From Methanobacteriota archaeon (GTDB taxonomy: Archaea; Halobacteriota; Bog-38; Methanoflorentales; Methanoflorentaceae), in the NCBI GenBank assembly GCA_963719035.1, contig CAVRAO010000012.1, positions 258,180 to 322,179 on the forward strand: DNA of 64,000 nucleotides. The letters are read 5' to 3'. The position numbers and the translations under genes were made by a program. This document shows, piece by piece, positions 1 through 64,000 of the stretch (within the stretch, counting starts at the first letter, position 1; each line of letters begins with the position of its first letter). The notes beneath the pieces were generated by a model. The model was not told the origin of the DNA and searched no databases. It was given only the letters and a program-made list of their open reading frames with translations.

Positions 1-250
1 GCCGCGGAGAGCACGCAGACTATCATAACCCTGAGGGTTATCGACGATTGTCGTGCTCTCAAGCGCTTCGATCTCCTTCTTACAGAAGGTAATAACGTCC
101 TCCAATATCTCTTCGCAATCCATTTTTATTCCCCGCTCCTGCTCACTTATGGCGCAGAAAAAGCATCGCACCGCTAAGCATTCTCTTTGTATGATGAAGA
201 AGCTTTGCAGGGCTTATGTTTTTATAGCGCAAGCGAGCATTGAGGCGACG

Positions 251-700
251 GTGATTGTTATAAGCTTTGAAAAATGCGTGCAGTTTGCAAACGACCACCC
301 GATATGTTCTGTGGCGACCGTCGATGGCGATCAGCCGCGAGTGAGGACGTTTGGGTTGTGGTTTGCTGACAAAGACGGCTTCTACTTTTCGACGGGCAAG
401 ACAAAGAGCATCTATCGACAGTTTGCCGCAAATCCGAAGGTTGAGCTCTGTTTTTATACGCCACCGGAGCGTCCGCCCGAAGAAGGAGGGGCGGTTGACA
501 TCGGGACGATGATGCGGGCATCGGGTACGGTCAAATTCCTCGACGAGGCTGGCCTTAAACAGCGTCTCCTTGATGAGCGACCATTCTTGCGTTCCTTTGC
601 GGAAAATGTCGCTATATTCCACGTTCGAAATGGTGAGGCGTGGTTTTGGACGTGGGAAGACAACGTGCACGAGGCTGACATTAAGCGAATTCCCTTCTAA
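251..700 (+). CDS. pyridoxamine 5'-phosphate oxidase-like (FMN-binding split barrel) protein
   Basis: ATVDGDQPRVR, FYFSTGKTKSIYRQ and NPKVELCF motifs; GTG start at 251 after GAGG is more plausible than the ORF-track start at 53. Confidence 0.85.
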   Translation: MIVISFEKCVQFANDHPICSVATVDGDQPRVRTFGLWFADKDGFYFSTGKTKSIYRQFAANPKVELCFYTPPERPPEEGGAVDIGTMMRASGTVKFLDEAGLKQRLLDERPFLRSFAENVAIFHVRNGEAWFWTWEDNVHEADIKRIPF

Positions 701-836
701 AGCAGAAACCAGGGACGGCAACAGAACGAGCCGCTTTCTGTTTCACCCGTTTCTGTTTTTTCAAGTGCGTTCTTTTAAAAGAGGGCCTCCAACCTTTTCT
801 CCAGCAGTCCGGGGGTGATTCATTCGTGATTGCTTG

Positions 837-1169
837 CTATCGGCTTGTTTCCCATACCAACTGCAAGAGACGCGTGATCTGAGCCTCGTCGATTTCGCCC
901 ACGTTGCGAATCTCGACGTGCTTCATCGTTCCTGAGCCGACAAATTGGCTTACCTCGTCTGCTGAAAGACCGACCATGGAAAAGCCCAGATTCACGTGGT
1001 CTTTGAGTGCAACAATGTAGTAGGCCCCACCGTCGTACGTTGGGACCCCCCACTTCATCTCCTCTCGTATCTGAGGGAGGGCCCGGAGGATAATCTCTCG
1101 CAGCCGCTCGCAGATCTCTCTTTGCGGCGAGGGTTGCTTATTAATGTAGCTCTCGACGTTTTCGGTCAT
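837..1169 (-). CDS. DUF1801 (YdhG-like) protein
   Basis: LREIILRALPQIREEMKWGVPTY...HVNLGF...GSGTMKHVEI pattern. Confidence 0.85.
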   Translation of the reverse strand: MTENVESYINKQPSPQREICERLREIILRALPQIREEMKWGVPTYDGGAYYIVALKDHVNLGFSMVGLSADEVSQFVGSGTMKHVEIRNVGEIDEAQITRLLQLVWETSR

Positions 1170-1521
1170 CTTTCCGCTTCATAGCGCTGTCTTTTTTCCG
1201 CAGTTCTCGCTGAAGTTAGCCACGTAGGGACTAATTTCGTTGCGCACGGTAAAAAGCTATGCTCAGCGGTGAGGCACTATCGTTGGGTTCAGCGCTTTAA
1301 TGAGCCGTAATAGCGCTCGAGCCAATGACGCTGAAATATAAAAACTGCACCAAAACTGCATTTTTATATAGCTCCGACTGGCTCAGTTGAACGGGAGGCA
1401 CTACTAGACGCGCTTAAGGATCTAGTTGTTTAATATCGGACGTGCCTTAATCGAAGGATGAAATAAAAAAAAGAAAAATAAAGCTTGATCTTTTTTGAGA
1501 ACTTCCATGCCAAGCAAATGC

Positions 1522-1758
1522 CTAGCCACTGATCATATGCAACTGAGGACTCATGGATAGCACGCCAGCAACAACAGCAAGTAGCAACCAAGATGTCGAT
1601 ACCAAACCGAGCTTCATGTTCAAGATATCACCAATGATTCCTAAAGCAACAAATATTAAGGAGAGAATCGTCATAGACGTGGCAGCCTTATTGCAATATC
1701 CAATTTCCCTTAATATGTGCTCACGGTTCTTGAAAGGTTGATGATGTGAATAACTCAT
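1522..1758 (-). CDS. small 2-TM membrane protein
   Basis: GGAGGTG RBS upstream of ATG 1758; two hydrophobic stretches; minus-strand T-tract downstream (~1462-1480). Confidence 0.6.
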   Translation of the reverse strand: MSYSHHQPFKNREHILREIGYCNKAATSMTILSLIFVALGIIGDILNMKLGLVSTSWLLLAVVAGVLSMSPQLHMISG

Positions 1759-1976
1759 AATAGGACACCTCCTTTTCAATGCTTATGCAAGAGGTGATTG
1801 TTGGCTTAACAATTCCCATTCTTTTTTCCACAAAACAGCCCGGCCCAGAAGCTAGTATCGTTCAGCTGCGAAACTCAGCTCCAGGTGAGGGCGGCGGTAT
1901 AGGTCGCAATAGCACGGGCCCCATCGACCGTAAGGATATAGTCGACACGCTCAAGTCAATGATTGTATCGCGCTCG

Positions 1977-2353
1977 TCATCGTCTCCGCTGTATAGCGGC
2001 GAGATTGCGTTCGAAGACTGTGGCAGTCTTACTAGCCTCCTCCTCGTGACTAAAAATCACAAATTCAGTGCCAGCTTCTATAATCGCTCTATGCATTGGC
2101 TCCGCGTAGAACACATCTCCGGCGTTAAAGACCTCTTCACGGTCTTTGTATATTACTCGACATCTTTCTTTTAAGATATATCCCCAAGCCGCGCGGGGCT
2201 CATGTCGTCAGGCAAGCCTTTGAGGAATGGAGTCTCGTCGTATTCCTTATCGAAGGTAGCTATCTCGGCGCGTATCGCACCCCACACTGTTCCCCGAAAG
2301 GCAAACCCTTCTCCTTTTGCTATAACTGGCGGCTCTGTCTTTGAGCTTCTCAT
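1977..2353 (-). pseudogene. cupin-like protein, frameshifted near 2190
   Basis: N-part ...PFLKGLPDDM continues in another frame as WGYILKERCRVIYKDREEVFNAGDVFYAEPMH...IQRRR* (read by hand). Confidence 0.7.
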
Positions 2354-2408
2354 CGTAGCCTCCTTTTAAGGGAGATGTTGTGCGTAATAGTTCGGATAGT
2401 TGCTGCAA

Positions 2409-2678
2409 TCAGGCCTTGCGACCGTCCGCGCCGCTTTGCCTATCGATAATAGTACCTAGCACAAGGCGCTTACGTAAGGGGCTAAAATACGACTGACGTC
2501 TTTCTTCTTCCTGTCCATCATTCGCGGTATTCCTGAAGTACGAAACGAGCGCATCGAGCGCTTGCGTATCATCTAATTGAGCTTCTGACTCATCATAGAC
2601 TTTTGTTTTTACTTCAGAAAGCGCACGGTTCAATAACTCCGCATCGCTGCCGGTTAAGATTAGTCCCTTCTCAATCAT
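2409..2678 (-). CDS. hypothetical protein
   Basis: GGAGG RBS before ATG 2678 (MIEKGLIL...); helical-looking sequence. Confidence 0.5.
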   Translation of the reverse strand: MIEKGLILTGSDAELLNRALSEVKTKVYDESEAQLDDTQALDALVSYFRNTANDGQEEERRQSYFSPLRKRLVLGTIIDRQSGADGRKA

Positions 2679-3035
2679 TTTTTCCCTCCTTGCTTGTTCG
2701 TACTTTTTACATGGACACGCTTCATCATAGCGTGATGGGTTTTTTCTGACGACCAAACTAGCGACAAACTGGCCGTAATTTCATAAAACCGACGCTTATC
2801 GCTTACGTTCCGAAGTAAAATAGATCGTGCGTCTCTCGCTTAGGATGGCGGTATAACTCGCAGTAAAACGGAACGCGATCATATTCGCCGCGTCGCTGGC
2901 ACTGTACATAAAGCTCGCAGCTTACGCAGTAGGTCATAGTCAATAATGGGTATCGAAGCGCCAATTACCTAATCGACGAGCATAGCGAAAGTAATAGCTG
3001 CACTATCAACCGCGCGTAGCCGAAAATAACTCCTA

Positions 3036-3063
3036 TTGTTGTAACAAGCGGACGTTACAACAA
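3036..3063. promoter_or_regulatory. perfect 10-bp inverted repeat TTGTTGTAAC-N8-GTTACAACAA, probable operator
   Basis: read directly; lies ~85 bp upstream of the 3149 gene in a divergent intergenic region. Confidence 0.5.
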
Positions 3064-3148
3064 CATTTATTTCCTTAGAGCGCCTTTATACGCGTTTAGG
3101 AAAACGGCGGTTCTATTATCGCCGAAAACATGAAATGAGGTGAAAGAT

Positions 3149-3451
3149 ATGAGTAAATTTTTTGCTAAGTGGTGGATTGACAACTCAAGATTGCCGGCTT
3201 CACCGCAAGAAAACGCGGCTCTCAGGGTAAAGATGCTCGAGATGGTGAAAGCTGAATTGAGCGCAGGCAAGTTTACTGACTGGGGACAGTATGGCAACGG
3301 AATGGCCGGATACTGCATTGGCGAAGGGAGCGAGGAGGACATGTACGCTATCATGTTCAAGTGGATGCCGGTTGTCCAGTTTAAGGTGCTCCCAGTGCTC
3401 AGCGTCGACCAATCGATAAATATAATGAAGAAGTTTGTGCAGGGCAAGTAA
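3149..3451 (+). CDS. DUF3303-like small alpha/beta protein
   Basis: GAGGTG RBS; DWGQYGNGMAGYCIGEGSEED...KWMPVVQFKVLPVLSVDQ pattern. Confidence 0.6.
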   Translation: MSKFFAKWWIDNSRLPASPQENAALRVKMLEMVKAELSAGKFTDWGQYGNGMAGYCIGEGSEEDMYAIMFKWMPVVQFKVLPVLSVDQSINIMKKFVQGK

Positions 3452-3457
3452 CCTGCA

Positions 3458-3477
3458 TCTTCTCTTTTTTTCTTTTT
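3458..3477 (+). terminator. archaeal oligo-T terminator
   Basis: TCTTCTCTTTTTTTTCTTTT directly after the stop at 3451. Confidence 0.5.
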
Positions 3478-4146
3478 AGACTTCGCGCATGCAAATTGCA
3501 TGCAACTAAGTAGCCTGGACTAAATCCAACGAACTCCAAAAAAGATAGGTAGAATGAGGGACGAAAGCGGATCCGGACCGAGGATATTTAGAATAATCAA
3601 AAAAATGATTATCTCCGCCTTCGTCGGTGCCTCATAACGATAGAAACCAGATATACTTTTCTATTTGCGTTTGTTACTCTGTTTTAAGCAGAAACTTAGG
3701 GGTATTTAGCTTCAAGAAGGCGCTGCACAAGACCTTTTTTAAAACCATCGCACGCGTGGCCTGTCTATGTCGCCGGTCCGCTCACCGTACTATATGACAT
3801 AGCACAGCGCCATTATCAGGTCATCTTTAGAAGTCACCTCAGCTCTCAACGTGAGCGCCCCAGCTCGAGGAAATTAGGGAAATTTTTTTGGTGGAAGCGT
3901 ACCAAGTTGTATGAGGCCCTTAGCTGCAACTGTTTGCTGCGATCTGTGTCGTATCAGCAGATAAAGCGAACTTCGGCGGGTCAAAGGGGATATTGAACAT
4001 GGTAGGATTAGACGCCTTACGTCTGCTGTATTTGTGGAAAGCCTGTCATCTCGTAACGATCTCGTCTTGGATGAACGAAGTGTTTTAGAATCTGACTGCG
4101 GCTGGCAGTTGTTAGTGGTTTCCGACACGGAAACGATGATGATTGG

Positions 4147-4779
4147 CTACGAGGCAGCTCCCACACTCCACAAACCACGGTGCTCTTGCATCGCTAACAG
4201 CTGAGCCTCATAGAAAGTCTGTTTGCACGAGATGTCGGGCGGATATGGCGTCGCCTGAGCGTATCCTTCACGTACGAGCTCATAATTGACTAGGATATCC
4301 GCAACAAACACGAAACGGAGCAGGCGACCATATCTGTCAGTTTCCCTGACGTCTTTGACGAGAATGACGTTCTTGCCTGCGACAAGCTCTTTGTTCCTCG
4401 TGGTCGCTTCAGAGCTCATCCATTCGTTCTTCACCGTATCTTCCGGCGCGTTGATCCCAATATAGCGCACCGTGTAATCTACATCGTCGATGCGCACATG
4501 AACGGTATCCCCGTCGACGATTTTGGTAACGACGCCACTCGTTGTCCGAGCAGGCGTCGCGTTAATGCACGCAAATGAGCTTCCTGTTGTGAGAACAGGG
4601 GCAGAAATCGGCTCCCCGCTCGTGGGCGCTTGTGCACTGTGCTCGGTATCGTTGACTTCTTGTTGCGTTAAGCAGCCACAAACAGAAACCAAAAGTGCAA
4701 TAGCAATTATCACGTAAAGCGCTGGCTGTTCGCGCTTCATAAACATAAGACGGGGAGCAATGGCTTTCGAAGATGTCAC
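4147..4779 (-). CDS. secreted/lipoprotein thermonuclease (SNase family)
   Basis: KIVDGDT, VRYIGINAPE, DRYGRLLRFV, AMQEHRGLW; hydrophobic leader ending SVCGC; true start may be the internal M. Confidence 0.9.
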   Translation of the reverse strand: MTSSKAIAPRLMFMKREQPALYVIIAIALLVSVCGCLTQQEVNDTEHSAQAPTSGEPISAPVLTTGSSFACINATPARTTSGVVTKIVDGDTVHVRIDDVDYTVRYIGINAPEDTVKNEWMSSEATTRNKELVAGKNVILVKDVRETDRYGRLLRFVFVADILVNYELVREGYAQATPYPPDISCKQTFYEAQLLAMQEHRGLWSVGAAS

Positions 4780-4796
4780 GTTTTGCTTCCAAATGG

Positions 4797-5447
4797 CTAC
4801 CCTTGAAGTTGGGCAGTGCGAACTCCCATGTCAAAAGCTTTTTGGCAATCTTTGGGAAATTCTTCTTTTCGTCTCTTTGCTTTCTCTTGAACATCAAATA
4901 ATGTTGACTCATACTTAGAATAATCGTCAAATTGATAGGTATCGGTAACAAACAGCGATTCTGATTCTCCGAAGATCCTCTTTATCACCCTTTCAGCAAC
5001 CTTGAGATGCTGATCATAGCCCATTAGTTTCATCTGGTCTTCTCGCGCACCCATAGTGTAAATTAAACCCATCTTGATCTTCTTCTTAAAAAGCGTTGAA
5101 TGGTTCATATCATACACCAAGTACGGAAATATTAACCGTTCCATGAAGGATCTCATCTCGCCGGTAGCGGTTCCCAGGTAGATTGGAGAACCCAAGATAA
5201 TGGCATCAGCCTCCTCAGCTTTTTTGAGAATTGGTGTCAAATCGTCATTTACGGCGCACCTGCCATAGCTCTCGCCATTTTTCAATTTGCAGGCAAAACA
5301 GCTAATGCAGCCTTTAAAATTGAGCTTATAAAGATGAACAAGTTCAGTCTCTGCTCCGTGTGAAGCCGCTCCTTCAAGCGCGTTATTTAATAGGGTTGCG
5401 GTATTGCATTTAGTTCTCGGACTTCCGTTTATCGCTAATACTTTCAC
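4797..5447 (-). CDS. flavodoxin-fold iron-sulfur flavoprotein (Isf/WrbA-like)
   Basis: INGSPR...NT, CISCFAC...C Cys motif, GSPIY. Confidence 0.9.
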   Translation of the reverse strand: MKVLAINGSPRTKCNTATLLNNALEGAASHGAETELVHLYKLNFKGCISCFACKLKNGESYGRCAVNDDLTPILKKAEEADAIILGSPIYLGTATGEMRSFMERLIFPYLVYDMNHSTLFKKKIKMGLIYTMGAREDQMKLMGYDQHLKVAERVIKRIFGESESLFVTDTYQFDDYSKYESTLFDVQEKAKRRKEEFPKDCQKAFDMGVRTAQLQG

Positions 5448-5585
5448 ACTCTTGCATCTCCCTTATAGCGATTTAACCGTTTGTTTATACGAACGCGTAT
5501 CCGAACATTGACTCAAACTCATACGCCGTGTGTACCGACACTATCAAAGTCCGACAACGTGATTGAGGGGCTTAGTATCAGTCTA

Positions 5586-6320
5586 TTATTCTTGAATTTC
5601 GTGAGCCGAAAAGCCTTTCCTGATTACCCTGTGGCTGCCGTCACAAAAAGGTTTATTCGAAGAGCTGCCACATCGGCATAGGGTGACGCGATTGCGAATT
5701 TCGTAAGTCGTTCCATTCGCTGCTTCTATTGGGATACATCCGCGGACCCAGAGAGGACCGCTATATCCTCTCAGCGGCTCCTCGACCACTGCGATGGAGG
5801 GTTCAAACTCAGGCTCAATGGGTTTTCCAGTTTTTTTATCAAACGCCACTAGGCGACCTGAGTTGCAGTTCGCCACTTCTTCGATGGCAATACGTCGCGC
5901 CTCGGGATTATCTGAATGTAAAGTCAGCTCGCGAATGCCGCCGGCGCGATTACACATGCCCACGTGTGAGCAAAGGTCCCGAACATCATTCAGAATGAGC
6001 CCTGGCCCATCTACCTCTCCGGCGTGAGAGAGATACGGCTCCCTACTAGCGGTCTCCGTGCCACCGAAATGCACTTCTTCGTGAGTGTCGTCGCAAAAAG
6101 GTTTGTCTTTGGACTGCCCGCAGCGACATAACGAATACGCGTCCTGCAAGGGGTAACGTTTGCTCACGTGGTAATCGTAAGGGTAATCATCGGCATCATT
6201 TGCAACTGTGAGTTCGAGCAGAGGAATAGCGCCCGAAACGTTATAAGGGCCGTCTTTGCACACCTTAATATTGCGTTTGTCATTGACCTTCTCTCTTGTG
6301 CGTTCTTTTTCACTTGCCAT
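5586..6320 (-). CDS. CDGSH iron-sulfur domain protein
   Basis: two LCRCGxSxxKPFCD(D/G)xH motifs plus a central CSHVGMC segment. Confidence 0.9.
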   Translation of the reverse strand: MASEKERTREKVNDKRNIKVCKDGPYNVSGAIPLLELTVANDADDYPYDYHVSKRYPLQDAYSLCRCGQSKDKPFCDDTHEEVHFGGTETASREPYLSHAGEVDGPGLILNDVRDLCSHVGMCNRAGGIRELTLHSDNPEARRIAIEEVANCNSGRLVAFDKKTGKPIEPEFEPSIAVVEEPLRGYSGPLWVRGCIPIEAANGTTYEIRNRVTLCRCGSSSNKPFCDGSHRVIRKGFSAHEIQE

Positions 6321-6509
6321 AATCACTCGTCCCTCTTTTTGTTAAGGCGTTATTCGCTTCGGTAGCATCATTTATAGTTCTAACCCGCAAGGCGGCCCGT
6401 CAAGCGTAGCTAGAAGCTATAGAACTACGCCTGTGCCTTAAGCAAAAAAAGGTCTAAGCTAATGAATCACTTAGAATAACAAAGCCTGGAGCGCTCAGCG
6501 CACGCTTTG

Positions 6510-7187
6510 CTTACGGAAGTCCCTTGATTATTGCGTATCCTTCTGCTTCCGAAAACGCCTTCAAGGTCTGTATGCTTGCCGCTCCGCGGCCCGCGATAAT
6601 GAGTACCGCTTTCCCCATTGCCTCGTCGCTCGGAACCTTTAGCAATTGCAATCATATCGTACTTTCCAAAGACAAAGTAGAACTCTTTAAGGTTTCCACC
6701 GACGGACTTGAACGTATTCCAGGCGAGTTCCACTCGCTGGGGTGTGTCCTTCACCTTCTCGATTCCTGCCTGAGTCCATTTAATAAGCATAACGAACTGC
6801 CGCACCATGCCGAGTATATTCTCATTGTGCCACCATTCGACGATCTTGCCTTTCGCTATGCGAAAGATGCTGGCACGCGTCATTGCAATGGGCTTACCGG
6901 TCGGAGCGAGGCCCATGAACTAGCCCTGATGCGTGCCACGAATAGTCATCCTCACGGCGACCCGATCTCCTTCGGGAATCACGTCCTCGACGGTAACGTG
7001 GCTGTCGGGGAAGGCACCGCTCATCATGCGAAACGTCTGCTTTATGCCGTCCAACCCTGGGGCCTGATGTGGGGGTGGGTTGTGGTCGACGACATCAGGA
7101 TCGCATACTTCCTCGAAAATCGTGATGTTAGCGGCGTTGAACGCTTCTGTATAGCGATCGAGCGGCTTTGCTCTCTTCTATTGACAT
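6510..7187 (-). pseudogene. decayed chimera: SnoaL-like ester cyclase fused in frame to a GYD-domain protein
   Basis: AFPDSHVTVEDVIPEGDRVAVRMTIRGTHQG*FMGLAPTGK (in-frame TAG) runs into FVMLIKWTQAG...GKYD; frameshifts near 7160 and 6635. Confidence 0.7.
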
Positions 7188-7341
7188 GGACAACGCCGTT
7201 CACGTAAGCGTGCTTCGGTTTTTGTCCGCACTGCTACACGTATCGTGCGTAAGAGCGCCCCTGATAGCAAAAAGAAAAGAAATTGCTGCAACAAACTCAA
7301 GCAATGCTCGGGGTTTACGCAGCAAGGTCGCTTGCAAGCGC

Positions 7342-7641
7342 TTAACGCTGAATGCCCATCTTCTTTGTCCACGCGGTGGCCTCTGACTGCTTCAGTACGG
7401 GATGCACCTTGACTTTTCCGACAAGCCGGAATGGTTCCACAGCAGTGTTTAAAGCTTCGTTGTCGTTTGCATCAACAACCAAAAAAAACACATGTCCCGG
7501 TGCATCGGTGTACATCTCAGTGAGGGTAACACCGGAGCGCTCCACGTGTTCGACGACTTTTGTAAAAAAATCCTTGTCGGGTCGTACAAGTCCTCCCGGA
7601 CAGTCATCAGCGGTATGTTTGGCAATTACCATAAAAAGCAA
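7342..7641 (-). CDS. small dimeric alpha/beta-barrel-like protein (DUF3303-like)
   Basis: GGAGGTGA RBS, TTG start; HTADDCPG...PGHVFFLVVDA...VKVHPV. Confidence 0.6.
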   Translation of the reverse strand: MLFMVIAKHTADDCPGGLVRPDKDFFTKVVEHVERSGVTLTEMYTDAPGHVFFLVVDANDNEALNTAVEPFRLVGKVKVHPVLKQSEATAWTKKMGIQR

Positions 7642-7986
7642 TGAATCACCTCCTGCAATGAGTTGTGCAAACGAGTTGTGTTGACGTGTTTATATCACTT
7701 GCGCGCTCTTAACCACGCTGTGAGTAGATGTTCTGCTGGAATGTGAAGGGGAAGGCCAGAGAGTGCTATTGCCTTTAAGAATTTGGCGTTTGATGCCGAG
7801 ATGATCGTAGTTGCGCATAGTGCCGCATTGTCTAAATGACGAATTTACGACGTAAAGCAACACCGCCCGGCGCTATTAAAGCGGCCGGATTTCGTCGGTG
7901 GTGATGGCGGTTGACCGCCATCATCAAAACTTATATGCGTGAAAAAGACGGAACGCACGCTTCACGGAGGTGAGAAAATAACACAA

Positions 7987-8202
7987 ATGCTTCCGCAGTG
8001 TTTCAATTGCAAACATTTCCATACGGAGGGGGACAAATGTGACGCCTACCCGACTGAAAGGCGGTACAACTGCGACGCGTTCCCTGATCCAAAGCGAGAG
8101 ATACCTGGGGACCTTCTTTCGAATACGGTCCTCCATAAGACGCCATATGCAGGAGATCACGGCATTCTCTATGACCCAATCGACCCTAAAATATCTTATT
8201 AA
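7987..8202 (+). CDS. small Cys/His-rich hypothetical protein
   Basis: GGAGGTG upstream; CxxCxH...CDAFP...IP...HKTPYAGDHGI pattern. Confidence 0.55.
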   Translation: MLPQCFNCKHFHTEGDKCDAYPTERRYNCDAFPDPKREIPGDLLSNTVLHKTPYAGDHGILYDPIDPKISY

Positions 8203-8828
8203 GCTATAACTCGCGAGTCTTTATCGTTGGACAACCTTTTTCTCATCAACCTTCGATTTTGAGCCCCCTAAGAACTTGGCTTTCTGACCGACGCAGCTTC
8301 CTATTCTTAACGGTTGCCCTTTTTCGACAGGGGTGCACCGTCAATTCTTGCCACTTTTTAACGTCACAGCGGATCTAGACGTCCTGCGTTTTGTGGCCGT
8401 CTAGGGCATCGATGAGAATGAACGAGGTGGGGGGGATAGTGACGGTTTGCACCGCTAGGTCCAAGCTGATGCTGCTAACGTAAACTGCCAGTCTCGCAGC
8501 GACGCTTGTGGCCAAGTACGTCGAAGAGCACCTCGGGCGAAAGAAGTTTGCCGTAGACTGTGAGGCAGAAATTGAAAAGTTGCAGAAGGAGCTCGCAGAT
8601 TACAAGCAACACCATCAGAGGGAGATAAACTCACTGACCACAGAGCTCACGGCTGAACGCGCCTTTGGACTTTGAGTCTGCGGAAGTGGCACGATTGAAG
8701 CAACCTCAGCCAGGTACCTTTGATTGCCCGCGGCATCGTCGCCTTGTTATGAAGGGTAGCTCCCCTCTCTCGAGCTACTGTCAAAGGTGAGTTGCTTCGG
8801 TTTTTAATTCTCTGTCGCGCAATATGGT

Positions 8829-9347
8829 CTATCGATCGGGGACGCGCGAACCTTCTAGACTAAAGAATTCGTAATTCGACGAAACATACAAATGAGCAGC
8901 TTTTTGAGGCTCACCGCGTGTCGCAACGACTTCTCCGACAAATACTGTATGGTCCCCTGTCTCAAACTGCCCGACGACTTTACACTCAAACGCCACAGTC
9001 GCCCCTTCAATCGTCGGCACTTGCACCGCGATAGAGTCGATCAATGAGAGGCCCCCCTCTTTGATCTTGTCGATATCTCGTCCCGATCTCGTGCCGCAAA
9101 ACCAGGCCGCTTCCGCTTGTTCTGCACTTGGATAGTGGACCACAAACTCCTTGTGAAAGTCAATTCCCGCGTGCGAATAACGCGAATGATCGATCGATAT
9201 GATCAATAAGAAAGGATCAATCGACGTGCGGGTTACCCACGATACGCCGAGGGCGTTCGGTTTTCCGTTTGTGTCGAGCGACGTCACGAGGCTATAAATC
9301 ATTGGCGCGGCGAGCGCACCGCCCTCTTTAGGGGTTAATATTTGCAT
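8829..9347 (-). CDS. flavin reductase family protein
   Basis: CGTRSGRDIDK, FECKVV...GDHTVFVGEVV. Confidence 0.9.
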   Translation of the reverse strand: MQILTPKEGGALAAPMIYSLVTSLDTNGKPNALGVSWVTRTSIDPFLLIISIDHSRYSHAGIDFHKEFVVHYPSAEQAEAAWFCGTRSGRDIDKIKEGGLSLIDSIAVQVPTIEGATVAFECKVVGQFETGDHTVFVGEVVATRGEPQKAAHLYVSSNYEFFSLEGSRVPDR

Positions 9348-9558
9348 GCTTTAGCTCCTCAGGCTGGATATCACATCTCTGGCTTAAAGCTTCCGTCTGC
9401 TGCACGCTGCGACCATGTCGATGACTCCGACAAATGGAGATGCTGGGCAGGGGAAAGCAATAGTAGTGTATGGGTGCACGAATCTGAGAGAGGATTGCCC
9501 CCGACTGTCACACAATGATTGTCAACGCTGTGTTATTCGCCAAGGGCGCCGCGTGCGC

Positions 9559-10392
9559 TTATGCTTCCGGAGGGCCTTGCTCAAGCAGCTGCTGAATCCG
9601 ATCTTCGGCGGTGATCCCTTGGTTCCACAGCCCCTCAAAGGTGGACGTGAGATATTGAGCATAGATAGGATCATCGGTCCACAGCGCAGCAACTGGCTGG
9701 CTAAGTGAAAAACGAGTAATCTCGGCGTTAATCGCACTCATCGCGATTTTTCGGTCAAACACAACGAACAAGATCCCTAGCTGATCGACATGGCGCACCT
9801 CTTCACCAATGGATAACATTTCTCGCACTGGCTCAATGACTTGATACGAAATGTCGACTATGACTCGCACCTTTCCTCCACGCTTGATAAACTCACTGGC
9901 TGCGTCATTGATCCCGAAAAGCGAGGCAAGAATTGTCGCCGTACCAGGGACAACCAGAAGCCACTCCTCTTGCATCGAGTTAACGAGGGGAATGACGGCG
10001 GCGATAACTTCCTTGACACTTTTTACAATCTTAAATGTGGTAACCTCGTCGGACGGCCGAAACCGCTGCTGCTTTGAAAGCTCCTGCAGCTCCCGCTTTC
10101 GCACCTCCATCTCGCGTAGCTCGCTCTCCTGCTTCTTGAGCGCTGATTCAAGCGCGGCGTCGAGGTCGACCGCGGCGTACGTCGTCGGCGAATCGAGCGA
10201 TGGACGTACCATACCCTTGTCGATGAGGCTCGTGAGGGTGCGGTGCACGTCTTCGCGATAGGTGTGCAGCGATTTGGCGAGCGGCGACGGCGTCTTGGGG
10301 CCGTACTTAAGCAGGTGAAGATAGGTCTGTGCCTCTTTTTCGCTGAGCCCGAAACCAATCAAGCGGGTTGTAAATTCGTCATCAGTGGTCAT
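9559..10392 (-). CDS. TrmB family transcriptional regulator (copy 1)
   Basis: FGLSEKEAQTYLHLL...VHRTLTSLIDKGMV winged HTH plus a C-terminal effector domain. Confidence 0.9.
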   Translation of the reverse strand: MTTDDEFTTRLIGFGLSEKEAQTYLHLLKYGPKTPSPLAKSLHTYREDVHRTLTSLIDKGMVRPSLDSPTTYAAVDLDAALESALKKQESELREMEVRKRELQELSKQQRFRPSDEVTTFKIVKSVKEVIAAVIPLVNSMQEEWLLVVPGTATILASLFGINDAASEFIKRGGKVRVIVDISYQVIEPVREMLSIGEEVRHVDQLGILFVVFDRKIAMSAINAEITRFSLSQPVAALWTDDPIYAQYLTSTFEGLWNQGITAEDRIQQLLEQGPPEA

Positions 10393-10683
10393 CAGTTATC
10401 ACAATGTACATTGTATTAAGCAATAGGTGTAGGTGCGCTTTAACAACAATAGAGGAGCTAAACACCGTTTTTTGAGCGTTACAGCGCCACAATTCAATGC
10501 CTTAATAGCATCGAACTTAGTTGCCAAGTTCCTCACCTTTTGACCTGTTCTCGAAACCAAGATGGTTCCACCTTGCTCCAGCATGTTCAAACTTACTACT
10601 TTTAAAGTGATTACCTTAAACCTTGTGATGCCTGATTTTGACAATATTGACTTATTCTATCCTAATAAATTCGCTTGTAGAAT
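10393..10683. repeat. duplicated upstream region of the TrmB genes (copy of ~12431-12720)
   Basis: long near-identical blocks, e.g. TAGCATCGAACTTAGTTGCCAAGTTCCTCACCTTTTGACCTGTTCTCGAAACCAA in both. Confidence 0.9.
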
Positions 10684-10982
10684 TATGGGGGCCATTTCGG
10701 CTCTCTATTAGCTCTTCGGGCGGCACTGTGTGAACGTAGGCTACAACGAGCTTGTAGAAGGGTTATTCCTTATCGCCTTTTAGGGTCTGCGGATGTGCTA
10801 CCTTGCACAAAGGCAGCTTTGTGTTGACAGTGATAACCCAATTGCGAGAACGTGCTGAAAGTGAAAGATAGATAAGAACAAGTGGGGAAGGGAATGAAGA
10901 GTTACCCTCGCAAGAACCCGGTAGCACCTGCGTAACAATTCGGGTTCAAAAGAGCCTCACATCACCCCAAAATCTTCTATGC

Positions 10983-11473
10983 CTACTGGGGGCCCTGCTC
11001 TAAGAGCTCTTCTATGCGCTTGGTTGCATCGACTGCTTCTTTCCACTCGGATTCGAAGGTGGTGGTAAGGTATTCGGCATAGGACGGGTCATCGGCCCAG
11101 AACCCTACTACGCGCTCATCAAGCGAGAGGTTCCCGAGATCGACTATCTGTTGAGGTATCGAACTGATGCTCTCTCTCCTGTCTACGACCAGCATGAACT
11201 CTCCTCGATAAAATCGATGTGGCGCACGTCTTCACCGATGTCCAACAATTCGCGCACGACACGAACGTCGGTTGCTGAAATCTGAGTGATCCCCCGTACT
11301 CGTCCGCCTTTTTCTATGAACATCTTCGATTTGTCAGTTAAGCCGAATTGACCGGCAAAGACCAACATCTGAGGTGGTAGAAGCCACATAATTTCGTTCT
11401 GTGCAGATTCCACGAGCGTTGAACCAGCAGCTATAACATCCTTAACGTTTTCAAGGAGTGTCTTATGGACCAT
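10983..11473 (-). CDS. TrmB effector-domain-only protein (no HTH), -1 frameshift at a T-run near 11212
   Basis: KGGRVRGIT...IGEDVRHID + MLVVDRRES...WADDPSYAEYL...LLEQGPQ parallels the C-termini of both neighbouring TrmBs. Confidence 0.75.
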
Positions 11474-11593
11474 CGCTAAAAAAAAGGACCTTGAGCTTTA
11501 TAAAGACGCGTGACATCGTTTACTACACGTTTGCAGATGATACACTTTGATTGCAGCGGCGGCAAGCTTTTCGTTATCCCCGCGCACCGCCCG

Positions 11594-12430
11594 TCAAGCC
11601 TGCGGCGGACCTTGTTTTTGCAGCTCTTCAATTCGCTGTGCAGCAGGAACTGACTGTTGCCACAGCAAGTCAAATGTGGCTGCAAGGTATTGCGCGTACG
11701 TGGGGTCATCGGTATAAAGCATTGCAATCGGTTCAGAAAGTGATAGATGTTTGATGTCTAAGTTAATCCCGTGGAGGCAGATCTTTCTATCCAATGCCGC
11801 GAAATACATCCCTCGATAACCACTGAGGTGGCGTACCTCCTCACCAACGTCTAACGCTTCTTTAATGAATTCAATTCCGGAGTAAGGCACATCAGTTATC
11901 ATTCTAAAGCTCGCTCCACGCCCGATAATCTTTTTGACGTCCTCTAGTATACCAAACAGCGAAGCGATAGCGATCACTTCTAACGGCGTTACTAAAATGA
12001 CCTCATCTTGGCACGCTGCTGCGGCGGGGACCGCGATACTCACGAGTTCCTTCACACTTTTGATGATTTTGAACGTCGAAACTTCGTCAGAGGGACGGAA
12101 TCGCTGTTGTTTCGAGAGCTCGTGAAGCTCCCGCTTACGAGCCTCCATCTCACGCAGTTCGCTCTCGTGTTTTTTTACTGCAGAGTCAAGCGCGGCGTCG
12201 AGGTCGACTGCGGCGTAGATTGTCGGTGAGTCGAGCGAGGGGCGCACCATCCCCTTTTCAATCAAACTAGCGAGCGTGCGGTGCACGTCCTCACGATAGG
12301 TCTTTAGTGACTTTGCTAGGGGGGAGGGGGTCTTGGGGCCGTACTTAAGCAGGTGAAGATAGGTCTGTGCCTCTTTTTCGCTGAGCCCGAAGCCAATTAA
12401 GCGCTGGGTGAATTCGTCGTCAGTGGTCAT
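11594..12430 (-). CDS. TrmB family transcriptional regulator (copy 2)
   Basis: N-terminal ~125 aa nearly identical to copy 1. Confidence 0.9.
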   Translation of the reverse strand: MTTDDEFTQRLIGFGLSEKEAQTYLHLLKYGPKTPSPLAKSLKTYREDVHRTLASLIEKGMVRPSLDSPTIYAAVDLDAALDSAVKKHESELREMEARKRELHELSKQQRFRPSDEVSTFKIIKSVKELVSIAVPAAAACQDEVILVTPLEVIAIASLFGILEDVKKIIGRGASFRMITDVPYSGIEFIKEALDVGEEVRHLSGYRGMYFAALDRKICLHGINLDIKHLSLSEPIAMLYTDDPTYAQYLAATFDLLWQQSVPAAQRIEELQKQGPPQA

Positions 12431-12720
12431 CAGTCATCACAATGTACGTGGACTAAGCAATAGGTATAGGTGAGCTTTGACAACCATAGAGGGGTTAAAC
12501 ACGGTTTTTTGAGCGTTAAAGCGCCACAATTCGATGTCTCAGTAGCATCGAACTTAGTTGCCAAGTTCCTCACCTTTTGACCTGTTCTCGAAACCAAAAT
12601 GGTTTCACCTTGCTCTAGCATGTTCAAACTTACTACTTCTAAGGTGATTGCCTTAAACCTTGTGATGCCTGATTTTGGCAATATTGACTTATTCTATCCT
12701 AATACATTCGCTTGTAGAAT
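12431..12720. repeat. duplicated upstream region of the TrmB genes (copy of ~10393-10683)
   Basis: see partner repeat; includes the last ~22 nt of the MFS gene. Confidence 0.9.
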
Positions 12721-13946
12721 AGCCAGAATATCACTCCTGAGAGCACGATAAAAACTGACGCCACGTATATCGGTGCTGTTGCGACGATCTGTGCAGCAAG
12801 ATAGCCCGCTATTATTGGCGGAATTGATTGCGCCAATGCTGCGACGCTCGCGTTGATTCCCAATATCTCGCCTTGCCTCGATTGCTCCGCCGATCTGCTG
12901 ATAATCGTCGGGAGGAAGGCTTGTGAAAGTCCGTTTGGTATCCCAAAAAAGGGGACGACAAAAAGCAGTTGCCACCACACCGTGGGCAGGAAAAACGCAA
13001 GGATAAGCACCCCTGTGGCGATAAGGGTGACGCGGAGTATTTTATAATCAGCAAATTTTGTGAGTTTACGCAGGAGCAACCCTTGTGAGATCACGATCCA
13101 GAGGCCGACGTACGCCAGAAAATCTCCAATGTTGCCTGAGGTGAAGTTGAATTTGTTAATGAAGTAGACACCAATGAACGTCGTGTAAAACGTGAACCCT
13201 CCTTGGAAAAGAAAGGCGGTCGTAAAGAGCGTCCGAAAGCCTCTGTACGTATAGGCGTGTACGACGTCGGTCAGGGACTGAGCCCACCGTATTTTGACCT
13301 CTTTTTGTACACGCACGAGGGTTTCTGGAAGCAACGTGATGATAAGCACGATATTCACCGCGCTCAGCAGTGCGGCAAACCAGAAGGGCGTGGCTGCGTT
13401 GAACCAACTTACGATGGACGGGTCAGACAGCTTTCCACCGATATAAGGGCCGATAATGAATCCAAGCCCGAACGCCGCTCCAATAAGCCCGAAGTTTTTC
13501 GCTCTTTCTTTCGGTGGCGTAATATCAGTGACGACCGCCTGTGCGACCGGTATGTTGCCACCCGTCACGCCGTCGAAAGCTCGAGCGAGGAAGAGAAGGG
13601 GTATGTTTTTGGTGATGATGCCGATTGCGAAGAGGATGTATGATATGCAGGTGCCAGCGAGGGAGACACCGAGCACTTTTCTTCTCCCATATTTATCCGA
13701 GAGTTGGCCTAAGATTGGAGCAGCAAGAAACTGACAAAGAGGGTAGATTGCCACGAGCCACCCGAGGAGAATGTAACCCTGTTGCACGGTGTAGCCAGCC
13801 GGAAGAATGTAGTAAGGGGAGCGGGGACCGGCGAGCAATATGGGGATGATGGGAATGAGAATGCCGAGGCCCACTAAATCGAGGAATACAATGGAGAGGA
13901 TGACGAGAAGCGGTTTTCCTTTCAGAACCGGAGGCTTTTCTTCCAT
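12699..13946 (-). CDS. MFS transporter, Tet/DHA1-like efflux
   Basis: motif A GQLSDKYGRRKVL; GAAFGLGFIIGPYIGG; ~12 hydrophobic segments. Confidence 0.9.
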   Translation of the reverse strand: MEEKPPVLKGKPLLVILSIVFLDLVGLGILIPIIPILLAGPRSPYYILPAGYTVQQGYILLGWLVAIYPLCQFLAAPILGQLSDKYGRRKVLGVSLAGTCISYILFAIGIITKNIPLLFLARAFDGVTGGNIPVAQAVVTDITPPKERAKNFGLIGAAFGLGFIIGPYIGGKLSDPSIVSWFNAATPFWFAALLSAVNIVLIITLLPETLVRVQKEVKIRWAQSLTDVVHAYTYRGFRTLFTTAFLFQGGFTFYTTFIGVYFINKFNFTSGNIGDFLAYVGLWIVISQGLLLRKLTKFADYKILRVTLIATGVLILAFFLPTVWWQLLFVVPFFGIPNGLSQAFLPTIISRSAEQSRQGEILGINASVAALAQSIPPIIAGYLAAQIVATAPIYVASVFIVLSGVIFWLFYKRMY

Positions 13947-14158
13947 CGCTGGTATAACTCCTCGTCAAACGGGTGAAACCACACAGCATTGATAAGCGAT
14001 ATAAATGTTGCGTTCGCGTGCTTTGGCTATTCACGCGTTCTGAAATTAGGAAAAAATGCCGGGAAACTCGCGGGCTTGGAATAGCTGAGGCGCAACAGAT
14101 ATCAGCATTCAAAAGTCAAAAGAGGGTAATCATTCAGACTGAAGACGGGCACTCATCA

Positions 14159-15612
14159 ATGACGAACGGGCAAACGTCGCGGAAGCTTAACCTCTTTGAC
14201 GTGACGAATCTGGTCATTGGCGGCACCCTAGGCGCGGACATATACATCGTTGCCTCGTTGAACAGCGCTTATCTTGGGCCTGCTAGTTTGCTCGTGTGGC
14301 TTGTTGGGGGTACAATCGCCATAATCCTAGCGTTAAACTTCGCAGAAGCTGCCGCGCTCGTGCCTCGAGTAGGGAGATCGTTTGCCTACGTACGTGAAGC
14401 GTGGGGAGATTTTTCTGGTTTTATGGTGGGCTGCCCTCTGGATTGCCTAGATTGCTGCACTCGCCGTCACGCCCGGCACGTTCGTCCGCTATTTAGCCAA
14501 TTTTGTCCCTTCGCTGAGTTTTGCTCAGGGTGTGATCATCAAGATCCTCTTTGTTGTCATTATCGCCTACATGAACGTGCGCGGCGCTAAGGAGGCGGGG
14601 CGCGCCAATGACGTCCTTACCATGGCAAAATTGAGTCCGCTCCTCCTGCTGATCGTCGCTGGATTCGTCTATCTGACGTTAAATCCAGGAACCGCCGCTT
14701 CGAACCTTTTACCGTTTGCCCCGCTCGGCTTCGGCAATTTCGGGCAGGCGCTGATTCTCGTCGTGTGGGCGTACGCCGGTTTTGAGCTAGCCGTCATCCC
14801 ATCCGGCGAAGTTGAAAACCCGACAAAGACCGTCCCAAAGGTGATGATAATCGGCATGGCTATTGTGATATTCTTCTACGTCCTCACGAACTTCGTCGTG
14901 CTCGCGACGGTGAACTGGACGGTGCTGCAAACTGATATCACTCCGCTTGCGACAGCGGGGAGCGTCGTCCTATCGTACACGCCGACGCTTGCACTCATTG
15001 GCGGTGCCGTGCTCGGAATCGGAGCACTTATTTCGATTTCTGGGTTTGATGAATCCGGCACACTGTCGACCTCACGATTATCCTATGCAATCTCGCTTGA
15101 AGGCTTATTCCCGAAGTTCCTCAGTCGTCTCCACCCTCGGTTCGGCACCCCCTATTACGCAATCATCGCACAGTCTGTCATCGCGCTCATCGCGTCGTTG
15201 GTCGGCGGTCATCACCCAACTCATCGTGTTCTCAACGTTCAATCTCGCGTTCGTCTATCTTGCCACGAGTGCGGCGGTTCTCACGTTGCGGGAGCGAAAG
15301 AAGCAAGTGGCAAGTGAACGCACGTACCTTGAGCGGTTTACTGGCCCGGTCATTCCTATTGCGGGCATCATCTTAAGCACGTTTCTCATTTACGAGTGTG
15401 GGATTACCGCCGTGGCACTCGGCGTTGCGTCGATTCTGATAGGTATACCAATCTATGTCCTTTACGCGCCGCGTACCGAGATGGTGACGCTCAAGAAAGA
15501 TTTCTATTCCACTGAAGCGATCCTTGCGCGCAGCGCGCGGACCGAGAAGGTGTTTTTGGGTTACGTGGTGCGGTTGATACGGAAGGCGTTAGCACGTCGA
15601 TCGAAAACGTAA
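14159..15612 (+). pseudogene. APC family amino acid permease, interrupted (frameshifts ~14432 and ~15210, in-frame TAG ~14448)
   Basis: GGTLGADIY, WAYAGFE...GEVENP, SRLSYAIS...LHPRFGTPYYAI spread over three ORFs. Confidence 0.8.
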
Positions 15613-15728
15613 AGGATCCGGCGGTGGCCAAAAGAGAGAGCCTCGGTGGTTAATCAGTATTACGCGCCTTCTTTCTTCTATCCCCCCTCCAAGTCGTAAG
15701 AAAAAAGTGAATATCCTATGCGTGCCCG

Positions 15729-15748
15729 TGTGGCAATCTGCGAACGTG
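15729..15748 (+). repeat. left copy of a 20-bp direct repeat (19/20 match to 26312-26331), terminase-derived
   Basis: TGTGGCAATCTGCGAACGTG; reads VPVWQSANVYLPTPNDG versus WQSANVQLPMPDCG at the right copy. Confidence 0.75.
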
Positions 15749-16157
15749 TATTTACCTACTCCCAACGATGGCAGAAGAACGGGCATGTCGTGCTCCTTAA
15801 GCTCACAAAGAGCCTAAGCCGGTGCTGTGATTTGCACCATTTATAATAGGAATAACTGACTGCTTTTTCTGTCAACACACCACGGATACTCGCTGCTAGA
15901 ACAAGTTGGGCAGACGCCGGCTTGGTCGCTTCAAAATTTGGAAAGTTCGTCCTTGTGCTGCATCTGAACACCCGTGGTGCCGTGCAGATGGACAAACCGA
16001 TCAATTCCTTGATTGCGCTTGCGTTTACCTTATGAGCCGTTCGACCTTCGACAAATGGAATTAAAAATGGGGTCTAATTGATAAAAGAAGGAAATATTGG
16101 CCTTATTTGACAACGAAATCTTGATTTATTATTAAACATATGTGGCTTATTAGAGGT

Positions 16158-17154
16158 ATGGATATGGTCGATCAGACTTTAAAGGCTGAACAGCAACGCA
16201 AAGCTGCGGAAGCACTGCACAGGCTCCGAAGCCAGGCAAGTACTCCATTGGGACCGAACGTTACAATCAAACCCTCTGGGTCGGTTGGAAGGATACCTTT
16301 AGAAATGGGTGAACTTGCGGCCGAACATTACCGTTCTGCTGAGGGCTACGATCCAAACTTCCTCGGCGCTGAACACCAGCTTGAACTTCCTAAACTGGCA
16401 CCTGACCTCCAGCCCAAGGTGGCACAGCTCAAGAACGGAGGCGAAGTTCTCACTTACCATCACTTCTCGATTGTCATGAATGCCGAACGGCGACTCGCGT
16501 TTCATACCGCCGTAAATGTCGATGGTCGGCAATTGGAGCACGTAGAGCGTGATCGTGATAAGTGGTACTTCGATCTGCGTCTTGATGAACGGCTCCAGGC
16601 GGGGCCAGACCTATACTCCAACAATCCACTTGACTGTGGTCATCTGGTCCGTAGGCTCGATCCCTGTTGGGGATCAATAGCAGTTGCTGCGGGCGAAGAC
16701 ACCTTCCACTTTACGAACTGCTCACCCCAGCATTCTAAGCTCAATCAGCGTGATTGGCTTGAGATTGAAAGTTACGTCCTCAATACCGCAGACAACGCAG
16801 ATGTACGTATCTCGGTGTTCACAGGTCCCGTCTTCCGCGACGATGACATGCTCTATCGCGATGAATACCTGTTGCCTGCAGATTTTTGGAAGGTAGTAGC
16901 GTTCATCAATAAGAATGGCCAGCTTCGAGCTACTGCCTATGTGCGAACCCAGAAGAACTACCTTGAAAGTCTCAAGTTCTTCGATGACGAGTACCAAGAC
17001 ATGGCAGGTGCCAGTAGCACAGGTCGAAGCGCTCACAGGCCTATCTTTCGGGATACCGCAGGACGCTGACCCATTGACAAGGGTGGGGGTTAGCCGAGAA
17101 AGTCACAGACGCAATATCCGACAAATTAGATCCGCGCACGATATCCTGTTGTGA
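16158..17154 (+). CDS. DNA/RNA non-specific endonuclease (NucA/EndoG family); +1 frameshift at ~16995
   Basis: GYDPNFLG, YHHFSIVMNAERRLA, DCGHLVRR (DRGH-like), FHFTNCSPQH, FWKVV; C-terminus KTWQVPVAQVEALTGLSF in the next frame. Confidence 0.88.
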
Positions 17155-17339
17155 CCATGATCGAGTCCTCTTCAAACCTTAGCGGCTGCGTCTAATATAA
17201 TACTCCATCGTGCACCGTGGCAGATACGCGTTGGTAGCCTTGCAAGCAATGAGGTCGTGTGGGGCAACCTAATAGTCGGATAGCTGTAACCTGTTTTTGT
17301 AGGAAGGAGCTAGTATTTTTCTGCTGTGAATCTCCAGGA

Positions 17340-18170
17340 TTATAAGATAGACATATCTCTCTGTGTAGGTTCGCTCTCTAGCTGAGGCACTTGGGTATAC
17401 TTATCTTTCTTCAAATCGGCTATTACCTTCGTCAACAGCTCTTTTCGGGAGAGCTTGTTCTGGGTCGCATTCATCGCTTTGACCAAATAATAGGTAAAGG
17501 CCCCATGCCATGTTCCATCAATTTTTGCATCAGCGCTGGTCTGATCTGCCCTGCAACCGGCCCACAATATCTGATCAGTTACTCCGGATTCTAGCATTGC
17601 GCGATAGAATCCACGTGGACGCTTTCCATCGACTTTTTCGAAGGCAGCCAGCGATGGGGGAGGTAGATAACGTGGCTTACGATCCAATAGGAGATCAATT
17701 GCCTTTAGACCCGTCCCGCTATGACAGGTATCGAGGAAAACCTCTAACGATACATTGCTGGGAAGCTGAACGAACAGGTCGTGCAGCTCATCATCTACAA
17801 TTATATGTGCATGGTCCCACTCGCCGTCCTTTTCGGCTAGATCATTCGGGCAGAATGCCTCATCCGCTCTGTCAGGTTCATCTCCTTCTTTATCAGGTAC
17901 CTGAGTGCCGTGACTCGACATGCTAAGGACAAGAGATGCATATGTGCCTGCTTTTGCGCCAGCAACCATATCATTAAGATTTTTCATGATATTTGCCTTT
18001 GTGGCTTGACTGTCGGTCAACTCAACGACATCCGCAGCGGTGTATCCCAGATACTTTGTCAGCGCTGATTTCATATCTTGAACATCATTCACACATCCCT
18101 GTAACGCGGCCGAGGGATAGTTCTGGTATTGATTTATTCCAACACAAAGCGCTCGTCTACCGTTTGGCAT
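17340..18170 (-). CDS. caspase-like peptidase C14 (metacaspase)
   Basis: RALCVGINQY...LQGCVND; His in SSHGTQ; Cys in DTCHSG; QTSADA...GAFTYYL...QVPQL. Confidence 0.95.
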   Translation of the reverse strand: MPNGRRALCVGINQYQNYPSAALQGCVNDVQDMKSALTKYLGYTAADVVELTDSQATKANIMKNLNDMVAGAKAGTYASLVLSMSSHGTQVPDKEGDEPDRADEAFCPNDLAEKDGEWDHAHIIVDDELHDLFVQLPSNVSLEVFLDTCHSGTGLKAIDLLLDRKPRYLPPPSLAAFEKVDGKRPRGFYRAMLESGVTDQILWAGCRADQTSADAKIDGTWHGAFTYYLVKAMNATQNKLSRKELLTKVIADLKKDKYTQVPQLESEPTQRDMSIL

Positions 18171-18219
18171 AGTTAACCTCCTGACTTGATTTTTTTTAAA
18201 AAGATCCTTTCAAGTTCCT

Positions 18220-19102
18220 TTATTCCTTGAAATCGCCCAAGTTAATCCATTCTGCGTGAACAAGGGACCACCAATCGACGGCAAGCCCTTTTAAAACGTA
18301 CTCATACGGAAGCCAGCCGTACCCACCGTCGCCCCATTTGTCGCCCCAAGAGTTCCTGATTAGCAGCGCACCGGTCGTCTCCGTGTTGCAGGCGTTGTTG
18401 ATCTTCATACCGTCATCATAGCCCACCGCGACGATGGCGTGGCCCCCCACCACCTGTTCTCTGGGACACGGCATGGGGATCTTTCCGTCGGCTTGTGCTT
18501 GTTTGATAGAGCTGTATACGGTAAAGCCGAACATCGCAGGGAGCTGTGTCGCTAAGGTCGTCTTGATACTTTCGAGCAGGACGTCCGCCGGCGTCGCAGG
18601 GGGGTCGAGACGGTAGTACCTTGATCGCATTATATTGCTGGCCAAAGGCGTAGAGGAAGGCAGGGGGTTCTACATCGAAATCAGGATCGTTATCCGTGTA
18701 GGGCCAGTACTCTTCGGGCGGAACGCCGAATAGGACGAGCGCTTTCATCGTTTCTCGCAGGTATCCACCGGTGTCCCCGGTCTCTTTCATAAGGTTTCTC
18801 GTCGCCTTGTAGAGAAAGAGACGCGATGCGTCGATAAAAATGCCGTTCGCCTTGTTCTGGAAGTACTCAACGAGCCCAACGCCCGCATTGGCGGTGCACG
18901 AACCGAGCTGTCGTTGATTTTCAACGGGAGAGCACCATTGCCGCAAGTCGACCGTGGAAGGCAGAGCGGCTTTGGTCGATCTGAGTGCCCCGCCTTGCTT
19001 CAGGGTCTTATTGACTTCTGACGTCTCGGGCGTATAATCGCGGAAATCGGGCAAGTCGCGACGCCATCCAAGACCATTGCCATCTATTGTGTTAGACAAC
19101 AT
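18220..19102 (-). CDS. papain-like C1 cysteine peptidase; +1 frameshift at ~18620
   Basis: GWRRDLPDFRD, QLGSCTANA (Cys), GGHAIVAVGY (His), IRNSWG (Asn), split over two ORFs. Confidence 0.92.
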
Positions 19103-19829
19103 ACTATTTTCCTCTTTTTTCACTTAAGTTCGGGTGTGTTTCAAACCAATGCTTCAATTTCGTGAGTCAGCCGTTTAACGCTGCAGATGACGGGCATGCG
19201 TAGCTGCTCAATCGAATTTCGTGAGCTGTTGTTGAGGTAGCTGAATGTGACTCTTTACCAAAGAGTCTATCAGAAAAACGCATACCAGGTTCAAAGGTGG
19301 CTTTGCTGCATTGAAGCATGATTAATTTTATATTAGTACGATTTCGTAAGAATAACTATATCTAAATTACGTAAAGTTTAAATATTACATTGTTATTTAG
19401 ATGCAATATTATAGTAACGTGGCAAAGCTGTATTACTTTGACAACTCGGGATGAACAAACGGATACATCTAGCTATATCGTATTTCCGCACACATTCTTG
19501 CAATCCTTGCTTCAAACATCTTATTTTGCGGTCTGAACAAAACTCGGGACATTAGGATAGAAGGATGGGACATGCTGTGCACATCTGCCCTTCTGTCGGC
19601 TATTGTGTCCCTCTGTTTAGCGGCGCATTTTCAGCAGATGACCCCTAGATCCTGCCGTCTTTAACAGAAGGTAGTGGCTGTTATATCCACTTTCAAAAGC
19701 GCGTCAAAACGCTGAATAAACAAAATAAGGCAATATTGACGAGCTTTAGCAACACAAGATTTATCGCTGACGGCCGTGATACTTTATCACTTTACGAGAA
19801 TTGTATGTGTAATTAAGTGAGGCAAGAGC

Positions 19830-20072
19830 ATGAATCAAGAACAGAAAGTCTTGTTAGTCTTTGGGCCGCCGCAATCTGGAACAAAATCTCTGGATCATCA
19901 ATTTGACAACATTGAAGTCGCGCTCGAGGACTTCGCGAGCTACTTTAAAGGATTCAAGATCAAGACGATCGAATTGTCTGTTTCTGGGGCGGTTGAGTCA
20001 GGCGGATTTCTGAGGCTTTTTGTCAGTGGAAAGGCTGAAGCTGCGGCTACCGTCGTCCTGGAACCGATATAA
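19830..20072 (+). CDS. small Pepco/Trypco-like (peptidase co-occurring) protein
   Basis: 80 aa: strand, GTKS, helix, then IKTIELSVSGAVESGG...VSGKAEAAATVVLEP beta-hairpin pattern; GAGG RBS; family call is by pattern only. Confidence 0.55.
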   Translation: MNQEQKVLLVFGPPQSGTKSLDHQFDNIEVALEDFASYFKGFKIKTIELSVSGAVESGGFLRLFVSGKAEAAATVVLEPI

Positions 20073-20244
20073 ACTGGTTATTCACTGAAGAATGCAAGCG
20101 AATACCACTTAAAAAGTGTCGCTAAAGTGAATGGAAGGTCATTGAGTCGCTGTTATCGGAATTCGCACGAGATAAAGCAACTTTTATCCCAAATAGACGT
20201 AAAGTAATTCGTTTAAAAAACAGGCACCATAAAACGGTTGCATT

Positions 20245-21267
20245 ATGGCTCACGACGTATTCATAAGCTACGCTGCAGAAGACCGATCAGCCGCAGAGGC
20301 GGCCCGCGCCGCCCTTGAGGCACAAGGCGTGAGCTGTTGGATCGCTCCTCGTGACGTGCTTCCTGGCGAAGACGAGACCGAGTCAATTCTTGCCGCCATC
20401 GACGCGAGCGGCGTCGTTGTTCTTTGCCTTAGTGCGGCTGCCAACGCGTCAAAACTCGTTACCCAGCAGGCGGCCCGCGCTTTTAACAAGAAGATCCCGA
20501 TCGTTCCGTTAAGGATTGAGGAAGTTGCGCCAAGTGACGCACTTAGGCTCTTCTTTGGCACGGGTGAGGTCGTTGATGCATATGTGCCGCCACTTGAGAG
20601 CAAGCTGCAACGGGTAGTAGAAATCGTCACTCTGCTCTTGAGGCAGCCGAGGCAGAAAAAACAGGAAGCGGTGTCTGACGTAGTCAGTGCAAGTTCGGCT
20701 GACGAAGAGCTGGCGTGGCTCGAACCGTGGGCCCTCGCAAAAGGGGGCAAGCTGCAGAAAACTGCTTCACCGGTGGCTGGAGAGGACAGGCCCACTCGGA
20801 GAAAAGATCAGTCTGGTGGGAAAAGATCTATAGCGCCTGTGTTTTTAGTTGCGGGCGTCTTGATAATCGGCATAGTCATTGCGGCCGCTCTGGCATCTAA
20901 TGTATCTCCTTCCGAGCTTATTGCTTCCTTTTTGAAACAGGCGAAGCAGCTGCAAGAGCAGATTGAAACGCCGTCCTCCACACCAACGTCAACGGCCAGT
21001 TTGACAGTGCTGTACTTTCAAAGACCAGACTGTTCCCACTGCGTAGAACTAGAGAACACAGCCAGCTTTCAGCAGCTTCAAAAGGAAGTAACCGTGCAAT
21101 CAGTAAGGACCGATCAAAGCCCGGCGACGCTCACAAACCAGTATGGAGTGACCGAAGTCCCAACGCTCATCTTGCTAAACAACGGGAAAGAAGTTGGTCG
21201 ATGGGTCGGTCCTACCGATGCTTCTGCTATCAACGTAAAATTAGACAGCGTGCGCGTAGCGGGTTAG
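20245..21267 (+). CDS. TIR domain + single TM + C-terminal thioredoxin-fold (CSHC) protein
   Basis: HDVFISYA...CWIAPRDVLPG; TM VFLVAGVLIIGIVIAAALA; YFQRPDCSHC...YGVTEVPTLILLNNGKEVGR. Confidence 0.9.
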   Translation: MAHDVFISYAAEDRSAAEAARAALEAQGVSCWIAPRDVLPGEDETESILAAIDASGVVVLCLSAAANASKLVTQQAARAFNKKIPIVPLRIEEVAPSDALRLFFGTGEVVDAYVPPLESKLQRVVEIVTLLLRQPRQKKQEAVSDVVSASSADEELAWLEPWALAKGGKLQKTASPVAGEDRPTRRKDQSGGKRSIAPVFLVAGVLIIGIVIAAALASNVSPSELIASFLKQAKQLQEQIETPSSTPTSTASLTVLYFQRPDCSHCVELENTASFQQLQKEVTVQSVRTDQSPATLTNQYGVTEVPTLILLNNGKEVGRWVGPTDASAINVKLDSVRVAG

Positions 21268-21287
21268 GGTCATAGCATGAGGGCGAA

Positions 21288-21377
21288 GAGCTGTTGGATC
21301 GCTCCTTGTGATGTGCTTCCTGGAAAAGACGAGACTGAGTCAATTCTTGCCGCCATCGACGCGAGCAGCGTCGTTGT
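21288..21377 (+). repeat. 90-bp third copy of the TIR betaB/BB-loop coding segment (matches 20331-20420 and 23782-23871)
   Basis: GAGCTGTTGGATCGCTCC...ATCGACGCGAGC(A/G)GCGTCGTTGT with ~6 substitutions; forms mini-ORF 21277-21381. Confidence 0.85.
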
Positions 21378-21422
21378 GTGACGTACGTTGTGAGTTAGTT
21401 TTAGGGAGGGTAGGGGGATAGG

Positions 21423-21923
21423 TTAGATGCTCGTGGCCAGCAAATAAAGCGCTACGAAAAGCAACAGGGTGTACGGAACGGCGAATAGTTGTGGCACGTA
21501 CCGCTCTATACGCGTCAAGGGTCGGTAAAGCCGAGAGTCTTTTCCCTTTCCAAGAACCTCCCACTCACGCGCATAAAAAGGAAACGCAAGGTTCTTTTCG
21601 ACTTCGAAGATCACCTTAAACTTGCCCGAGCTCAGCTGGCCGTGCGAACGAATGGTTACAAACCACATATAGCAGAGGAGCACGCCTAACATAGCGACCA
21701 CAAATAAAACAGTGCTCTGAATGGCGGTCGCGGTCTTTAGTGATACGACCGCTGCAAGAAGCGCGAGCAGTCCAGAGAGCAGCGATATGTAGAACTTGTT
21801 GGCATCCGCTCGGCGGTCGCTCACCTTGTCCGCCAGCTGGACGTAAAGCTTGTACTGATCGAGCAGCATGCCGACATTCGGATCGTGCTTCTCTTCTACC
21901 TTTTCCGTCACGTGCAGCTCCAT
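21423..21923 (-). CDS. RipA/8xMP-like oligomeric membrane protein (3 hydrophobic helices)
   Basis: LLDQYKLYVQLADKVSDRRADANKFY...WFVTIRSHGQLSSGKFKVIFEVEK...AREWEVLG...IERYVP. Confidence 0.7.
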   Translation of the reverse strand: MELHVTEKVEEKHDPNVGMLLDQYKLYVQLADKVSDRRADANKFYISLLSGLLALLAAVVSLKTATAIQSTVLFVVAMLGVLLCYMWFVTIRSHGQLSSGKFKVIFEVEKNLAFPFYAREWEVLGKGKDSRLYRPLTRIERYVPQLFAVPYTLLLFVALYLLATSI

Positions 21924-22133
21924 GCGTGTTCCTAATTTATATGCTCAACGTCATCAAGCCATCACTTGCTACTGATTTGAACTAGTGTGGTCTTTTGACG
22001 CACGTTACGATGCTAAATATAGTCAATATTGCCATTTTTTGTCAATTAAACGTCTCCAGGGTGTCCTTTTAAGGAAACAACGAAAGGTATTACTATTGCC
22101 ACAGCCAATATTTATGTTAAAATTTGTGGGAAC

Positions 22134-23603
22134 ATGGCTCGCGACGTCTTTATCAGCTATTCGTACGACGACAAAGTGATCGCCGACAAGGTTTGCAGCG
22201 CGCTTGAGGGCGCTGGTATACTCTGCTGGATCGCGCCACGCGATGAGCGACCCGGAGAGACGTGGGCGAGCAAGATCGTTCGGGCAATTGATGAGAGCCG
22301 CATAATGGTCCTCGTTCTCTCTGCGAGCTCGAACAAATCCAAGGACTGCACCAAAGAGGTCGCCATCGCCACCAGCGATGAAAAACTCATGCCGGTCATT
22401 CCACTGCGCATCGATGAGGTCAGCCTCACAGGTGACCTGAAGTACTACCTCGCGGGGATGCACCGGCTGGACGCCCTGCCGCCGCCGATTGATAACCATC
22501 TTGAGCGGCTTGTCGTCGACGTGCGGGATCTTCTCAATTCGGTGTCGTTATCGGAGGCTCAGTTAGAAAGCCCGAAAACCGATGCAATAAGCGCCAAAGT
22601 GCGTGACATGGACCTTGAACGGACGCAAGAGTGGATGGAAAAGGCAGAGAAGCTACGCGAGCTCGACCTTGATTCAGAGGCGCTCACGTGCTACGACAAA
22701 GCGCTCGCAAGCAATTCCGAAAACGCACCTGCGTTGAACGCGAAGGGGCTTATCCTCACCAAGCTTGATCGTCACGAGGAGGCCCTTCAATGTTTTGAGC
22801 AGTCGACTGAGGCTGATCCCGCATCGTTCGAGGCGTGGAAGAATAAAGGGATATGTCTCCAGGAACTCGGTCATTCTCATGAGGCGCTGGAGTGTTACGA
22901 CCGAGCCCTTGATATCGAGCCACTCGACGCAGGAGCGAGAGGGTTGAAATGTTCTGCCCTCCTTGACCTCAACGATGATAAAGCAGCGCTTACGTGCTGC
23001 GAAGCGGCGACGAAGATCGATCCGACAAGCTTTTCCCACTGGTTTTTCACAGGGGTGTGTCTTGCCAAGCTCGGTCGTCACCAAGAGTCCCTCGAGAGCC
23101 TTGATAAGGCGATTGCCCTCAACCCTCAAAACGCTGACGCCCTGTATCACAGAGGTGACGTTCTCGCGAAATGTGGCCGTCTCAAAGAGGCGATCGAGTC
23201 GTATGATCGAGTACTTCGCATTGACCCCGATCACGTACAAGCCTGGTTTAATAAAGGCGTATGCCTTGCGAGCTTTGGGCGGCACAGCGAGGCCATCGAC
23301 TGTTACGCGAAAGTGCGCACGATCGACCCAGCACACCCGGATTTGCAGCAGCAGCGCTCTGCCTCAGAAAAAGCACTTGGCTTTGCTACGTTGTTAGATC
23401 GGGCGACTATGCTCACCAGGGTCAACCGCCACCGCGAGGCCATCGAATGTTACGACAAGGTTTTAGCAAGCGACCCCTATAACGCAGACGCGTGGTACAA
23501 CAGGGGGCTCTCCTTCGCAAGCCTCGGCAACGCGAAAGAGGCTGCACGATGTTTTGACCGGTCTTTAGAACTCGCCTCAAATCACGCGAAAGCCGGGGTT
23601 TAA
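22134..23603 (+). CDS. TIR domain + TPR repeat protein
   Basis: DVFISYS...CWIAPRDERPG...SKDCTKEVAIA; ~9 TPRs (AWxNKG/CYDKAL). Confidence 0.92.
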   Translation: MARDVFISYSYDDKVIADKVCSALEGAGILCWIAPRDERPGETWASKIVRAIDESRIMVLVLSASSNKSKDCTKEVAIATSDEKLMPVIPLRIDEVSLTGDLKYYLAGMHRLDALPPPIDNHLERLVVDVRDLLNSVSLSEAQLESPKTDAISAKVRDMDLERTQEWMEKAEKLRELDLDSEALTCYDKALASNSENAPALNAKGLILTKLDRHEEALQCFEQSTEADPASFEAWKNKGICLQELGHSHEALECYDRALDIEPLDAGARGLKCSALLDLNDDKAALTCCEAATKIDPTSFSHWFFTGVCLAKLGRHQESLESLDKAIALNPQNADALYHRGDVLAKCGRLKEAIESYDRVLRIDPDHVQAWFNKGVCLASFGRHSEAIDCYAKVRTIDPAHPDLQQQRSASEKALGFATLLDRATMLTRVNRHREAIECYDKVLASDPYNADAWYNRGLSFASLGNAKEAARCFDRSLELASNHAKAGV

Positions 23604-23695
23604 GGCCCTGGATGTTTCAAAGATAGCCGTTGAAACTCGCACGAAGTCGCAAAAGCTAAGAAGTAGATTAAGCGCACGATCGAACGGATGCACTT

Positions 23696-24490
23696 ATGGC
23701 TCACGACGTATTCATAAGCTACGCTGCAGAAGACCGATCAGCTGCAGAGGCGGCCCGCGCCGCCCTTGAGGCACAGGACGTGAGCTGTTGGATCGCTCCT
23801 CGTGACGTGCTTCCTGGCGAAGACGAGACCGAGTCAATTCTTGCCGCTATCGACGCGAGCAGCGTCGTTGTCGTTTGCCTGAGTTCGGCTGCCAACGCGT
23901 CAAAACTCGTTACCCAACAAGCGGCCCGCGCTTTTAACAAGAGGATCCCGATCGTTCCGTTAAGGGTTGAGGACGTGGGGCCAAGCGAAGCGCTCAAGCT
24001 ATTCTTAGGTGCTCAAGAGCCGGTTGATGCTTATACCCCTCCGCTCGAATCCCCTCTTGCCGCACTTGGTGTGGTTATTGGCTCGCTTTTGGCACAAACT
24101 GCAGCACCGGCCGCCGGAATAATGTCTCCTCCCGGACTTCCCTACGAGGAGGGGACTCCTGCAGTACGCAAGCGACGAGGCGGCGCGCCGCCTCGTCGTG
24201 CCGGGGGGAAAGTGCTCATCATCGCTGCCCTCGTTGCCCTTGCGATTATCGTTATCGCCGCGATATTCTTTTTGCTCCCGCAATCTCAGGTTCAGCTCAT
24301 TGCAGTCTCGTCTGAGACTCCTGGGGAGTCTCCAAGCCCCACGGAAAAGCCTACCATCCTCCCTACGCAAGAGCCCTCTTTGGTCCCTACGCCCACGACC
24401 CCTACACCCACGACCCCTACGCCCACGACCCCTACGCCCACGACCCCTACACCCACGACCCCTACGCTCCCCCCCTACGGCGCTTGGTGA
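23696..24490 (+). CDS. TIR domain + single TM + Pro/Thr-rich stalk protein (possibly C-terminally truncated)
   Basis: TIR nearly identical to the 20245 gene; basic RKRR before TM VLIIAALVALAIIVIAAIFFLL; (PTPTT)n. Confidence 0.88.
   Translation: MAHDVFISYAAEDRSAAEAARAALEAQDVSCWIAPRDVLPGEDETESILAAIDASSVVVVCLSSAANASKLVTQQAARAFNKRIPIVPLRVEDVGPSEALKLFLGAQEPVDAYTPPLESPLAALGVVIGSLLAQTAAPAAGIMSPPGLPYEEGTPAVRKRRGGAPPRRAGGKVLIIAALVALAIIVIAAIFFLLPQSQVQLIAVSSETPGESPSPTEKPTILPTQEPSLVPTPTTPTPTTPTPTTPTPTTPTPTTPTLPPYGAW
24385..24467 (+). repeat. 15-bp tandem repeat CCCTAC(G/A)CCCACGAC x5 plus a partial copy
   Basis: read directly; encodes the PTPTT stalk. Confidence 0.9.
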
Positions 24491-24771
24491 GTGTGACTCC
24501 TCGTGTGATCTCATAAAGACGAGGATCTTTCATGGCATCATAGATCCGATCGTACGCTACGGGTTAGCAGAAGAACAACAGCGTTTGATAACGCAGCTAA
24601 ATGATCAAGCCTCAAAAAAGCGCTTAATTGACGAAAAAAAGGCAATATCGACAGTATTAGGCAAAGGAAGATTCATAACCTATTAGGCCTCAAAAGTAGG
24701 TGATTTCGAAAACGTGGCAGCACAACGAGTGGCTGCCCGACGGCGAACGATTGACTCTTTGAGAGAAGGGA

Positions 24772-26088
24772 ATGGACGAGTCGTATTTCGTTGTTTCTGA
24801 TGTTCATTTGGGTGCTAAGGACTGCTGCAAGGAAGAGTTTGAGCACTTTTTGGAATGGCTCGCGAGCAGTTATAGTGGCGGCACGCTATCTGTCCAGACG
24901 CAACGGGGAAAACGTACGCTCGCCCCGCCAACCACGCTGATCTTGTTAGGTGACATGCTGGAGCTTTGGATCCCCCGCGAATACGAGCGAAGCAGCGTGC
25001 TGTGCGACAGCTCGTCTATCTTCAGCAAGCTCATCGATCTGAGCTGTAAGAAGGTGTATGTTCTCGGTAACCACGACGCCGATTTGTGCGATCACGAGTG
25101 CGAGAAAGACAGCCACCAGGACAACTCGTTCCAAGCGCTTATAGAGTGGATTTGCGCCAATGATTCTCACTTCGAAGTGGTTCCGCGACACTATCCGAAC
25201 TGTCCTGATGATGTACTCAAACAACGGGTCCGACTGGGGGATAAGGACTACCTGTTCATTCATGGCCAGCAGTTTGACCGAGATTTTAAGACGAGCCGTG
25301 GACTTGTTCGGTTTGTTCCGTTTATGGCAGCAATTGCTTCGGCGTTCGACTTTTTTCCAAAGGCTGGACCGATCTTCTTTGTTCTTTCTCTCGCACTCAT
25401 TGGGCTCTATGTCGTGGCAGCCGCCGCCTTACTCCTAATTGATCCCTTGTGGTTCCTTGTACTGTTAGTACTCGTCGGGTACCCGGGTTTTTCTTGGCTC
25501 ATCGTGAGGCTTTTCAAACCGGCGTGGGAGTTCAAAAAAACGTTTTCTGCGGTTGTTGCCCTTACTGGTCGATCACAGGATGACGTCTTAAGCTCTCCTT
25601 GGGACGTCAATCGGAACATAAACAGCCTCAAACACGCGCTTTACGAAATAAAGAAACAACAAGACCGCCCAAAGTACAGGAACATCAACAAAATCATAAG
25701 TGAGGGGTATTACCGCTTCGACAAAGACGTTTCAAAGCCGGATGTTATCGTCTTTGGCCACACCCACGTGCCCGAAATATGTAATTCAATGCGCGTAGGT
25801 GATGATAACGGCAAGCCAGCTATGCGACAGTTCGTGAACAGTGGCATGTGGATTCGGCCTGGTCAGCGACAAGAGCACAAGAGCGTACTGCAGAGTGGCG
25901 CACCTCTGTGCGAAGAGGACGAGGACAGTGCGAGGAATGAGGACGCTCTTTATAACACGTTCGTATACATTGACAACGAGGGGGCAACCCTCTGGCGGTG
26001 GTGTGACTTGGAACGAACGGCAAAAGAGATTCCTGCGTCAGACTGCTCATCCAGAACTGTCTCTTCGTCTACAACATCAACAAGTTAA
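24772..26088 (+). CDS. calcineurin-like metallophosphoesterase with a 2-TM insertion
   Basis: SDVHLG, GDMLE, GNHD, IHGQQFD, FGHTH, VNSG motifs; hydrophobic hairpin in the middle. Confidence 0.88.
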   Translation: MDESYFVVSDVHLGAKDCCKEEFEHFLEWLASSYSGGTLSVQTQRGKRTLAPPTTLILLGDMLELWIPREYERSSVLCDSSSIFSKLIDLSCKKVYVLGNHDADLCDHECEKDSHQDNSFQALIEWICANDSHFEVVPRHYPNCPDDVLKQRVRLGDKDYLFIHGQQFDRDFKTSRGLVRFVPFMAAIASAFDFFPKAGPIFFVLSLALIGLYVVAAAALLLIDPLWFLVLLVLVGYPGFSWLIVRLFKPAWEFKKTFSAVVALTGRSQDDVLSSPWDVNRNINSLKHALYEIKKQQDRPKYRNINKIISEGYYRFDKDVSKPDVIVFGHTHVPEICNSMRVGDDNGKPAMRQFVNSGMWIRPGQRQEHKSVLQSGAPLCEEDEDSARNEDALYNTFVYIDNEGATLWRWCDLERTAKEIPASDCSSRTVSSSTTSTS

Positions 26089-26310
26089 CCAACGCACGTT
26101 AAGACGCTATAAACCTTCCAAATAGAACGAGGGTGCTGTTCAGAATCGACGTTACGCGCCTGCGTATACATAAGCGGACATTGCCTGCTTAATATTGTCG
26201 CGACCGTGCGATTAAAAACGCTCGCGAAGGTCTGTATCATAAAGGCGGCAAGCGCGAAGATACTTTTGTACTCGCCGAGTTTACCGCGGGATAATGTGAA
26301 GTAGCGTTAC

Positions 26311-26660
26311 ATGTGGCAATCGGCGAACGTGCAGCTACCGATGCCAGATTGCGGCTTATCTAGGTGGGTGCGCGACTACGTTCAGGAACTGCTCACCTTC
26401 CCCAATGACGTTAACGACGACCAGGTCGACGCGACAACGCAAGCGCTGAATCAGCTGCGAGGAACGATATTTCCAGAATCCAAAGAATGTGTGGTTTCCT
26501 CTGTGCAGGCAAGGCCTTTAGCAGCTGATATTACGCCAAGGGGTGGATCCCAGCACGCCTCGATGACAAGAGCCCGCTCCTGGTCTACGACGTTCTTAAC
26601 GTGGCGTACTGCGTGATCGGAAGCAAACGATGCTATCGCCACAGCTTACCGCATACGTAG
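26311..26660 (+). pseudogene. phage terminase large subunit C-terminal remnant
   Basis: NVQLP...WVRDYVQELLTFPNDVNDDQVDATTQALNQL (FPxxxxDDQVDA terminase motif); no ATPase domain; continues frameshifted as YYAKGWIPARLDD. Confidence 0.8.
26312..26331 (+). repeat. right copy of the 20-bp direct repeat (partner 15729-15748)
   Basis: TGTGGCAATCGGCGAACGTG. Confidence 0.75.
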
Positions 26661-27010
26661 CATTTGTGATCCCCTTCATGGTCGGCGTCTAAACCGCATG
26701 CACCGCTACACATACTTTGGGGACACGGTGCTAAGCAAAAGTGCGACGTCATCTTTTCGGGCGGTTGTTCTTGCTCGCTCATTTATGATCACCCCTTTCC
26801 TGTTAATCTACTTAAAACAGCTGAATAAGGACTTGAGCATTGCTCTTTTGCCTTATCTAACGCTTATAGTCCATGTCCTATCCTGCTACTCCGTTCCACC
26901 GCCGAGCAGGAACCAAGATAGATGTCAAACATCTCAACCGCGCCGGCGTCTTTGACAGGGAAGGGAGAGCCATGTCCAAGTGTGAGGTTAATGTCCTATC
27001 TGGTGGTGAG

Positions 27011-27430
27011 CTATGCCATCTTCGTCCCGGCCTCCACAGAGGCGCCCTCGTTCCAGACCTCGACCGGTGTGAAGGTCCAGACGCCCTGGACGGTCAGACC
27101 CATAACCTTGAACTTCTCGGACATGGCATCAAACATCGGACCAGAGGTGACGAAGTCCCCCACCGTGCATCTGATCTCAAAGGACTTGGAGCCCTCGAGG
27201 ACCAGCAACGAGGCGGTTTTACCGTCTTTCTTCATCGCTTCAAGGTTCTTTGCGGTCCTCTTCATAAAAATGTCAGCGGCGACGATCATCTCGTTCGATG
27301 GCGCATTGATGCTTCCGACATGAATCGCGTGTGGAGCTCCATCCGCGTCGACGGTTGCGATGATCTTAGCGTTCTTCTGGTTGTTGATCACTTCTACTAC
27401 TTCATCAGGCATCTTGACCACAATTTTCAC
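27011..27430 (-). CDS. pyridoxamine 5'-phosphate oxidase family protein
   Basis: IIATVDADGAPHAIHVGS...MKRTAKNL; start uncertain. Confidence 0.8.
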   Translation of the reverse strand: MKIVVKMPDEVVEVINNQKNAKIIATVDADGAPHAIHVGSINAPSNEMIVAADIFMKRTAKNLEAMKKDGKTASLLVLEGSKSFEIRCTVGDFVTSGPMFDAMSEKFKVMGLTVQGVWTFTPVEVWNEGASVEAGTKMA

Positions 27431-27500
27431 CCAGTCGGCAATGTTCGTTTACAATACGTAAATAGTTGCCTGACTGCCCTTCCCTCCTTTTCGGAAGGCC

Positions 27501-28646
27501 TCATTGTTTACTTAAATCACGATGAAATAGCTCATCGAGCGTGCTAGGGGGAACGTTCCGGTCTGCAACGCGATCTGGCACGATTCGATAAATCAAAACG
27601 AATAGGACGATCATCAGCGCGTACAGTGTGACATAAATCCCCACAGCCGGCGTGACGGTATTCCACACAAAGTGAAAAAAGATCGCAAGTGCGAGGAGTA
27701 AAACTGCGTAATAGTACTGGCGACGGCTGGCAATATACATTAAACCCAGTGCAGCGAGAGCGGAGTATATAAAGTGAGTAGGAAGAAAGAGGGTTCTTCC
27801 GACAACAACTGCGACGAAAAGATGTTTGGGAACGTGCACGAAGTACCATAAGTTCTCTACCGCACCAAACCCCAAACCGGCGACCGCTCCAAATACGGCG
27901 CATTTCTTTTTTGAATACAGAAGGGCGGGGTACCATATCGCTACAACGATGAGTGGAACGAGCTTGGCAGGTTCTTCAATAAACGCGACCACTCCGTCGG
28001 GCACCGTCAACACGGTTTCCAACGGAAGCGTCACAACGACACCAGCTATCATTCCCCAGAGCAGAGACACGAGGAGTATGAGCAGGTCAACTTGGTTGAA
28101 GTGAGACCAACGTGCACTTGTGTCTTCTGTGCGTAAAGAATCCACATAAGACGACGTGACACGCTGCGCATCTAAGGTCGATAATGCTGCTGCTGAAGCG
28201 TTTACACCGGGTGAACTGCAAAGCTCAGTCGTGATAGGAGCGTGCGTTGCTGGCGATGGAACGTGTGGCGGAGGCGTATTTGTCAACGACTGCGTTTCAG
28301 GTGGCGGAACGTAAGACTGTACTGAAGGCTCAGCCACGTCCAACGAGGTATCGATCGTCACCGCGACGGTGTCCGCTGTCTGATGCTTGAAAACGACGTA
28401 AGCGATCGGTAACAAGAAGCTGAGTCCAAGCGTAAATGGAGCAAGAACAAATGCTACGATCAGCAGCACAATAATCACACCGACATTTCCCCACGTCCTC
28501 TTTTTAAGAAAGGCGGTCTCAGAGCCTCGACCTTTCACCCCATAGCCTGCGGTGACCATCTCGTCAATCAACCGTTGCATTTCCCGTGCGGAGCTCACTT
28601 TTCGAGTTCTCACACGTTTTTTTACTTTACGATCACTTGCGCGCAT
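27501..28646 (-). CDS. PrsW family intramembrane protease with N-terminal extension
   Basis: FIEEPAK, GLGFGAVENLWY, PTHFIYS, FHFVWN motifs. Confidence 0.88.
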   Translation of the reverse strand: MRASDRKVKKRVRTRKVSSAREMQRLIDEMVTAGYGVKGRGSETAFLKKRTWGNVGVIIVLLIVAFVLAPFTLGLSFLLPIAYVVFKHQTADTVAVTIDTSLDVAEPSVQSYVPPPETQSLTNTPPPHVPSPATHAPITTELCSSPGVNASAAALSTLDAQRVTSSYVDSLRTEDTSARWSHFNQVDLLILLVSLLWGMIAGVVVTLPLETVLTVPDGVVAFIEEPAKLVPLIVVAIWYPALLYSKKKCAVFGAVAGLGFGAVENLWYFVHVPKHLFVAVVVGRTLFLPTHFIYSALAALGLMYIASRRQYYYAVLLLALAIFFHFVWNTVTPAVGIYVTLYALMIVLFVLIYRIVPDRVADRNVPPSTLDELFHRDLSKQ

Positions 28647-28771
28647 CTTGCTGATCGATCGACTGGCGGTTCATGGCACCGTGGTGGGGATTACGAAAAA
28701 AGCCTATGCTTGAGTAGGTGCAAATATAATAAAGGATTTTAGACCATCTTGATTGAAGGAGAACGAATCCT

Positions 28772-29236
28772 ATGGACAAAATGATTCTGATCGAGTTTCC
28801 ATTCAGAAAGACAGGAATCCCCGCAACCCTCCTTATCCAAGAAGAACCCGAAATGTGCCAGACCGTGTGGGATCTTTTAGGTCAACCCATGAAGATGATA
28901 TGCCACCACACATTGTCTACGGGGGACTACTTCCATGGTTGTGGCCGGCCTCCGAAGCATCCTATTGCCATAGGTTCACAGGCCACTCCACTGGGAAAGA
29001 AACGGCTTCTTCTCAGCCAACTGAAGCCCGGCTCCATCGTGTATAGCGGAGGGCACGAAATTGCGATTGCCTATGGACCCGATATGACCGAGCCTTTAGT
29101 GGCGCGAGGGCCGGTAGTGGCACGAGTCTCTGAAGATCTTCTAGGAGAGCTCTATGAGGCAGGGAGGCAGATCTGGAACGCCCAATTCATTACGCACCAC
29201 CTGCAGACGATCACGCTAAAGAGAAAGGATGTGTAA
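28772..29236 (+). CDS. cyclophilin-like (DUF3830-type) N-terminal module of an McbB/cucumopine synthase-like enzyme
   Basis: PEMCQTVWDLL...HHTLSTG...IAIAYGPDMTEP...LYEAGRQIWNA matches the recalled McbB N-domain. Confidence 0.75.
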   Translation: MDKMILIEFPFRKTGIPATLLIQEEPEMCQTVWDLLGQPMKMICHHTLSTGDYFHGCGRPPKHPIAIGSQATPLGKKRLLLSQLKPGSIVYSGGHEIAIAYGPDMTEPLVARGPVVARVSEDLLGELYEAGRQIWNAQFITHHLQTITLKRKDV

Positions 29237-29239
29237 GTT

Positions 29240-29800
29240 GTGGCTAAGCACTGGCGAGAAGTAAAAAACGAAATCGAGGAGGAAATAGACCGAATATGGT
29301 GGGAGGAGCCTGAGGAAGTCACGATGAGCCGACTAGGGATATTCCCAAGTGGGGCAGGGACAGACGGCCAGGTATTGGGGAACCTTTTGTTCCTTGTCGC
29401 GGACACTCAGGCCATGGGATGGTGGACCACCGAGCCTGCGATCCGATCCGCGATCGCAGATCCCGTCTTTACGCTTGAGCACTGCAAGCGAATGTGGAAG
29501 TACTTGACTGTGCACATGGCCAAGCTCTTGGGCGATACCGACCCTCCTAACTGCCCTGCTCCATGGTTAAATTTGCCCAAGCTTGTCGAGCTCTGCAATG
29601 ACATTGTAGACTCCTTGGACACCGTTGAGACAAAGGAGGAGTTTGCCGATCTCATCTGGAGCTGGGAAAATTACGTGAACCGACTGAACAAGTGGTTCTC
29701 CCTCGTGTTCCCCTGGCACGTGGGGCTCGATTTTCCCAGGAGGGGACCAGAGGACATCGACGAGATGGTTCGTCTATCGCACTTGTGGGAAAAACGGTGA
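29240..29800 (+). CDS. cucumopine synthase C-terminal helical-bundle-like protein
   Basis: EIDRIWWEEPEE...SGAGTDGQ...VETKEEF...YVNRLNKWFSLVFPWHVG; starts 3 bp after the partner gene. Confidence 0.75.
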   Translation: MAKHWREVKNEIEEEIDRIWWEEPEEVTMSRLGIFPSGAGTDGQVLGNLLFLVADTQAMGWWTTEPAIRSAIADPVFTLEHCKRMWKYLTVHMAKLLGDTDPPNCPAPWLNLPKLVELCNDIVDSLDTVETKEEFADLIWSWENYVNRLNKWFSLVFPWHVGLDFPRRGPEDIDEMVRLSHLWEKR

Positions 29801-29936
29801 CCGTTGTTGCATTAGCGGTTCGCTTGTTCCCTCTCGCGTTCGTGCATCACAGCGGGCTTCAAAAACAGATTGCATACGAAAAAAACAATAACAAAAGCAA
29901 CGGTATTTATCGCTTGAAAGGGACGGGTGTATTCAA

Positions 29937-30185
29937 ATGGATAATGAGAGTATTCAAAAAGACAAAAAACAACCCGGTCCACTGATAATGTTTGCCGGTA
30001 TAGGCATCGGCTTTGCGTGGCTCCTCTTCGTGGGAATATGGCTGTTCTTCTATGCCGGCGGTTTCAGCATTTTGCAAAACATAGGGGTCTTTTTCCTATC
30101 TCTTGCAGTTGTCGCGATATTAGAGACCGTGATCTGGATCCCGTGGGCTATGAAACAACCCGATTGGGGTCGACGCGACGGCTAA
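29937..30185 (+). CDS. small 2-TM membrane protein
   Basis: AWLLFVGIWLFFYAGGFSILQNIG...WIPW. Confidence 0.65.
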   Translation: MDNESIQKDKKQPGPLIMFAGIGIGFAWLLFVGIWLFFYAGGFSILQNIGVFFLSLAVVAILETVIWIPWAMKQPDWGRRDG

Positions 30186-30406
30186 GATAGTAAGCAGACT
30201 ATCGGGCGTCGTTCAGTTGAAACGGATAGAGCGGCGCGGACCCGAGCGCGCGCTTAGGTTACATCGATTGGCTTCGGCGTTGCTTACGCTTGCGCATGAT
30301 TCAGGCATGTGCCTTGCCCTCACGCATCGTGAGACAGCGTTTAATATATAACGAAGGCATTTCGCGCTTTTTGTGCAACAATCAGAAACGCGCCGCTTCT
30401 ACGGCA

Positions 30407-31177
30407 TCAGATCAAATTCAGTGTCCCATGAATCTGCGCCCCTTCAAACAAAGCATCCCCGCTTACCTTCGCTCCCTCAAAACGAACGTCCCCCGCTATG
30501 TGTGCCTCTTCAAAACGAACGTCCCCCGCTATGTGTGCCTCTTCAAAACGAACGTCACCTCTTATCTGCGCGTCTCTGAACCAAGCGTCCTCTCCAATCT
30601 CCGCCGATTCAAAACGAACGTCCCCTCCTATCTGCGCTCCTCCAAACCAAGCGTCCTCTCCAATCTCCGCCGATTCAAAACGAACGTCCCCTTCTATCTC
30701 CGCGCCTGCAAACGTTGCATGTTTTCCTATCTTCGCCCGTTTAAACAAGGCTGCTCCTCCGATCTCCGCCCCGGCGAACGTAGCGCCTCCTCCTATCTCC
30801 GCTGCTTCAAAACGAACGTCCCCTCCTATCTCTGCCCCGGCAAACGAAGCGTTCTTTTCTATCTTTGCTCCTTCAAACCAGACGCTCGTTTCGATCTTCG
30901 TCTTTTCAAACCTAACACGCCCTTTTATGGTCGCGTTTTTAAAAATAGCGTTATTCTGTCCCGGGATGCTGACGTCCGATGCGTCGACGTCATAGATGTT
31001 AGTGCCCTCAAAATTGAGATCGCCGGCTTTTATCTTCTCTTTGGTCTTGAGCAGCTTTTCATCCCGTATGCACGTGAACTCTGGGTCATCTTCTTTGGGG
31101 AAGTCGAGATGAAGTATACACCACGCGAAATCGCCGCACACTGCCTCTGAACATTCATCATGCCTACACGTTGCCAC
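30407..31177 (-). CDS. pentapeptide-type repeat protein (11-aa GGDVRFEGAEI units), probably C-terminally truncated
   Basis: ~33-nt repeats over ~30440-30930; N-terminal CxxxxC...CILH motif; GGTGGTGA RBS. Confidence 0.8.
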   Translation of the reverse strand: MATCRHDECSEAVCGDFAWCILHLDFPKEDDPEFTCIRDEKLLKTKEKIKAGDLNFEGTNIYDVDASDVSIPGQNNAIFKNATIKGRVRFEKTKIETSVWFEGAKIEKNASFAGAEIGGDVRFEAAEIGGGATFAGAEIGGAALFKRAKIGKHATFAGAEIEGDVRFESAEIGEDAWFGGAQIGGDVRFESAEIGEDAWFRDAQIRGDVRFEEAHIAGDVRFEEAHIAGDVRFEGAKVSGDALFEGAQIHGTLNLI

Positions 31178-31209
31178 TTACGGTCACCACCTACCCTAGA
31201 GGACCTCCG

Positions 31210-32971
31210 TCAAACGACCCTTACCTTACGTGACTTAACCCCAAAGCTCAACAATGAGCGAGATTTGCATTTAACCGGTGGATGTCCGAGGGACCAATCC
31301 TCCTCGATTACGTCTGACCCCAACTCGCCGAGGTCGAGCTTATGCCACGGGGTAGGTATCAGTGGTGTTGTGCGTTGCCCCTCAACGCGCCAATCGTGCG
31401 GTTCCCAGCACATGTACATGCAGACGTAATCATCCGGAAGACAGCGTTTCTTGTCTTCTTCCGCGAGCGAGCTCTGCTTGACGATGCCGCGACGTCGGTC
31501 GATGCACTCCTTCAGCTCTTGCTTCATCTGCCTGATCTCCCGGAGAACGTTAGTGTTAACCACGTCTTCGCAGCAATGACACAAGACGCGCGACATGCAC
31601 GGTCCGCCCCACAGAGGGTTCACGGCCTGCGACTTGTTTCTTATTTCCGACATGTCTTCGATGAGCTTGTGTTCCAACGCCCAGATCTTTATTCGTCTGA
31701 CCGTTATCTCAGCGGTGAGCTCCTCACATTGCAGTGCGATCGGTCCTGCCGAAAGCACGTCGAATGCCCGCATGTAACCCTGATCTGCATTGATCTTGAG
31801 CAAGCCTATGTTGAGCTGCGTCCATCCGTGGACCGGGATCAGGGGGTCAATCACTGTCGGTTCGATTGGTTTGCCTTCTTTGTCTTTTGCGATATTGCCC
31901 GCTGCGTCAGTTGCGACGAGATCCCCTTCGGTCAGCTCGTCCAGTACCGATAGCGCCCGTCCGATTTGCGATGTCGATCACATCGCACTCATCGCTCGTT
32001 GGATTCCAATCCCTGTTGTTCACGACCCAGTCCTCTGGCTGGATATCTAACAGATTGCTCGTGCACCACTCCCTACTCACGATCTCCCCTTTTGCACCCT
32101 TCAAGTTCAAAAATGCGTACTTGCGTCTCGTGGCAAAACGTGGAAGGCAGAGGACGGCATAAACAACATCAGCTTTGCAGGCTATCGCCCCCTTGACGGG
32201 AACAATCTCGCGAGCACCACCGTCAATGAAGTATTTTCCACATACCTCATCGTGGGGGAATGTCACCTCGACAGGCGGGAATATCACCGGCACCGCTGCC
32301 GAGCCAAGGGCTGCTTCGATTAGCAGACTCGGCGAGTGGCACTGCACGTAAAACGTGTCGCCGTGAGTGCCCACCAACTGCGTATTGTTTGTAAAGCACG
32401 TTTTTTTCCCTGTCTCTACGTTAGTCGCGTAAAGACAGAACACGATGTTTGGGTCCAGTGCTGCTGCTATATTGTTGATCTTTTCTTCCATCCGTTGCTT
32501 GAGCTTGTCCATCTTGTAGAGAGCGCTCTCTGCTACGGCGGCTCCGAAGATGTCTTCGAGGTCAACAACTGCGCTCTTGATATCCCGAAGCGGGCCCCCT
32601 CGCGATTCTTGGATGATGGCTGCTATCGCTCGCATGCGCGCGATCGAACGGATCCGACGTTCCATAGGAAGCTTCGGACGCTTCTCAGCCAGAAGAAACG
32701 CGTCAAGCATCGGAGCGATGTGTTCCGACCATTTGTGCTGAGGGATCAGATCGTCGCGGCCAATCACATTCTCCGACCAATACCGTTCGAGGAGCTCGTC
32801 ACAGCCCACGCCCGTCGAGACGATAACCGCGTTAATTGCGCCAATTGACGTTCCGCAGACACAACTAATGTGAGGTAGGATGTCCTTGTCGTATAGAAAT
32901 TTTAGCGCGCCTACCTGGAAGTCGCCGAGCGTCCCTCCCCCACCGAGTACAATGCCAATATGCTTAGCCAT
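31210..32971 (-). CDS. patatin-like phospholipase; +1 frameshift at ~31948
   Basis: GGGGTLG, GTSIG, SAAVP, DGG motifs; C-terminal part in ORF 31210-31854 frame. Confidence 0.88.
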
Positions 32972-33391
32972 ACGTCTTTTTCCTCCACCGTGTAGTCCAA
33001 CGGGGTACGCGGTCACTTCAGATCGCGATACCAAGGGATTCTCTTATTTCGTAAAGTATGTAAAAATGCACCAGTCTCTAATAAACGTTGCCCTGTTTGA
33101 CACGGGTTTGTAGCAGGCGACCTGAGGCCGCAAGCGTCATAATGATCAGGACGGTATGCGCAATGGCAGGCGTGAGTCAAATACGTCAAAAGAAGTATGC
33201 AGTCAGGCGGTGAGACCGTGCGAAAGGGTGATCGTCGTCGACGGCGAGTTTGGCAGGCCTTTTCAATGGAAGCGCTCTATGCGGTCTTCGTGGTTGTCGG
33301 GCAGCGCTTAGAACAGTTCGGCATCGCACTGTTCGCCCACGAAGGGCGCAGGGTCGCTCTTTAGATGCAGGAGAGAAACGGAGGGGCGTCA

Positions 33392-33949
33392 ATGAGATGC
33401 ATTGCTTTGTTGCGCGGAATTAACGTCAGCGGCCGAAGGACCGTGCATATGACGGATCTACAAAGGGCTTTTGAAGAGCTGGGCTTCGAAAACGTGAGCA
33501 CGTATGGTCAGACTGGCAACGTCATTTTCGATTGCAGGCATGCTGAAGCTGCACAAGTGGCTACGCACATTGAAGAAAAATTGAGCGAGGCGTTCGGGTT
33601 TTCGACAAACGCCATCATCAGGACGCATCAAGAAATCGAGAGGATCGTCGAAACCAACCCGCTTGTTGATAGCGCAGATGTAGCGCGTGATAAGTTGTAC
33701 GTTACGTTCTTAGCAGACGCGCCGGACAAAACGGTCGCATCAAAGCTCGACATAACACCGGGCACGGACGAGAAGTTCGAAATTGTTGGCAAAGAGGTGT
33801 ATCTCTATTGTCCGAACGGGTATGCTCGAACAAAATTGAACAACGCCGCGTTTGAAAAAAAGCTGAGAACCGTCGCAACAACGAGGAATTGGAAAACGAT
33901 TAACAAATTGTTATCTGTTTCAAATTCAAAGAGTTATACGGGCAATTAG
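33392..33949 (+). CDS. DUF1697 family protein
   Basis: IALLRGINVSG...GFENVSTYGQTGNVIF...ATTRNWKT. Confidence 0.9.
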   Translation: MRCIALLRGINVSGRRTVHMTDLQRAFEELGFENVSTYGQTGNVIFDCRHAEAAQVATHIEEKLSEAFGFSTNAIIRTHQEIERIVETNPLVDSADVARDKLYVTFLADAPDKTVASKLDITPGTDEKFEIVGKEVYLYCPNGYARTKLNNAAFEKKLRTVATTRNWKTINKLLSVSNSKSYTGN

Positions 33950-34094
33950 GTAGCAACGCTGCACACTCGAAACGTAGTACGTAGGTATCTCATCCTTAGT
34001 TCTTTAATCGCAACCGGTCTCCGCTTAGTGCGTGTTTTTTCGCACGTTACTTGTCTCTGTTATCGGTGTTTTTCACGTGAGCCAAAAGATCGGT

Positions 34095-34679
34095 TTATTC
34101 CTCGGCTCGTGGAACTTCATAGAGCCACTTTGCCAGTAACGCGGTGAGCCACGGCAACACGAGATAGGTGAGCAAAGCGACCTGTATGGCCAACGAAATA
34201 AAAAACGCCAGGGGTTGTGGCAGAAAACTGAGCGCGGGACCGAGGAGCGGCGTAAGGAGCTGAGCCAAGATGAAGATGCTGACGGTGAGCAGGAGCACCA
34301 TCTTCCAGCGTTGTGGCGATGCAGAATGGCGCGGATTAAACCACAGGGACAATCCCGACGATCGACGGATCGTGGCCAGAACCTCGCTCATCGCGTCAGC
34401 ACGGTTGATCAACACGGAGCCTGTCGTCGAGTGCTCCCATTCCATCATGCTCTTATAGCTCGCAAATCGTACGATAGTCACGAAGTCCCGGTCACCGCCC
34501 CCTTCGGGGCGCAAAAACGTAGAGCCAAGGTACCCTGGGTATGCAGCTGCGTCTGCTGATATCTCTTTTTCGAGCTGTTCATAGGCCTTGGCAAAGCCAC
34601 GTTTAATGCGGCGCCGGATGACGACAGTGACAGGGCCCGAGTCTGCATGCCCACTCACTTTTGTCTCACCATTCATCAT
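34095..34679 (-). CDS. ABM (antibiotic biosynthesis monooxygenase-like) domain membrane protein
   Basis: PGYLG...RFAS...W...SGLSLWF...PQRWKM + 2 TM. Confidence 0.8.
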   Translation of the reverse strand: MMNGETKVSGHADSGPVTVVIRRRIKRGFAKAYEQLEKEISADAAAYPGYLGSTFLRPEGGGDRDFVTIVRFASYKSMMEWEHSTTGSVLINRADAMSEVLATIRRSSGLSLWFNPRHSASPQRWKMVLLLTVSIFILAQLLTPLLGPALSFLPQPLAFFISLAIQVALLTYLVLPWLTALLAKWLYEVPRAEE

Positions 34680-34756
34680 TCGTGTTTGACGTGCCTTGTG
34701 TATAAAAAAAGACTATGGGTTAACAATAAAGGACTAAAGGTCCTAACAGCCTCATC

Positions 34757-34960
34757 TCAAGAGCGGCCCATATCCTCTTCAGCCTCGAGCATTTGCATCA
34801 AAGGCTTCTTAAGGATGAGTACGCGCCTTCCAACTCGTACGGCCGGCAGTTCGCCGTCACGTACGAGCCGATATGCGGTCGATCGGCTCACGCCTATGAG
34901 GCGTGCAGCGTGCTCGACGGACAATGTCAGTGCTTCTTCTTTATGGTGTTCCTTTGTCAT
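34757..34960 (-). CDS. excisionase-like HTH_17 DNA-binding protein
   Basis: LSVEHAARLIGVSRSTAYRLVRDGELPAVRVGRRVLI; real start ATG 34960. Confidence 0.85.
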   Translation of the reverse strand: MTKEHHKEEALTLSVEHAARLIGVSRSTAYRLVRDGELPAVRVGRRVLILKKPLMQMLEAEEDMGRS

Positions 34961-35033
34961 GTTGACGCCTTCACGAACGAAAAGGCGCTGAGCTAAATAT
35001 ATATGTCGTTCTCGCTTCGAAATTGATGGAAGA

Positions 35034-35954
35034 ATGAGGGATCCTGCTGACGAACGCTGGTGGGTTTTTGCACTCTTCATCGGCGCGATCACGGTATTAA
35101 CGGCAACGGCGTTTGCGCTGTCTTCTCGGCGGGACGTCGGTTCAGGTCTTGTGCGGCCACGGCCCGGTTCTGCCTCGGCGACGCTGAGACTGCGAAGCCA
35201 CGCGGCACTCTTCTGGCGGCTGCACCGCCGCTCGTTGCTCGCGTGGGCCGCAGGGTTCGCTGCATTCGGTGTCGTAACAGGCAATCTCGCTAAAGTCGGC
35301 GCTGACCAGCTTGCGACTAGTCCGCAGCTCATGAGCCTGCTTGCCCGTCTTGGGGGCAGCTCCGGAGTGAGTGACGGTTTTTTCACCGTAGCTCTAACGA
35401 TAGTTGTCGAGATAGCTGCTGTGTATGCCATTATCACAACGCTGCAAATGCAGTCTGAGGAAAAGGAGGCGCGCATCGATCCCGTGCTGGCCACTCCGGT
35501 CGGCCGGCTGCGTTGGGCGGCAAGTTACTTGTTGCTGGCCGTGGTCGGTACCACGGTCGTGCTCGCGGCGTTTAGCGTGCCTGCTGGACTGACCTATGGG
35601 CTGAGCGTTGGCAACGTGGGCTACGAACTGCCGCGCGTACTCGCCGCTGCGATGGTGCACCTGCCTGCAATCTTCGTGATGGCCGGCATCGCGATGGCGC
35701 TGTACGGTCTGGTGCCTAGGCTTACATTTCTGAGCTGGGGCGCGTTGTTAGGGGTCATCGTCATAGAATTGCTCGCTGAGCTCCTGCAGATAGGCCAGTC
35801 GATACAGAACATCTCGCCGTTTACCCTCGTGCCAAAGGTCCTTGTCAGCGAGTTTTCGGCCATGCCGGTGATCTTGCTGACCATTGCCGCGTTGGCGTTA
35901 GTGGTCACTGGACTCCTCGGGTTTAAGCGTCGCACATTAGCTAATCGAAGATAA
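35034..35954 (+). pseudogene. ABC-2 type exporter permease, C-terminal half only
   Basis: RRDVGSGL, EEKEARIDPVLATPVGRLRW, ISPF, GFKRR; no N-terminal half or ATPase gene adjacent. Confidence 0.7.
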
Positions 35955-36068
35955 TTGACCCGGACGAAGATGGGAAGGCGAGGAGCGTTATAAATAAGAG
36001 CGGATAAAAGTATCGTTATGCGTTGCTCGTAAGCAGCGCGAGCTATTTGCACAGAAAGGGAGCAGGAC

Positions 36069-37259
36069 ATGGCATTTAGGATCAAAGAAGCTATTTCGTG
36101 GATTGGAAAGGTTGACTGGGAACTGAGGACATTTCATGGACAAGAGTATTCGACACATCGCGGTTCCAGTTATAATTCCTACCTGGTAAGGGACACCAAA
36201 ACAGCACTGATCGATACGGTATGGGGGCCGTTTTCGGGTGAATTCGTTGAGAACCTTAAAAAAGAGATCTCACTTGACGAGATTGACTTTGTAATAGCGA
36301 ATCACGCGGAGTCCGACCACAGCGGTGCATTACCGGAACTGATGCGCCATATCCCCGATGTCCCGATCTACTGCACGGCTAAGGCGATAGACTCCCTCAT
36401 GGGTCATTATCATCAGGACTGGAATTTTCAGGTGGTAAAGACGGGGGATACGCTTAGTCTTGGTTCGAAAGAACTCATATTCATCGAAGCCCCGATGCTC
36501 CACTGGCCGGACAGCATGATGTGTTATCTCACGGGTGACAACGTCCTTTTCAGCAACGACGCGTTCGGTCAGCACATCGCCACGGAAATGATGTACAATG
36601 ACCTGGTGGATCAGGCAGAGCTGTTTCAGGAGGCCATCAAATATTATGCGAACATCCTGACGCCTTTTAGCAAGCTGGTTGATAAGAAAATCAAGGAGGT
36701 GCTCGCTTTGAACGTTCCAGTGGACATGATCTGTCCGAGCCACGGGGTGATATGGCGTGACGATCCACTGCAGATCGTGAACAAATACGTTGAATGGGCG
36801 AACGCTTATTCTGAAAACCAGATCACCATCGCCTATGACACCATGTGGGACGGAACGCGTCACATGGCTGAAGCGATCTCACACGGAATCGCGGCGGCCG
36901 ATCCAGACGTCACTGTAAAGCTGTTTAACGTGGCCCGATCGGACAAAAACGATCTGATCACGGAAATATTCAAATCCAGGGCGGTTCTGATCGGGTCACC
37001 TACCGTCAATAAGGGGATTCTTTCTGCTGCAGCCGCTATTTTGGAAGAGATGAAGGGCTTGAAATTCCAGAATAAGAAAGCGGCGGCATTCGGGTGTTAT
37101 GGATGGAGCGGCGAAGCGATAAAGGTTATATCGCAAAGGCTTAAAGAAGGCGGATTCCAGGTGTTGAATGACGGAATCATGGAGAAATGGAATCCAAACA
37201 GCGAAGCTATCGACAATTGTATGCGTTTTGGAAAAGATGTGGCATTGAACGTGCGGTAG
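36069..37259 (+). CDS. fprA: flavodiiron protein (FprA/flavorubredoxin-like)
   Basis: NHAESDHSG, HWPD, SNDAFGQH, PSHG plus a flavodoxin domain (YDTMWDGT, FGCYGWSG). Confidence 0.93.
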   Translation: MAFRIKEAISWIGKVDWELRTFHGQEYSTHRGSSYNSYLVRDTKTALIDTVWGPFSGEFVENLKKEISLDEIDFVIANHAESDHSGALPELMRHIPDVPIYCTAKAIDSLMGHYHQDWNFQVVKTGDTLSLGSKELIFIEAPMLHWPDSMMCYLTGDNVLFSNDAFGQHIATEMMYNDLVDQAELFQEAIKYYANILTPFSKLVDKKIKEVLALNVPVDMICPSHGVIWRDDPLQIVNKYVEWANAYSENQITIAYDTMWDGTRHMAEAISHGIAAADPDVTVKLFNVARSDKNDLITEIFKSRAVLIGSPTVNKGILSAAAAILEEMKGLKFQNKKAAAFGCYGWSGEAIKVISQRLKEGGFQVLNDGIMEKWNPNSEAIDNCMRFGKDVALNVR

Positions 37260-37290
37260 TGCTTAATGATGTGAAAAAAGCAGGGATCCT

Positions 37291-38208
37291 GTGGATATAC
37301 CCATGAATGCTATCATTGAGGATACGTTTGCAGAGGCCTCTGACGGGCTCTATTGCAGAATAATCATCACCGCCCACGACCGAAAAACGCTATCAAAAGC
37401 AGCCGAAGATGCAACCGCAACCCCTGCTGCGGTCATAGGAAGAACAGAAGGCGGCATTGAAAAATGGCTCAACAAAAACGAAACCCCAGACGGACGTCTT
37501 GGCGCTGTTTTGCAGTTTTGGGGAAATATCGACGAGCAAATGCCATTCGAAACGTCCTTACAACAACTTGAAAAGGAGCTGTCTTACCGAATCCGTCAAG
37601 ACATACTTGTGAAACCATTCACCGCTCTATTTGATGCACTTCCGAAGGCAGAAGGCATATTTGACATGCTGGAAAGAGTTGGGCACTGTGGCGACGGTTA
37701 CGAATGGGAAGAAAAACGATTCGGGCGTCAAATGATAATCGTGCCCATTATGGTGCCCGACTTTCAGATAGAACGCTACATTGGCTATGCACGCGGGATT
37801 TCGGGCGGGAATTTTTGGTACATGTGTGCGACTAAAAAAGCGTTGTTTGAGGCAGGTAGAAGGGCCCTCGACGCAATAAATGACGTTGAAGGCGTTATCA
37901 CACCTTTTGATGTGTGCGCCGCAGGGTCAAAAACTGAGACAAAGTATCCCTTGATAGGGCCCACAACAAATCATCGATACTGTCCCTCGTTGAAGGAGAA
38001 ACTGGACAAGGAAGCGCGTGTTCCAAAGGACATCAAATATATTCCAGAAATTGTCATCAATGGGACCTCATTGGGCGCTGTGAAAAGGGCGATGGAAGTT
38101 GGCATCGAAGCCTCAAGCCATGTAGAAGGCGTCAAGAGGGTTTCTGCTGGAAATTATGGCGGTAAGCTGGGCAAATATAAGATTCATTTGCGAGAGCTGT
38201 TTTTATAA
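37291..38208 (+). CDS. ftr: formylmethanofuran:H4MPT formyltransferase (Ftr) family, divergent
   Basis: [42 protein letters not shown]. Confidence 0.85.
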
Positions 38209-38623
38209 ACGTTGATGTCTCCAGCATGGCAACGCAGTGATTAGCAAGGAGCGCGGGTTCGCCAAATCAACAAGACGGTTTGTCGAGGTAGGCCAGACGG
38301 GCGACTCCCTGCTCCAGCTAATGTGCGGCCTTAAAAAACCGACGCATGAACGAGTGCACGATCAGATTTAACGGTTTCGTTTCGATTTTTTACTTCTTTT
38401 GGAAATTGGAGTTGAAATAGAGGTTCTTTAAGGCGTTAAAACCGTTATTTTTCCGTGAATGTCACGCATCGCGGTTATTTTCAAACAGATCACTTGCATA
38501 AAATAACTCCACTGGAACCGACAAGTGAAGAAAAGTCGTTTCAGATTCGTTTTGATAGCTCGCGCAACCGTTTCTTTTGGCATTGTCAGTGTCGAAACCG
38601 TTAAATAGCGAAGTGTCTTATAT

Positions 38624-38639
38624 TATATCTAAAGATATA
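38624..38639. promoter_or_regulatory. palindrome TATATCT-AA-AGATATA, probable PadR auto-operator
   Basis: between a BRE/TATA-like CGAAACCGTTAAATA (~38593-38607) and the GGAGG RBS of the PadR gene. Confidence 0.55.
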
Positions 38640-38650
38640 TCGGAGGAAAA

Positions 38651-39178
38651 ATGAACTACTACAGAATACACCACGCATGTGGTCCGCTGCATCATATGCC
38701 CTCTATGTGTAAAACGTGGCTCGCACACCCTCGACGAGACCGGGGAAACCTAAGACTTCTGGTCTTGCAGGTTCTACAGGAACAGCCTCAGAACGGCTAC
38801 GGAATTATTAAGACAATCAAAGAAAAATACGGCTACGCGCCGGATCCTGCCTCTCTCTATCCAACGCTCCAGCTGCTGCAGGACCAAGGTTGTGTGGAAG
38901 TAGACGAACAAGAGAATAAGAAAGTCTACGCGCTTACTGATGAGGGCAAAAAGTATCTCCAAGAAAACAGTGAGCGAATCGACCGAATTTCAGAAAGCCT
39001 CGGCCAACCTAAGTGGAACTCGCTTCCTGGTGTTGGCAAACGGGTTGCATCGCTCACGGGCACCATCTTTTCAAACTTCAGCTACCTCGACGATGCAAAG
39101 ATAAAGCGAATCGAGGACCTCCTCGACGAGACTCGAAAGCGCGTCGGCGACATCATTTTTGAGAATCAAGCGAATTGA
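38651..39178 (+). CDS. PadR family transcriptional regulator (YqjI-like)
   Basis: RGNLRLLVL...GYGIIK...PASLYPTLQLL...KKVYALTDEG; His-containing N-terminus. Confidence 0.9.
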   Translation: MNYYRIHHACGPLHHMPSMCKTWLAHPRRDRGNLRLLVLQVLQEQPQNGYGIIKTIKEKYGYAPDPASLYPTLQLLQDQGCVEVDEQENKKVYALTDEGKKYLQENSERIDRISESLGQPKWNSLPGVGKRVASLTGTIFSNFSYLDDAKIKRIEDLLDETRKRVGDIIFENQAN

Positions 39179-39339
39179 AGGGGTCATTGCATTGCCACAA
39201 CCACTACCATTGCCACAGCCACAGCCATTTCCACAGCCATTTCCACAGCCATTTCCGCAGCCATTGCCACAGCCACACACATGAGTGTTGGGGCAATGCG
39301 CTTTTTATTGAGGCACATCGAGCAGCGTCTATCGAGTGA
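39175..39339 (+). CDS. putative 54-aa His-rich peptide (not in ORF track)
   Basis: TTG start overlaps the PadR TGA (TTGA); MKGSLHCHNHYHCHSHSHFHSHFHSHFRSHCHSHTHECWGNALFIEAHRAASIE*. Confidence 0.45.
   Translation: MKGSLHCHNHYHCHSHSHFHSHFHSHFRSHCHSHTHECWGNALFIEAHRAASIE
39185..39278. repeat. imperfect 12-bp/6-bp tandem repeat (CCATTTCCACAG-like)
   Basis: read directly. Confidence 0.85.
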
Positions 39340-39778
39340 CCTAGCGCTTGAGCTGGTGCCTTGATGACAGGCTGTCAGGCCGTACTTTGACATCAAGCAG
39401 CCCACACAGCTTTCACGCTCACGGCGATGCGCAGCCAGTCTTTGAAACGCTCGCTTACGCATCATTCAGCTTGCATTTGTCGCATGGATTCGTGAGACGA
39501 ACCTCACAAAACTCGAGTGCCGAAGCTTGGGGCAGACTGCCGGCGACGCTCGCGTGAACGTCGCTCGGACCATCCGGTCACCGACAACGGCCCTCTCCAT
39601 CCATTTTCATGCGAGTTGTTCGCTAGAAAGGGGCTGCACGTCATTGTCTTCAATCTTAGCCATAGAATCCCTGAACTGTGCCTAATGCGTGCGGGTCACC
39701 CCTCGTCGTTTTTAAATCTCACCGAAGGGCACGCGATTAGCTCCTGCAACATAGCGAGCGGCCACAGAAAATTTAGAC

Positions 39779-40282
39779 TCACGTCCGTTCTGCATGTCCA
39801 CGAACCTCCGAGTTGAATTGAAGCTTCCTTTCAACGAAAAGAATTGCGGCTAAGGCAACGAAGGTCAGTGTAATACCGAGCACTTCGCTTGGCAAAGGCC
39901 CCGGGACGCGAACGATAGCACTGTGGGCTACTACCGGCGTATTCGCGAAACCGTACCACACTGTTTGTAGCGGATAAAACAGTACTTCCCCACCATTAAA
40001 ACCGTCTAGCATAAGGTGTGAAAATAGACAAAAGCCCGCCATCAACGCGACGCCGTACAGCACCTTGTTTTTTATCTTCAACCCGTAGAGCGCAATAACA
40101 AGTGGAATGACGAGCAAAAAAACGTTATGGAAAACGACGCGAGGTGCATACGGCACGAAATGATCTAGATCGGGAAGCACGGCGAGAGGAAGCAAGAGCA
40201 GAACATACTTACGATTACGATCGTCAAAATAAAGCAACAATGCCACGAGGGCAACGACAACGTGTATAACTGGCGAAGGCAT
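39779..40282 (-). CDS. membrane metal-dependent hydrolase (YdjM-like)
   Basis: MPSPVIH, LPDLDH, FHNVF, SHLMLD motifs. Confidence 0.8.
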   Translation of the reverse strand: MPSPVIHVVVALVALLLYFDDRNRKYVLLLLPLAVLPDLDHFVPYAPRVVFHNVFLLVIPLVIALYGLKIKNKVLYGVALMAGFCLFSHLMLDGFNGGEVLFYPLQTVWYGFANTPVVAHSAIVRVPGPLPSEVLGITLTFVALAAILFVERKLQFNSEVRGHAERT

Positions 40283-40640
40283 TTTTTAACTCTGAGGTTT
40301 TGATTTTCGCGTATCGTCAATCAAATTTTGATTTGCCTATTTAAATAGTTCTTCCAGATGCAATTCGAGTTTTTTACATCTGCCGTACGCATGACATACC
40401 TCTTTCATCTTCAATAGCCATCGCTTGCCTTTTCAATTAATCGTGGCGGCACATCGCCCAATATCGAGCGTTTCCCATCGTCGAAGGTTCTTAAGTTGGC
40501 GGCGATTTCATCGCCTCATTACGTCTGTGAGTTTACTCCCGCTATAACCTACTAGTTGCGATCTCAAACCCAGCTTTCACCCTTCGAAGTTTATGAAATG
40601 CTTAAGTTCGATAGAGGCTACAAAGGGGCAGTGGAGCTCT

Positions 40641-40880
40641 ATGTTGAAAAAGAAGCGCGCGCGAGTAGAAAACACGAATGGGAACTTCGAAAAATGCTTG
40701 TGCCATACAGAAAGGTGTCCGACGTACAATCGAAACGGTCTTACGGGCGCGCTCTTCTGTGCACGAGGCAGGAGTGAAAAAACTCCAGAAAAAAAGGGAT
40801 GCGTCTGCCCCTCCTGTCCGATCTGGGCCGAATGTAAGTTGAACGCTATATTCTTCTGCGCTCACGGCGCCGCCGAGTGA
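40641..40880 (+). CDS. DUF2769 Cys-rich protein
   Basis: CLCxxxxCPTY...LFCARG...GCVCPSCPIW...FFC. Confidence 0.8.
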   Translation: MLKKKRARVENTNGNFEKCLCHTERCPTYNRNGLTGALFCARGRSEKTPEKKGCVCPSCPIWAECKLNAIFFCAHGAAE

Positions 40881-40999
40881 CAACGTGTGCAGGACACTCC
40901 TCTTTAGCTAAACCGCTGGGTCTGAGAGCTTCTGCGGGAGCCAGCAGGAGCCTATTTCAAAGTCGAGTTTTGTTCAAGGTGGCGAGGGGCCGTTGCTTG

Positions 41000-41671
41000 C
41001 TACAAGATGCCGTTGATGCTCTTACCGATTAATACCATACCGAATACCATCAGCAAAACAAACATCACTGTGGCATTGTTTGCCGTGAGCCAGGCCTTCC
41101 ATCCGTCCAATGTTTTAGCCGCGTTCTTTCCCAAGATGAAAAAGAGCATCACTGGTGCAGCCACGGACGTGCTGGCAATAATAACGAACACGATCAGCGC
41201 AATGATGCTCAACGTGCTGCCTAGGTCGCTTTGTGCAATGCTCAAAGCCGCAGCGAGCGTGAGCAGTAGATTCTTCGGCTTGACAGAGGAGAGGAGCAGG
41301 GCAAAACCAGCCGCCCGTATCGGTGTGACCGATTCAACAAAATTGAGCCACTTAGGCATGGTAGGCTGCTGACCGGGCTTCGGACGTCCCGTCCATTGTC
41401 GGTACGCAAGAAACAGGAGCAGCATGCCAAGCACGAATAAAATCACTGAGATTGCGACGGACGGCGCACTCCCTGGTGAGAGGTCTTGTGTTTCGGCAAG
41501 GAAAAGCGTCACGCCGCCGACGGCGGCCAGACCTACGACCCAGCCGAGGACAAATGCGAGGCTATTGCTTTTGGCGCGCCTCGAAAGAAGCATAAGGATT
41601 ACAGTGATGATAGCGATTGGGCTAATTACGACGCCAATCGCGAGCGGTAGGACATCACCAATCAAGCTCAT
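41000..41671 (-). CDS. GAP (SfLAP/DUF2910) family membrane protein
   Basis: LPLAIGVVISP...KPKNL...WLTANNATVM. Confidence 0.85.
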   Translation of the reverse strand: MSLIGDVLPLAIGVVISPIAIITVILMLLSRRAKSNSLAFVLGWVVGLAAVGGVTLFLAETQDLSPGSAPSVAISVILFVLGMLLLFLAYRQWTGRPKPGQQPTMPKWLNFVESVTPIRAAGFALLLSSVKPKNLLLTLAAALSIAQSDLGSTLSIIALIVFVIIASTSVAAPVMLFFILGKNAAKTLDGWKAWLTANNATVMFVLLMVFGMVLIGKSINGIL

Positions 41672-41903
41672 ATCACGCTTCTCCTGAGGAGCCAAAGAAG
41701 ATACTGCCTGTACGAAGCGCCTGTGATATAAAAAGATCGATGCGACGCGTTAATCTGGAGCCCTCGCTCGCATTAGGCGCGAACTTAAAATCGTCTTGCC
41801 GCCTGTTTGTAGGACTGAATTGGCGTCTCGAGAATTCTTCCTGTTCACCACGAAGCTGCAAAAGAGTAATACAATAGGTCGACGTTCTGGTGTATCGATC
41901 GTA

Positions 41904-42371
41904 ATGAAGGCGTTACTGCTCTTGGGATGTCCCGAGGTTCCTGTACAAACCGGCCTCGCGCTATACATCGGGAATGCTTTGAAAGCGCAGGGGTTTGAGG
42001 TGATTTGTGCGGGAACGCCGAGCGCTGTCAACTTGATGAAAGTCGCCGACCCCAAGAAAGCGTACATCGAATCGTACAAGAACATCGACAAGTGCATTGA
42101 TCAACTTGCCGAGGGGACGTTCGACGTTGACCTCAGCTTTGGCTTTATCCACAAGGACTCGGGCGTACAGTATCTTGGGACGGTTGCGGCGCTGTCACGG
42201 AGCACTCCTGTTGCCATTGTTTTTGGAAGGGAGGCAGAGCCGCTCAGCAAAGAGGTCAGCGAATCGGTTGACGGCGTGCAGGTCATATGGGAAACGGCCG
42301 TCCATAATCCGCTCCCCCTTAAGAAGAAGCTTGACAAGATAACTAAATGGGCCACTCTTGTAAAGGGTTAG
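41904..42371 (+). CDS. DUF1890 family protein
   Basis: MKALLLLGCPEVPVQT...GTPSA..L..VADP...AVHNPLPL. Confidence 0.85.
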   Translation: MKALLLLGCPEVPVQTGLALYIGNALKAQGFEVICAGTPSAVNLMKVADPKKAYIESYKNIDKCIDQLAEGTFDVDLSFGFIHKDSGVQYLGTVAALSRSTPVAIVFGREAEPLSKEVSESVDGVQVIWETAVHNPLPLKKKLDKITKWATLVKG

Positions 42372-42446
42372 CGCTTCACATGAAACGGCCGCATTGCGAG
42401 TGCGGGACCTTCAACTGGGGTTACCGTTCGTACCGGAGGGAAGATA

Positions 42447-43553
42447 ATGGCAAGCACGGTATATTTTGCACGCGTGAAGGCCGGAAGCAAGGACGAAAGT
42501 GCGATCGCTCGCGTGCGACAGCTCTTTCAAGCGGCGCAATTTGACACGCTGATCGAAGCTGACGCCCTCACCGCAATAAAGCTGCACGTCGGCGAACGCG
42601 GCAATGATTCACATCTTCATCCTGGGCACGTCCGGCAAGTCGTCGAGCTGGTACAAGCGAGCGGCGGCAGGCCGTTCGTGACCGACACAAATACGCTCTA
42701 TTCGGGAAGTCGACACGACGCGGTCGACCACCTCGCGACAGCCCTTGAGCACGGGTTTGATTACGCGGTCTTAGGGGCGCCGCTCATCATTTCTGACGGG
42801 CTTGTAAGCGACCACTACCGGGACGTGCGAATCGACAAGAAACACTTTGACACGGTCAAAATTGCGGGCGACATCGTCGCGGCCCCAAATATGATCGTCA
42901 TGTCACACTTCAAAGCTCACGCAATGGCCGGATTCGGAGGAGCGATAAAGAACCTGGCGATGGGATGCGCTCCGAGCGCTGGGAAGGCGGACCAACACAA
43001 AGGCATGAAGCCGATCGTCGACGTGCAAAAGTGCTCAGCGTGCGGGGTGTGCGCGGGGGTGTGCCCACGCTCTGCCATCACGATTGAAGGTGGTGCATCG
43101 CTTATTAATTACGACCGCTGCGTTGGGTGCGGCGAGTGTATGGCGATGTGCGAGACCTCCTCTATCTCATATGACTGGGAACACGATCTTCAACGGTTTG
43201 TAGAGATGCTGACCGAATACGCCTTTGGCGCGACAGCGGGCAAGCGCGGCGTTGGGTACCTTAATTTCCTTCTGCAGATCACGCCCGATTGCGATTGTGT
43301 TCCTTGGAGTGACGCGCCCATCGTCCCAGACATAGGGATTCTTGCCTCCGCTGACCCTGTCGCCATAGATGCAGCGAGCGTGGATCTAGTGAATGGGCAA
43401 CAGGGCATACCAGGCACGCGTCTTGTCAACAATCTGGAACCTGGCGAGGACAAGTTCAAAGGCGTCTGGAGCCAGACTCAAGGCTCGATACAAATAACGT
43501 ATGGAGAGGAGATAGGGCTAGGAACAGGCTCTTATGAGCTCGTCGAATTGTAA
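42447..43553 (+). CDS. DUF362 domain Fe-S protein
   Basis: KLHVGERGN, SHFKAH..AGFGGAIKNL, two CxxCxxCxxxC motifs, TPDCDC, SADPVAID. Confidence 0.9.
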   Translation: MASTVYFARVKAGSKDESAIARVRQLFQAAQFDTLIEADALTAIKLHVGERGNDSHLHPGHVRQVVELVQASGGRPFVTDTNTLYSGSRHDAVDHLATALEHGFDYAVLGAPLIISDGLVSDHYRDVRIDKKHFDTVKIAGDIVAAPNMIVMSHFKAHAMAGFGGAIKNLAMGCAPSAGKADQHKGMKPIVDVQKCSACGVCAGVCPRSAITIEGGASLINYDRCVGCGECMAMCETSSISYDWEHDLQRFVEMLTEYAFGATAGKRGVGYLNFLLQITPDCDCVPWSDAPIVPDIGILASADPVAIDAASVDLVNGQQGIPGTRLVNNLEPGEDKFKGVWSQTQGSIQITYGEEIGLGTGSYELVEL

Positions 43554-43992
43554 TCGCCATAATCTGCGACATACGCCGCTGTTCTCCAAACTTGCCGTCC
43601 CACGAGATATTCGTTTCTGGCTAAGGAAACTAGTTTTCCCTCTTATTGTCTCCGAAAACTCCTAAAACTATCGAAATTCCGGCGAGCAGGGAAAAAAAAT
43701 CGAAAAAATACCCTCAAAGTATGAAAAATGAGTTTTTCCCGACTCCTTTTTCGCGGCTAATGGGCTTTAGAACGTAAAAATTCCTTGTTTGGTCTCTTTT
43801 TTTAAAATAAGAGAGTCAATAGCTACGTCTTGAGAGATGTAAGTGTACCACGTCTGTTTTTGCATACTCGGGAATGTGATCCCGCGAAAAAATCAGAAAC
43901 CGTGAATCAACTGACAAAACTCGGGCGCTTCAAACTATTTCTAGGGAAAGAGAGAAGTCCTTTCATACGAACTTGCGTGGGGAGGTGGTTCG

Positions 43993-44289
43993 ATGCCCAC
44001 GTACATCCTTTTGTCCAAGCTCACCACTGAAGGCAGGAAGACGATACGAGAGCGACCCAATCGCATAGAGGAAGTCGATCGAGAGATGGAAGCGATGCAA
44101 GTCAAAGTCATATCTCAACACGCCGTCATAGGGCTATACGACTTTGTGAACATCGTTGAAGCGCCTGACAACGAAACCATTGTGAAGGCCTCGGTAGAGC
44201 TCGGGGCGCGCGGCACAGTTCAAATAATGAGCATGCCTGCGATACCGATCGACGAATTTATCAAAGCAATAAAGCGGAAGCAACTTTAG
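43993..44289 (+). CDS. GYD domain protein
   Basis: MPTYILLSKLT..G...GLYDFVNIVEAPD. Confidence 0.88.
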   Translation: MPTYILLSKLTTEGRKTIRERPNRIEEVDREMEAMQVKVISQHAVIGLYDFVNIVEAPDNETIVKASVELGARGTVQIMSMPAIPIDEFIKAIKRKQL

Positions 44290-44456
44290 GTCCAATACTA
44301 CGGCTTGAGCTCAATTTGAGCTCGCTTATCACGTTCCGTCGTGAATGAAGCGACCGAGCACAGCACGGAGCTTGCGGTTAAGACGCTAACGGTTGGTTGA
44401 GGAATCTACTGGACCCAAATAGAGCTTCAGTTCGTTATGCGATCGCGCAGCACGTC

Positions 44457-44891
44457 TTAGGTCTGGTTTCTGGACTCTAACGTGTCAGTTATCATGCGAA
44501 GGATGATGTCCGGGACCTCTCGATTGCGCCAGTTCATCTCCTTCACTTTATCGAGTTCGACCCATTTAGCACCGGTAACGCCCTGTCCAACGGTTGGAAA
44601 CCCGCTTACATACTCCGCTTCGTAGCAAATGAGCAGTACTTGCTCGTCCCACTCCGTGTTTGGGTCATAGGACACGTACGCTTTTACCTGACGAGAAACG
44701 GCGACCTTCACCTGTGTCTCTTCGAAGCACTCACGAGCAGCGCAGTCTTCCAAGGATTCGCCCAGCTCCAGTTTGCCTCCGGGGAGTATCCATCGCCCGG
44801 CCCAATAGCCGTTTGCTTGTTCTACCATTAGGACGAGGTTGCTCCTAATGGTGCACGCCAAGCAGCTCGTCACGTACTTGCCACTCATCAT
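44457..44891 (-). CDS. NUDIX hydrolase
   Basis: GGKLELGESLEDCAARECFEET Nudix box. Confidence 0.92.
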   Translation of the reverse strand: MMSGKYVTSCLACTIRSNLVLMVEQANGYWAGRWILPGGKLELGESLEDCAARECFEETQVKVAVSRQVKAYVSYDPNTEWDEQVLLICYEAEYVSGFPTVGQGVTGAKWVELDKVKEMNWRNREVPDIILRMITDTLESRNQT

Positions 44892-45051
44892 TCACAGTGA
44901 GTTAGAAGATGTTTATTAAGGTAAGCACATGTAGCCGGCGGGTGCAGCGACCACGATCCCGTCGAAGCTTCAAGACACCGTAAGCGAGAATCGGGTACAT
45001 GTCGATGGATATATATTCTTAATTAGAACTACATCCTAGATTGCATTAACG

Positions 45052-45297
45052 ATGAGTGTGGAAGAGATCGAAGTTGAAGAGGCGGTTGCCGCTTATATCA
45101 AGGAGCAACGGAAAGATTTCAGAGTGACGACGACGTGTTCAGGCGCTCTGATTTTGCCTATTACCATCAGCCCCCCTAAAGAGACAGATGTCTCAATACG
45201 CATCGGCGAGAACACGCTGTACGTTTCTATCTATCAAGCGCGCTGGCTAAAGCGGATCGACCGACGAATGCTCTATTATCTTGCTTTGAAGGAATAG
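45052..45297 (+). CDS. conserved hypothetical protein
   Basis: DFRVTTTCSGALILPITISPPKETD pattern; plausible codon usage. Confidence 0.65.
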   Translation: MSVEEIEVEEAVAAYIKEQRKDFRVTTTCSGALILPITISPPKETDVSIRIGENTLYVSIYQARWLKRIDRRMLYYLALKE

Positions 45298-45346
45298 ATG
45301 GGCGCTCTCCGACCACGTCGCGTTTTTTATTGTCGTTTTTCAAGCG

Positions 45347-46571
45347 CTACAGGCCAATGCCCTCAGTGGTGTGGACAGCACGCCGCATCTCTTCTTGTAG
45401 CGCAGGTGGTACTCCTTTGATTTCCACGTCCAGGAAGCCACGCACGATAGCGGAGGTGGCCTCATCTTCGCTGAGCCCGCGCGTCATGAGGTAGGTAATC
45501 TCTTCTTCAGCGATTCTCCCGACTGCGGCTTCGTGGGACATATCGACATCTGGAACGGCTCCATCGAGTTCAGGGACGGCAAAAATTCTGCCGTGGTCAC
45601 CGAGCATAAGTCCGCGGCATTCGAGATGTCCCTTGACGTCACGGTGGAGCGCGGTAAGGTTTCCGCGCGAGATGATCTCGCCGCCGTTTGTGATCGTCCG
45701 CGATATCACGTCTGCCTTGCATTGCTCAGCTTCCAAGATGACTCGCGCCCCGACGTCCATACGTGAGCCCTCCGTTGCGTATAGCAGTGAGTACCGATGA
45801 AGCGGTGGCGTTTTCACCGACGCAACGGAGCGTTGGGTACATTTGCAAGCTCTGAACGGGCTTCAAGCAGACGTAATTGTTGATAAACGTGGCATCCTTT
45901 TCGATGATGGCGCCGCTCCGCGGGCGAACGGCGACTTCCGGGCCCCAGTTATGAATCATCGAAAAGGAGCATTTCGCGCCCTCCTTGATGAAGAACTCAG
46001 AAACTCCGACGTGAATTCCGTGGGAGAGCTCGTCTGCGGTTCTGCAGCCCGATATTATGTGCATTTCCGAGCCCTCCTCAGCAATGATGATGTTGTGTAC
46101 GTTTTGTGACAGGCTCTCTTGGGCCAGGAACATGCACGCCTGAATTGGCAGGATAGTCTTCGCGCCCGCCTTTGCCCTTATGAAGTAGCCGTTGCTGAAA
46201 TTAAGAGCGGCTTGGGCGGTGTACTTGTCAGCGTCAACCGCGACAGTTTTCCACCAATAGTCCTTGAGCCAGTCATACTTGTCGAGCGCTTCGGTCACGC
46301 TGAGCACTTCGACGTTCTGTGCCGAGGCCTTCGAGTAGACGACGCTTGTATCGAGCTGGAAAAACGAGCCCGATCGCTCATCCTCCTTTGCATCTATTCC
46401 AACGCCAAGCGACTGGCTCTGGTAATTGGAGGGCAGCGTCTTAAGCGTCTGGACTTTCTTATGGGCCGGGGCGTTCGACGTGTAACTCTCGAGTGGTATG
46501 TCGGGCCCGAACGCCGCCTTCTTCCCACGGGCCTTTTCGGCACGTTCGGTTAACTCGTCTACCTTTGACAT
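45347..46571 (-). CDS. sufB: SufB/SufD family Fe-S scaffold (SmsB-type); +1 frameshift at ~45795
   Basis: QNVHNIIIAEEG...ISGC, GHLECRGL, PEL...SHEAAVG, YLMTRGL...IVRGF. Confidence 0.92.
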
Positions 46572-47296
46572 TTTACACACTCCTCATAACCGAGATCGCA
46601 GATATCTGTAAGGAGTTCACCCGGGTTGCCGGAACACGCGATCTGACCGTCAACGAGAACGTGCGCCCTATCAGCCTTCACGATCTTCAAAATGCCGCCG
46701 GCGTGTGTAATGATGAGTCCCGCTTTACGTCGCTTGCGCGAGCGCTTGTCTCTGTCGAGCAGCTTGTTGATCGTCTCTCCAACGAGCTCGATATTCTCGA
46801 GATCGACGCCGGAATCTGGTTCGTCAAGCAGCACGAGGTCGGGGTTTTGCGCGAGGAGCTGCAACAGCTCGGTGCGCTTCACCTCTCCACCTGAGAAACC
46901 AAAATTGACATCCCGAGTGAGAAAATCCGGCGGGATATTGATAGTTTCAGCGACTTCTTCGGTATTGAAAGTCTGTTTGCCATGGTGTGCGGCTATGTCG
47001 ACTAAATCCTTGAGCTTCACCCCATGAATGGCCGGCGGGTGTTGAAACGAGATCCCGATACCAAGACGCGCCCGCTCGTTTACGGGCAGATGGGTGATGT
47101 CCTTCTTTTTGAACAGTATGCGCCCGTCCGTGACACGGTAACGGGGAAACCCCATGATTGTTAGCACGAGGGTGGTTTTTCCTGAGCCATTTTGGCCAAA
47201 AAGGGCGTGTGTCTCCCCTTCGTTAACGTTAAGGTCTAACCCCTTGAGGATAGGCTTACCGTCGACCTCTACGTGCAAGTTTTGAATATCAAGCAT
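46559..47296 (-). CDS. sufC: SufC-type ABC ATPase
   Basis: GQNGSGKT, FSGGEVKR, LLDEPDSGVD, C-terminal CVKC; adjacent to sufB. Confidence 0.92.
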   Translation of the reverse strand: MLDIQNLHVEVDGKPILKGLDLNVNEGETHALFGQNGSGKTTLVLTIMGFPRYRVTDGRILFKKKDITHLPVNERARLGIGISFQHPPAIHGVKLKDLVDIAAHHGKQTFNTEEVAETINIPPDFLTRDVNFGFSGGEVKRTELLQLLAQNPDLVLLDEPDSGVDLENIELVGETINKLLDRDKRSRKRRKAGLIITHAGGILKIVKADRAHVLVDGQIACSGNPGELLTDICDLGYEECVKCQR

Positions 47297-47343
47297 TTAC
47301 TATTCCACCTTTGTTTCAAGCTCTTCAAAAGAACAATTTTCCG

Positions 47344-48516
47344 TTACGACCCGTCTTTATGCGTGTCGTACGCGGTATTAAGCACGTCCTTAAACACTTC
47401 GCCACCATCGATAACGACCTCGGGCCAAATCGAGACGCCCGAGTGCACGGTAACAAAGTCGTTCACGACGACTCGCGGACCGATGACGGTGTTGTTTTCG
47501 AGAACGCAATGATTCCCTATCCTCGTTCCGTTGTCGACAACAGAACCCGAAATGGACGTATGTGCACCGATCTTGATGTCGTCGTACACGATACCGGAGA
47601 GCACTGATGTATCATCGGCGATATCACAGTCGGAGCCAATGGTCGTATAGGGGCTGATTAGCACGTTGTCGCCGATGACGGTGTTTGAGCCAATCACAAC
47701 CGGGCCGACGATAGCTGAGTTTGATCCGATCGACACGTCAGTTCCTATTGATGCGGGGCCGTTCAGGCGCGCGTCTTCAATCTGGAAGTGCCCGACGATT
47801 TCGGTTCCGCGCAAGTTGTCGAGCATCCACCTTGATGCCTGCCGATAAGCCGTTGCGTTTCCGATGTCGTTCCAGTGGCCGCGTGCCATCCATGCCGACA
47901 TATGCTCGCTTGAACTCAGCAGCCGCGGAAAAAGGTCCTTTGCGAAATCAAACCGTTCCTTTGGAATGTGGCTGAAGAGCTCAGGATCGCACATGTAGAT
48001 GCCCGTGCTCGCGAGGTTGCTAAATATCTCCCCGGAACTCGGCTTCTCTCTAAACCGATGTACTCGATTATTAACGTCAATGTCAAGGATTCCGTATTCG
48101 CGTGGATCGTCGATGGACATCACTCCAACTGACAGTATACTGTCATTCTTTCTGTGGAAATGATAAAACTCGCGAAGGTTAACGTCCATCACGTGGTCTC
48201 CCCCAACAACGAGAAAGGGTCCGTCGTTGAGGAGGTGCTCGGCGTTCTTGACGCTGCCAGCAGTGCCCAACTTCTTTTTTTCGCGAATGTAGTTTATCTC
48301 TACGCCGAACTTCAGGCCATCTCCAAGGTAATCTTCGATGTTCCGCCCTAGGTACCCGAAGGTGATGACGATGTCGTTGAAGCCGTTTGCTGATAGATGT
48401 TCAACGAGGTGGCCGACAGACGGTTTGTTGAGAAGGGGGATGCTCGGCTTCGGCCGTTCGAAGGTCAACGGCCTGAGCCTCGTTCCCGCACCGCCACACA
48501 TGATACACGCTCTCAT
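47344..48516 (-). CDS. NDP-sugar synthase (mannose-1-P guanylyltransferase-like)
   Basis: CGGAGTRLRPLT..RPKP, LGTAGSV, hexapeptide repeats. Confidence 0.92.
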   Translation of the reverse strand: MRACIMCGGAGTRLRPLTFERPKPSIPLLNKPSVGHLVEHLSANGFNDIVITFGYLGRNIEDYLGDGLKFGVEINYIREKKKLGTAGSVKNAEHLLNDGPFLVVGGDHVMDVNLREFYHFHRKNDSILSVGVMSIDDPREYGILDIDVNNRVHRFREKPSSGEIFSNLASTGIYMCDPELFSHIPKERFDFAKDLFPRLLSSSEHMSAWMARGHWNDIGNATAYRQASRWMLDNLRGTEIVGHFQIEDARLNGPASIGTDVSIGSNSAIVGPVVIGSNTVIGDNVLISPYTTIGSDCDIADDTSVLSGIVYDDIKIGAHTSISGSVVDNGTRIGNHCVLENNTVIGPRVVVNDFVTVHSGVSIWPEVVIDGGEVFKDVLNTAYDTHKDGS

Positions 48517-48629
48517 CAATCCTCCTCACATTCGCAGATTTGTAGCCGAGAATTCAGCCTCAGCGTGTCAACTTCATGAGAGAAATGTGTTGACCAAACT
48601 TAAAATATTGCCTTTGCGAATGGCGTCGA

Positions 48630-49121
48630 TTAAAAGATGTCGTCCTCGTAGATATTATCGAGTATGGAATCACGGGCGTCAAGCTCGTTTATCGAATCAA
48701 CGTAGCGCTCGAGGTGAACAATAAAATCCTCGAGCTTGTCGAAAGGAACGATGAAGCAATCACCCTCGCAGAAAAGGGCATCGTCTATCCAGCTTACGAT
48801 GACCGGCACGCTGTTGACGGAAAACGCTCGATCAAACTCGCCGCAGCGGGCGAGGTGTTTTCGCGCCTGTGCGCGAATGGACGAGCTTCGGAGACGCGCT
48901 TTGCCATACCGCTTAGCGTCGATGAGTAGGATCGTATCAAAGCGGTGAGCGACGACATCAATTTCGTAGCGGCTACCTGCAGCCACGAAGACCTTCCTAA
49001 AATGAGTTGAAAAGCCGGCGTACTCGAGAACGTCACGGATTTGCTCCTCAAACTCTTGCCAGGTCGGCACATAGTTCGCTTCTGCACCCTCATCATACTC
49101 GCCAAAGAGCGTAAGCAACAT
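48630..49121 (-). CDS. PD-(D/E)xK restriction endonuclease-like (Mrr-like) protein
   Basis: WQEFEE...EIDVVA...IDAKRY. Confidence 0.75.
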   Translation of the reverse strand: MLLTLFGEYDEGAEANYVPTWQEFEEQIRDVLEYAGFSTHFRKVFVAAGSRYEIDVVAHRFDTILLIDAKRYGKARLRSSSIRAQARKHLARCGEFDRAFSVNSVPVIVSWIDDALFCEGDCFIVPFDKLEDFIVHLERYVDSINELDARDSILDNIYEDDIF

Positions 49122-49124
49122 GAG

Positions 49125-49538
49125 TTACCCCGTGTCCTCCTTTTCCTCCTCAGCGTCCTCCTCTTCAATCTCCTTTGCAGCATTCCTGAGGCTCGTGGCC
49201 ATCTCTTTTTTCAAAATTGCGATCTCCTTGTCGACGTCGACCATTGGCTTTGATACGTCTTTGCGCGATTTTACCGGTTCTTTAGTCGATCGTTCGGTCG
49301 ATTGTTGCACCTCACGCGCTTGCACATCAGTTTGGCGCTCGAGGTCGGCAAGCTGTTCAACGGCTCCTTTAAGCGCTTGTTTGGTAAGTGCGAGGAGTGT
49401 GTCGCTGCCGCGAAATCGCGGATCCTCTGTTTTCAGGAGCTCATAAATAAGAAGGATCCGAAGTTCTTTAATCTCGCTCTTGAGATCGCGGACCTCTTGA
49501 ATGAGAGCGTCAATTCTGTCGTTTTTTGCCGCGGGCAT
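49125..49538 (-). CDS. hypothetical coiled-coil protein, translationally coupled to cdc6
   Basis: TAATG stop/start overlap at 49536-49540; acidic tail. Confidence 0.65.
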   Translation of the reverse strand: MPAAKNDRIDALIQEVRDLKSEIKELRILLIYELLKTEDPRFRGSDTLLALTKQALKGAVEQLADLERQTDVQAREVQQSTERSTKEPVKSRKDVSKPMVDVDKEIAILKKEMATSLRNAAKEIEEEDAEEEKEDTG

Positions 49539-50686
49539 TACGTATCCATTCCGGCAAGCACGCTGAGGACATCCTCCGGCTCGTACCTGAGATGAATCTC
49601 TCGCGTTCGTCCGCGTGTTCCTTTACCTGTAAAATCAGTGTTGATAAGTCGAATTGAATCGAGCTTAGAGACAATATCATAAAATCTCGTGTAGCCGAGG
49701 TGCGTCTCTTCGTTGAACTTCTTATAGAGCTCTCCAGCCTTTATCTTTGCCTCTTGCCCTGCGATCAGTTTAAGAAGGTCTCGCTCTTCTGTGCGCAACG
49801 AGTGTATTGAGTACGTGAGATGGACGAGGCGCGATTTTTCGTATGAGTGTACCACGTCGTCTGCAGTGACGTATCTTCGCGCGCTTATCTCCGCTCTGAG
49901 TCCTATTTTCCTCAAGAGGTCGATCCCAACCCGCAAGTCGCTTGCCTCTTCCACAAGATCAATGACCCTTTCGAGCACGTCTTCAGGAACCACGTTTGCA
50001 TAGAACCCGCGCCGCACGCGGTCTCCCAGAATGTCGCGTACCTCAGCACGGGTATAAAGCGGGAAGTATACATCCTCAGGAAGAAAAACCGACATCACAC
50101 GAGGGTCGAGTTGCTTCGACATCTCAACCGAGAGGTCGCTTGATATTGCGATGACCCCGATCTTGACCTCTGCTGACACCTCGTGAGCCCGCAGGAGTGC
50201 ATACAGGACTTTGTTGACCGTGTTCTCATAGAAGAGATAGTTGACATCATCAAGAGCGACGATGAGTACCTTCTCCTGATCGATGAGGTGTTTTGTAATC
50301 TTTGTGAAGATACGCTTGAATGAAACACCCGAATCAGGTGGTGTATATTTGAAGAGTTTCTTGTAGATCTCTGAGAATATCGCAAATCGAGTCCCGTCGA
50401 TTTGACAGTTTACGTATACTGGCACGACGCTGTCAGTGTAGTTTTCAATCTCTTCGAATACCTTCAGTACTGCCGTGGTCTTTCCTGTGCCGTGCGGCCC
50501 TGAACATAAACTGTTGATTGGACGGGCGCCCCGCAGTGCGGGACGGGCGGCGATCTTAAGAGCGCGCATCTGCGTCTCTCGATGGGAGAAGTGCTCCGGG
50601 ATGTAGTCTAATTCAAAATAGCGTTCGTCCTTGAAGAGCGTCTGATCCCACTGCAACAAATCCTTAGACGGTAATTTATGAGGCAC
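49538..50686 (-). CDS. cdc6: ORC1/Cdc6 replication initiation protein
   Basis: YIPEHFSHRE, GPHGTGKT, VALDDV, DLRVGIDLL, wHTH with GRTREI. Confidence 0.93.
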   Translation of the reverse strand: MPHKLPSKDLLQWDQTLFKDERYFELDYIPEHFSHRETQMRALKIAARPALRGARPINSLCSGPHGTGKTTAVLKVFEEIENYTDSVVPVYVNCQIDGTRFAIFSEIYKKLFKYTPPDSGVSFKRIFTKITKHLIDQEKVLIVALDDVNYLFYENTVNKVLYALLRAHEVSAEVKIGVIAISSDLSVEMSKQLDPRVMSVFLPEDVYFPLYTRAEVRDILGDRVRRGFYANVVPEDVLERVIDLVEEASDLRVGIDLLRKIGLRAEISARRYVTADDVVHSYEKSRLVHLTYSIHSLRTEERDLLKLIAGQEAKIKAGELYKKFNEETHLGYTRFYDIVSKLDSIRLINTDFTGKGTRGRTREIHLRYEPEDVLSVLAGMDT

Positions 50687-50970
50687 GCCAATCGATTAAA
50701 TGCTCAATTTGCATGCTATTTAACGTTATCCTGCCGAACGCGGGGATATCCTCTGTTCCGGGTGAATGGTGCCAATTAGGAAGCAATATGTGCGTAAAAA
50801 TTAATTTCAGTGGATTTTTGTGAACGTAAGCGGATAAAAATGACAGAGCGCCCCTTTGACTGTTCACCGAGTCTTGCAAGGGGCATTACAGGGGTGAGAT
50901 ACGATTACTTTCACGGCGCTCTTACCGTGCGCTTATCCCTTATCGGTTCGTCGGCTCACTTGGTGAATCT

Positions 50971-51102
50971 ATGGTAAGTGAGACCTTTCGTGGACTTATT
51001 GAACGTGCTGATTACTACGCAAGACAGGAGAAGTTCCGCAAACTTGACGAACGCCGTCATCGTCTAGAAAGGATAGAGTACAGCGTGCTTGTTCATTCAT
51101 AA
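50971..51102 (+). CDS. putative 43-aa small protein (not in ORF track)
   Basis: GGTGA RBS 4 nt before ATG; MVSETFRGLIERADYYARQEKFRKLDERRHRLERIEYSVLVHS*. Confidence 0.45.
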   Translation: MVSETFRGLIERADYYARQEKFRKLDERRHRLERIEYSVLVHS

Positions 51103-51131
51103 CTCTTAATTCGGGTGAGGTCGTTACGCCT

Positions 51132-52241
51132 CTAGGTCGTGCGTTTTTGCCGCACGATCCATTTTTCAGGGTGTGTTAGTTCATCAAGCGTAGGAATGTC
51201 ATTCTGAGAGCGCCAAACCCTGTTAACGAAGTCGATCCCCTGACTTGTCTCAACGTGTGAGACGAACTGCTCTCCGAGGATATATTGTTCCATCTTCATG
51301 CCAAGTCCTGTCGCGCGCTCAAAGAACCTCTCTCGCCCGCTTTTGCGCCTTCTCCGGAGGTCAAAAGCGCGCTTCATGTGATCATACGTTGCGAGCAACT
51401 CCTTGCCAATCCTGTCCATGACAAAATCCGAATAGCCCTCAATCACGCTCATCAGAGCTTGAATCTGATTTATGAGGTCTATTTGTTCACGAGAAAGAGC
51501 GGCGTGCAGGAGAGAGAATTGTCCTCGTTCGATGTAGTGACTCGCAACGGCGCGAGTCCGTGCTTGGACACCGTCTGAAGCGAGTCCCTCGTTAGTCGCT
51601 TCAAGATATCGTTTTAGGAGTTGGTTTACGTGTCCTTTAAGCCACGGCACCGACTCGAACACGACAGCGTGGGTCACCTCGTGGATAGCGATCCAGCGTC
51701 GAAAGTCATTTCCCGCAAAAGAGAGTTGGCGCTCGACTATTTCGATATTCGGTTCCACAAAATAGATTTGTCCACTTACGATCTCGCGCCCGAAAAGGCT
51801 TGGATCGTACTGACCCAGAACCTTCTTTGCAAGGTAACCAAGCAGAAGGCTAAAACCGACCGTTGAGATGACTTGATTCGACTTGTATACCCCTTTGCTT
51901 ATAAGCGAATCACCCTTACGCGTCATAAGCACCTGTTCGAGCGGCGCAAACTGATCCGCGAACGCATTGACGTTCGTCTTGATCCAATCATATCTGTCAA
52001 AGACTCGTATTTGACGGGTGCTTGGTGCGTGAAGCCCAGTTAATTCGATGATTTGTGGCATGGTCGCCTCCACAAACTCTTTATACGTCGGTAAAAGCCG
52101 TTGTTTCTCTGCGTTAGGCCATCGTTGCGCGTCGCCGACGTTTGCCGCGTTTTTCGCCACTTGCCTCCAGTCAACGGCGCCTGCGGGCGAACGTAAGAAC
52201 TGCAGACCGGAGTTTAGCACCAATCTTGGAATATCGACCAT
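51132..52241 (-). CDS. zincin-like metalloprotease (Zincin_2, F420-biosynthesis-associated type)
   Basis: KVLGQYDP, WIAIHEVTH, MSVIEGYSDFVMD, KMEQY..G..F. Confidence 0.88.
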   Translation of the reverse strand: MVDIPRLVLNSGLQFLRSPAGAVDWRQVAKNAANVGDAQRWPNAEKQRLLPTYKEFVEATMPQIIELTGLHAPSTRQIRVFDRYDWIKTNVNAFADQFAPLEQVLMTRKGDSLISKGVYKSNQVISTVGFSLLLGYLAKKVLGQYDPSLFGREIVSGQIYFVEPNIEIVERQLSFAGNDFRRWIAIHEVTHAVVFESVPWLKGHVNQLLKRYLEATNEGLASDGVQARTRAVASHYIERGQFSLLHAALSREQIDLINQIQALMSVIEGYSDFVMDRIGKELLATYDHMKRAFDLRRRRKSGRERFFERATGLGMKMEQYILGEQFVSHVETSQGIDFVNRVWRSQNDIPTLDELTHPEKWIVRQKRTT

Positions 52242-52366
52242 TATTGTCTGTCCCTCGTCAAGCGACTTGTTTTACATTGGGTTCCCTTTGAAAAGGGTTT
52301 GCGTCGCGCAAAGGGTAGGCCACGGCAAGAGTGCAGTTCATGTTGTCACAAGCAGATCGTTTGCGC

Positions 52367-55300
52367 CTACATGAAGTCGACGAGGCCCATCTGTTTTGAG
52401 GCATCGCTCTCGAACAACGAGTTGACCGACATCTCAAGGAGCGTAAGCCGCTGGCGCGTATACTTGGATACGCCATATTCGTCGGCGATCTGGATCGAAC
52501 GCTCCATGTACTTCGTTACCGAGCCTTCGTGAACGGTGAGCACGATCTTTCCACCGCATTTCGGACAGTTGCCGCTAATGGGTGGTCGCCGCACCTTGTA
52601 ATTACATTTCACACATCTCACCTTTTGGCGCGAAAAAGCTCGCAAATTGCCAATAAGGTCAGGAAGGAAGTGCGTCTTGATAACGCGCTCTGCGACGTCT
52701 CGCTCGTCTACGGCGCGAATGCGACGAGCAAGTTCAAGCTGCATCTCCATTTTTTCCATCATAGACTCAAGCACTTTGTACGAGCTGTTCAGGGGGCCGA
52801 GCGAAATCGACGACGACTGATGGGTAAACGCAAAGCCCGTGTATTCGGCGTTCGTGCCCAATCGCGACGCCACCGTCGCTACCTGAACCCGTTTCGGGTC
52901 TTCAAAGCGCAGGGTTGCGCGGTAGAACTCAAGCGGATACCGCTCGATTATGTCGAGGTTGTGCGCTTCGGCGTCGATCTCCTTCGGATCGATCCGCGTC
53001 GTCAAGACCAGTGGGGCGTCCATTTTGCCCCCGCGACGGTCGGGCAGATACGACAAAGAGAAGTTTAAAAGTCCATCCAAGAGAAGAACGACGCAGTCCT
53101 CATCTCCATCACAATTTCGACGCTTTGAAGCGTGGAAGAACGGATGAGCAAAGCCTGCCGAAGCAGGTGTGAAACCAATGACACGGCCTAGTACGCCGGC
53201 GCTTGTGTGAGGTGCCAGCCCGATCACCAATGCACCAATGAGGTCCTCTTTCGAATCTGCCTTGTAGTAAGGGGGTCGCTTATAGTATTTGACGAGCAGG
53301 TCGTCAATGAACTTGGATACGCGCAGAAGCCACTCTCCGCAGTCCTCAGACAGTATAATATCCTGCGGAGCTAGTTCAACGATCTGGTCGTCGGCTTTCA
53401 CGTTGTACCCTAACTCGACGAACTTACTCGCAGGGACTGAGAGCTCCCGCGGTGTGAAGTGCGTCGTAGGCAGGTCAGTTAAGTCGTATCTGCAGGTCCC
53501 GTCCTTGAATACGAAAATCTCGTGCTTTGCGCGCAAAATACCTTTTTCTAAGGGCTCTGGAGTTTTATTTTTAGATATCAGGCCTAATACACCTTTAAAT
53601 CTCTCGAATCGCGGCGTTTCGTCAAGTCGGGCAAGCGCTTGCTGGTAGACCTTTCGTAGATCAACAGATTGGATCCGATGACTGACACCCTGTCTGCCGC
53701 ACTTTGGACAAACGCCCCCGTTTCGCAGATCGCGCGAACATGCCGGACAGAAAATGACGGGCTCTGTAAACCCCCCGCATTCGCAGCGCGTTTGATAGGT
53801 TGTGTTCAGGCATGTTGGACAGCGACGGACGCCTACGTCAACGTCAATTATACCGAGGTAATGGGCGTCAATTTCCGAGGCGTTTTCAGCGGCCGCTTTT
53901 GATGACCCGGCTGCCCTTCGAAGAGATCGGTCACGCCCACCTGAATTGCCGATAGGGAAGAGCACATGCGGAGGTGGCTTCATCTCTCGGGCGTGAGATT
54001 TCTCAGGTCGTCCCATCCGCCCCCCGATCCTTGACGGTGCGCGTTTCCGTATTTCGATCTCGCTGAGCAGCGTTACTGCGTCAATCGTCGACTTGATGCG
54101 CGGGCTTTTAAGAGAAAACCACTCCTTGCCCAATGAGTCCGTTAGCCCGAGACTCTTGATGAATGCCACTGCGTCTTTAATTATCATTTTATCTTCAGTT
54201 ACAGCGTGTGGGATGAGCAGCGCTTCTAACAGCTCCTTCATCTTGGGGTCACAAGGCAAAACGAGGTCGACCGGCGCGTTAGAATCGTGAGCGGCTTCAA
54301 ATGGCAAGTCGCCCTGCGGTATCTGGCCCGTTTGGCTGACAAACTCGGCGAGCTGTGTCAACTGTTTGAGCGTTATATCGTGCCACAAATAGGTAAACTT
54401 GGGGTGCAATGGGATCCTGAAGTGTCGCGAAAGGTCCAGCGCGGCTGACGCAGTGAGCTCATTCACATCAACAGGAGGGACAGGTTCGTGCAAGCTCGTG
54501 GCCCCTTCTTCGAGATCTTGTACCCACCATTCGTGCACGTACGGTGAAGGAATCAGCGGGTGGTTATTGCCCAGAAAGTCTCCGTAGTTTACGAGGATCT
54601 CTCCGAGGTCGAGGATCTCGTCGATATCGTTTTGATGTTTGAGGGCCGCGTCGTAAGCGTCAATGCGGACGACACTTCCGTTATATAGTTTAACGGTCGG
54701 TCCTTCAATCGAATCGACTGAAGAAATGCCAGCAGCCTTACCCGGCCGCTCCATCTTCAATTGCGTACCCGGGGCGAGGAACTCACCGAGCACGACCATC
54801 GTTGCGGGGTTGATACCAGCAGAGGCAAAGCCCGTGTTGCGCGCTCTTCCATAGCGAAGACGAAAGGCCCCCTTACGGGAAGGATGCGAGAATACCGGCC
54901 GGCCTGCAATGATGTCTTCCATATACTTCCAGCTTGGGGCAATCGTGCTTTCGCCGCCTCGCTTTTTGGCGATTTTTGACCCTTTTTCACCCCCCTCTTC
55001 AGACACGTTCACGTGAATGATCTCGTCTAGCCACTCCCAACCGTCCAGTCCGAGCTGCGACACGTACTTCTTCAGTTTAGGCGCTTTCTGAGCCAGCCCT
55101 TCTGCCAAGACGAGCGCCATGCCACCGCGAACGGCGTTCGTTTTTACGCGTTCAAGGTTACGATAGCCTGCAACCTCCTCCTTTTCAGTCGCTTCGCCAT
55201 TGATACAGATGGGGCAATTCGTGACAATGGTTCTGATGTCACTAGCCGGTGGCGTGTATTGCAGGTTCACGAGCGTCTTGTAAAGGGGAATCTCTTCAAT

Positions 55301-55840
55301 ATATCGCTCAACTTCATCGTTCCGTGGCACATATCGACCAATGCCGACGGCGCGCCTAACGTAGTCGGCGACCAACACAGAGAGGGCTTGAGCAGTCCCT
55401 CCCGCGCTTCTGATGGGGCCGGAATAGAATATTTGTAAGTAGTCGGTCCGATCGTCATTCTGACCGAGCTCCACGCGTGCAATGCCCTCAATGGGCGCTG
55501 CCACGACACCCTCGGTCAACATCGCAACCGCGGTCCTGACGGCCTTTTCTACAACTTGAACTTTGCTCTCATAAGCGCCGAATTCGCCATTGGCGAAGCC
55601 CAGACCAATTGCGAGGGCAGCCTCTTCGCGTGACATTGTTTCGTCAAGCTGCCTTATGCGCTGCGCAATTCCAGGGATGCCGATGAGGTTCTCAACGCGC
55701 TCAGCAAGGTCACGAGCAGGTAGGATTTCGGGAGAAAGAGACGGATCCTCGCCGTTTTTCCGTGCTTCAGAGGCGATAGCGAAACACGCCTGAAGCTCAG
55801 CTTCTAGTTTTTCAAAGTATTCATTGATGTCTCTAATCAT
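52367..55840 (-). CDS. polC: DNA polymerase II (PolD) large subunit DP2, no intein
   Basis: [42 protein letters not shown]-terminal Zn finger and GLVDFM. Confidence 0.98.
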
Positions 55841-56036
55841 TACATCATCTTGACAAGCTGACCGGAGAAGGAAGCGGCTCCTTATCAACAGTATTGTTGT
55901 TGATACAAGTTAACCTTTCTCGTGTTGGTGTTTTTTGGAATAAGAAAAGACGATCGAGATTTCACAGGTGCGCGAGGTTCTTTAGCCCGATGGAAATAGA
56001 GATAAATACATGTAAGCATATCATCCCGTGGTTGAA

Positions 56037-56409
56037 ATGGCTGGTATTAACATATTTAAGCTTAAAAACGATTACGTCTTTAAACAGTACTTTGGCGATC
56101 GTGGAGCTCTTCACGCAATTAGGCGATTACTACAACAAAGCAAAATATCGTTTTGAAATCTCCGAGGCAGATCTAGAAAAGGTTCAAGACATCCTTCAGG
56201 CAGCAGGATACGATATTACTATAATCGATAATCCTAAAGAGTTCGTCGTAACGATCGGCCGATTTCAGAAACACAAAGAGATCCTCAAAAACAGCGTCGA
56301 CGTCGAGGAGGTAGGGGATGACAAGATCTTTCTAATGAAGGATCTCGAGACAGTCGAAATGGCGCTGAGCATGGGCGCTACAAAGTACGAAGGTGACCTC
56401 TTCAGCTAA
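56037..56409 (+). CDS. archaeal hypothetical protein, frameshift at ~56103
   Basis: MAGINIFKLKNDYVFKQYFGDR joins ELFTQLGDYYNKAKYRFE...FLMKD in the ORF-track frame. Confidence 0.6.
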
Positions 56410-56833
56410 ACGCGCTTTTTGTCCGTCATCGCCGCTTAGCACGCACCGCAGCTTTTGAGAGCAGAGTGGCGTCGCTACACTTAGAGCGTATGCTATACTG
56501 ATTACGTAACGCGAATATCGCGTCCCTTGCTAGTTGCTAGACAAGCTAATTTTTCGAATTGTCTTACTTTTCGGTCGTTTTGAACTCTCGCAAGCGCTCA
56601 GTTTGGGTCTGCTCGCACTTTTTAGGCGTCTATGGTCGGCATTTTCGGCGATTCTGAGGTTTAGCACCGCCGTTACGCGTAAGTACGCCGCGTGTAAAAA
56701 AGCGAATGGCCACGTCATAAGAGAACAAAGCGTAGGGTAATATATCTGCAAATTCTAAGGCGTTATGTTTGCGCGTTAAACGCGAATCTGAGAGAGGGAG
56801 CATTCCCCCGCGAATCTGGAGAGTCGAAATGTT

Positions 56834-58075
56834 ATGAACCCAACAAAAAATCTGGACACCCACGACGGAGTGCCGTTGAGGATATGCATGGTGACCCCGT
56901 TTCCACCGCGCCACGACGGAATCGCGATATACTCGTCTGACCTGATCGGCGCCATGGAGCGTTATGGTCACACCGTCTACGTGATCAGCCACACGGACGA
57001 GCAAGTGGGCGGGCACGAATCGCAACCAAACGTTTTTGGGATTATAGATATCTCGAAGCCCGATTGGGAACGCGTCATTTTTGACAAGATAATGGATTTG
57101 AAACCAGACGTCGTACACATTCAACACGAATACGGGTTATACGCTAACGAGGGAGATTATGGCATCAGCATCATCGATTTGCTCTTTCTGCTTTTCGTTG
57201 CGCGCGTGCCTACGGTGATCACGTACCATTCGGTCTACAGCACACTCAGTCGAGAAGAGGCCATCTTTACGAGCTTAAGCCTGGACACCGTAGACGCAGG
57301 CATTGTGCACGAAGAGTTTCAGAAGATCTTTTTGCCAGCTAACTTGGGCAGGATTCCAAACAACGTCTACGTCATCCCACACGGGGCAAAGGCCGTAGTC
57401 GCTGAAGATGTCCCCGACGTTCGAGAAGCGAAGAGGCAGGCCGGATACGAGGGTAAGAAAGTCGTCCTTTGCATCGGGTGGTGGGAGCCAAACAAGCGGT
57501 TCGAAGACGTGGTTACCATATGGCCCGACATCCTCGAAAAGGCCAAGAACGCAGTTCTGATTATTGCAGGTGACGCACGGCCAGGATCCCCCAGTGGGCT
57601 CTACTACAAGCCCAAGCTGCTTAAGGCCATTCGAGAATCTCCGGTGAAGGACGAGATACGGGTCATCACTGGTGCGTTCACGCCAAAGGAATACGACTCA
57701 ATACTTAACCTGGCTGATCTAGTGGTCTTACCATATGATCGCGCGTCGCAAAGCGGGAATCTTGCACACGCGTTCGCCTTGGGAAAACCCGCAGTAGTGA
57801 CAGCGGTTGAAGGCCTCAAGGCAGAAGTCGAAGCAAGTCAGGCAGGCGCAACCGTCCCGCTTGGATCGCTTGAGGATTTAAAGGCTGCTTTGCTCTTACT
57901 TTTGCGAAATAACGAGTTGAGGGAGCTTTTCTCTCAGCGCGCGCTCGAGTACGTTCAGAAAAAGATAGGATGGTCAATCGTGGCGCAAAAACACGTCCTC
58001 CTTTACAAGATAGCTGTGCAAAAAGAAAGGATGAAAGTCACGCCCACGGCAGGACTTGATATCAGTCGCGGCTAG
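56834..58075 (+). CDS. glycosyltransferase family 4
   Basis: PPRHDGIAIY, HIQHEYG, VIPHG, VLPY...QSG.LAHAFALGKP. Confidence 0.9.
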   Translation: MNPTKNLDTHDGVPLRICMVTPFPPRHDGIAIYSSDLIGAMERYGHTVYVISHTDEQVGGHESQPNVFGIIDISKPDWERVIFDKIMDLKPDVVHIQHEYGLYANEGDYGISIIDLLFLLFVARVPTVITYHSVYSTLSREEAIFTSLSLDTVDAGIVHEEFQKIFLPANLGRIPNNVYVIPHGAKAVVAEDVPDVREAKRQAGYEGKKVVLCIGWWEPNKRFEDVVTIWPDILEKAKNAVLIIAGDARPGSPSGLYYKPKLLKAIRESPVKDEIRVITGAFTPKEYDSILNLADLVVLPYDRASQSGNLAHAFALGKPAVVTAVEGLKAEVEASQAGATVPLGSLEDLKAALLLLLRNNELRELFSQRALEYVQKKIGWSIVAQKHVLLYKIAVQKERMKVTPTAGLDISRG

Positions 58076-58239
58076 CAGCATCGACGGTTTAGGCAGCGGC
58101 CGTGAGACCGTGAAGAGCCGACGGGACACGTTAACGCTCATTTACAGTCGTTTGACGCTACCTGACGAAAGTTATATACTCTTTAGCACAGTAGTACGCA
58201 AGAGTTCCGGACGTACCTTCCGGACGCGCAGAGGTTCTT

Positions 58240-60015
58240 ATGCCAATTTCCACTGACGACATAACGATAGCGAGTTTTCCCAAGCTGTTTGACCAGATAA
58301 TAGAGGAAAAGCAGAAGGTGGGTTTGAAGCCCATCCAGAATAATCCGTCTGATCTCTTAGAGCGAGCAAAATATTACGGAACGCAGTTTAAAAATGGATC
58401 TTGGAACTGGGCATCAAACATTTGGAGCCGAAGTGCTGCAGGTAGCGTCGTTGTCGAGCGCGAGGAGGATTTGCGCATCGAGCATCAGCTATTGATGCTC
58501 CGCGTGTTGGAGCACGTTCTTGATCAGCCGCTCATACAGGCAGATGCCACGCTCGGCCAAAAGGGTTCAAAGGGTGAGATGAAATGTCGACTCTATTGCG
58601 ACGCCCAGTTTCCTGACGTCGCATATCGTTGGCAAGCGGTGAATTTTCCGGGCGATCCCGATGCACAACCTGACGCGCAGCTCTTTATGATCCCTCACTA
58701 CCTCGAGAATCCCAATGTGCCTGGAAAAAACGAGATGCTCAAGGTCATCAGGTTTCCCTTCCACGATTACTCGGTTGTCGTTGGATCGTCTTACATGGGA
58801 GAAGCGAAGAAGGCGTTCCTTTCGCATTGGATATATGAGATCTACAAACGAGGGGGTACGGGCGAGCACGCTTCGCTAAAGGAGTTTACGGTCAAGCGTG
58901 TTGACGGCACTAGCAAGAATATAGTGATGTGTGTGTGGGGATTGACAGGCAGCGGAAAATCCACGCACGGACATTATGTCTATGATGATAAGATAGCGCA
59001 GATCTATGTCGATAAGTTTGGAATCGATCCGCTTGCGTTCATATCTAACCAACTTATACGAAATGACGACGTCGTTGCAGTGTTCGACGACCGCGTAGTA
59101 AGCCCAGAACGCGGCTGCTGGACTAAAACAGAGGACGTCGACGTTACGCAGCACGCCATCTATAACGCCGGAACGTCGCCAAACGCGCTTCACGAAAACA
59201 CTGAGTGGGACGAACACGGTAACGTGAGTTTCCGCGGAGAGATTCTCCAGTATCATGGAAAACTGAATCAAAACGCGCGGAGCATTATTTTCTTAGAGGA
59301 CACCGGCTACTTCGATGGAAATGTCGACTCCGCCGGACCGCTCAATATGGCCGTATTCATTAGTCCTGGGTATATCTCAGACTATGCCTGGGTGAAACTG
59401 AATTACCCGGCGTTCGCCGCAAAAGTGCTCGCAGACGGAAGAACAATTGGCCACCCGGCGCAAAGCCGCGAGGGCGTCGGTGGTGAGAAGTACGAATCAA
59501 GGTATTGTCTTCCATTCACAATGGGCGTTGGCAACGCAGCTCACGTCCACCGATTTTATTCCGTTATGAAAGAAAGGGTAGAGACCGATAATCCGATAGA
59601 ATCTTACTTGATTAACACGACCGGACGCGTCGGCGCTAAATATGTCTGGGCCGATACGCGCCTCGGTGACGAAAACGTCTGGCTTGCAAAGACGCTTTTT
59701 GAAGAAGTGAAAGGCAAAAATAAGCCTGTCGGGGGGACAGGCCCGACCATCGAAGAAACACAGTTGTTCTTGATCCAAGCAACGCGCGGCGCAGTTGACT
59801 ATGAGCCACACCCGTTCTGGGGCGACAGTGTGCTTGTGCCCACCTCTGTTGATGGGCTGCCGCACGAGCGCTTAAGGGAACTTAATCCGTTTACGTATCG
59901 GACCGCAGAAGAGATGGAAGCACTCCTCAGACAACAGATTGTACAAAGCAAGTACTACCTCAAAGCTCAGTGTGCACACCTTAACAAGCAGATATTGAAT
60001 GCAATGGACTTCTAA
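58240..60015 (+). CDS. phosphoenolpyruvate carboxykinase (ATP-type), divergent
   Basis: YMGEAKK, EHAS, GLTGSGKST, NDD, ERGCWTKT, NARS, YLINTTG map onto PEPCK motifs. Confidence 0.78.
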   Translation: MPISTDDITIASFPKLFDQIIEEKQKVGLKPIQNNPSDLLERAKYYGTQFKNGSWNWASNIWSRSAAGSVVVEREEDLRIEHQLLMLRVLEHVLDQPLIQADATLGQKGSKGEMKCRLYCDAQFPDVAYRWQAVNFPGDPDAQPDAQLFMIPHYLENPNVPGKNEMLKVIRFPFHDYSVVVGSSYMGEAKKAFLSHWIYEIYKRGGTGEHASLKEFTVKRVDGTSKNIVMCVWGLTGSGKSTHGHYVYDDKIAQIYVDKFGIDPLAFISNQLIRNDDVVAVFDDRVVSPERGCWTKTEDVDVTQHAIYNAGTSPNALHENTEWDEHGNVSFRGEILQYHGKLNQNARSIIFLEDTGYFDGNVDSAGPLNMAVFISPGYISDYAWVKLNYPAFAAKVLADGRTIGHPAQSREGVGGEKYESRYCLPFTMGVGNAAHVHRFYSVMKERVETDNPIESYLINTTGRVGAKYVWADTRLGDENVWLAKTLFEEVKGKNKPVGGTGPTIEETQLFLIQATRGAVDYEPHPFWGDSVLVPTSVDGLPHERLRELNPFTYRTAEEMEALLRQQIVQSKYYLKAQCAHLNKQILNAMDF

Positions 60016-60217
60016 GACCGCAGCTGACCCGTCGTGAGACCGCCGCGTTCATCTCGGAAATTGCCATTTAGGGTCCTCGTGTCGAAATAATAGTGGATCA
60101 GGCTTCCAGCAAACGACCCTTTGAGCATCAAATAGTATTGTCCACGACCTTTCCGATTAGAGGCACAACTTAATGCGCAACCTTTATTGCTTGGTTGCGA
60201 TATTGTAAACCGAGTTT

Positions 60218-60628
60218 ATGACCGATACAATGTTGTGTAAGTCTTGTGGAACAACCTTAAGCCCTACAGCGCGTTTTTGCAGAGAATGCGGAACCGCTGT
60301 GATCGAACAGCCCAGCGTCGATAAGAGCGTATCGACTGCGCCCGTAGAGACAGCGGTGGAGTCGCCAACTGGAAAGGAGCAGGTCAACGAAGGCGTTGCT
60401 CTATACGAGAAAGGTGACTATAACGGTGCATTAAGCAAGTTCGAAAAGGCAACTGAATCCGATCCCGCTCTGGCAGCTGCCTGGAGTGACAAAGGCTGTG
60501 CCTTGGGACGTCTTGGCAAGCGCGACGCTGCTTTAGAAGCTTTCAACAAGGCTCTTGAGATTGCGCCAGACAATCGCTTAGCACGCGAAGGCAGAGAACT
60601 ATGCCTACGTATGCTTGGCTCTTCATAA
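60218..60628 (+). CDS. zinc-ribbon + TPR protein
   Basis: CKSCG...FCRECG; AWSDKG...ALEAFNKALE. Confidence 0.85.
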   Translation: MTDTMLCKSCGTTLSPTARFCRECGTAVIEQPSVDKSVSTAPVETAVESPTGKEQVNEGVALYEKGDYNGALSKFEKATESDPALAAAWSDKGCALGRLGKRDAALEAFNKALEIAPDNRLAREGRELCLRMLGSS

Positions 60629-61055
60629 TAAGCTAGCTGATTACCCCCCGCCTCGGATGCACTGGCCCCTGAAGTTGATCGGGCTGCGACTGTCGCAGTG
60701 GCGCGAGTATTTCGTACCTCTAGCTAGCTAGTGGAACGTCTCTGCAGAAAAAGTGGGCTCACGGGGATTATAGGACTTTTAGCTACTAATCAATCCGAAT
60801 AAAGACCAGTAGTGATTTTGGGCGCTGATTACAAGCGCCAAGCTTCTTTTTTTAAAGCTTTCTCTTTTGCAGCCTTTCGTCAATTGCAAGCTCGCCCTTT
60901 GGCGTGCTTACTGCGGCGCTCAAGTCAATGCGATTCAAAACATTTACGATCTTCTAAAATGACTTTTAGTGGGCATACTATTTATCGAGGAAGCGAATCG
61001 TTTGAAGGGGCAGGCAGCCGTGAGAATATTTGACAGCAAACCTAATATTTCAAAA

Positions 61056-62132
61056 ATGGCCGCCGATAGTGACGTTGAAAACCTAGCACACATCGTGGAA
61101 TTTGGCGGCCCTAGTTTCGACCACGATGAAAACACGCGCAGAGAAGCCGTCGACGCGCTTGGCAGTCTTACAGATCAAAGGGCGATTGATCCTCTCGTTG
61201 GGGCGTTACAGGATGAAAACGGGCGTGTGCGCGTGAGCGCCATAGCAGCCCTCAAGAGGCACGAGGCGGTAGACCCCCTCTTCAATGCACTCCATTCAAA
61301 GGATAACGAGGTGCGCAGAGCCGCGGCCGAAGCTCTCGGCCAGTTGGGAAATCCCCGCGCCGTCCAACCACTCATAGAGAGCTTAAATGATGATGACCGG
61401 CGTGTTCAAATCGCTGCTGTTCAGGGCTTAGCACGCCTCGGCGAACCATCAATAGATCCCTTGATTCGAGCGCTTCAAGCTACGAATAAAAACACACGCA
61501 GAGCCGCGGCCGAAGCCCTCGGCAACCGCGGCAACCAACGCGCCGTTCTTCCACTTATACCCCTCTTAAAAGATCAAGACTGGCACGTAAGCTTTGCAGC
61601 AGCGTGTGCGCTTAAGCAGTTAAACGACCTGCGTTCATTAGGACCGTTCTTAGAAGTCTTGGCAGGCGAATCGACAGACGTCCGACGAGTTGCTGCCGAA
61701 GCCCTCGGCCAGTTGGGAAATACCCGCGCCGTCCAACCACTCATTCGCGCGTTATACGCCGAAAATAGTGACCTCCGACGAGCTGCTGCCAAAGCCCTCG
61801 GCCGGCTCGGAAATACCCGCGCCGTGCCACCACTCATCGAAGCGCTATCCGATAGTTTCAAAAATGTGCGTGAAGTCGCGGCCTTAGCATTGGGAGAACT
61901 TAACAACACTCAAGCGGTGGAGCCCCTCATAAAAGCTCTGGGCGATCAGTATAGCGACGTGCGCGAAGCTGCCGCAGTGGCGCTAGGACAACTAGGAGAC
62001 CCTCGTGCGACGGACCCCCTTAATGAAGCGCTCGAAGATACCGATCAGCGTGTGCAAAAGGCTGCTGCACATGCTCTCCAGAGCATAACCGAAAAAAACC
62101 GCCCCTTTAAACGCGCAATATCGATAACGTAA
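61056..62132 (+). CDS. HEAT repeat (PBS lyase-like) protein
   Basis: repeated VRRAAAEALGQLGNPRAVQPLI units. Confidence 0.9.
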   Translation: MAADSDVENLAHIVEFGGPSFDHDENTRREAVDALGSLTDQRAIDPLVGALQDENGRVRVSAIAALKRHEAVDPLFNALHSKDNEVRRAAAEALGQLGNPRAVQPLIESLNDDDRRVQIAAVQGLARLGEPSIDPLIRALQATNKNTRRAAAEALGNRGNQRAVLPLIPLLKDQDWHVSFAAACALKQLNDLRSLGPFLEVLAGESTDVRRVAAEALGQLGNTRAVQPLIRALYAENSDLRRAAAKALGRLGNTRAVPPLIEALSDSFKNVREVAALALGELNNTQAVEPLIKALGDQYSDVREAAAVALGQLGDPRATDPLNEALEDTDQRVQKAAAHALQSITEKNRPFKRAISIT

Positions 62133-62481
62133 GCAGCCTCTGATTCAGAACAAGATGAAGACAGGTACCTCCTCTTTTCGGCGATCATGGGAGTGTGTTT
62201 ACCGCGTATGGCGCCGGGGCCATTATAGGATTCTCGCTGGGCAGGTACGGGATCTCGTCGGTAGTTATGTCGCGGTACTGCCCATCGCTGGCATTGTGAT
62301 CTCGTTCTTCCTTATCCGGGCGCCAAGTCAGGAAAGTCGTGAGCCATAATCGTAGACCGCTCGAGCACGACATTCTAATAGGTATAGACCGGCTGATCAC
62401 ATGGGGCGCGAAAATCGAGCTTCGGGAAGCGGTGCGCTCGACAGAAACTGCAGACCACGGGGATGATCTATAAAACCTGAG

Positions 62482-62496
62482 CGTGCTAGCCCGGTG
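62482..62496 (+). repeat. 15-bp direct repeat CGTGCTAGCCCGGTG (partner 63966-63980)
   Basis: identical copies read directly. Confidence 0.75.
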
Positions 62497-62583
62497 AAGG
62501 CATGGAATCCGTTATCCTCAGCCATTCACTTTCACCTCCCTTCCGCCACATCACTTATCCCTTACTCCCCCATACCATTTTTC

Positions 62584-63298
62584 ATGGACCCGATCATTGC
62601 GCAGATACGGCAGGAGCTCGCAGCGCTGGCTGATCCTGAAATTCAGGCAAGCTCACAGAGATTCTTCAAGGAAGAAATTCGGTGTTACGGCATGAAGACC
62701 GCCACCGTGATTGCAATGGCAAAGAAATACTGGAAGGAGGTTAAGAACCGCCCAAAGCCGGAGATCTTTGCTCTCTGCGAGGAACTCTACCGGTCGGGAT
62801 ACATGGAGGAGTCTTTCATCGTTTCTCAATGGGCTCATTCCCTTTCGGGCCGGTATGAGCGCGAGGATCTTGCCGTCTTCCAGCGCTGGATCGAAACTGT
62901 ACATTACCAACTGGGCGTCGTGCGACGGGCTCTGCAATCATACAGTGGGTGACTTCATCGAACAATACCCGGAATATACCGATGAACTGAAACGCTGGAC
63001 TCAGTCGAAAAACCGGTGGATGCGCCGCGCATCAGCTGTTTCTCTCATTGTCCCCGCAAAACACGGGAAGTTCCTCAAAGAGTCCATTGAAATTGCCGAC
63101 CTACTGCTCACCGATACAGACGATATGGTACAGAAAGGGTACGGATGGTTACTAAAGGAGGCAAGCCGGAAGCACACTGACGAGGTCTTTGCTTATGTTA
63201 TGAAAAACAAGAGGCAGATGCCCCGAACGGCGCTGCGGTATGCGATTGAGCTGATGCCAAAGGAACTGAAGGCAGAAGCCATGAAGAAGAACTGGTAA
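62584..63298 (+). CDS. DNA alkylation repair protein (AlkD-like); +1 frameshift at ~62898
   Basis: YITNWASCDG, WMRRAS, MVQKGYGWLLKE, RTALRYAIE. Confidence 0.88.
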
Positions 63299-63457
63299 TT
63301 CCGGTTTTTTCCGACAGAACATAATTTTCTTTTGCATTCCCGTTCATAGTGGCCATAAAGTGACGATAGAACATGCATTTCTCGGAAGACGATATAACAG
63401 CTTAATAATAGTAGCGCACCCATCATCGCATTATTAACGTGCGGAGGTGGGTAAAAT

Positions 63458-63664
63458 ATGGGCGGAATAGACAGAGATGACTTAAAAAAAGTATTGGAAG
63501 CGTTGAGCAAGAAGAACGCGCTGCACGATGGCGATATCATCGAGGTCATTAAAGAAGGCGAACAAGACCCAACCAGGGTTGCGATTTCTGTAATTGATGA
63601 TGAAACTGAGTGTAACCAATGCGGGCCGCCGACGCCGCGCAAAAATAAGCAGCAAAGCCATTGA
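63458..63664 (+). CDS. small hypothetical protein with C-terminal CxxC
   Basis: GGAGGTG RBS; ...DDETECNQCGPPTPRK. Confidence 0.5.
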   Translation: MGGIDRDDLKKVLEALSKKNALHDGDIIEVIKEGEQDPTRVAISVIDDETECNQCGPPTPRKNKQQSH

Positions 63665-63965
63665 GCCGCTGCACGATAAGCGCACGTGTTAGTCCTGCAT
63701 GTTTTCTATTTTGACAATGGAGCCCCTCTGACAAGTGGCGGGCACTGGGCTGCTCTTTAGTTATTAGTTTTAGCAACGCGCTCCATATAGACGCATAAAC
63801 GAGCAGCACGCTTTCAAAAACGCTTATTTTTTTAGGCGTTTATCCTAAACTGGCCTGAACCCTCCCTCGTGAAACTACGACTCGCAAAACTATTTTAACG
63901 ATTACCCCACTCATTTTTTAGCAGAATCCTGCTAGTTGCCTTCTATTAAGCATTCGCGTATGACC

Positions 63966-63980
63966 CGTGCTAGCCCGGTG
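63966..63980 (+). repeat. 15-bp direct repeat CGTGCTAGCCCGGTG (partner 62482-62496)
   Basis: identical copies read directly. Confidence 0.75.
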
Positions 63981-64000
63981 TTCACTTTGCTGTTAAAGTG

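Follow-up and report, generated by a model that had tools for sequence, protein, structure and literature searches.

A candidate Thoeris-like signalling module with membrane-anchored, glutamate-less TIR domains in an archaeon

What might a TIR domain do in an archaeon when it is fixed to the membrane and lacks its catalytic glutamate? The question is raised by a stretch of 64,000 nucleotides (the window) whose archaeal origin is borne out by SSU models (archaeal 1582.6 bits versus bacterial 1151.7). The three open reading frames singled out by the initial annotation are real, and each starts with a TIR_2 domain (PF13676; 69.6, 77.6 and 68.6 bits in gene order, cut-off 28). They encode a 340-residue TIR(Gln75)-TM-thioredoxin protein (20245–21267, plus strand; TIR_2 E-value 4.3e-19), a soluble 489-residue TIR(Glu75)-TPR protein (22134–23603, plus strand; TIR_2 1.5e-21, TPR_1 8.2e-65) and a 264-residue TIR(Gln75)-TM-Pro/Thr-stalk protein (23696–24490, plus strand; TIR_2 9e-19), with codon 75 reading CAG at 20467, GAG at 22356 and CAA at 23918, respectively. 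Membrane anchoring of the two Gln-TIRs holds up as well: each has a single strongly hydrophobic stretch (residues 199–217 of the 340-residue protein and 173–191 of the 264-residue one, the latter covered by helix 170–193 of its AF2 model), and TIR-TPR has no TM-like stretch. Lys and Arg number five in the 15 residues before the TM segment and one in the 15 after it in the longer protein, and seven and none in the shorter, and the predicted topology is the one proposed, with the TIR inside and the C terminus outside. The longer protein carries the CSHC motif and a Thioredoxin match over residues 251–333 (34.5 bits, cut-off 23.5; 2.1e-8), a domain placed on the outer side by the positive-inside rule only; the tail of the shorter one is indeed rich in Pro and Thr.

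Two further elements, absent from the initial annotation, lie between the first Gln-TIR gene and the TIR-TPR gene. One is a gene for an 8xMP membrane protein and the other is the relic of a third Gln-type TIR (21277–21381, plus strand; 35 codons including a TGA), found with tblastn and with a TIR HMM built for this analysis (33 bits). In the tblastn alignment, 34 codons match TIR residues 26–59 at 77% identity, with one TGA at the end; at the nucleotide level the relic is 81–82% identical to both Gln-TIR genes and 49% identical to the TIR-TPR gene.

Whether the anchored TIRs are dead enzymes turns on residue 75. The alphaC glutamate is described as critical for NADase activity in a published TIR survey (PMC7075850), and residue 75 does sit in the corresponding helix (70–81) of the AF2 model of the 264-residue protein, which has a pLDDT above 90 over residues 1–130. 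HMMER alignments match it to the Glu of the oyster TIR-STING TIR, and Foldseek gives target-normalised TM-scores of up to 0.78 to the TIRs of AbTir, SARM1, MAL and TRR-2. An alignment of the 253 best-scoring relatives, with 303 TIR domains among them, has Glu at this position 282 times, Gln 12 times, Asp 3 times and another residue 3 times, with 3 gaps; leaving the Gln-bearing proteins aside, 282 of 288 aligned residues are Glu. Glu is also found in all 183 TIR domains of 157 further, mostly bacterial, loci. The 12 Gln cases all belong to one small clade, known from the window's genus and from unplaced metagenome fragments, which a tree computed without the motif columns recovers as a single branch (SH-aLRT 99, stem length 0.51); the TIR of TIR-TPR is not near it.

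The clade has altered more than one residue. At E77, H108, W109 and H120, too, it no longer matches the family consensus, and no Asp or Glu occurs at positions 69–80 in any member, so no substitute acidic residue is at hand there. The TIR fold is kept, together with F6, S8, D13, E25, C31, W32, R36, D37, G41, S63, N67 and S69, and the region around the BB loop is the best-preserved part. Taken together, these changes agree with the earlier description of the anchored TIRs as dead, and judging by their sequences the Gln-TIRs are very probably not NADases. TIR-TPR has the catalytic Glu that both anchored proteins lack and keeps H108 and H120, but it has Arg in place of W109 (94% conserved in the family) and Ala in place of E77, and its enzymatic activity is therefore an assumption.

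With which protein, then, would TIR-TPR act? Divergently encoded across a 210-bp intergenic region (21924–22133) is the 8xMP protein (PF24838, 7.5e-40; 166 residues; 21423–21923, minus strand), a candidate effector with three TM-like stretches and long helices at residues 15–61, 66–109 and 142–165 of its AF2 model (pLDDT 82.6). The initial annotation had placed a pore-type gene near the TIRs, and a link between 8xMP and TIR genes is indeed found in many lineages. In a phylum sample of 401 genomes, 13 of the 14 genes with a strong 8xMP match (86 bits or more) directly adjoin a TIR gene, which is a small upstream ThsB_TIR in eight cases (all eight above the Pfam cut-off) and a TIR_2 in five. On plasmids of bacteria and archaea, an annotated TIR gene lies immediately upstream of 8xMP in seven of ten loci drawn from 25 records with an 8xMP match; three of these seven have a second TIR gene, and one operon runs caspase-TIR-8xMP-TIR. 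No TIR neighbour was found for the strong 8xMP gene G006:C18 or for the other three plasmid loci, and 16 weaker 8xMP matches had no PF13676 match nearby, in a search by PF13676 only. The two genes are divergent in the window's genus, but most other lineages have both on one strand, with 8xMP downstream of the TIR gene. The Atlas names the 8xMP family after RipA, which two abstracts present as a membrane protein connected with the function of LpxA, and the family may thus also have housekeeping roles. As in Thoeris-type pairs, a Glu-bearing TIR gene here adjoins a partner gene in a pairing that recurs across lineages, and on gene content the best-supported core of the locus would be 8xMP with TIR-TPR, rather than the caspase or the nuclease encoded nearby.

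The Gln-TIRs have a narrower distribution. Apart from metagenome fragments they occur in two genomes of one genus, G000 and G010, and in both of these one Gln-TIR gene is directly downstream of the TIR-TPR gene, in line with the linkage that had been proposed. G010 has the whole trio of 8xMP (minus strand), TIR-TPR (plus) and Gln-TIR (plus), the last being a syntenic copy of the 264-residue protein, although a 1-bp deletion breaks its TIR-TPR frame, through decay or through a mistake in the assembly. The divergent 8xMP/TIR layout is seen twice in G010 and also in G018, from the sister genus. There the divergent partner of 8xMP (plus strand) encodes a soluble TIR(Glu)-TrmB protein, and the gene for a tail-anchored TIR(Glu) protein comes about 1.7 kb later. 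Synteny handed down by descent may be all that links Gln-TIR to TIR-TPR. The Gln-TIRs are a lineage-specific addition and most likely act as non-catalytic partners or regulators.

On this basis we tentatively favour a Thoeris-like signalling module to which this lineage has added components of its own, in which the role of the core is read from conserved gene pairing and that of the Gln-TIRs is our interpretation. The soluble TIR-TPR would be both sensor and NAD+-consuming signal generator, its TPR part presumably perceiving the trigger, and the three-helix 8xMP protein would be the membrane effector that responds to it, comparable to the small ring-formers of type V and type VII Thoeris. The two Gln-TIR paralogues, each held at the inner side of the membrane by a single TM helix, may be TIR pseudoenzymes that join or cap TIR-TPR assemblies at the 8xMP-bearing membrane and so serve as a brake or a nucleator. 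Their variable C termini could tune localisation or input and would be dispensable for the basic role.

The initial annotation had read the same genes in a Toll-like manner, with Gln-TIR ectodomains sensing outside the cell and recruiting TIR-TPR, whose signal would fire caspase, nuclease and pore. The single-pass topology with the TIR inside stands, and the way in which a nearly constant Gln-TIR, always laid out as TIR, basic patch and one TM helix, is joined to diverse C termini (thioredoxin, DUF4352, a Pro/Thr stalk, an unknown beta-rich domain) is what a receptor family might look like. The likeness to Toll-like receptors stops there, as there are no LRRs, the TIR is N-terminal, and bacteria very commonly have proteins built in this way, from an N-terminal TIR, a TM helix and a variable C terminus, that retain the Glu. 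The C terminus is predicted to be outside, but sensing there is doubtful because some members have no ectodomain: P0004 and P0005 stop at the TM helix, and two kinds of member, the syntenically conserved copy among them, bear just a low-complexity stalk. Possible effector genes do lie 2–4 kb off, namely a 276-residue caspase-family Peptidase_C14 protein (17340–18170, minus strand; 2.5e-30, residues 5–269) and a 309-residue non-specific endonuclease (Endonuclease_NS; 16140–17069, plus strand; 3.4e-43), and the caspase-TIR-8xMP-TIR plasmid operon speaks for such wiring. A caspase output nevertheless fares poorly. The protease gene is on the opposite strand, two ORFs from the TIRs (a broken C1 peptidase gene and one of 80 residues); the protein has no Pfam domain besides C14 and hence no counterpart of the C-terminal sensor domain of the type IV Thoeris protease; and a C14 match is absent from three other genomes of the genus (G010, G006 and G007), although G010 keeps the trio, and in G018 lies elsewhere in the genome. 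We regard this receptor model as improbable.

A stronger contender, though still an unlikely one, is that the Gln-TIRs have nothing to do with TIR-TPR and 8xMP. Their inert TIR fold would then serve for oligomerisation or docking in the cytoplasm, in aid of work outside it such as thiol-disulfide chemistry, and they would be here only through tandem duplication of this family's TIR genes within a variable island. Tandem TIRs are common (two or more in 23 of the 157 other loci), the relic looks like duplication debris, the Gln clade does not sit near the TIR of TIR-TPR in the tree, and neighbours vary between G000, G010 and metagenome contig L029. For example, the gene for a 438-residue metallophosphoesterase (24772–26088, plus strand; Metallophos 3.3e-8, TM-like stretch 205–223) follows the Gln-TIR in L029 as well, and not in G010. 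Against independence, a set of soluble TIR, anchored TIR and 8xMP recurs in the second genus, the anchored TIR there being of the Glu type; the 264-residue Gln-TIR gene starts 92 bp past the TIR-TPR stop codon with no T-run in the gap; and what the Gln clade has kept best is the BB-loop region, which mediates TIR–TIR contacts in known assemblies. We see a slimmer chance still that the Gln-TIRs bind NAD+ or a TIR product without turnover, as a membrane-bound sponge that guards against self-activation or as a signal receptor beside 8xMP, or that they use another residue for catalysis. Selection has preserved the fold and many of the positions that line the pocket, and Glu-to-Gln mutants of TIR enzymes are common substrate traps, but the additional loss of E77, H108, W109 and H120 argues for a dismantled pocket and the stretch at 69–80 offers no acidic residue. 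Finally, decaying pseudogenes or a sequencing artefact might be suspected from the relic and from the frameshift next door in G010, an explanation that is largely refuted. Both Gln-TIR frames are intact, and their dN/dS values of 0.10, 0.32 and 0.35 indicate maintenance by purifying selection. Ten of the 12 clade members share exactly the same altered motif, and the remaining two vary at one or two other motif positions. The two copies use different Gln codons, an argument against read error that had been made at the outset and is upheld here; independent contigs from three other metagenome runs span the locus, and none of the 40 differences listed (of 112) falls in the three codons.

Among known systems, the favoured Thoeris-like module is closest to types V (TIR with the three-TM protein DUF2270) and VII (TIR with SLATT), which have been shown to protect against phage (10.64898/2025.12.03.692087). 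In type V, as reported there, a ThsB TIR is likewise encoded beside a small three-TM protein expected to form a ring (ThsF), and the 8xMP–TIR pairing is similarly widespread across lineages, often in defence-like surroundings. The membrane partner is a different one, however, belonging to PF24838 and not PF10028. It does not show the homology to DUF2270 expected of ThsF: a Pfam search of the protein returns 8xMP only, a profile–profile comparison with DUF2270 (hhalign) gives a probability of 0.6%, and no PF10028 match was found in G000. Two DUF2270 genes match 8xMP weakly, at about 20 bits, which is a hint only. The present locus, known from sequence alone, further differs from type V in its TPR-bearing TIR, its divergent genes, its two Glu-less anchored paralogues and its archaeal host. 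With type VII, whose effector is ThsH, it would share a multi-pass membrane effector, here a predicted one, that is coupled to a TIR signal, although 8xMP has no SLATT match at E-values up to 10. Elsewhere in the genome, on contig C6, another anchored TIR follows a 409-residue membrane protein with sub-threshold SLATT_1 and DUF4231 matches. In type IV Thoeris, as defined in 10.1101/2024.10.24.620036, the caspase-like protease ends in a sensor domain, and no more than one gene separates it from the TIR. The C14 gene less than 3 kb from the TIR genes and the caspase-TIR-8xMP-TIR plasmid operon recall this arrangement, but the locus is not an example of it: C14 fills residues 5–269 of 276, two ORFs and a strand change intervene, and G010 has no C14 match.

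All three TIR proteins belong to a large, unstudied prokaryotic family with an N-terminal TIR_2, a TM helix or repeats and a variable C terminus (19,575 clusters with an E-value of 0.001 or below; FGE-sulfatase, Sel1, WD40, TPR and RDD among the C-terminal domains), from which the Gln clade is set apart by the lack of Glu75. Animal Toll-like and IL-1 receptors offer a parallel in topology only, that of a single-pass protein with a (here predicted) non-enzymatic cytoplasmic TIR near a soluble TIR protein. The nearest solved TIRs by sequence include those of Hydra TRR-2, oyster TIR-STING and TLR1/2/6, and a Hydra TIR protein that is anchored but lacks a ligand-binding domain has been recorded (PMC7075850). 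In the archaeal proteins the orientation is reversed, LRR and Ig ectodomains are absent and the soluble partner keeps the catalytic Glu; with no LRRs and an N-terminal TIR, they are not Toll-like receptors. In plants, RRS1 and RPS4 are TIR-NLRs encoded by adjacent genes, and in their TIR heterodimer one TIR restrains or licenses the other. The locus resembles this pair (PDB 4c6t) in its adjacent genes for TIR domains, the heterodimer being a feature of RRS1/RPS4; those proteins are NLRs and, unlike the Gln-TIRs, not membrane-anchored, and homology is limited to the TIR fold. If the module works as we propose, regulation of an enzymatic TIR by non-enzymatic ones may extend beyond animals and plants.

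The locus lies within C12:258180-322179 of a 2.19-Mb genome (G000) in 13 contigs, whose SSU rRNA scores 1582.6 bits with the archaeal model versus 1151.7 bits with the bacterial one. Two genes for membrane-anchored TIR proteins with Gln at position 75 (Gln-TIRs), one ending in a thioredoxin domain (20245-21267, +) and one in a Pro/Thr stalk (23696-24490, +), flank the gene of an 8xMP (PF24838) membrane protein (21423-21923, −) and that of a soluble TIR-TPR protein with Glu at this position (22134-23603, +). On the upstream side, an Endonuclease_NS gene (16140-17069, +) and a C14 caspase-family gene (17340-18170, −), both called from an ORF and a domain match, are followed by a papain-type C1 peptidase (18220-19123, −) and an 80-aa ORF without a family (19830-20072, +). 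Downstream are a metallophosphoesterase with a TM-like stretch (24772-26088, +) and, farther along in the 16.1-28.7 kb surveyed, genes for a PNPOx-like protein and a PrsW protease. PADLOC returned weak single-domain TIR and caspase matches only and no system model, and the Rfam and tRNA scans over the window gave no matches.

Some features of this region deserve mention in their own right. The C1 peptidase gene is split into overlapping frames of 141 aa and 235 aa, probably by a frameshift or an assembly error, and intact homologues of 275 aa and 297 aa are encoded near the TIR locus of G010, a genome of the same genus. Directly past the stop of the thioredoxin-ended gene, the remains of a third Gln-type TIR gene, a relic of 35 codons (21277-21381, +), terminate in TGA; its DNA is 81-82% identical to both intact Gln-TIR copies, and we read it as the leftover of a duplication or cassette exchange. 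A contig from one metagenome run, X9 (depth 2; 24 letters on the short side), joins 20598 to 24055 and skips 3456 bases, so that the first Gln-TIR gene runs into the third TIR gene without 8xMP and TIR-TPR in between; support for the joint is weak and, if it is real, some strains hold one recombined Gln-TIR without the core pair. One RNA-library contig of 259 nt covers 20206-20464 with zero differences, which is too little for claiming transcription. At 29240-29800 (+), a 186-aa ORF carries a cucumopine synthase C-terminal helical bundle domain (1.1e-20), unexpected in an archaeon.

Codon 75 of the three TIR genes reads, in order, CAG (20467), GAG (22356) and CAA (23918), as the initial annotation had it. 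One survey, in its accessible part, reports the TIR Glu between βC and βD as conserved in over 70% of TIR domains and as critical to NADase activity (PMC7075850). In HMMER alignments, position 75 coincides with this Glu in the TIR domain of oyster TIR-STING. In the AF2 model of the 264-aa, stalk-ended Gln-TIR, residues 1-130 adopt the TIR fold with pLDDT >90, residue 75 falls within helix 70-81, and a separate helix (170-193) corresponds to the membrane anchor. Foldseek matches this model to enzymatic and scaffold TIRs alike (PdTIR, BtpA, SPARTA, SARM1, AbTir, MAL, MyD88 and TRR-2), with target-normalised TM-scores of up to 0.78. The assignment of position 75 rests on sequence alignment, secondary structure and family conservation.

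The TIR family comprises 19,575 clusters (50% identity, E-values up to 0.001), in which the TIR domain typically comes first and is followed by a TM helix and a variable domain or by soluble repeats; FGE-sulfatase, Sel1, WD40, TPR, RDD, SH3 and others occur as C-terminal parts. We aligned the best 253 proteins by score, that is, the nearest relatives of the query and not a random sample, and in their 303 TIR domains position 75 holds Glu in 282 cases, Gln in 12, Asp in three and Tyr, Arg and Ala in one each, and is gapped in three. The Gln proteins and the close relatives (61-92% identity) are one and the same set of 12, of which 10 share an identical changed motif. Across 157 further loci from metagenomes and species genomes, mostly bacterial, the residue is Glu in 183/183 TIR domains. 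The metagenome and species-genome scans yielded two close Gln-TIR relatives, L029 on a metagenome contig (90% identity) and L109 (79%), the latter a duplicate of the G010 locus and so counted once. In a set of 61 related genomes, only G000 and G010, of one genus, have matches above 60% identity.

In a tree built without the motif columns, the nine included Gln sequences fall on one branch with an SH-aLRT support of 99 and a long stem (0.51), which we read as a single origin followed by conservation. Besides E75Q, the clade departs from the family consensus at E77, H108, W109, H120, R74 and a few other residues, and it retains its core and the surroundings of the BB loop (C31, W32, R36, D37 and G41). 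For the TIR domain, dN/dS is 0.10 between the syntenic G000 and G010 copies, at a dS of 1.19 that is near saturation, 0.32 between the two window copies and 0.35 against L029. Because they form a single conserved clade with several changed residues and dN/dS of 0.10-0.35, the Gln-TIRs are, judged from their sequences, under selection, neither errors nor pseudogenes, and probably non-catalytic. That they represent decay or an artefact is, beside this conservation, very improbable.

Every member of the Gln clade consists of a TIR domain, a linker and a single strongly hydrophobic helix. Lys and Arg number 4-7 in the 15 residues ahead of the helix (2 in P0004) and 0-2 past it in all members, so that, by the positive-inside rule, the TIR domain would lie inside and the C-terminus outside. 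The C-termini vary, from a thioredoxin domain with CSHC through DUF4352 and a Pro/Thr/Ser-rich stalk to a β-rich domain and one other, both without a family; P0004 and P0005 have no C-terminal part and end at the helix. The existence of tail-anchored and stalk-only forms weakens outside sensing as the common function of the clade.

The trio of 8xMP (−), TIR-TPR (+) and stalk-ended Gln-TIR (+) is conserved in two species of one genus, G010 being the second; the G010 locus has no counterpart of the first Gln-TIR, of the caspase or of the metallophosphoesterase. Compared with the window, the G010 TIR-TPR gene (L026, G010:C1:472000-490000, at about 8095) has lost 1 bp, perhaps through recent decay or an assembly error, and the two frames that result (118 aa and 396 aa) are otherwise well conserved. 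The wider region (L026 and L198, G010:C1:472-508 kb) is a variable island with, in about 25 kb, a DNA methyltransferase-like ORF, PLD-family, Trypco1 and YdjM-like proteins, two C1 peptidases, three TIR genes and three 8xMP matches, of which one is truncated and one weak. In G018, from the sister genus, 8xMP and a soluble TIR(Glu)-TrmB gene are divergently oriented, and about 1.7 kb farther lies a tail-anchored TIR(Glu) gene whose TIR domain is nearly identical. The set of soluble TIR, anchored TIR and 8xMP, here with Glu in place, is thus older than the loss of the Glu.

Genome G000 has five TIR_2 matches, three of them in this locus, and the remaining two retain Glu. One is an anchored TIR-TM-PsbP-like protein on contig C6 (L001, G000:C6:116313-119639), whose gene comes after that of a membrane protein of 409 aa (ORFs 1489-2523 and 98-1327, respectively); the latter protein gives SLATT_1, DUF4231 and SLATT_3 matches below threshold, and the two may be a second pair of TIR and membrane effector, of the type VII Thoeris kind. 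The other, at about 120 kb on C12 (L005, G000:C12:118983-122324, ORF 106-1902, −), is a 598-aa fusion of a TIR that has its Glu with an NPHP3_N/NACHT-type NTPase and a winged-helix domain, and looks like a STAND-type TIR protein.

The 8xMP protein has three TM-like stretches and a confident, all-helical AF2 model (pLDDT 82.6). Among 401 genomes of the phylum, 30 matches reach the Pfam cut-off, and a TIR gene directly adjoins 13 of the 14 strongest (86.9-151.9 bits), the exception being G006:C18. The neighbour is a TIR_2 gene in five cases, in G000, G010 (two), G018 and G006, and in eight a small ThsB_TIR (PF08937) immediately upstream on the same strand, passing the Pfam cut-off in 8/8. A search directed at PF13676 found no match near the 16 weaker 8xMP genes (31-57 bits). 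No 8xMP gene occurs at any of the 157 mostly bacterial loci retrieved with the TIR query, so that the association goes from 8xMP to TIR and not from this TIR family to 8xMP. In one ThsB-type case (L191, G220:C2:131000-141000, 3640-5341), a 313-aa TIR ORF with a long N-terminal extension overlaps the 8xMP ORF by about 25 bases; L190 encodes a similarly extended TIR, and the long N-terminal regions of both have no assigned family.

The pairing is broad. Outside the phylum, tblastn found 8xMP homologues in 25 plasmid records, and an annotated TIR gene lies immediately upstream in 7 of 10 inspected loci, from Alpha- and Betaproteobacteria, a cyanobacterium, two haloarchaea and a Clostridium plasmid; the other three show no TIR among the scanned neighbours. 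A second TIR gene is present at 3/7 of the TIR-positive loci, and all full-length second TIRs retain Glu. One plasmid (L207, NZ_CP065633.1, 1052-3365) carries a co-directional operon for a caspase family protein, a TIR, the 8xMP homologue (annotated 'hypothetical') and another TIR, and is the only locus seen with a caspase gene directly joined to the pair.

Searches for relatives of 8xMP returned little: phmmer against solved structures gave one designed protein only (E 0.019), Foldseek with the AF2 model gave no matches at E-values up to 0.001, NCBIfam has no family for it, and we found no paper on the family by name or accession. Kinship was not detectable with SLATT, which gave no match even at E-values up to 10, nor with DUF2270 (hhalign probability 0.6%). 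Two strong DUF2270 genes (G043:C78:75207-75755 and G033:C1:1307506-1308030) also match 8xMP weakly (about 20 bits) in the same place, and despite the negative profile-profile comparison the two families may be very distantly related.

We infer that the locus encodes Thoeris-like TIR signalling with a membrane effector, its new elements being 8xMP as partner and anchored TIR paralogues that lack the Glu. A functional link between TIR and 8xMP is likely. TIR-TPR and 8xMP would form a Thoeris-like sensor/effector pair, and the Gln-TIRs, because they keep the BB-loop region, which matters for assembly, and have lost pocket residues, may be non-catalytic partners of TIR-TPR at the membrane, acting as a brake or a nucleator. 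Taken by itself, such a regulatory role is tentative and rather doubtful; the combination of a TIR-TPR and 8xMP pair with non-catalytic Gln-TIR regulators is plausible, if not quite probable. A more specific version, in which membrane-tethered Gln-TIRs co-assemble with catalytic TIR-TPR through the conserved BB-loop face and thereby gate the synthesis of a nucleotide that acts as the signal to open the adjacent 8xMP ring, would make them the first prokaryotic TIR pseudoenzymes to signal by scaffolding, and we hold it improbable as it stands. Complex prediction for TIR-TPR 1-145 with Gln-TIR 1-140, each supplied with an alignment, gave a score of 0.00 in two of two runs, which speaks neither for nor against contact. 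That the Gln-TIRs function independently of TIR-TPR and 8xMP seems unlikely, if worth keeping in mind. That they bind nucleotide or act as a sponge has to be squared with the lost pocket residues and is still less credible.

The initial annotation had proposed that dead anchored receptors sense outside the membrane and recruit or restrain TIR-TPR, with caspase, pore and nuclease outputs. Its anchored Glu-less TIRs, the TIR that keeps its Glu and a pore-like partner hold up, so that it was partly right; it went too far with its caspase and nuclease outputs and with outside sensing, the last faced with members lacking an ectodomain. In the accessible part of its description (10.1101/2024.10.24.620036), the type IV Thoeris protease carries a sensor domain at its C-terminus and is no more than one gene away from the TIR, unlike the window caspase, a bare C14 domain two ORFs from the TIR on the other strand. 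G010 gave no C14 match, and we do not count the caspase as a type IV protease. A receptor-to-caspase model is improbable.

Prokaryotic TIR domains are known as enzymes, and signalling by TIRs that act as scaffolds without enzymatic activity is seen as characteristic of animals and also of some plant sensor NLRs. In the portion of the literature available to us, we found no work on prokaryotic TIR partners that lack the Glu, nor on anchored TIRs of prokaryotes. With a selected, membrane-tethered, Glu-less clade encoded beside a Glu-TIR and a membrane protein linked to TIRs, the origin of scaffold-type signalling would become directly testable and, if the co-assembly described here is real, the clade would be an archaeal counterpart of animal receptor/adaptor TIRs and plant sensor/executor TIR pairs. 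The 8xMP-TIR pair offers an initial lead on the function of PF24838 and, with 13/14 strong cases in one archaeal phylum and 7/10 plasmid loci spanning Cyanobacteriota, Pseudomonadota, Bacillota and haloarchaea, makes 8xMP a concrete candidate for a further class of Thoeris effectors.

The closest known systems are described in a 2025 preprint (10.64898/2025.12.03.692087), the accessible part of which reports types V-XI as verified: type V combines a TIR with DUF2270, a 3-TM protein modelled as a ring, and type VII a TIR with SLATT. The same part counts 29 putative effector types, several of them TM proteins, among which 8xMP may already figure. If the Gln-TIRs do gate a signal that opens an 8xMP ring, TIR and 8xMP would form a further widespread Thoeris type, common to bacteria and archaea.
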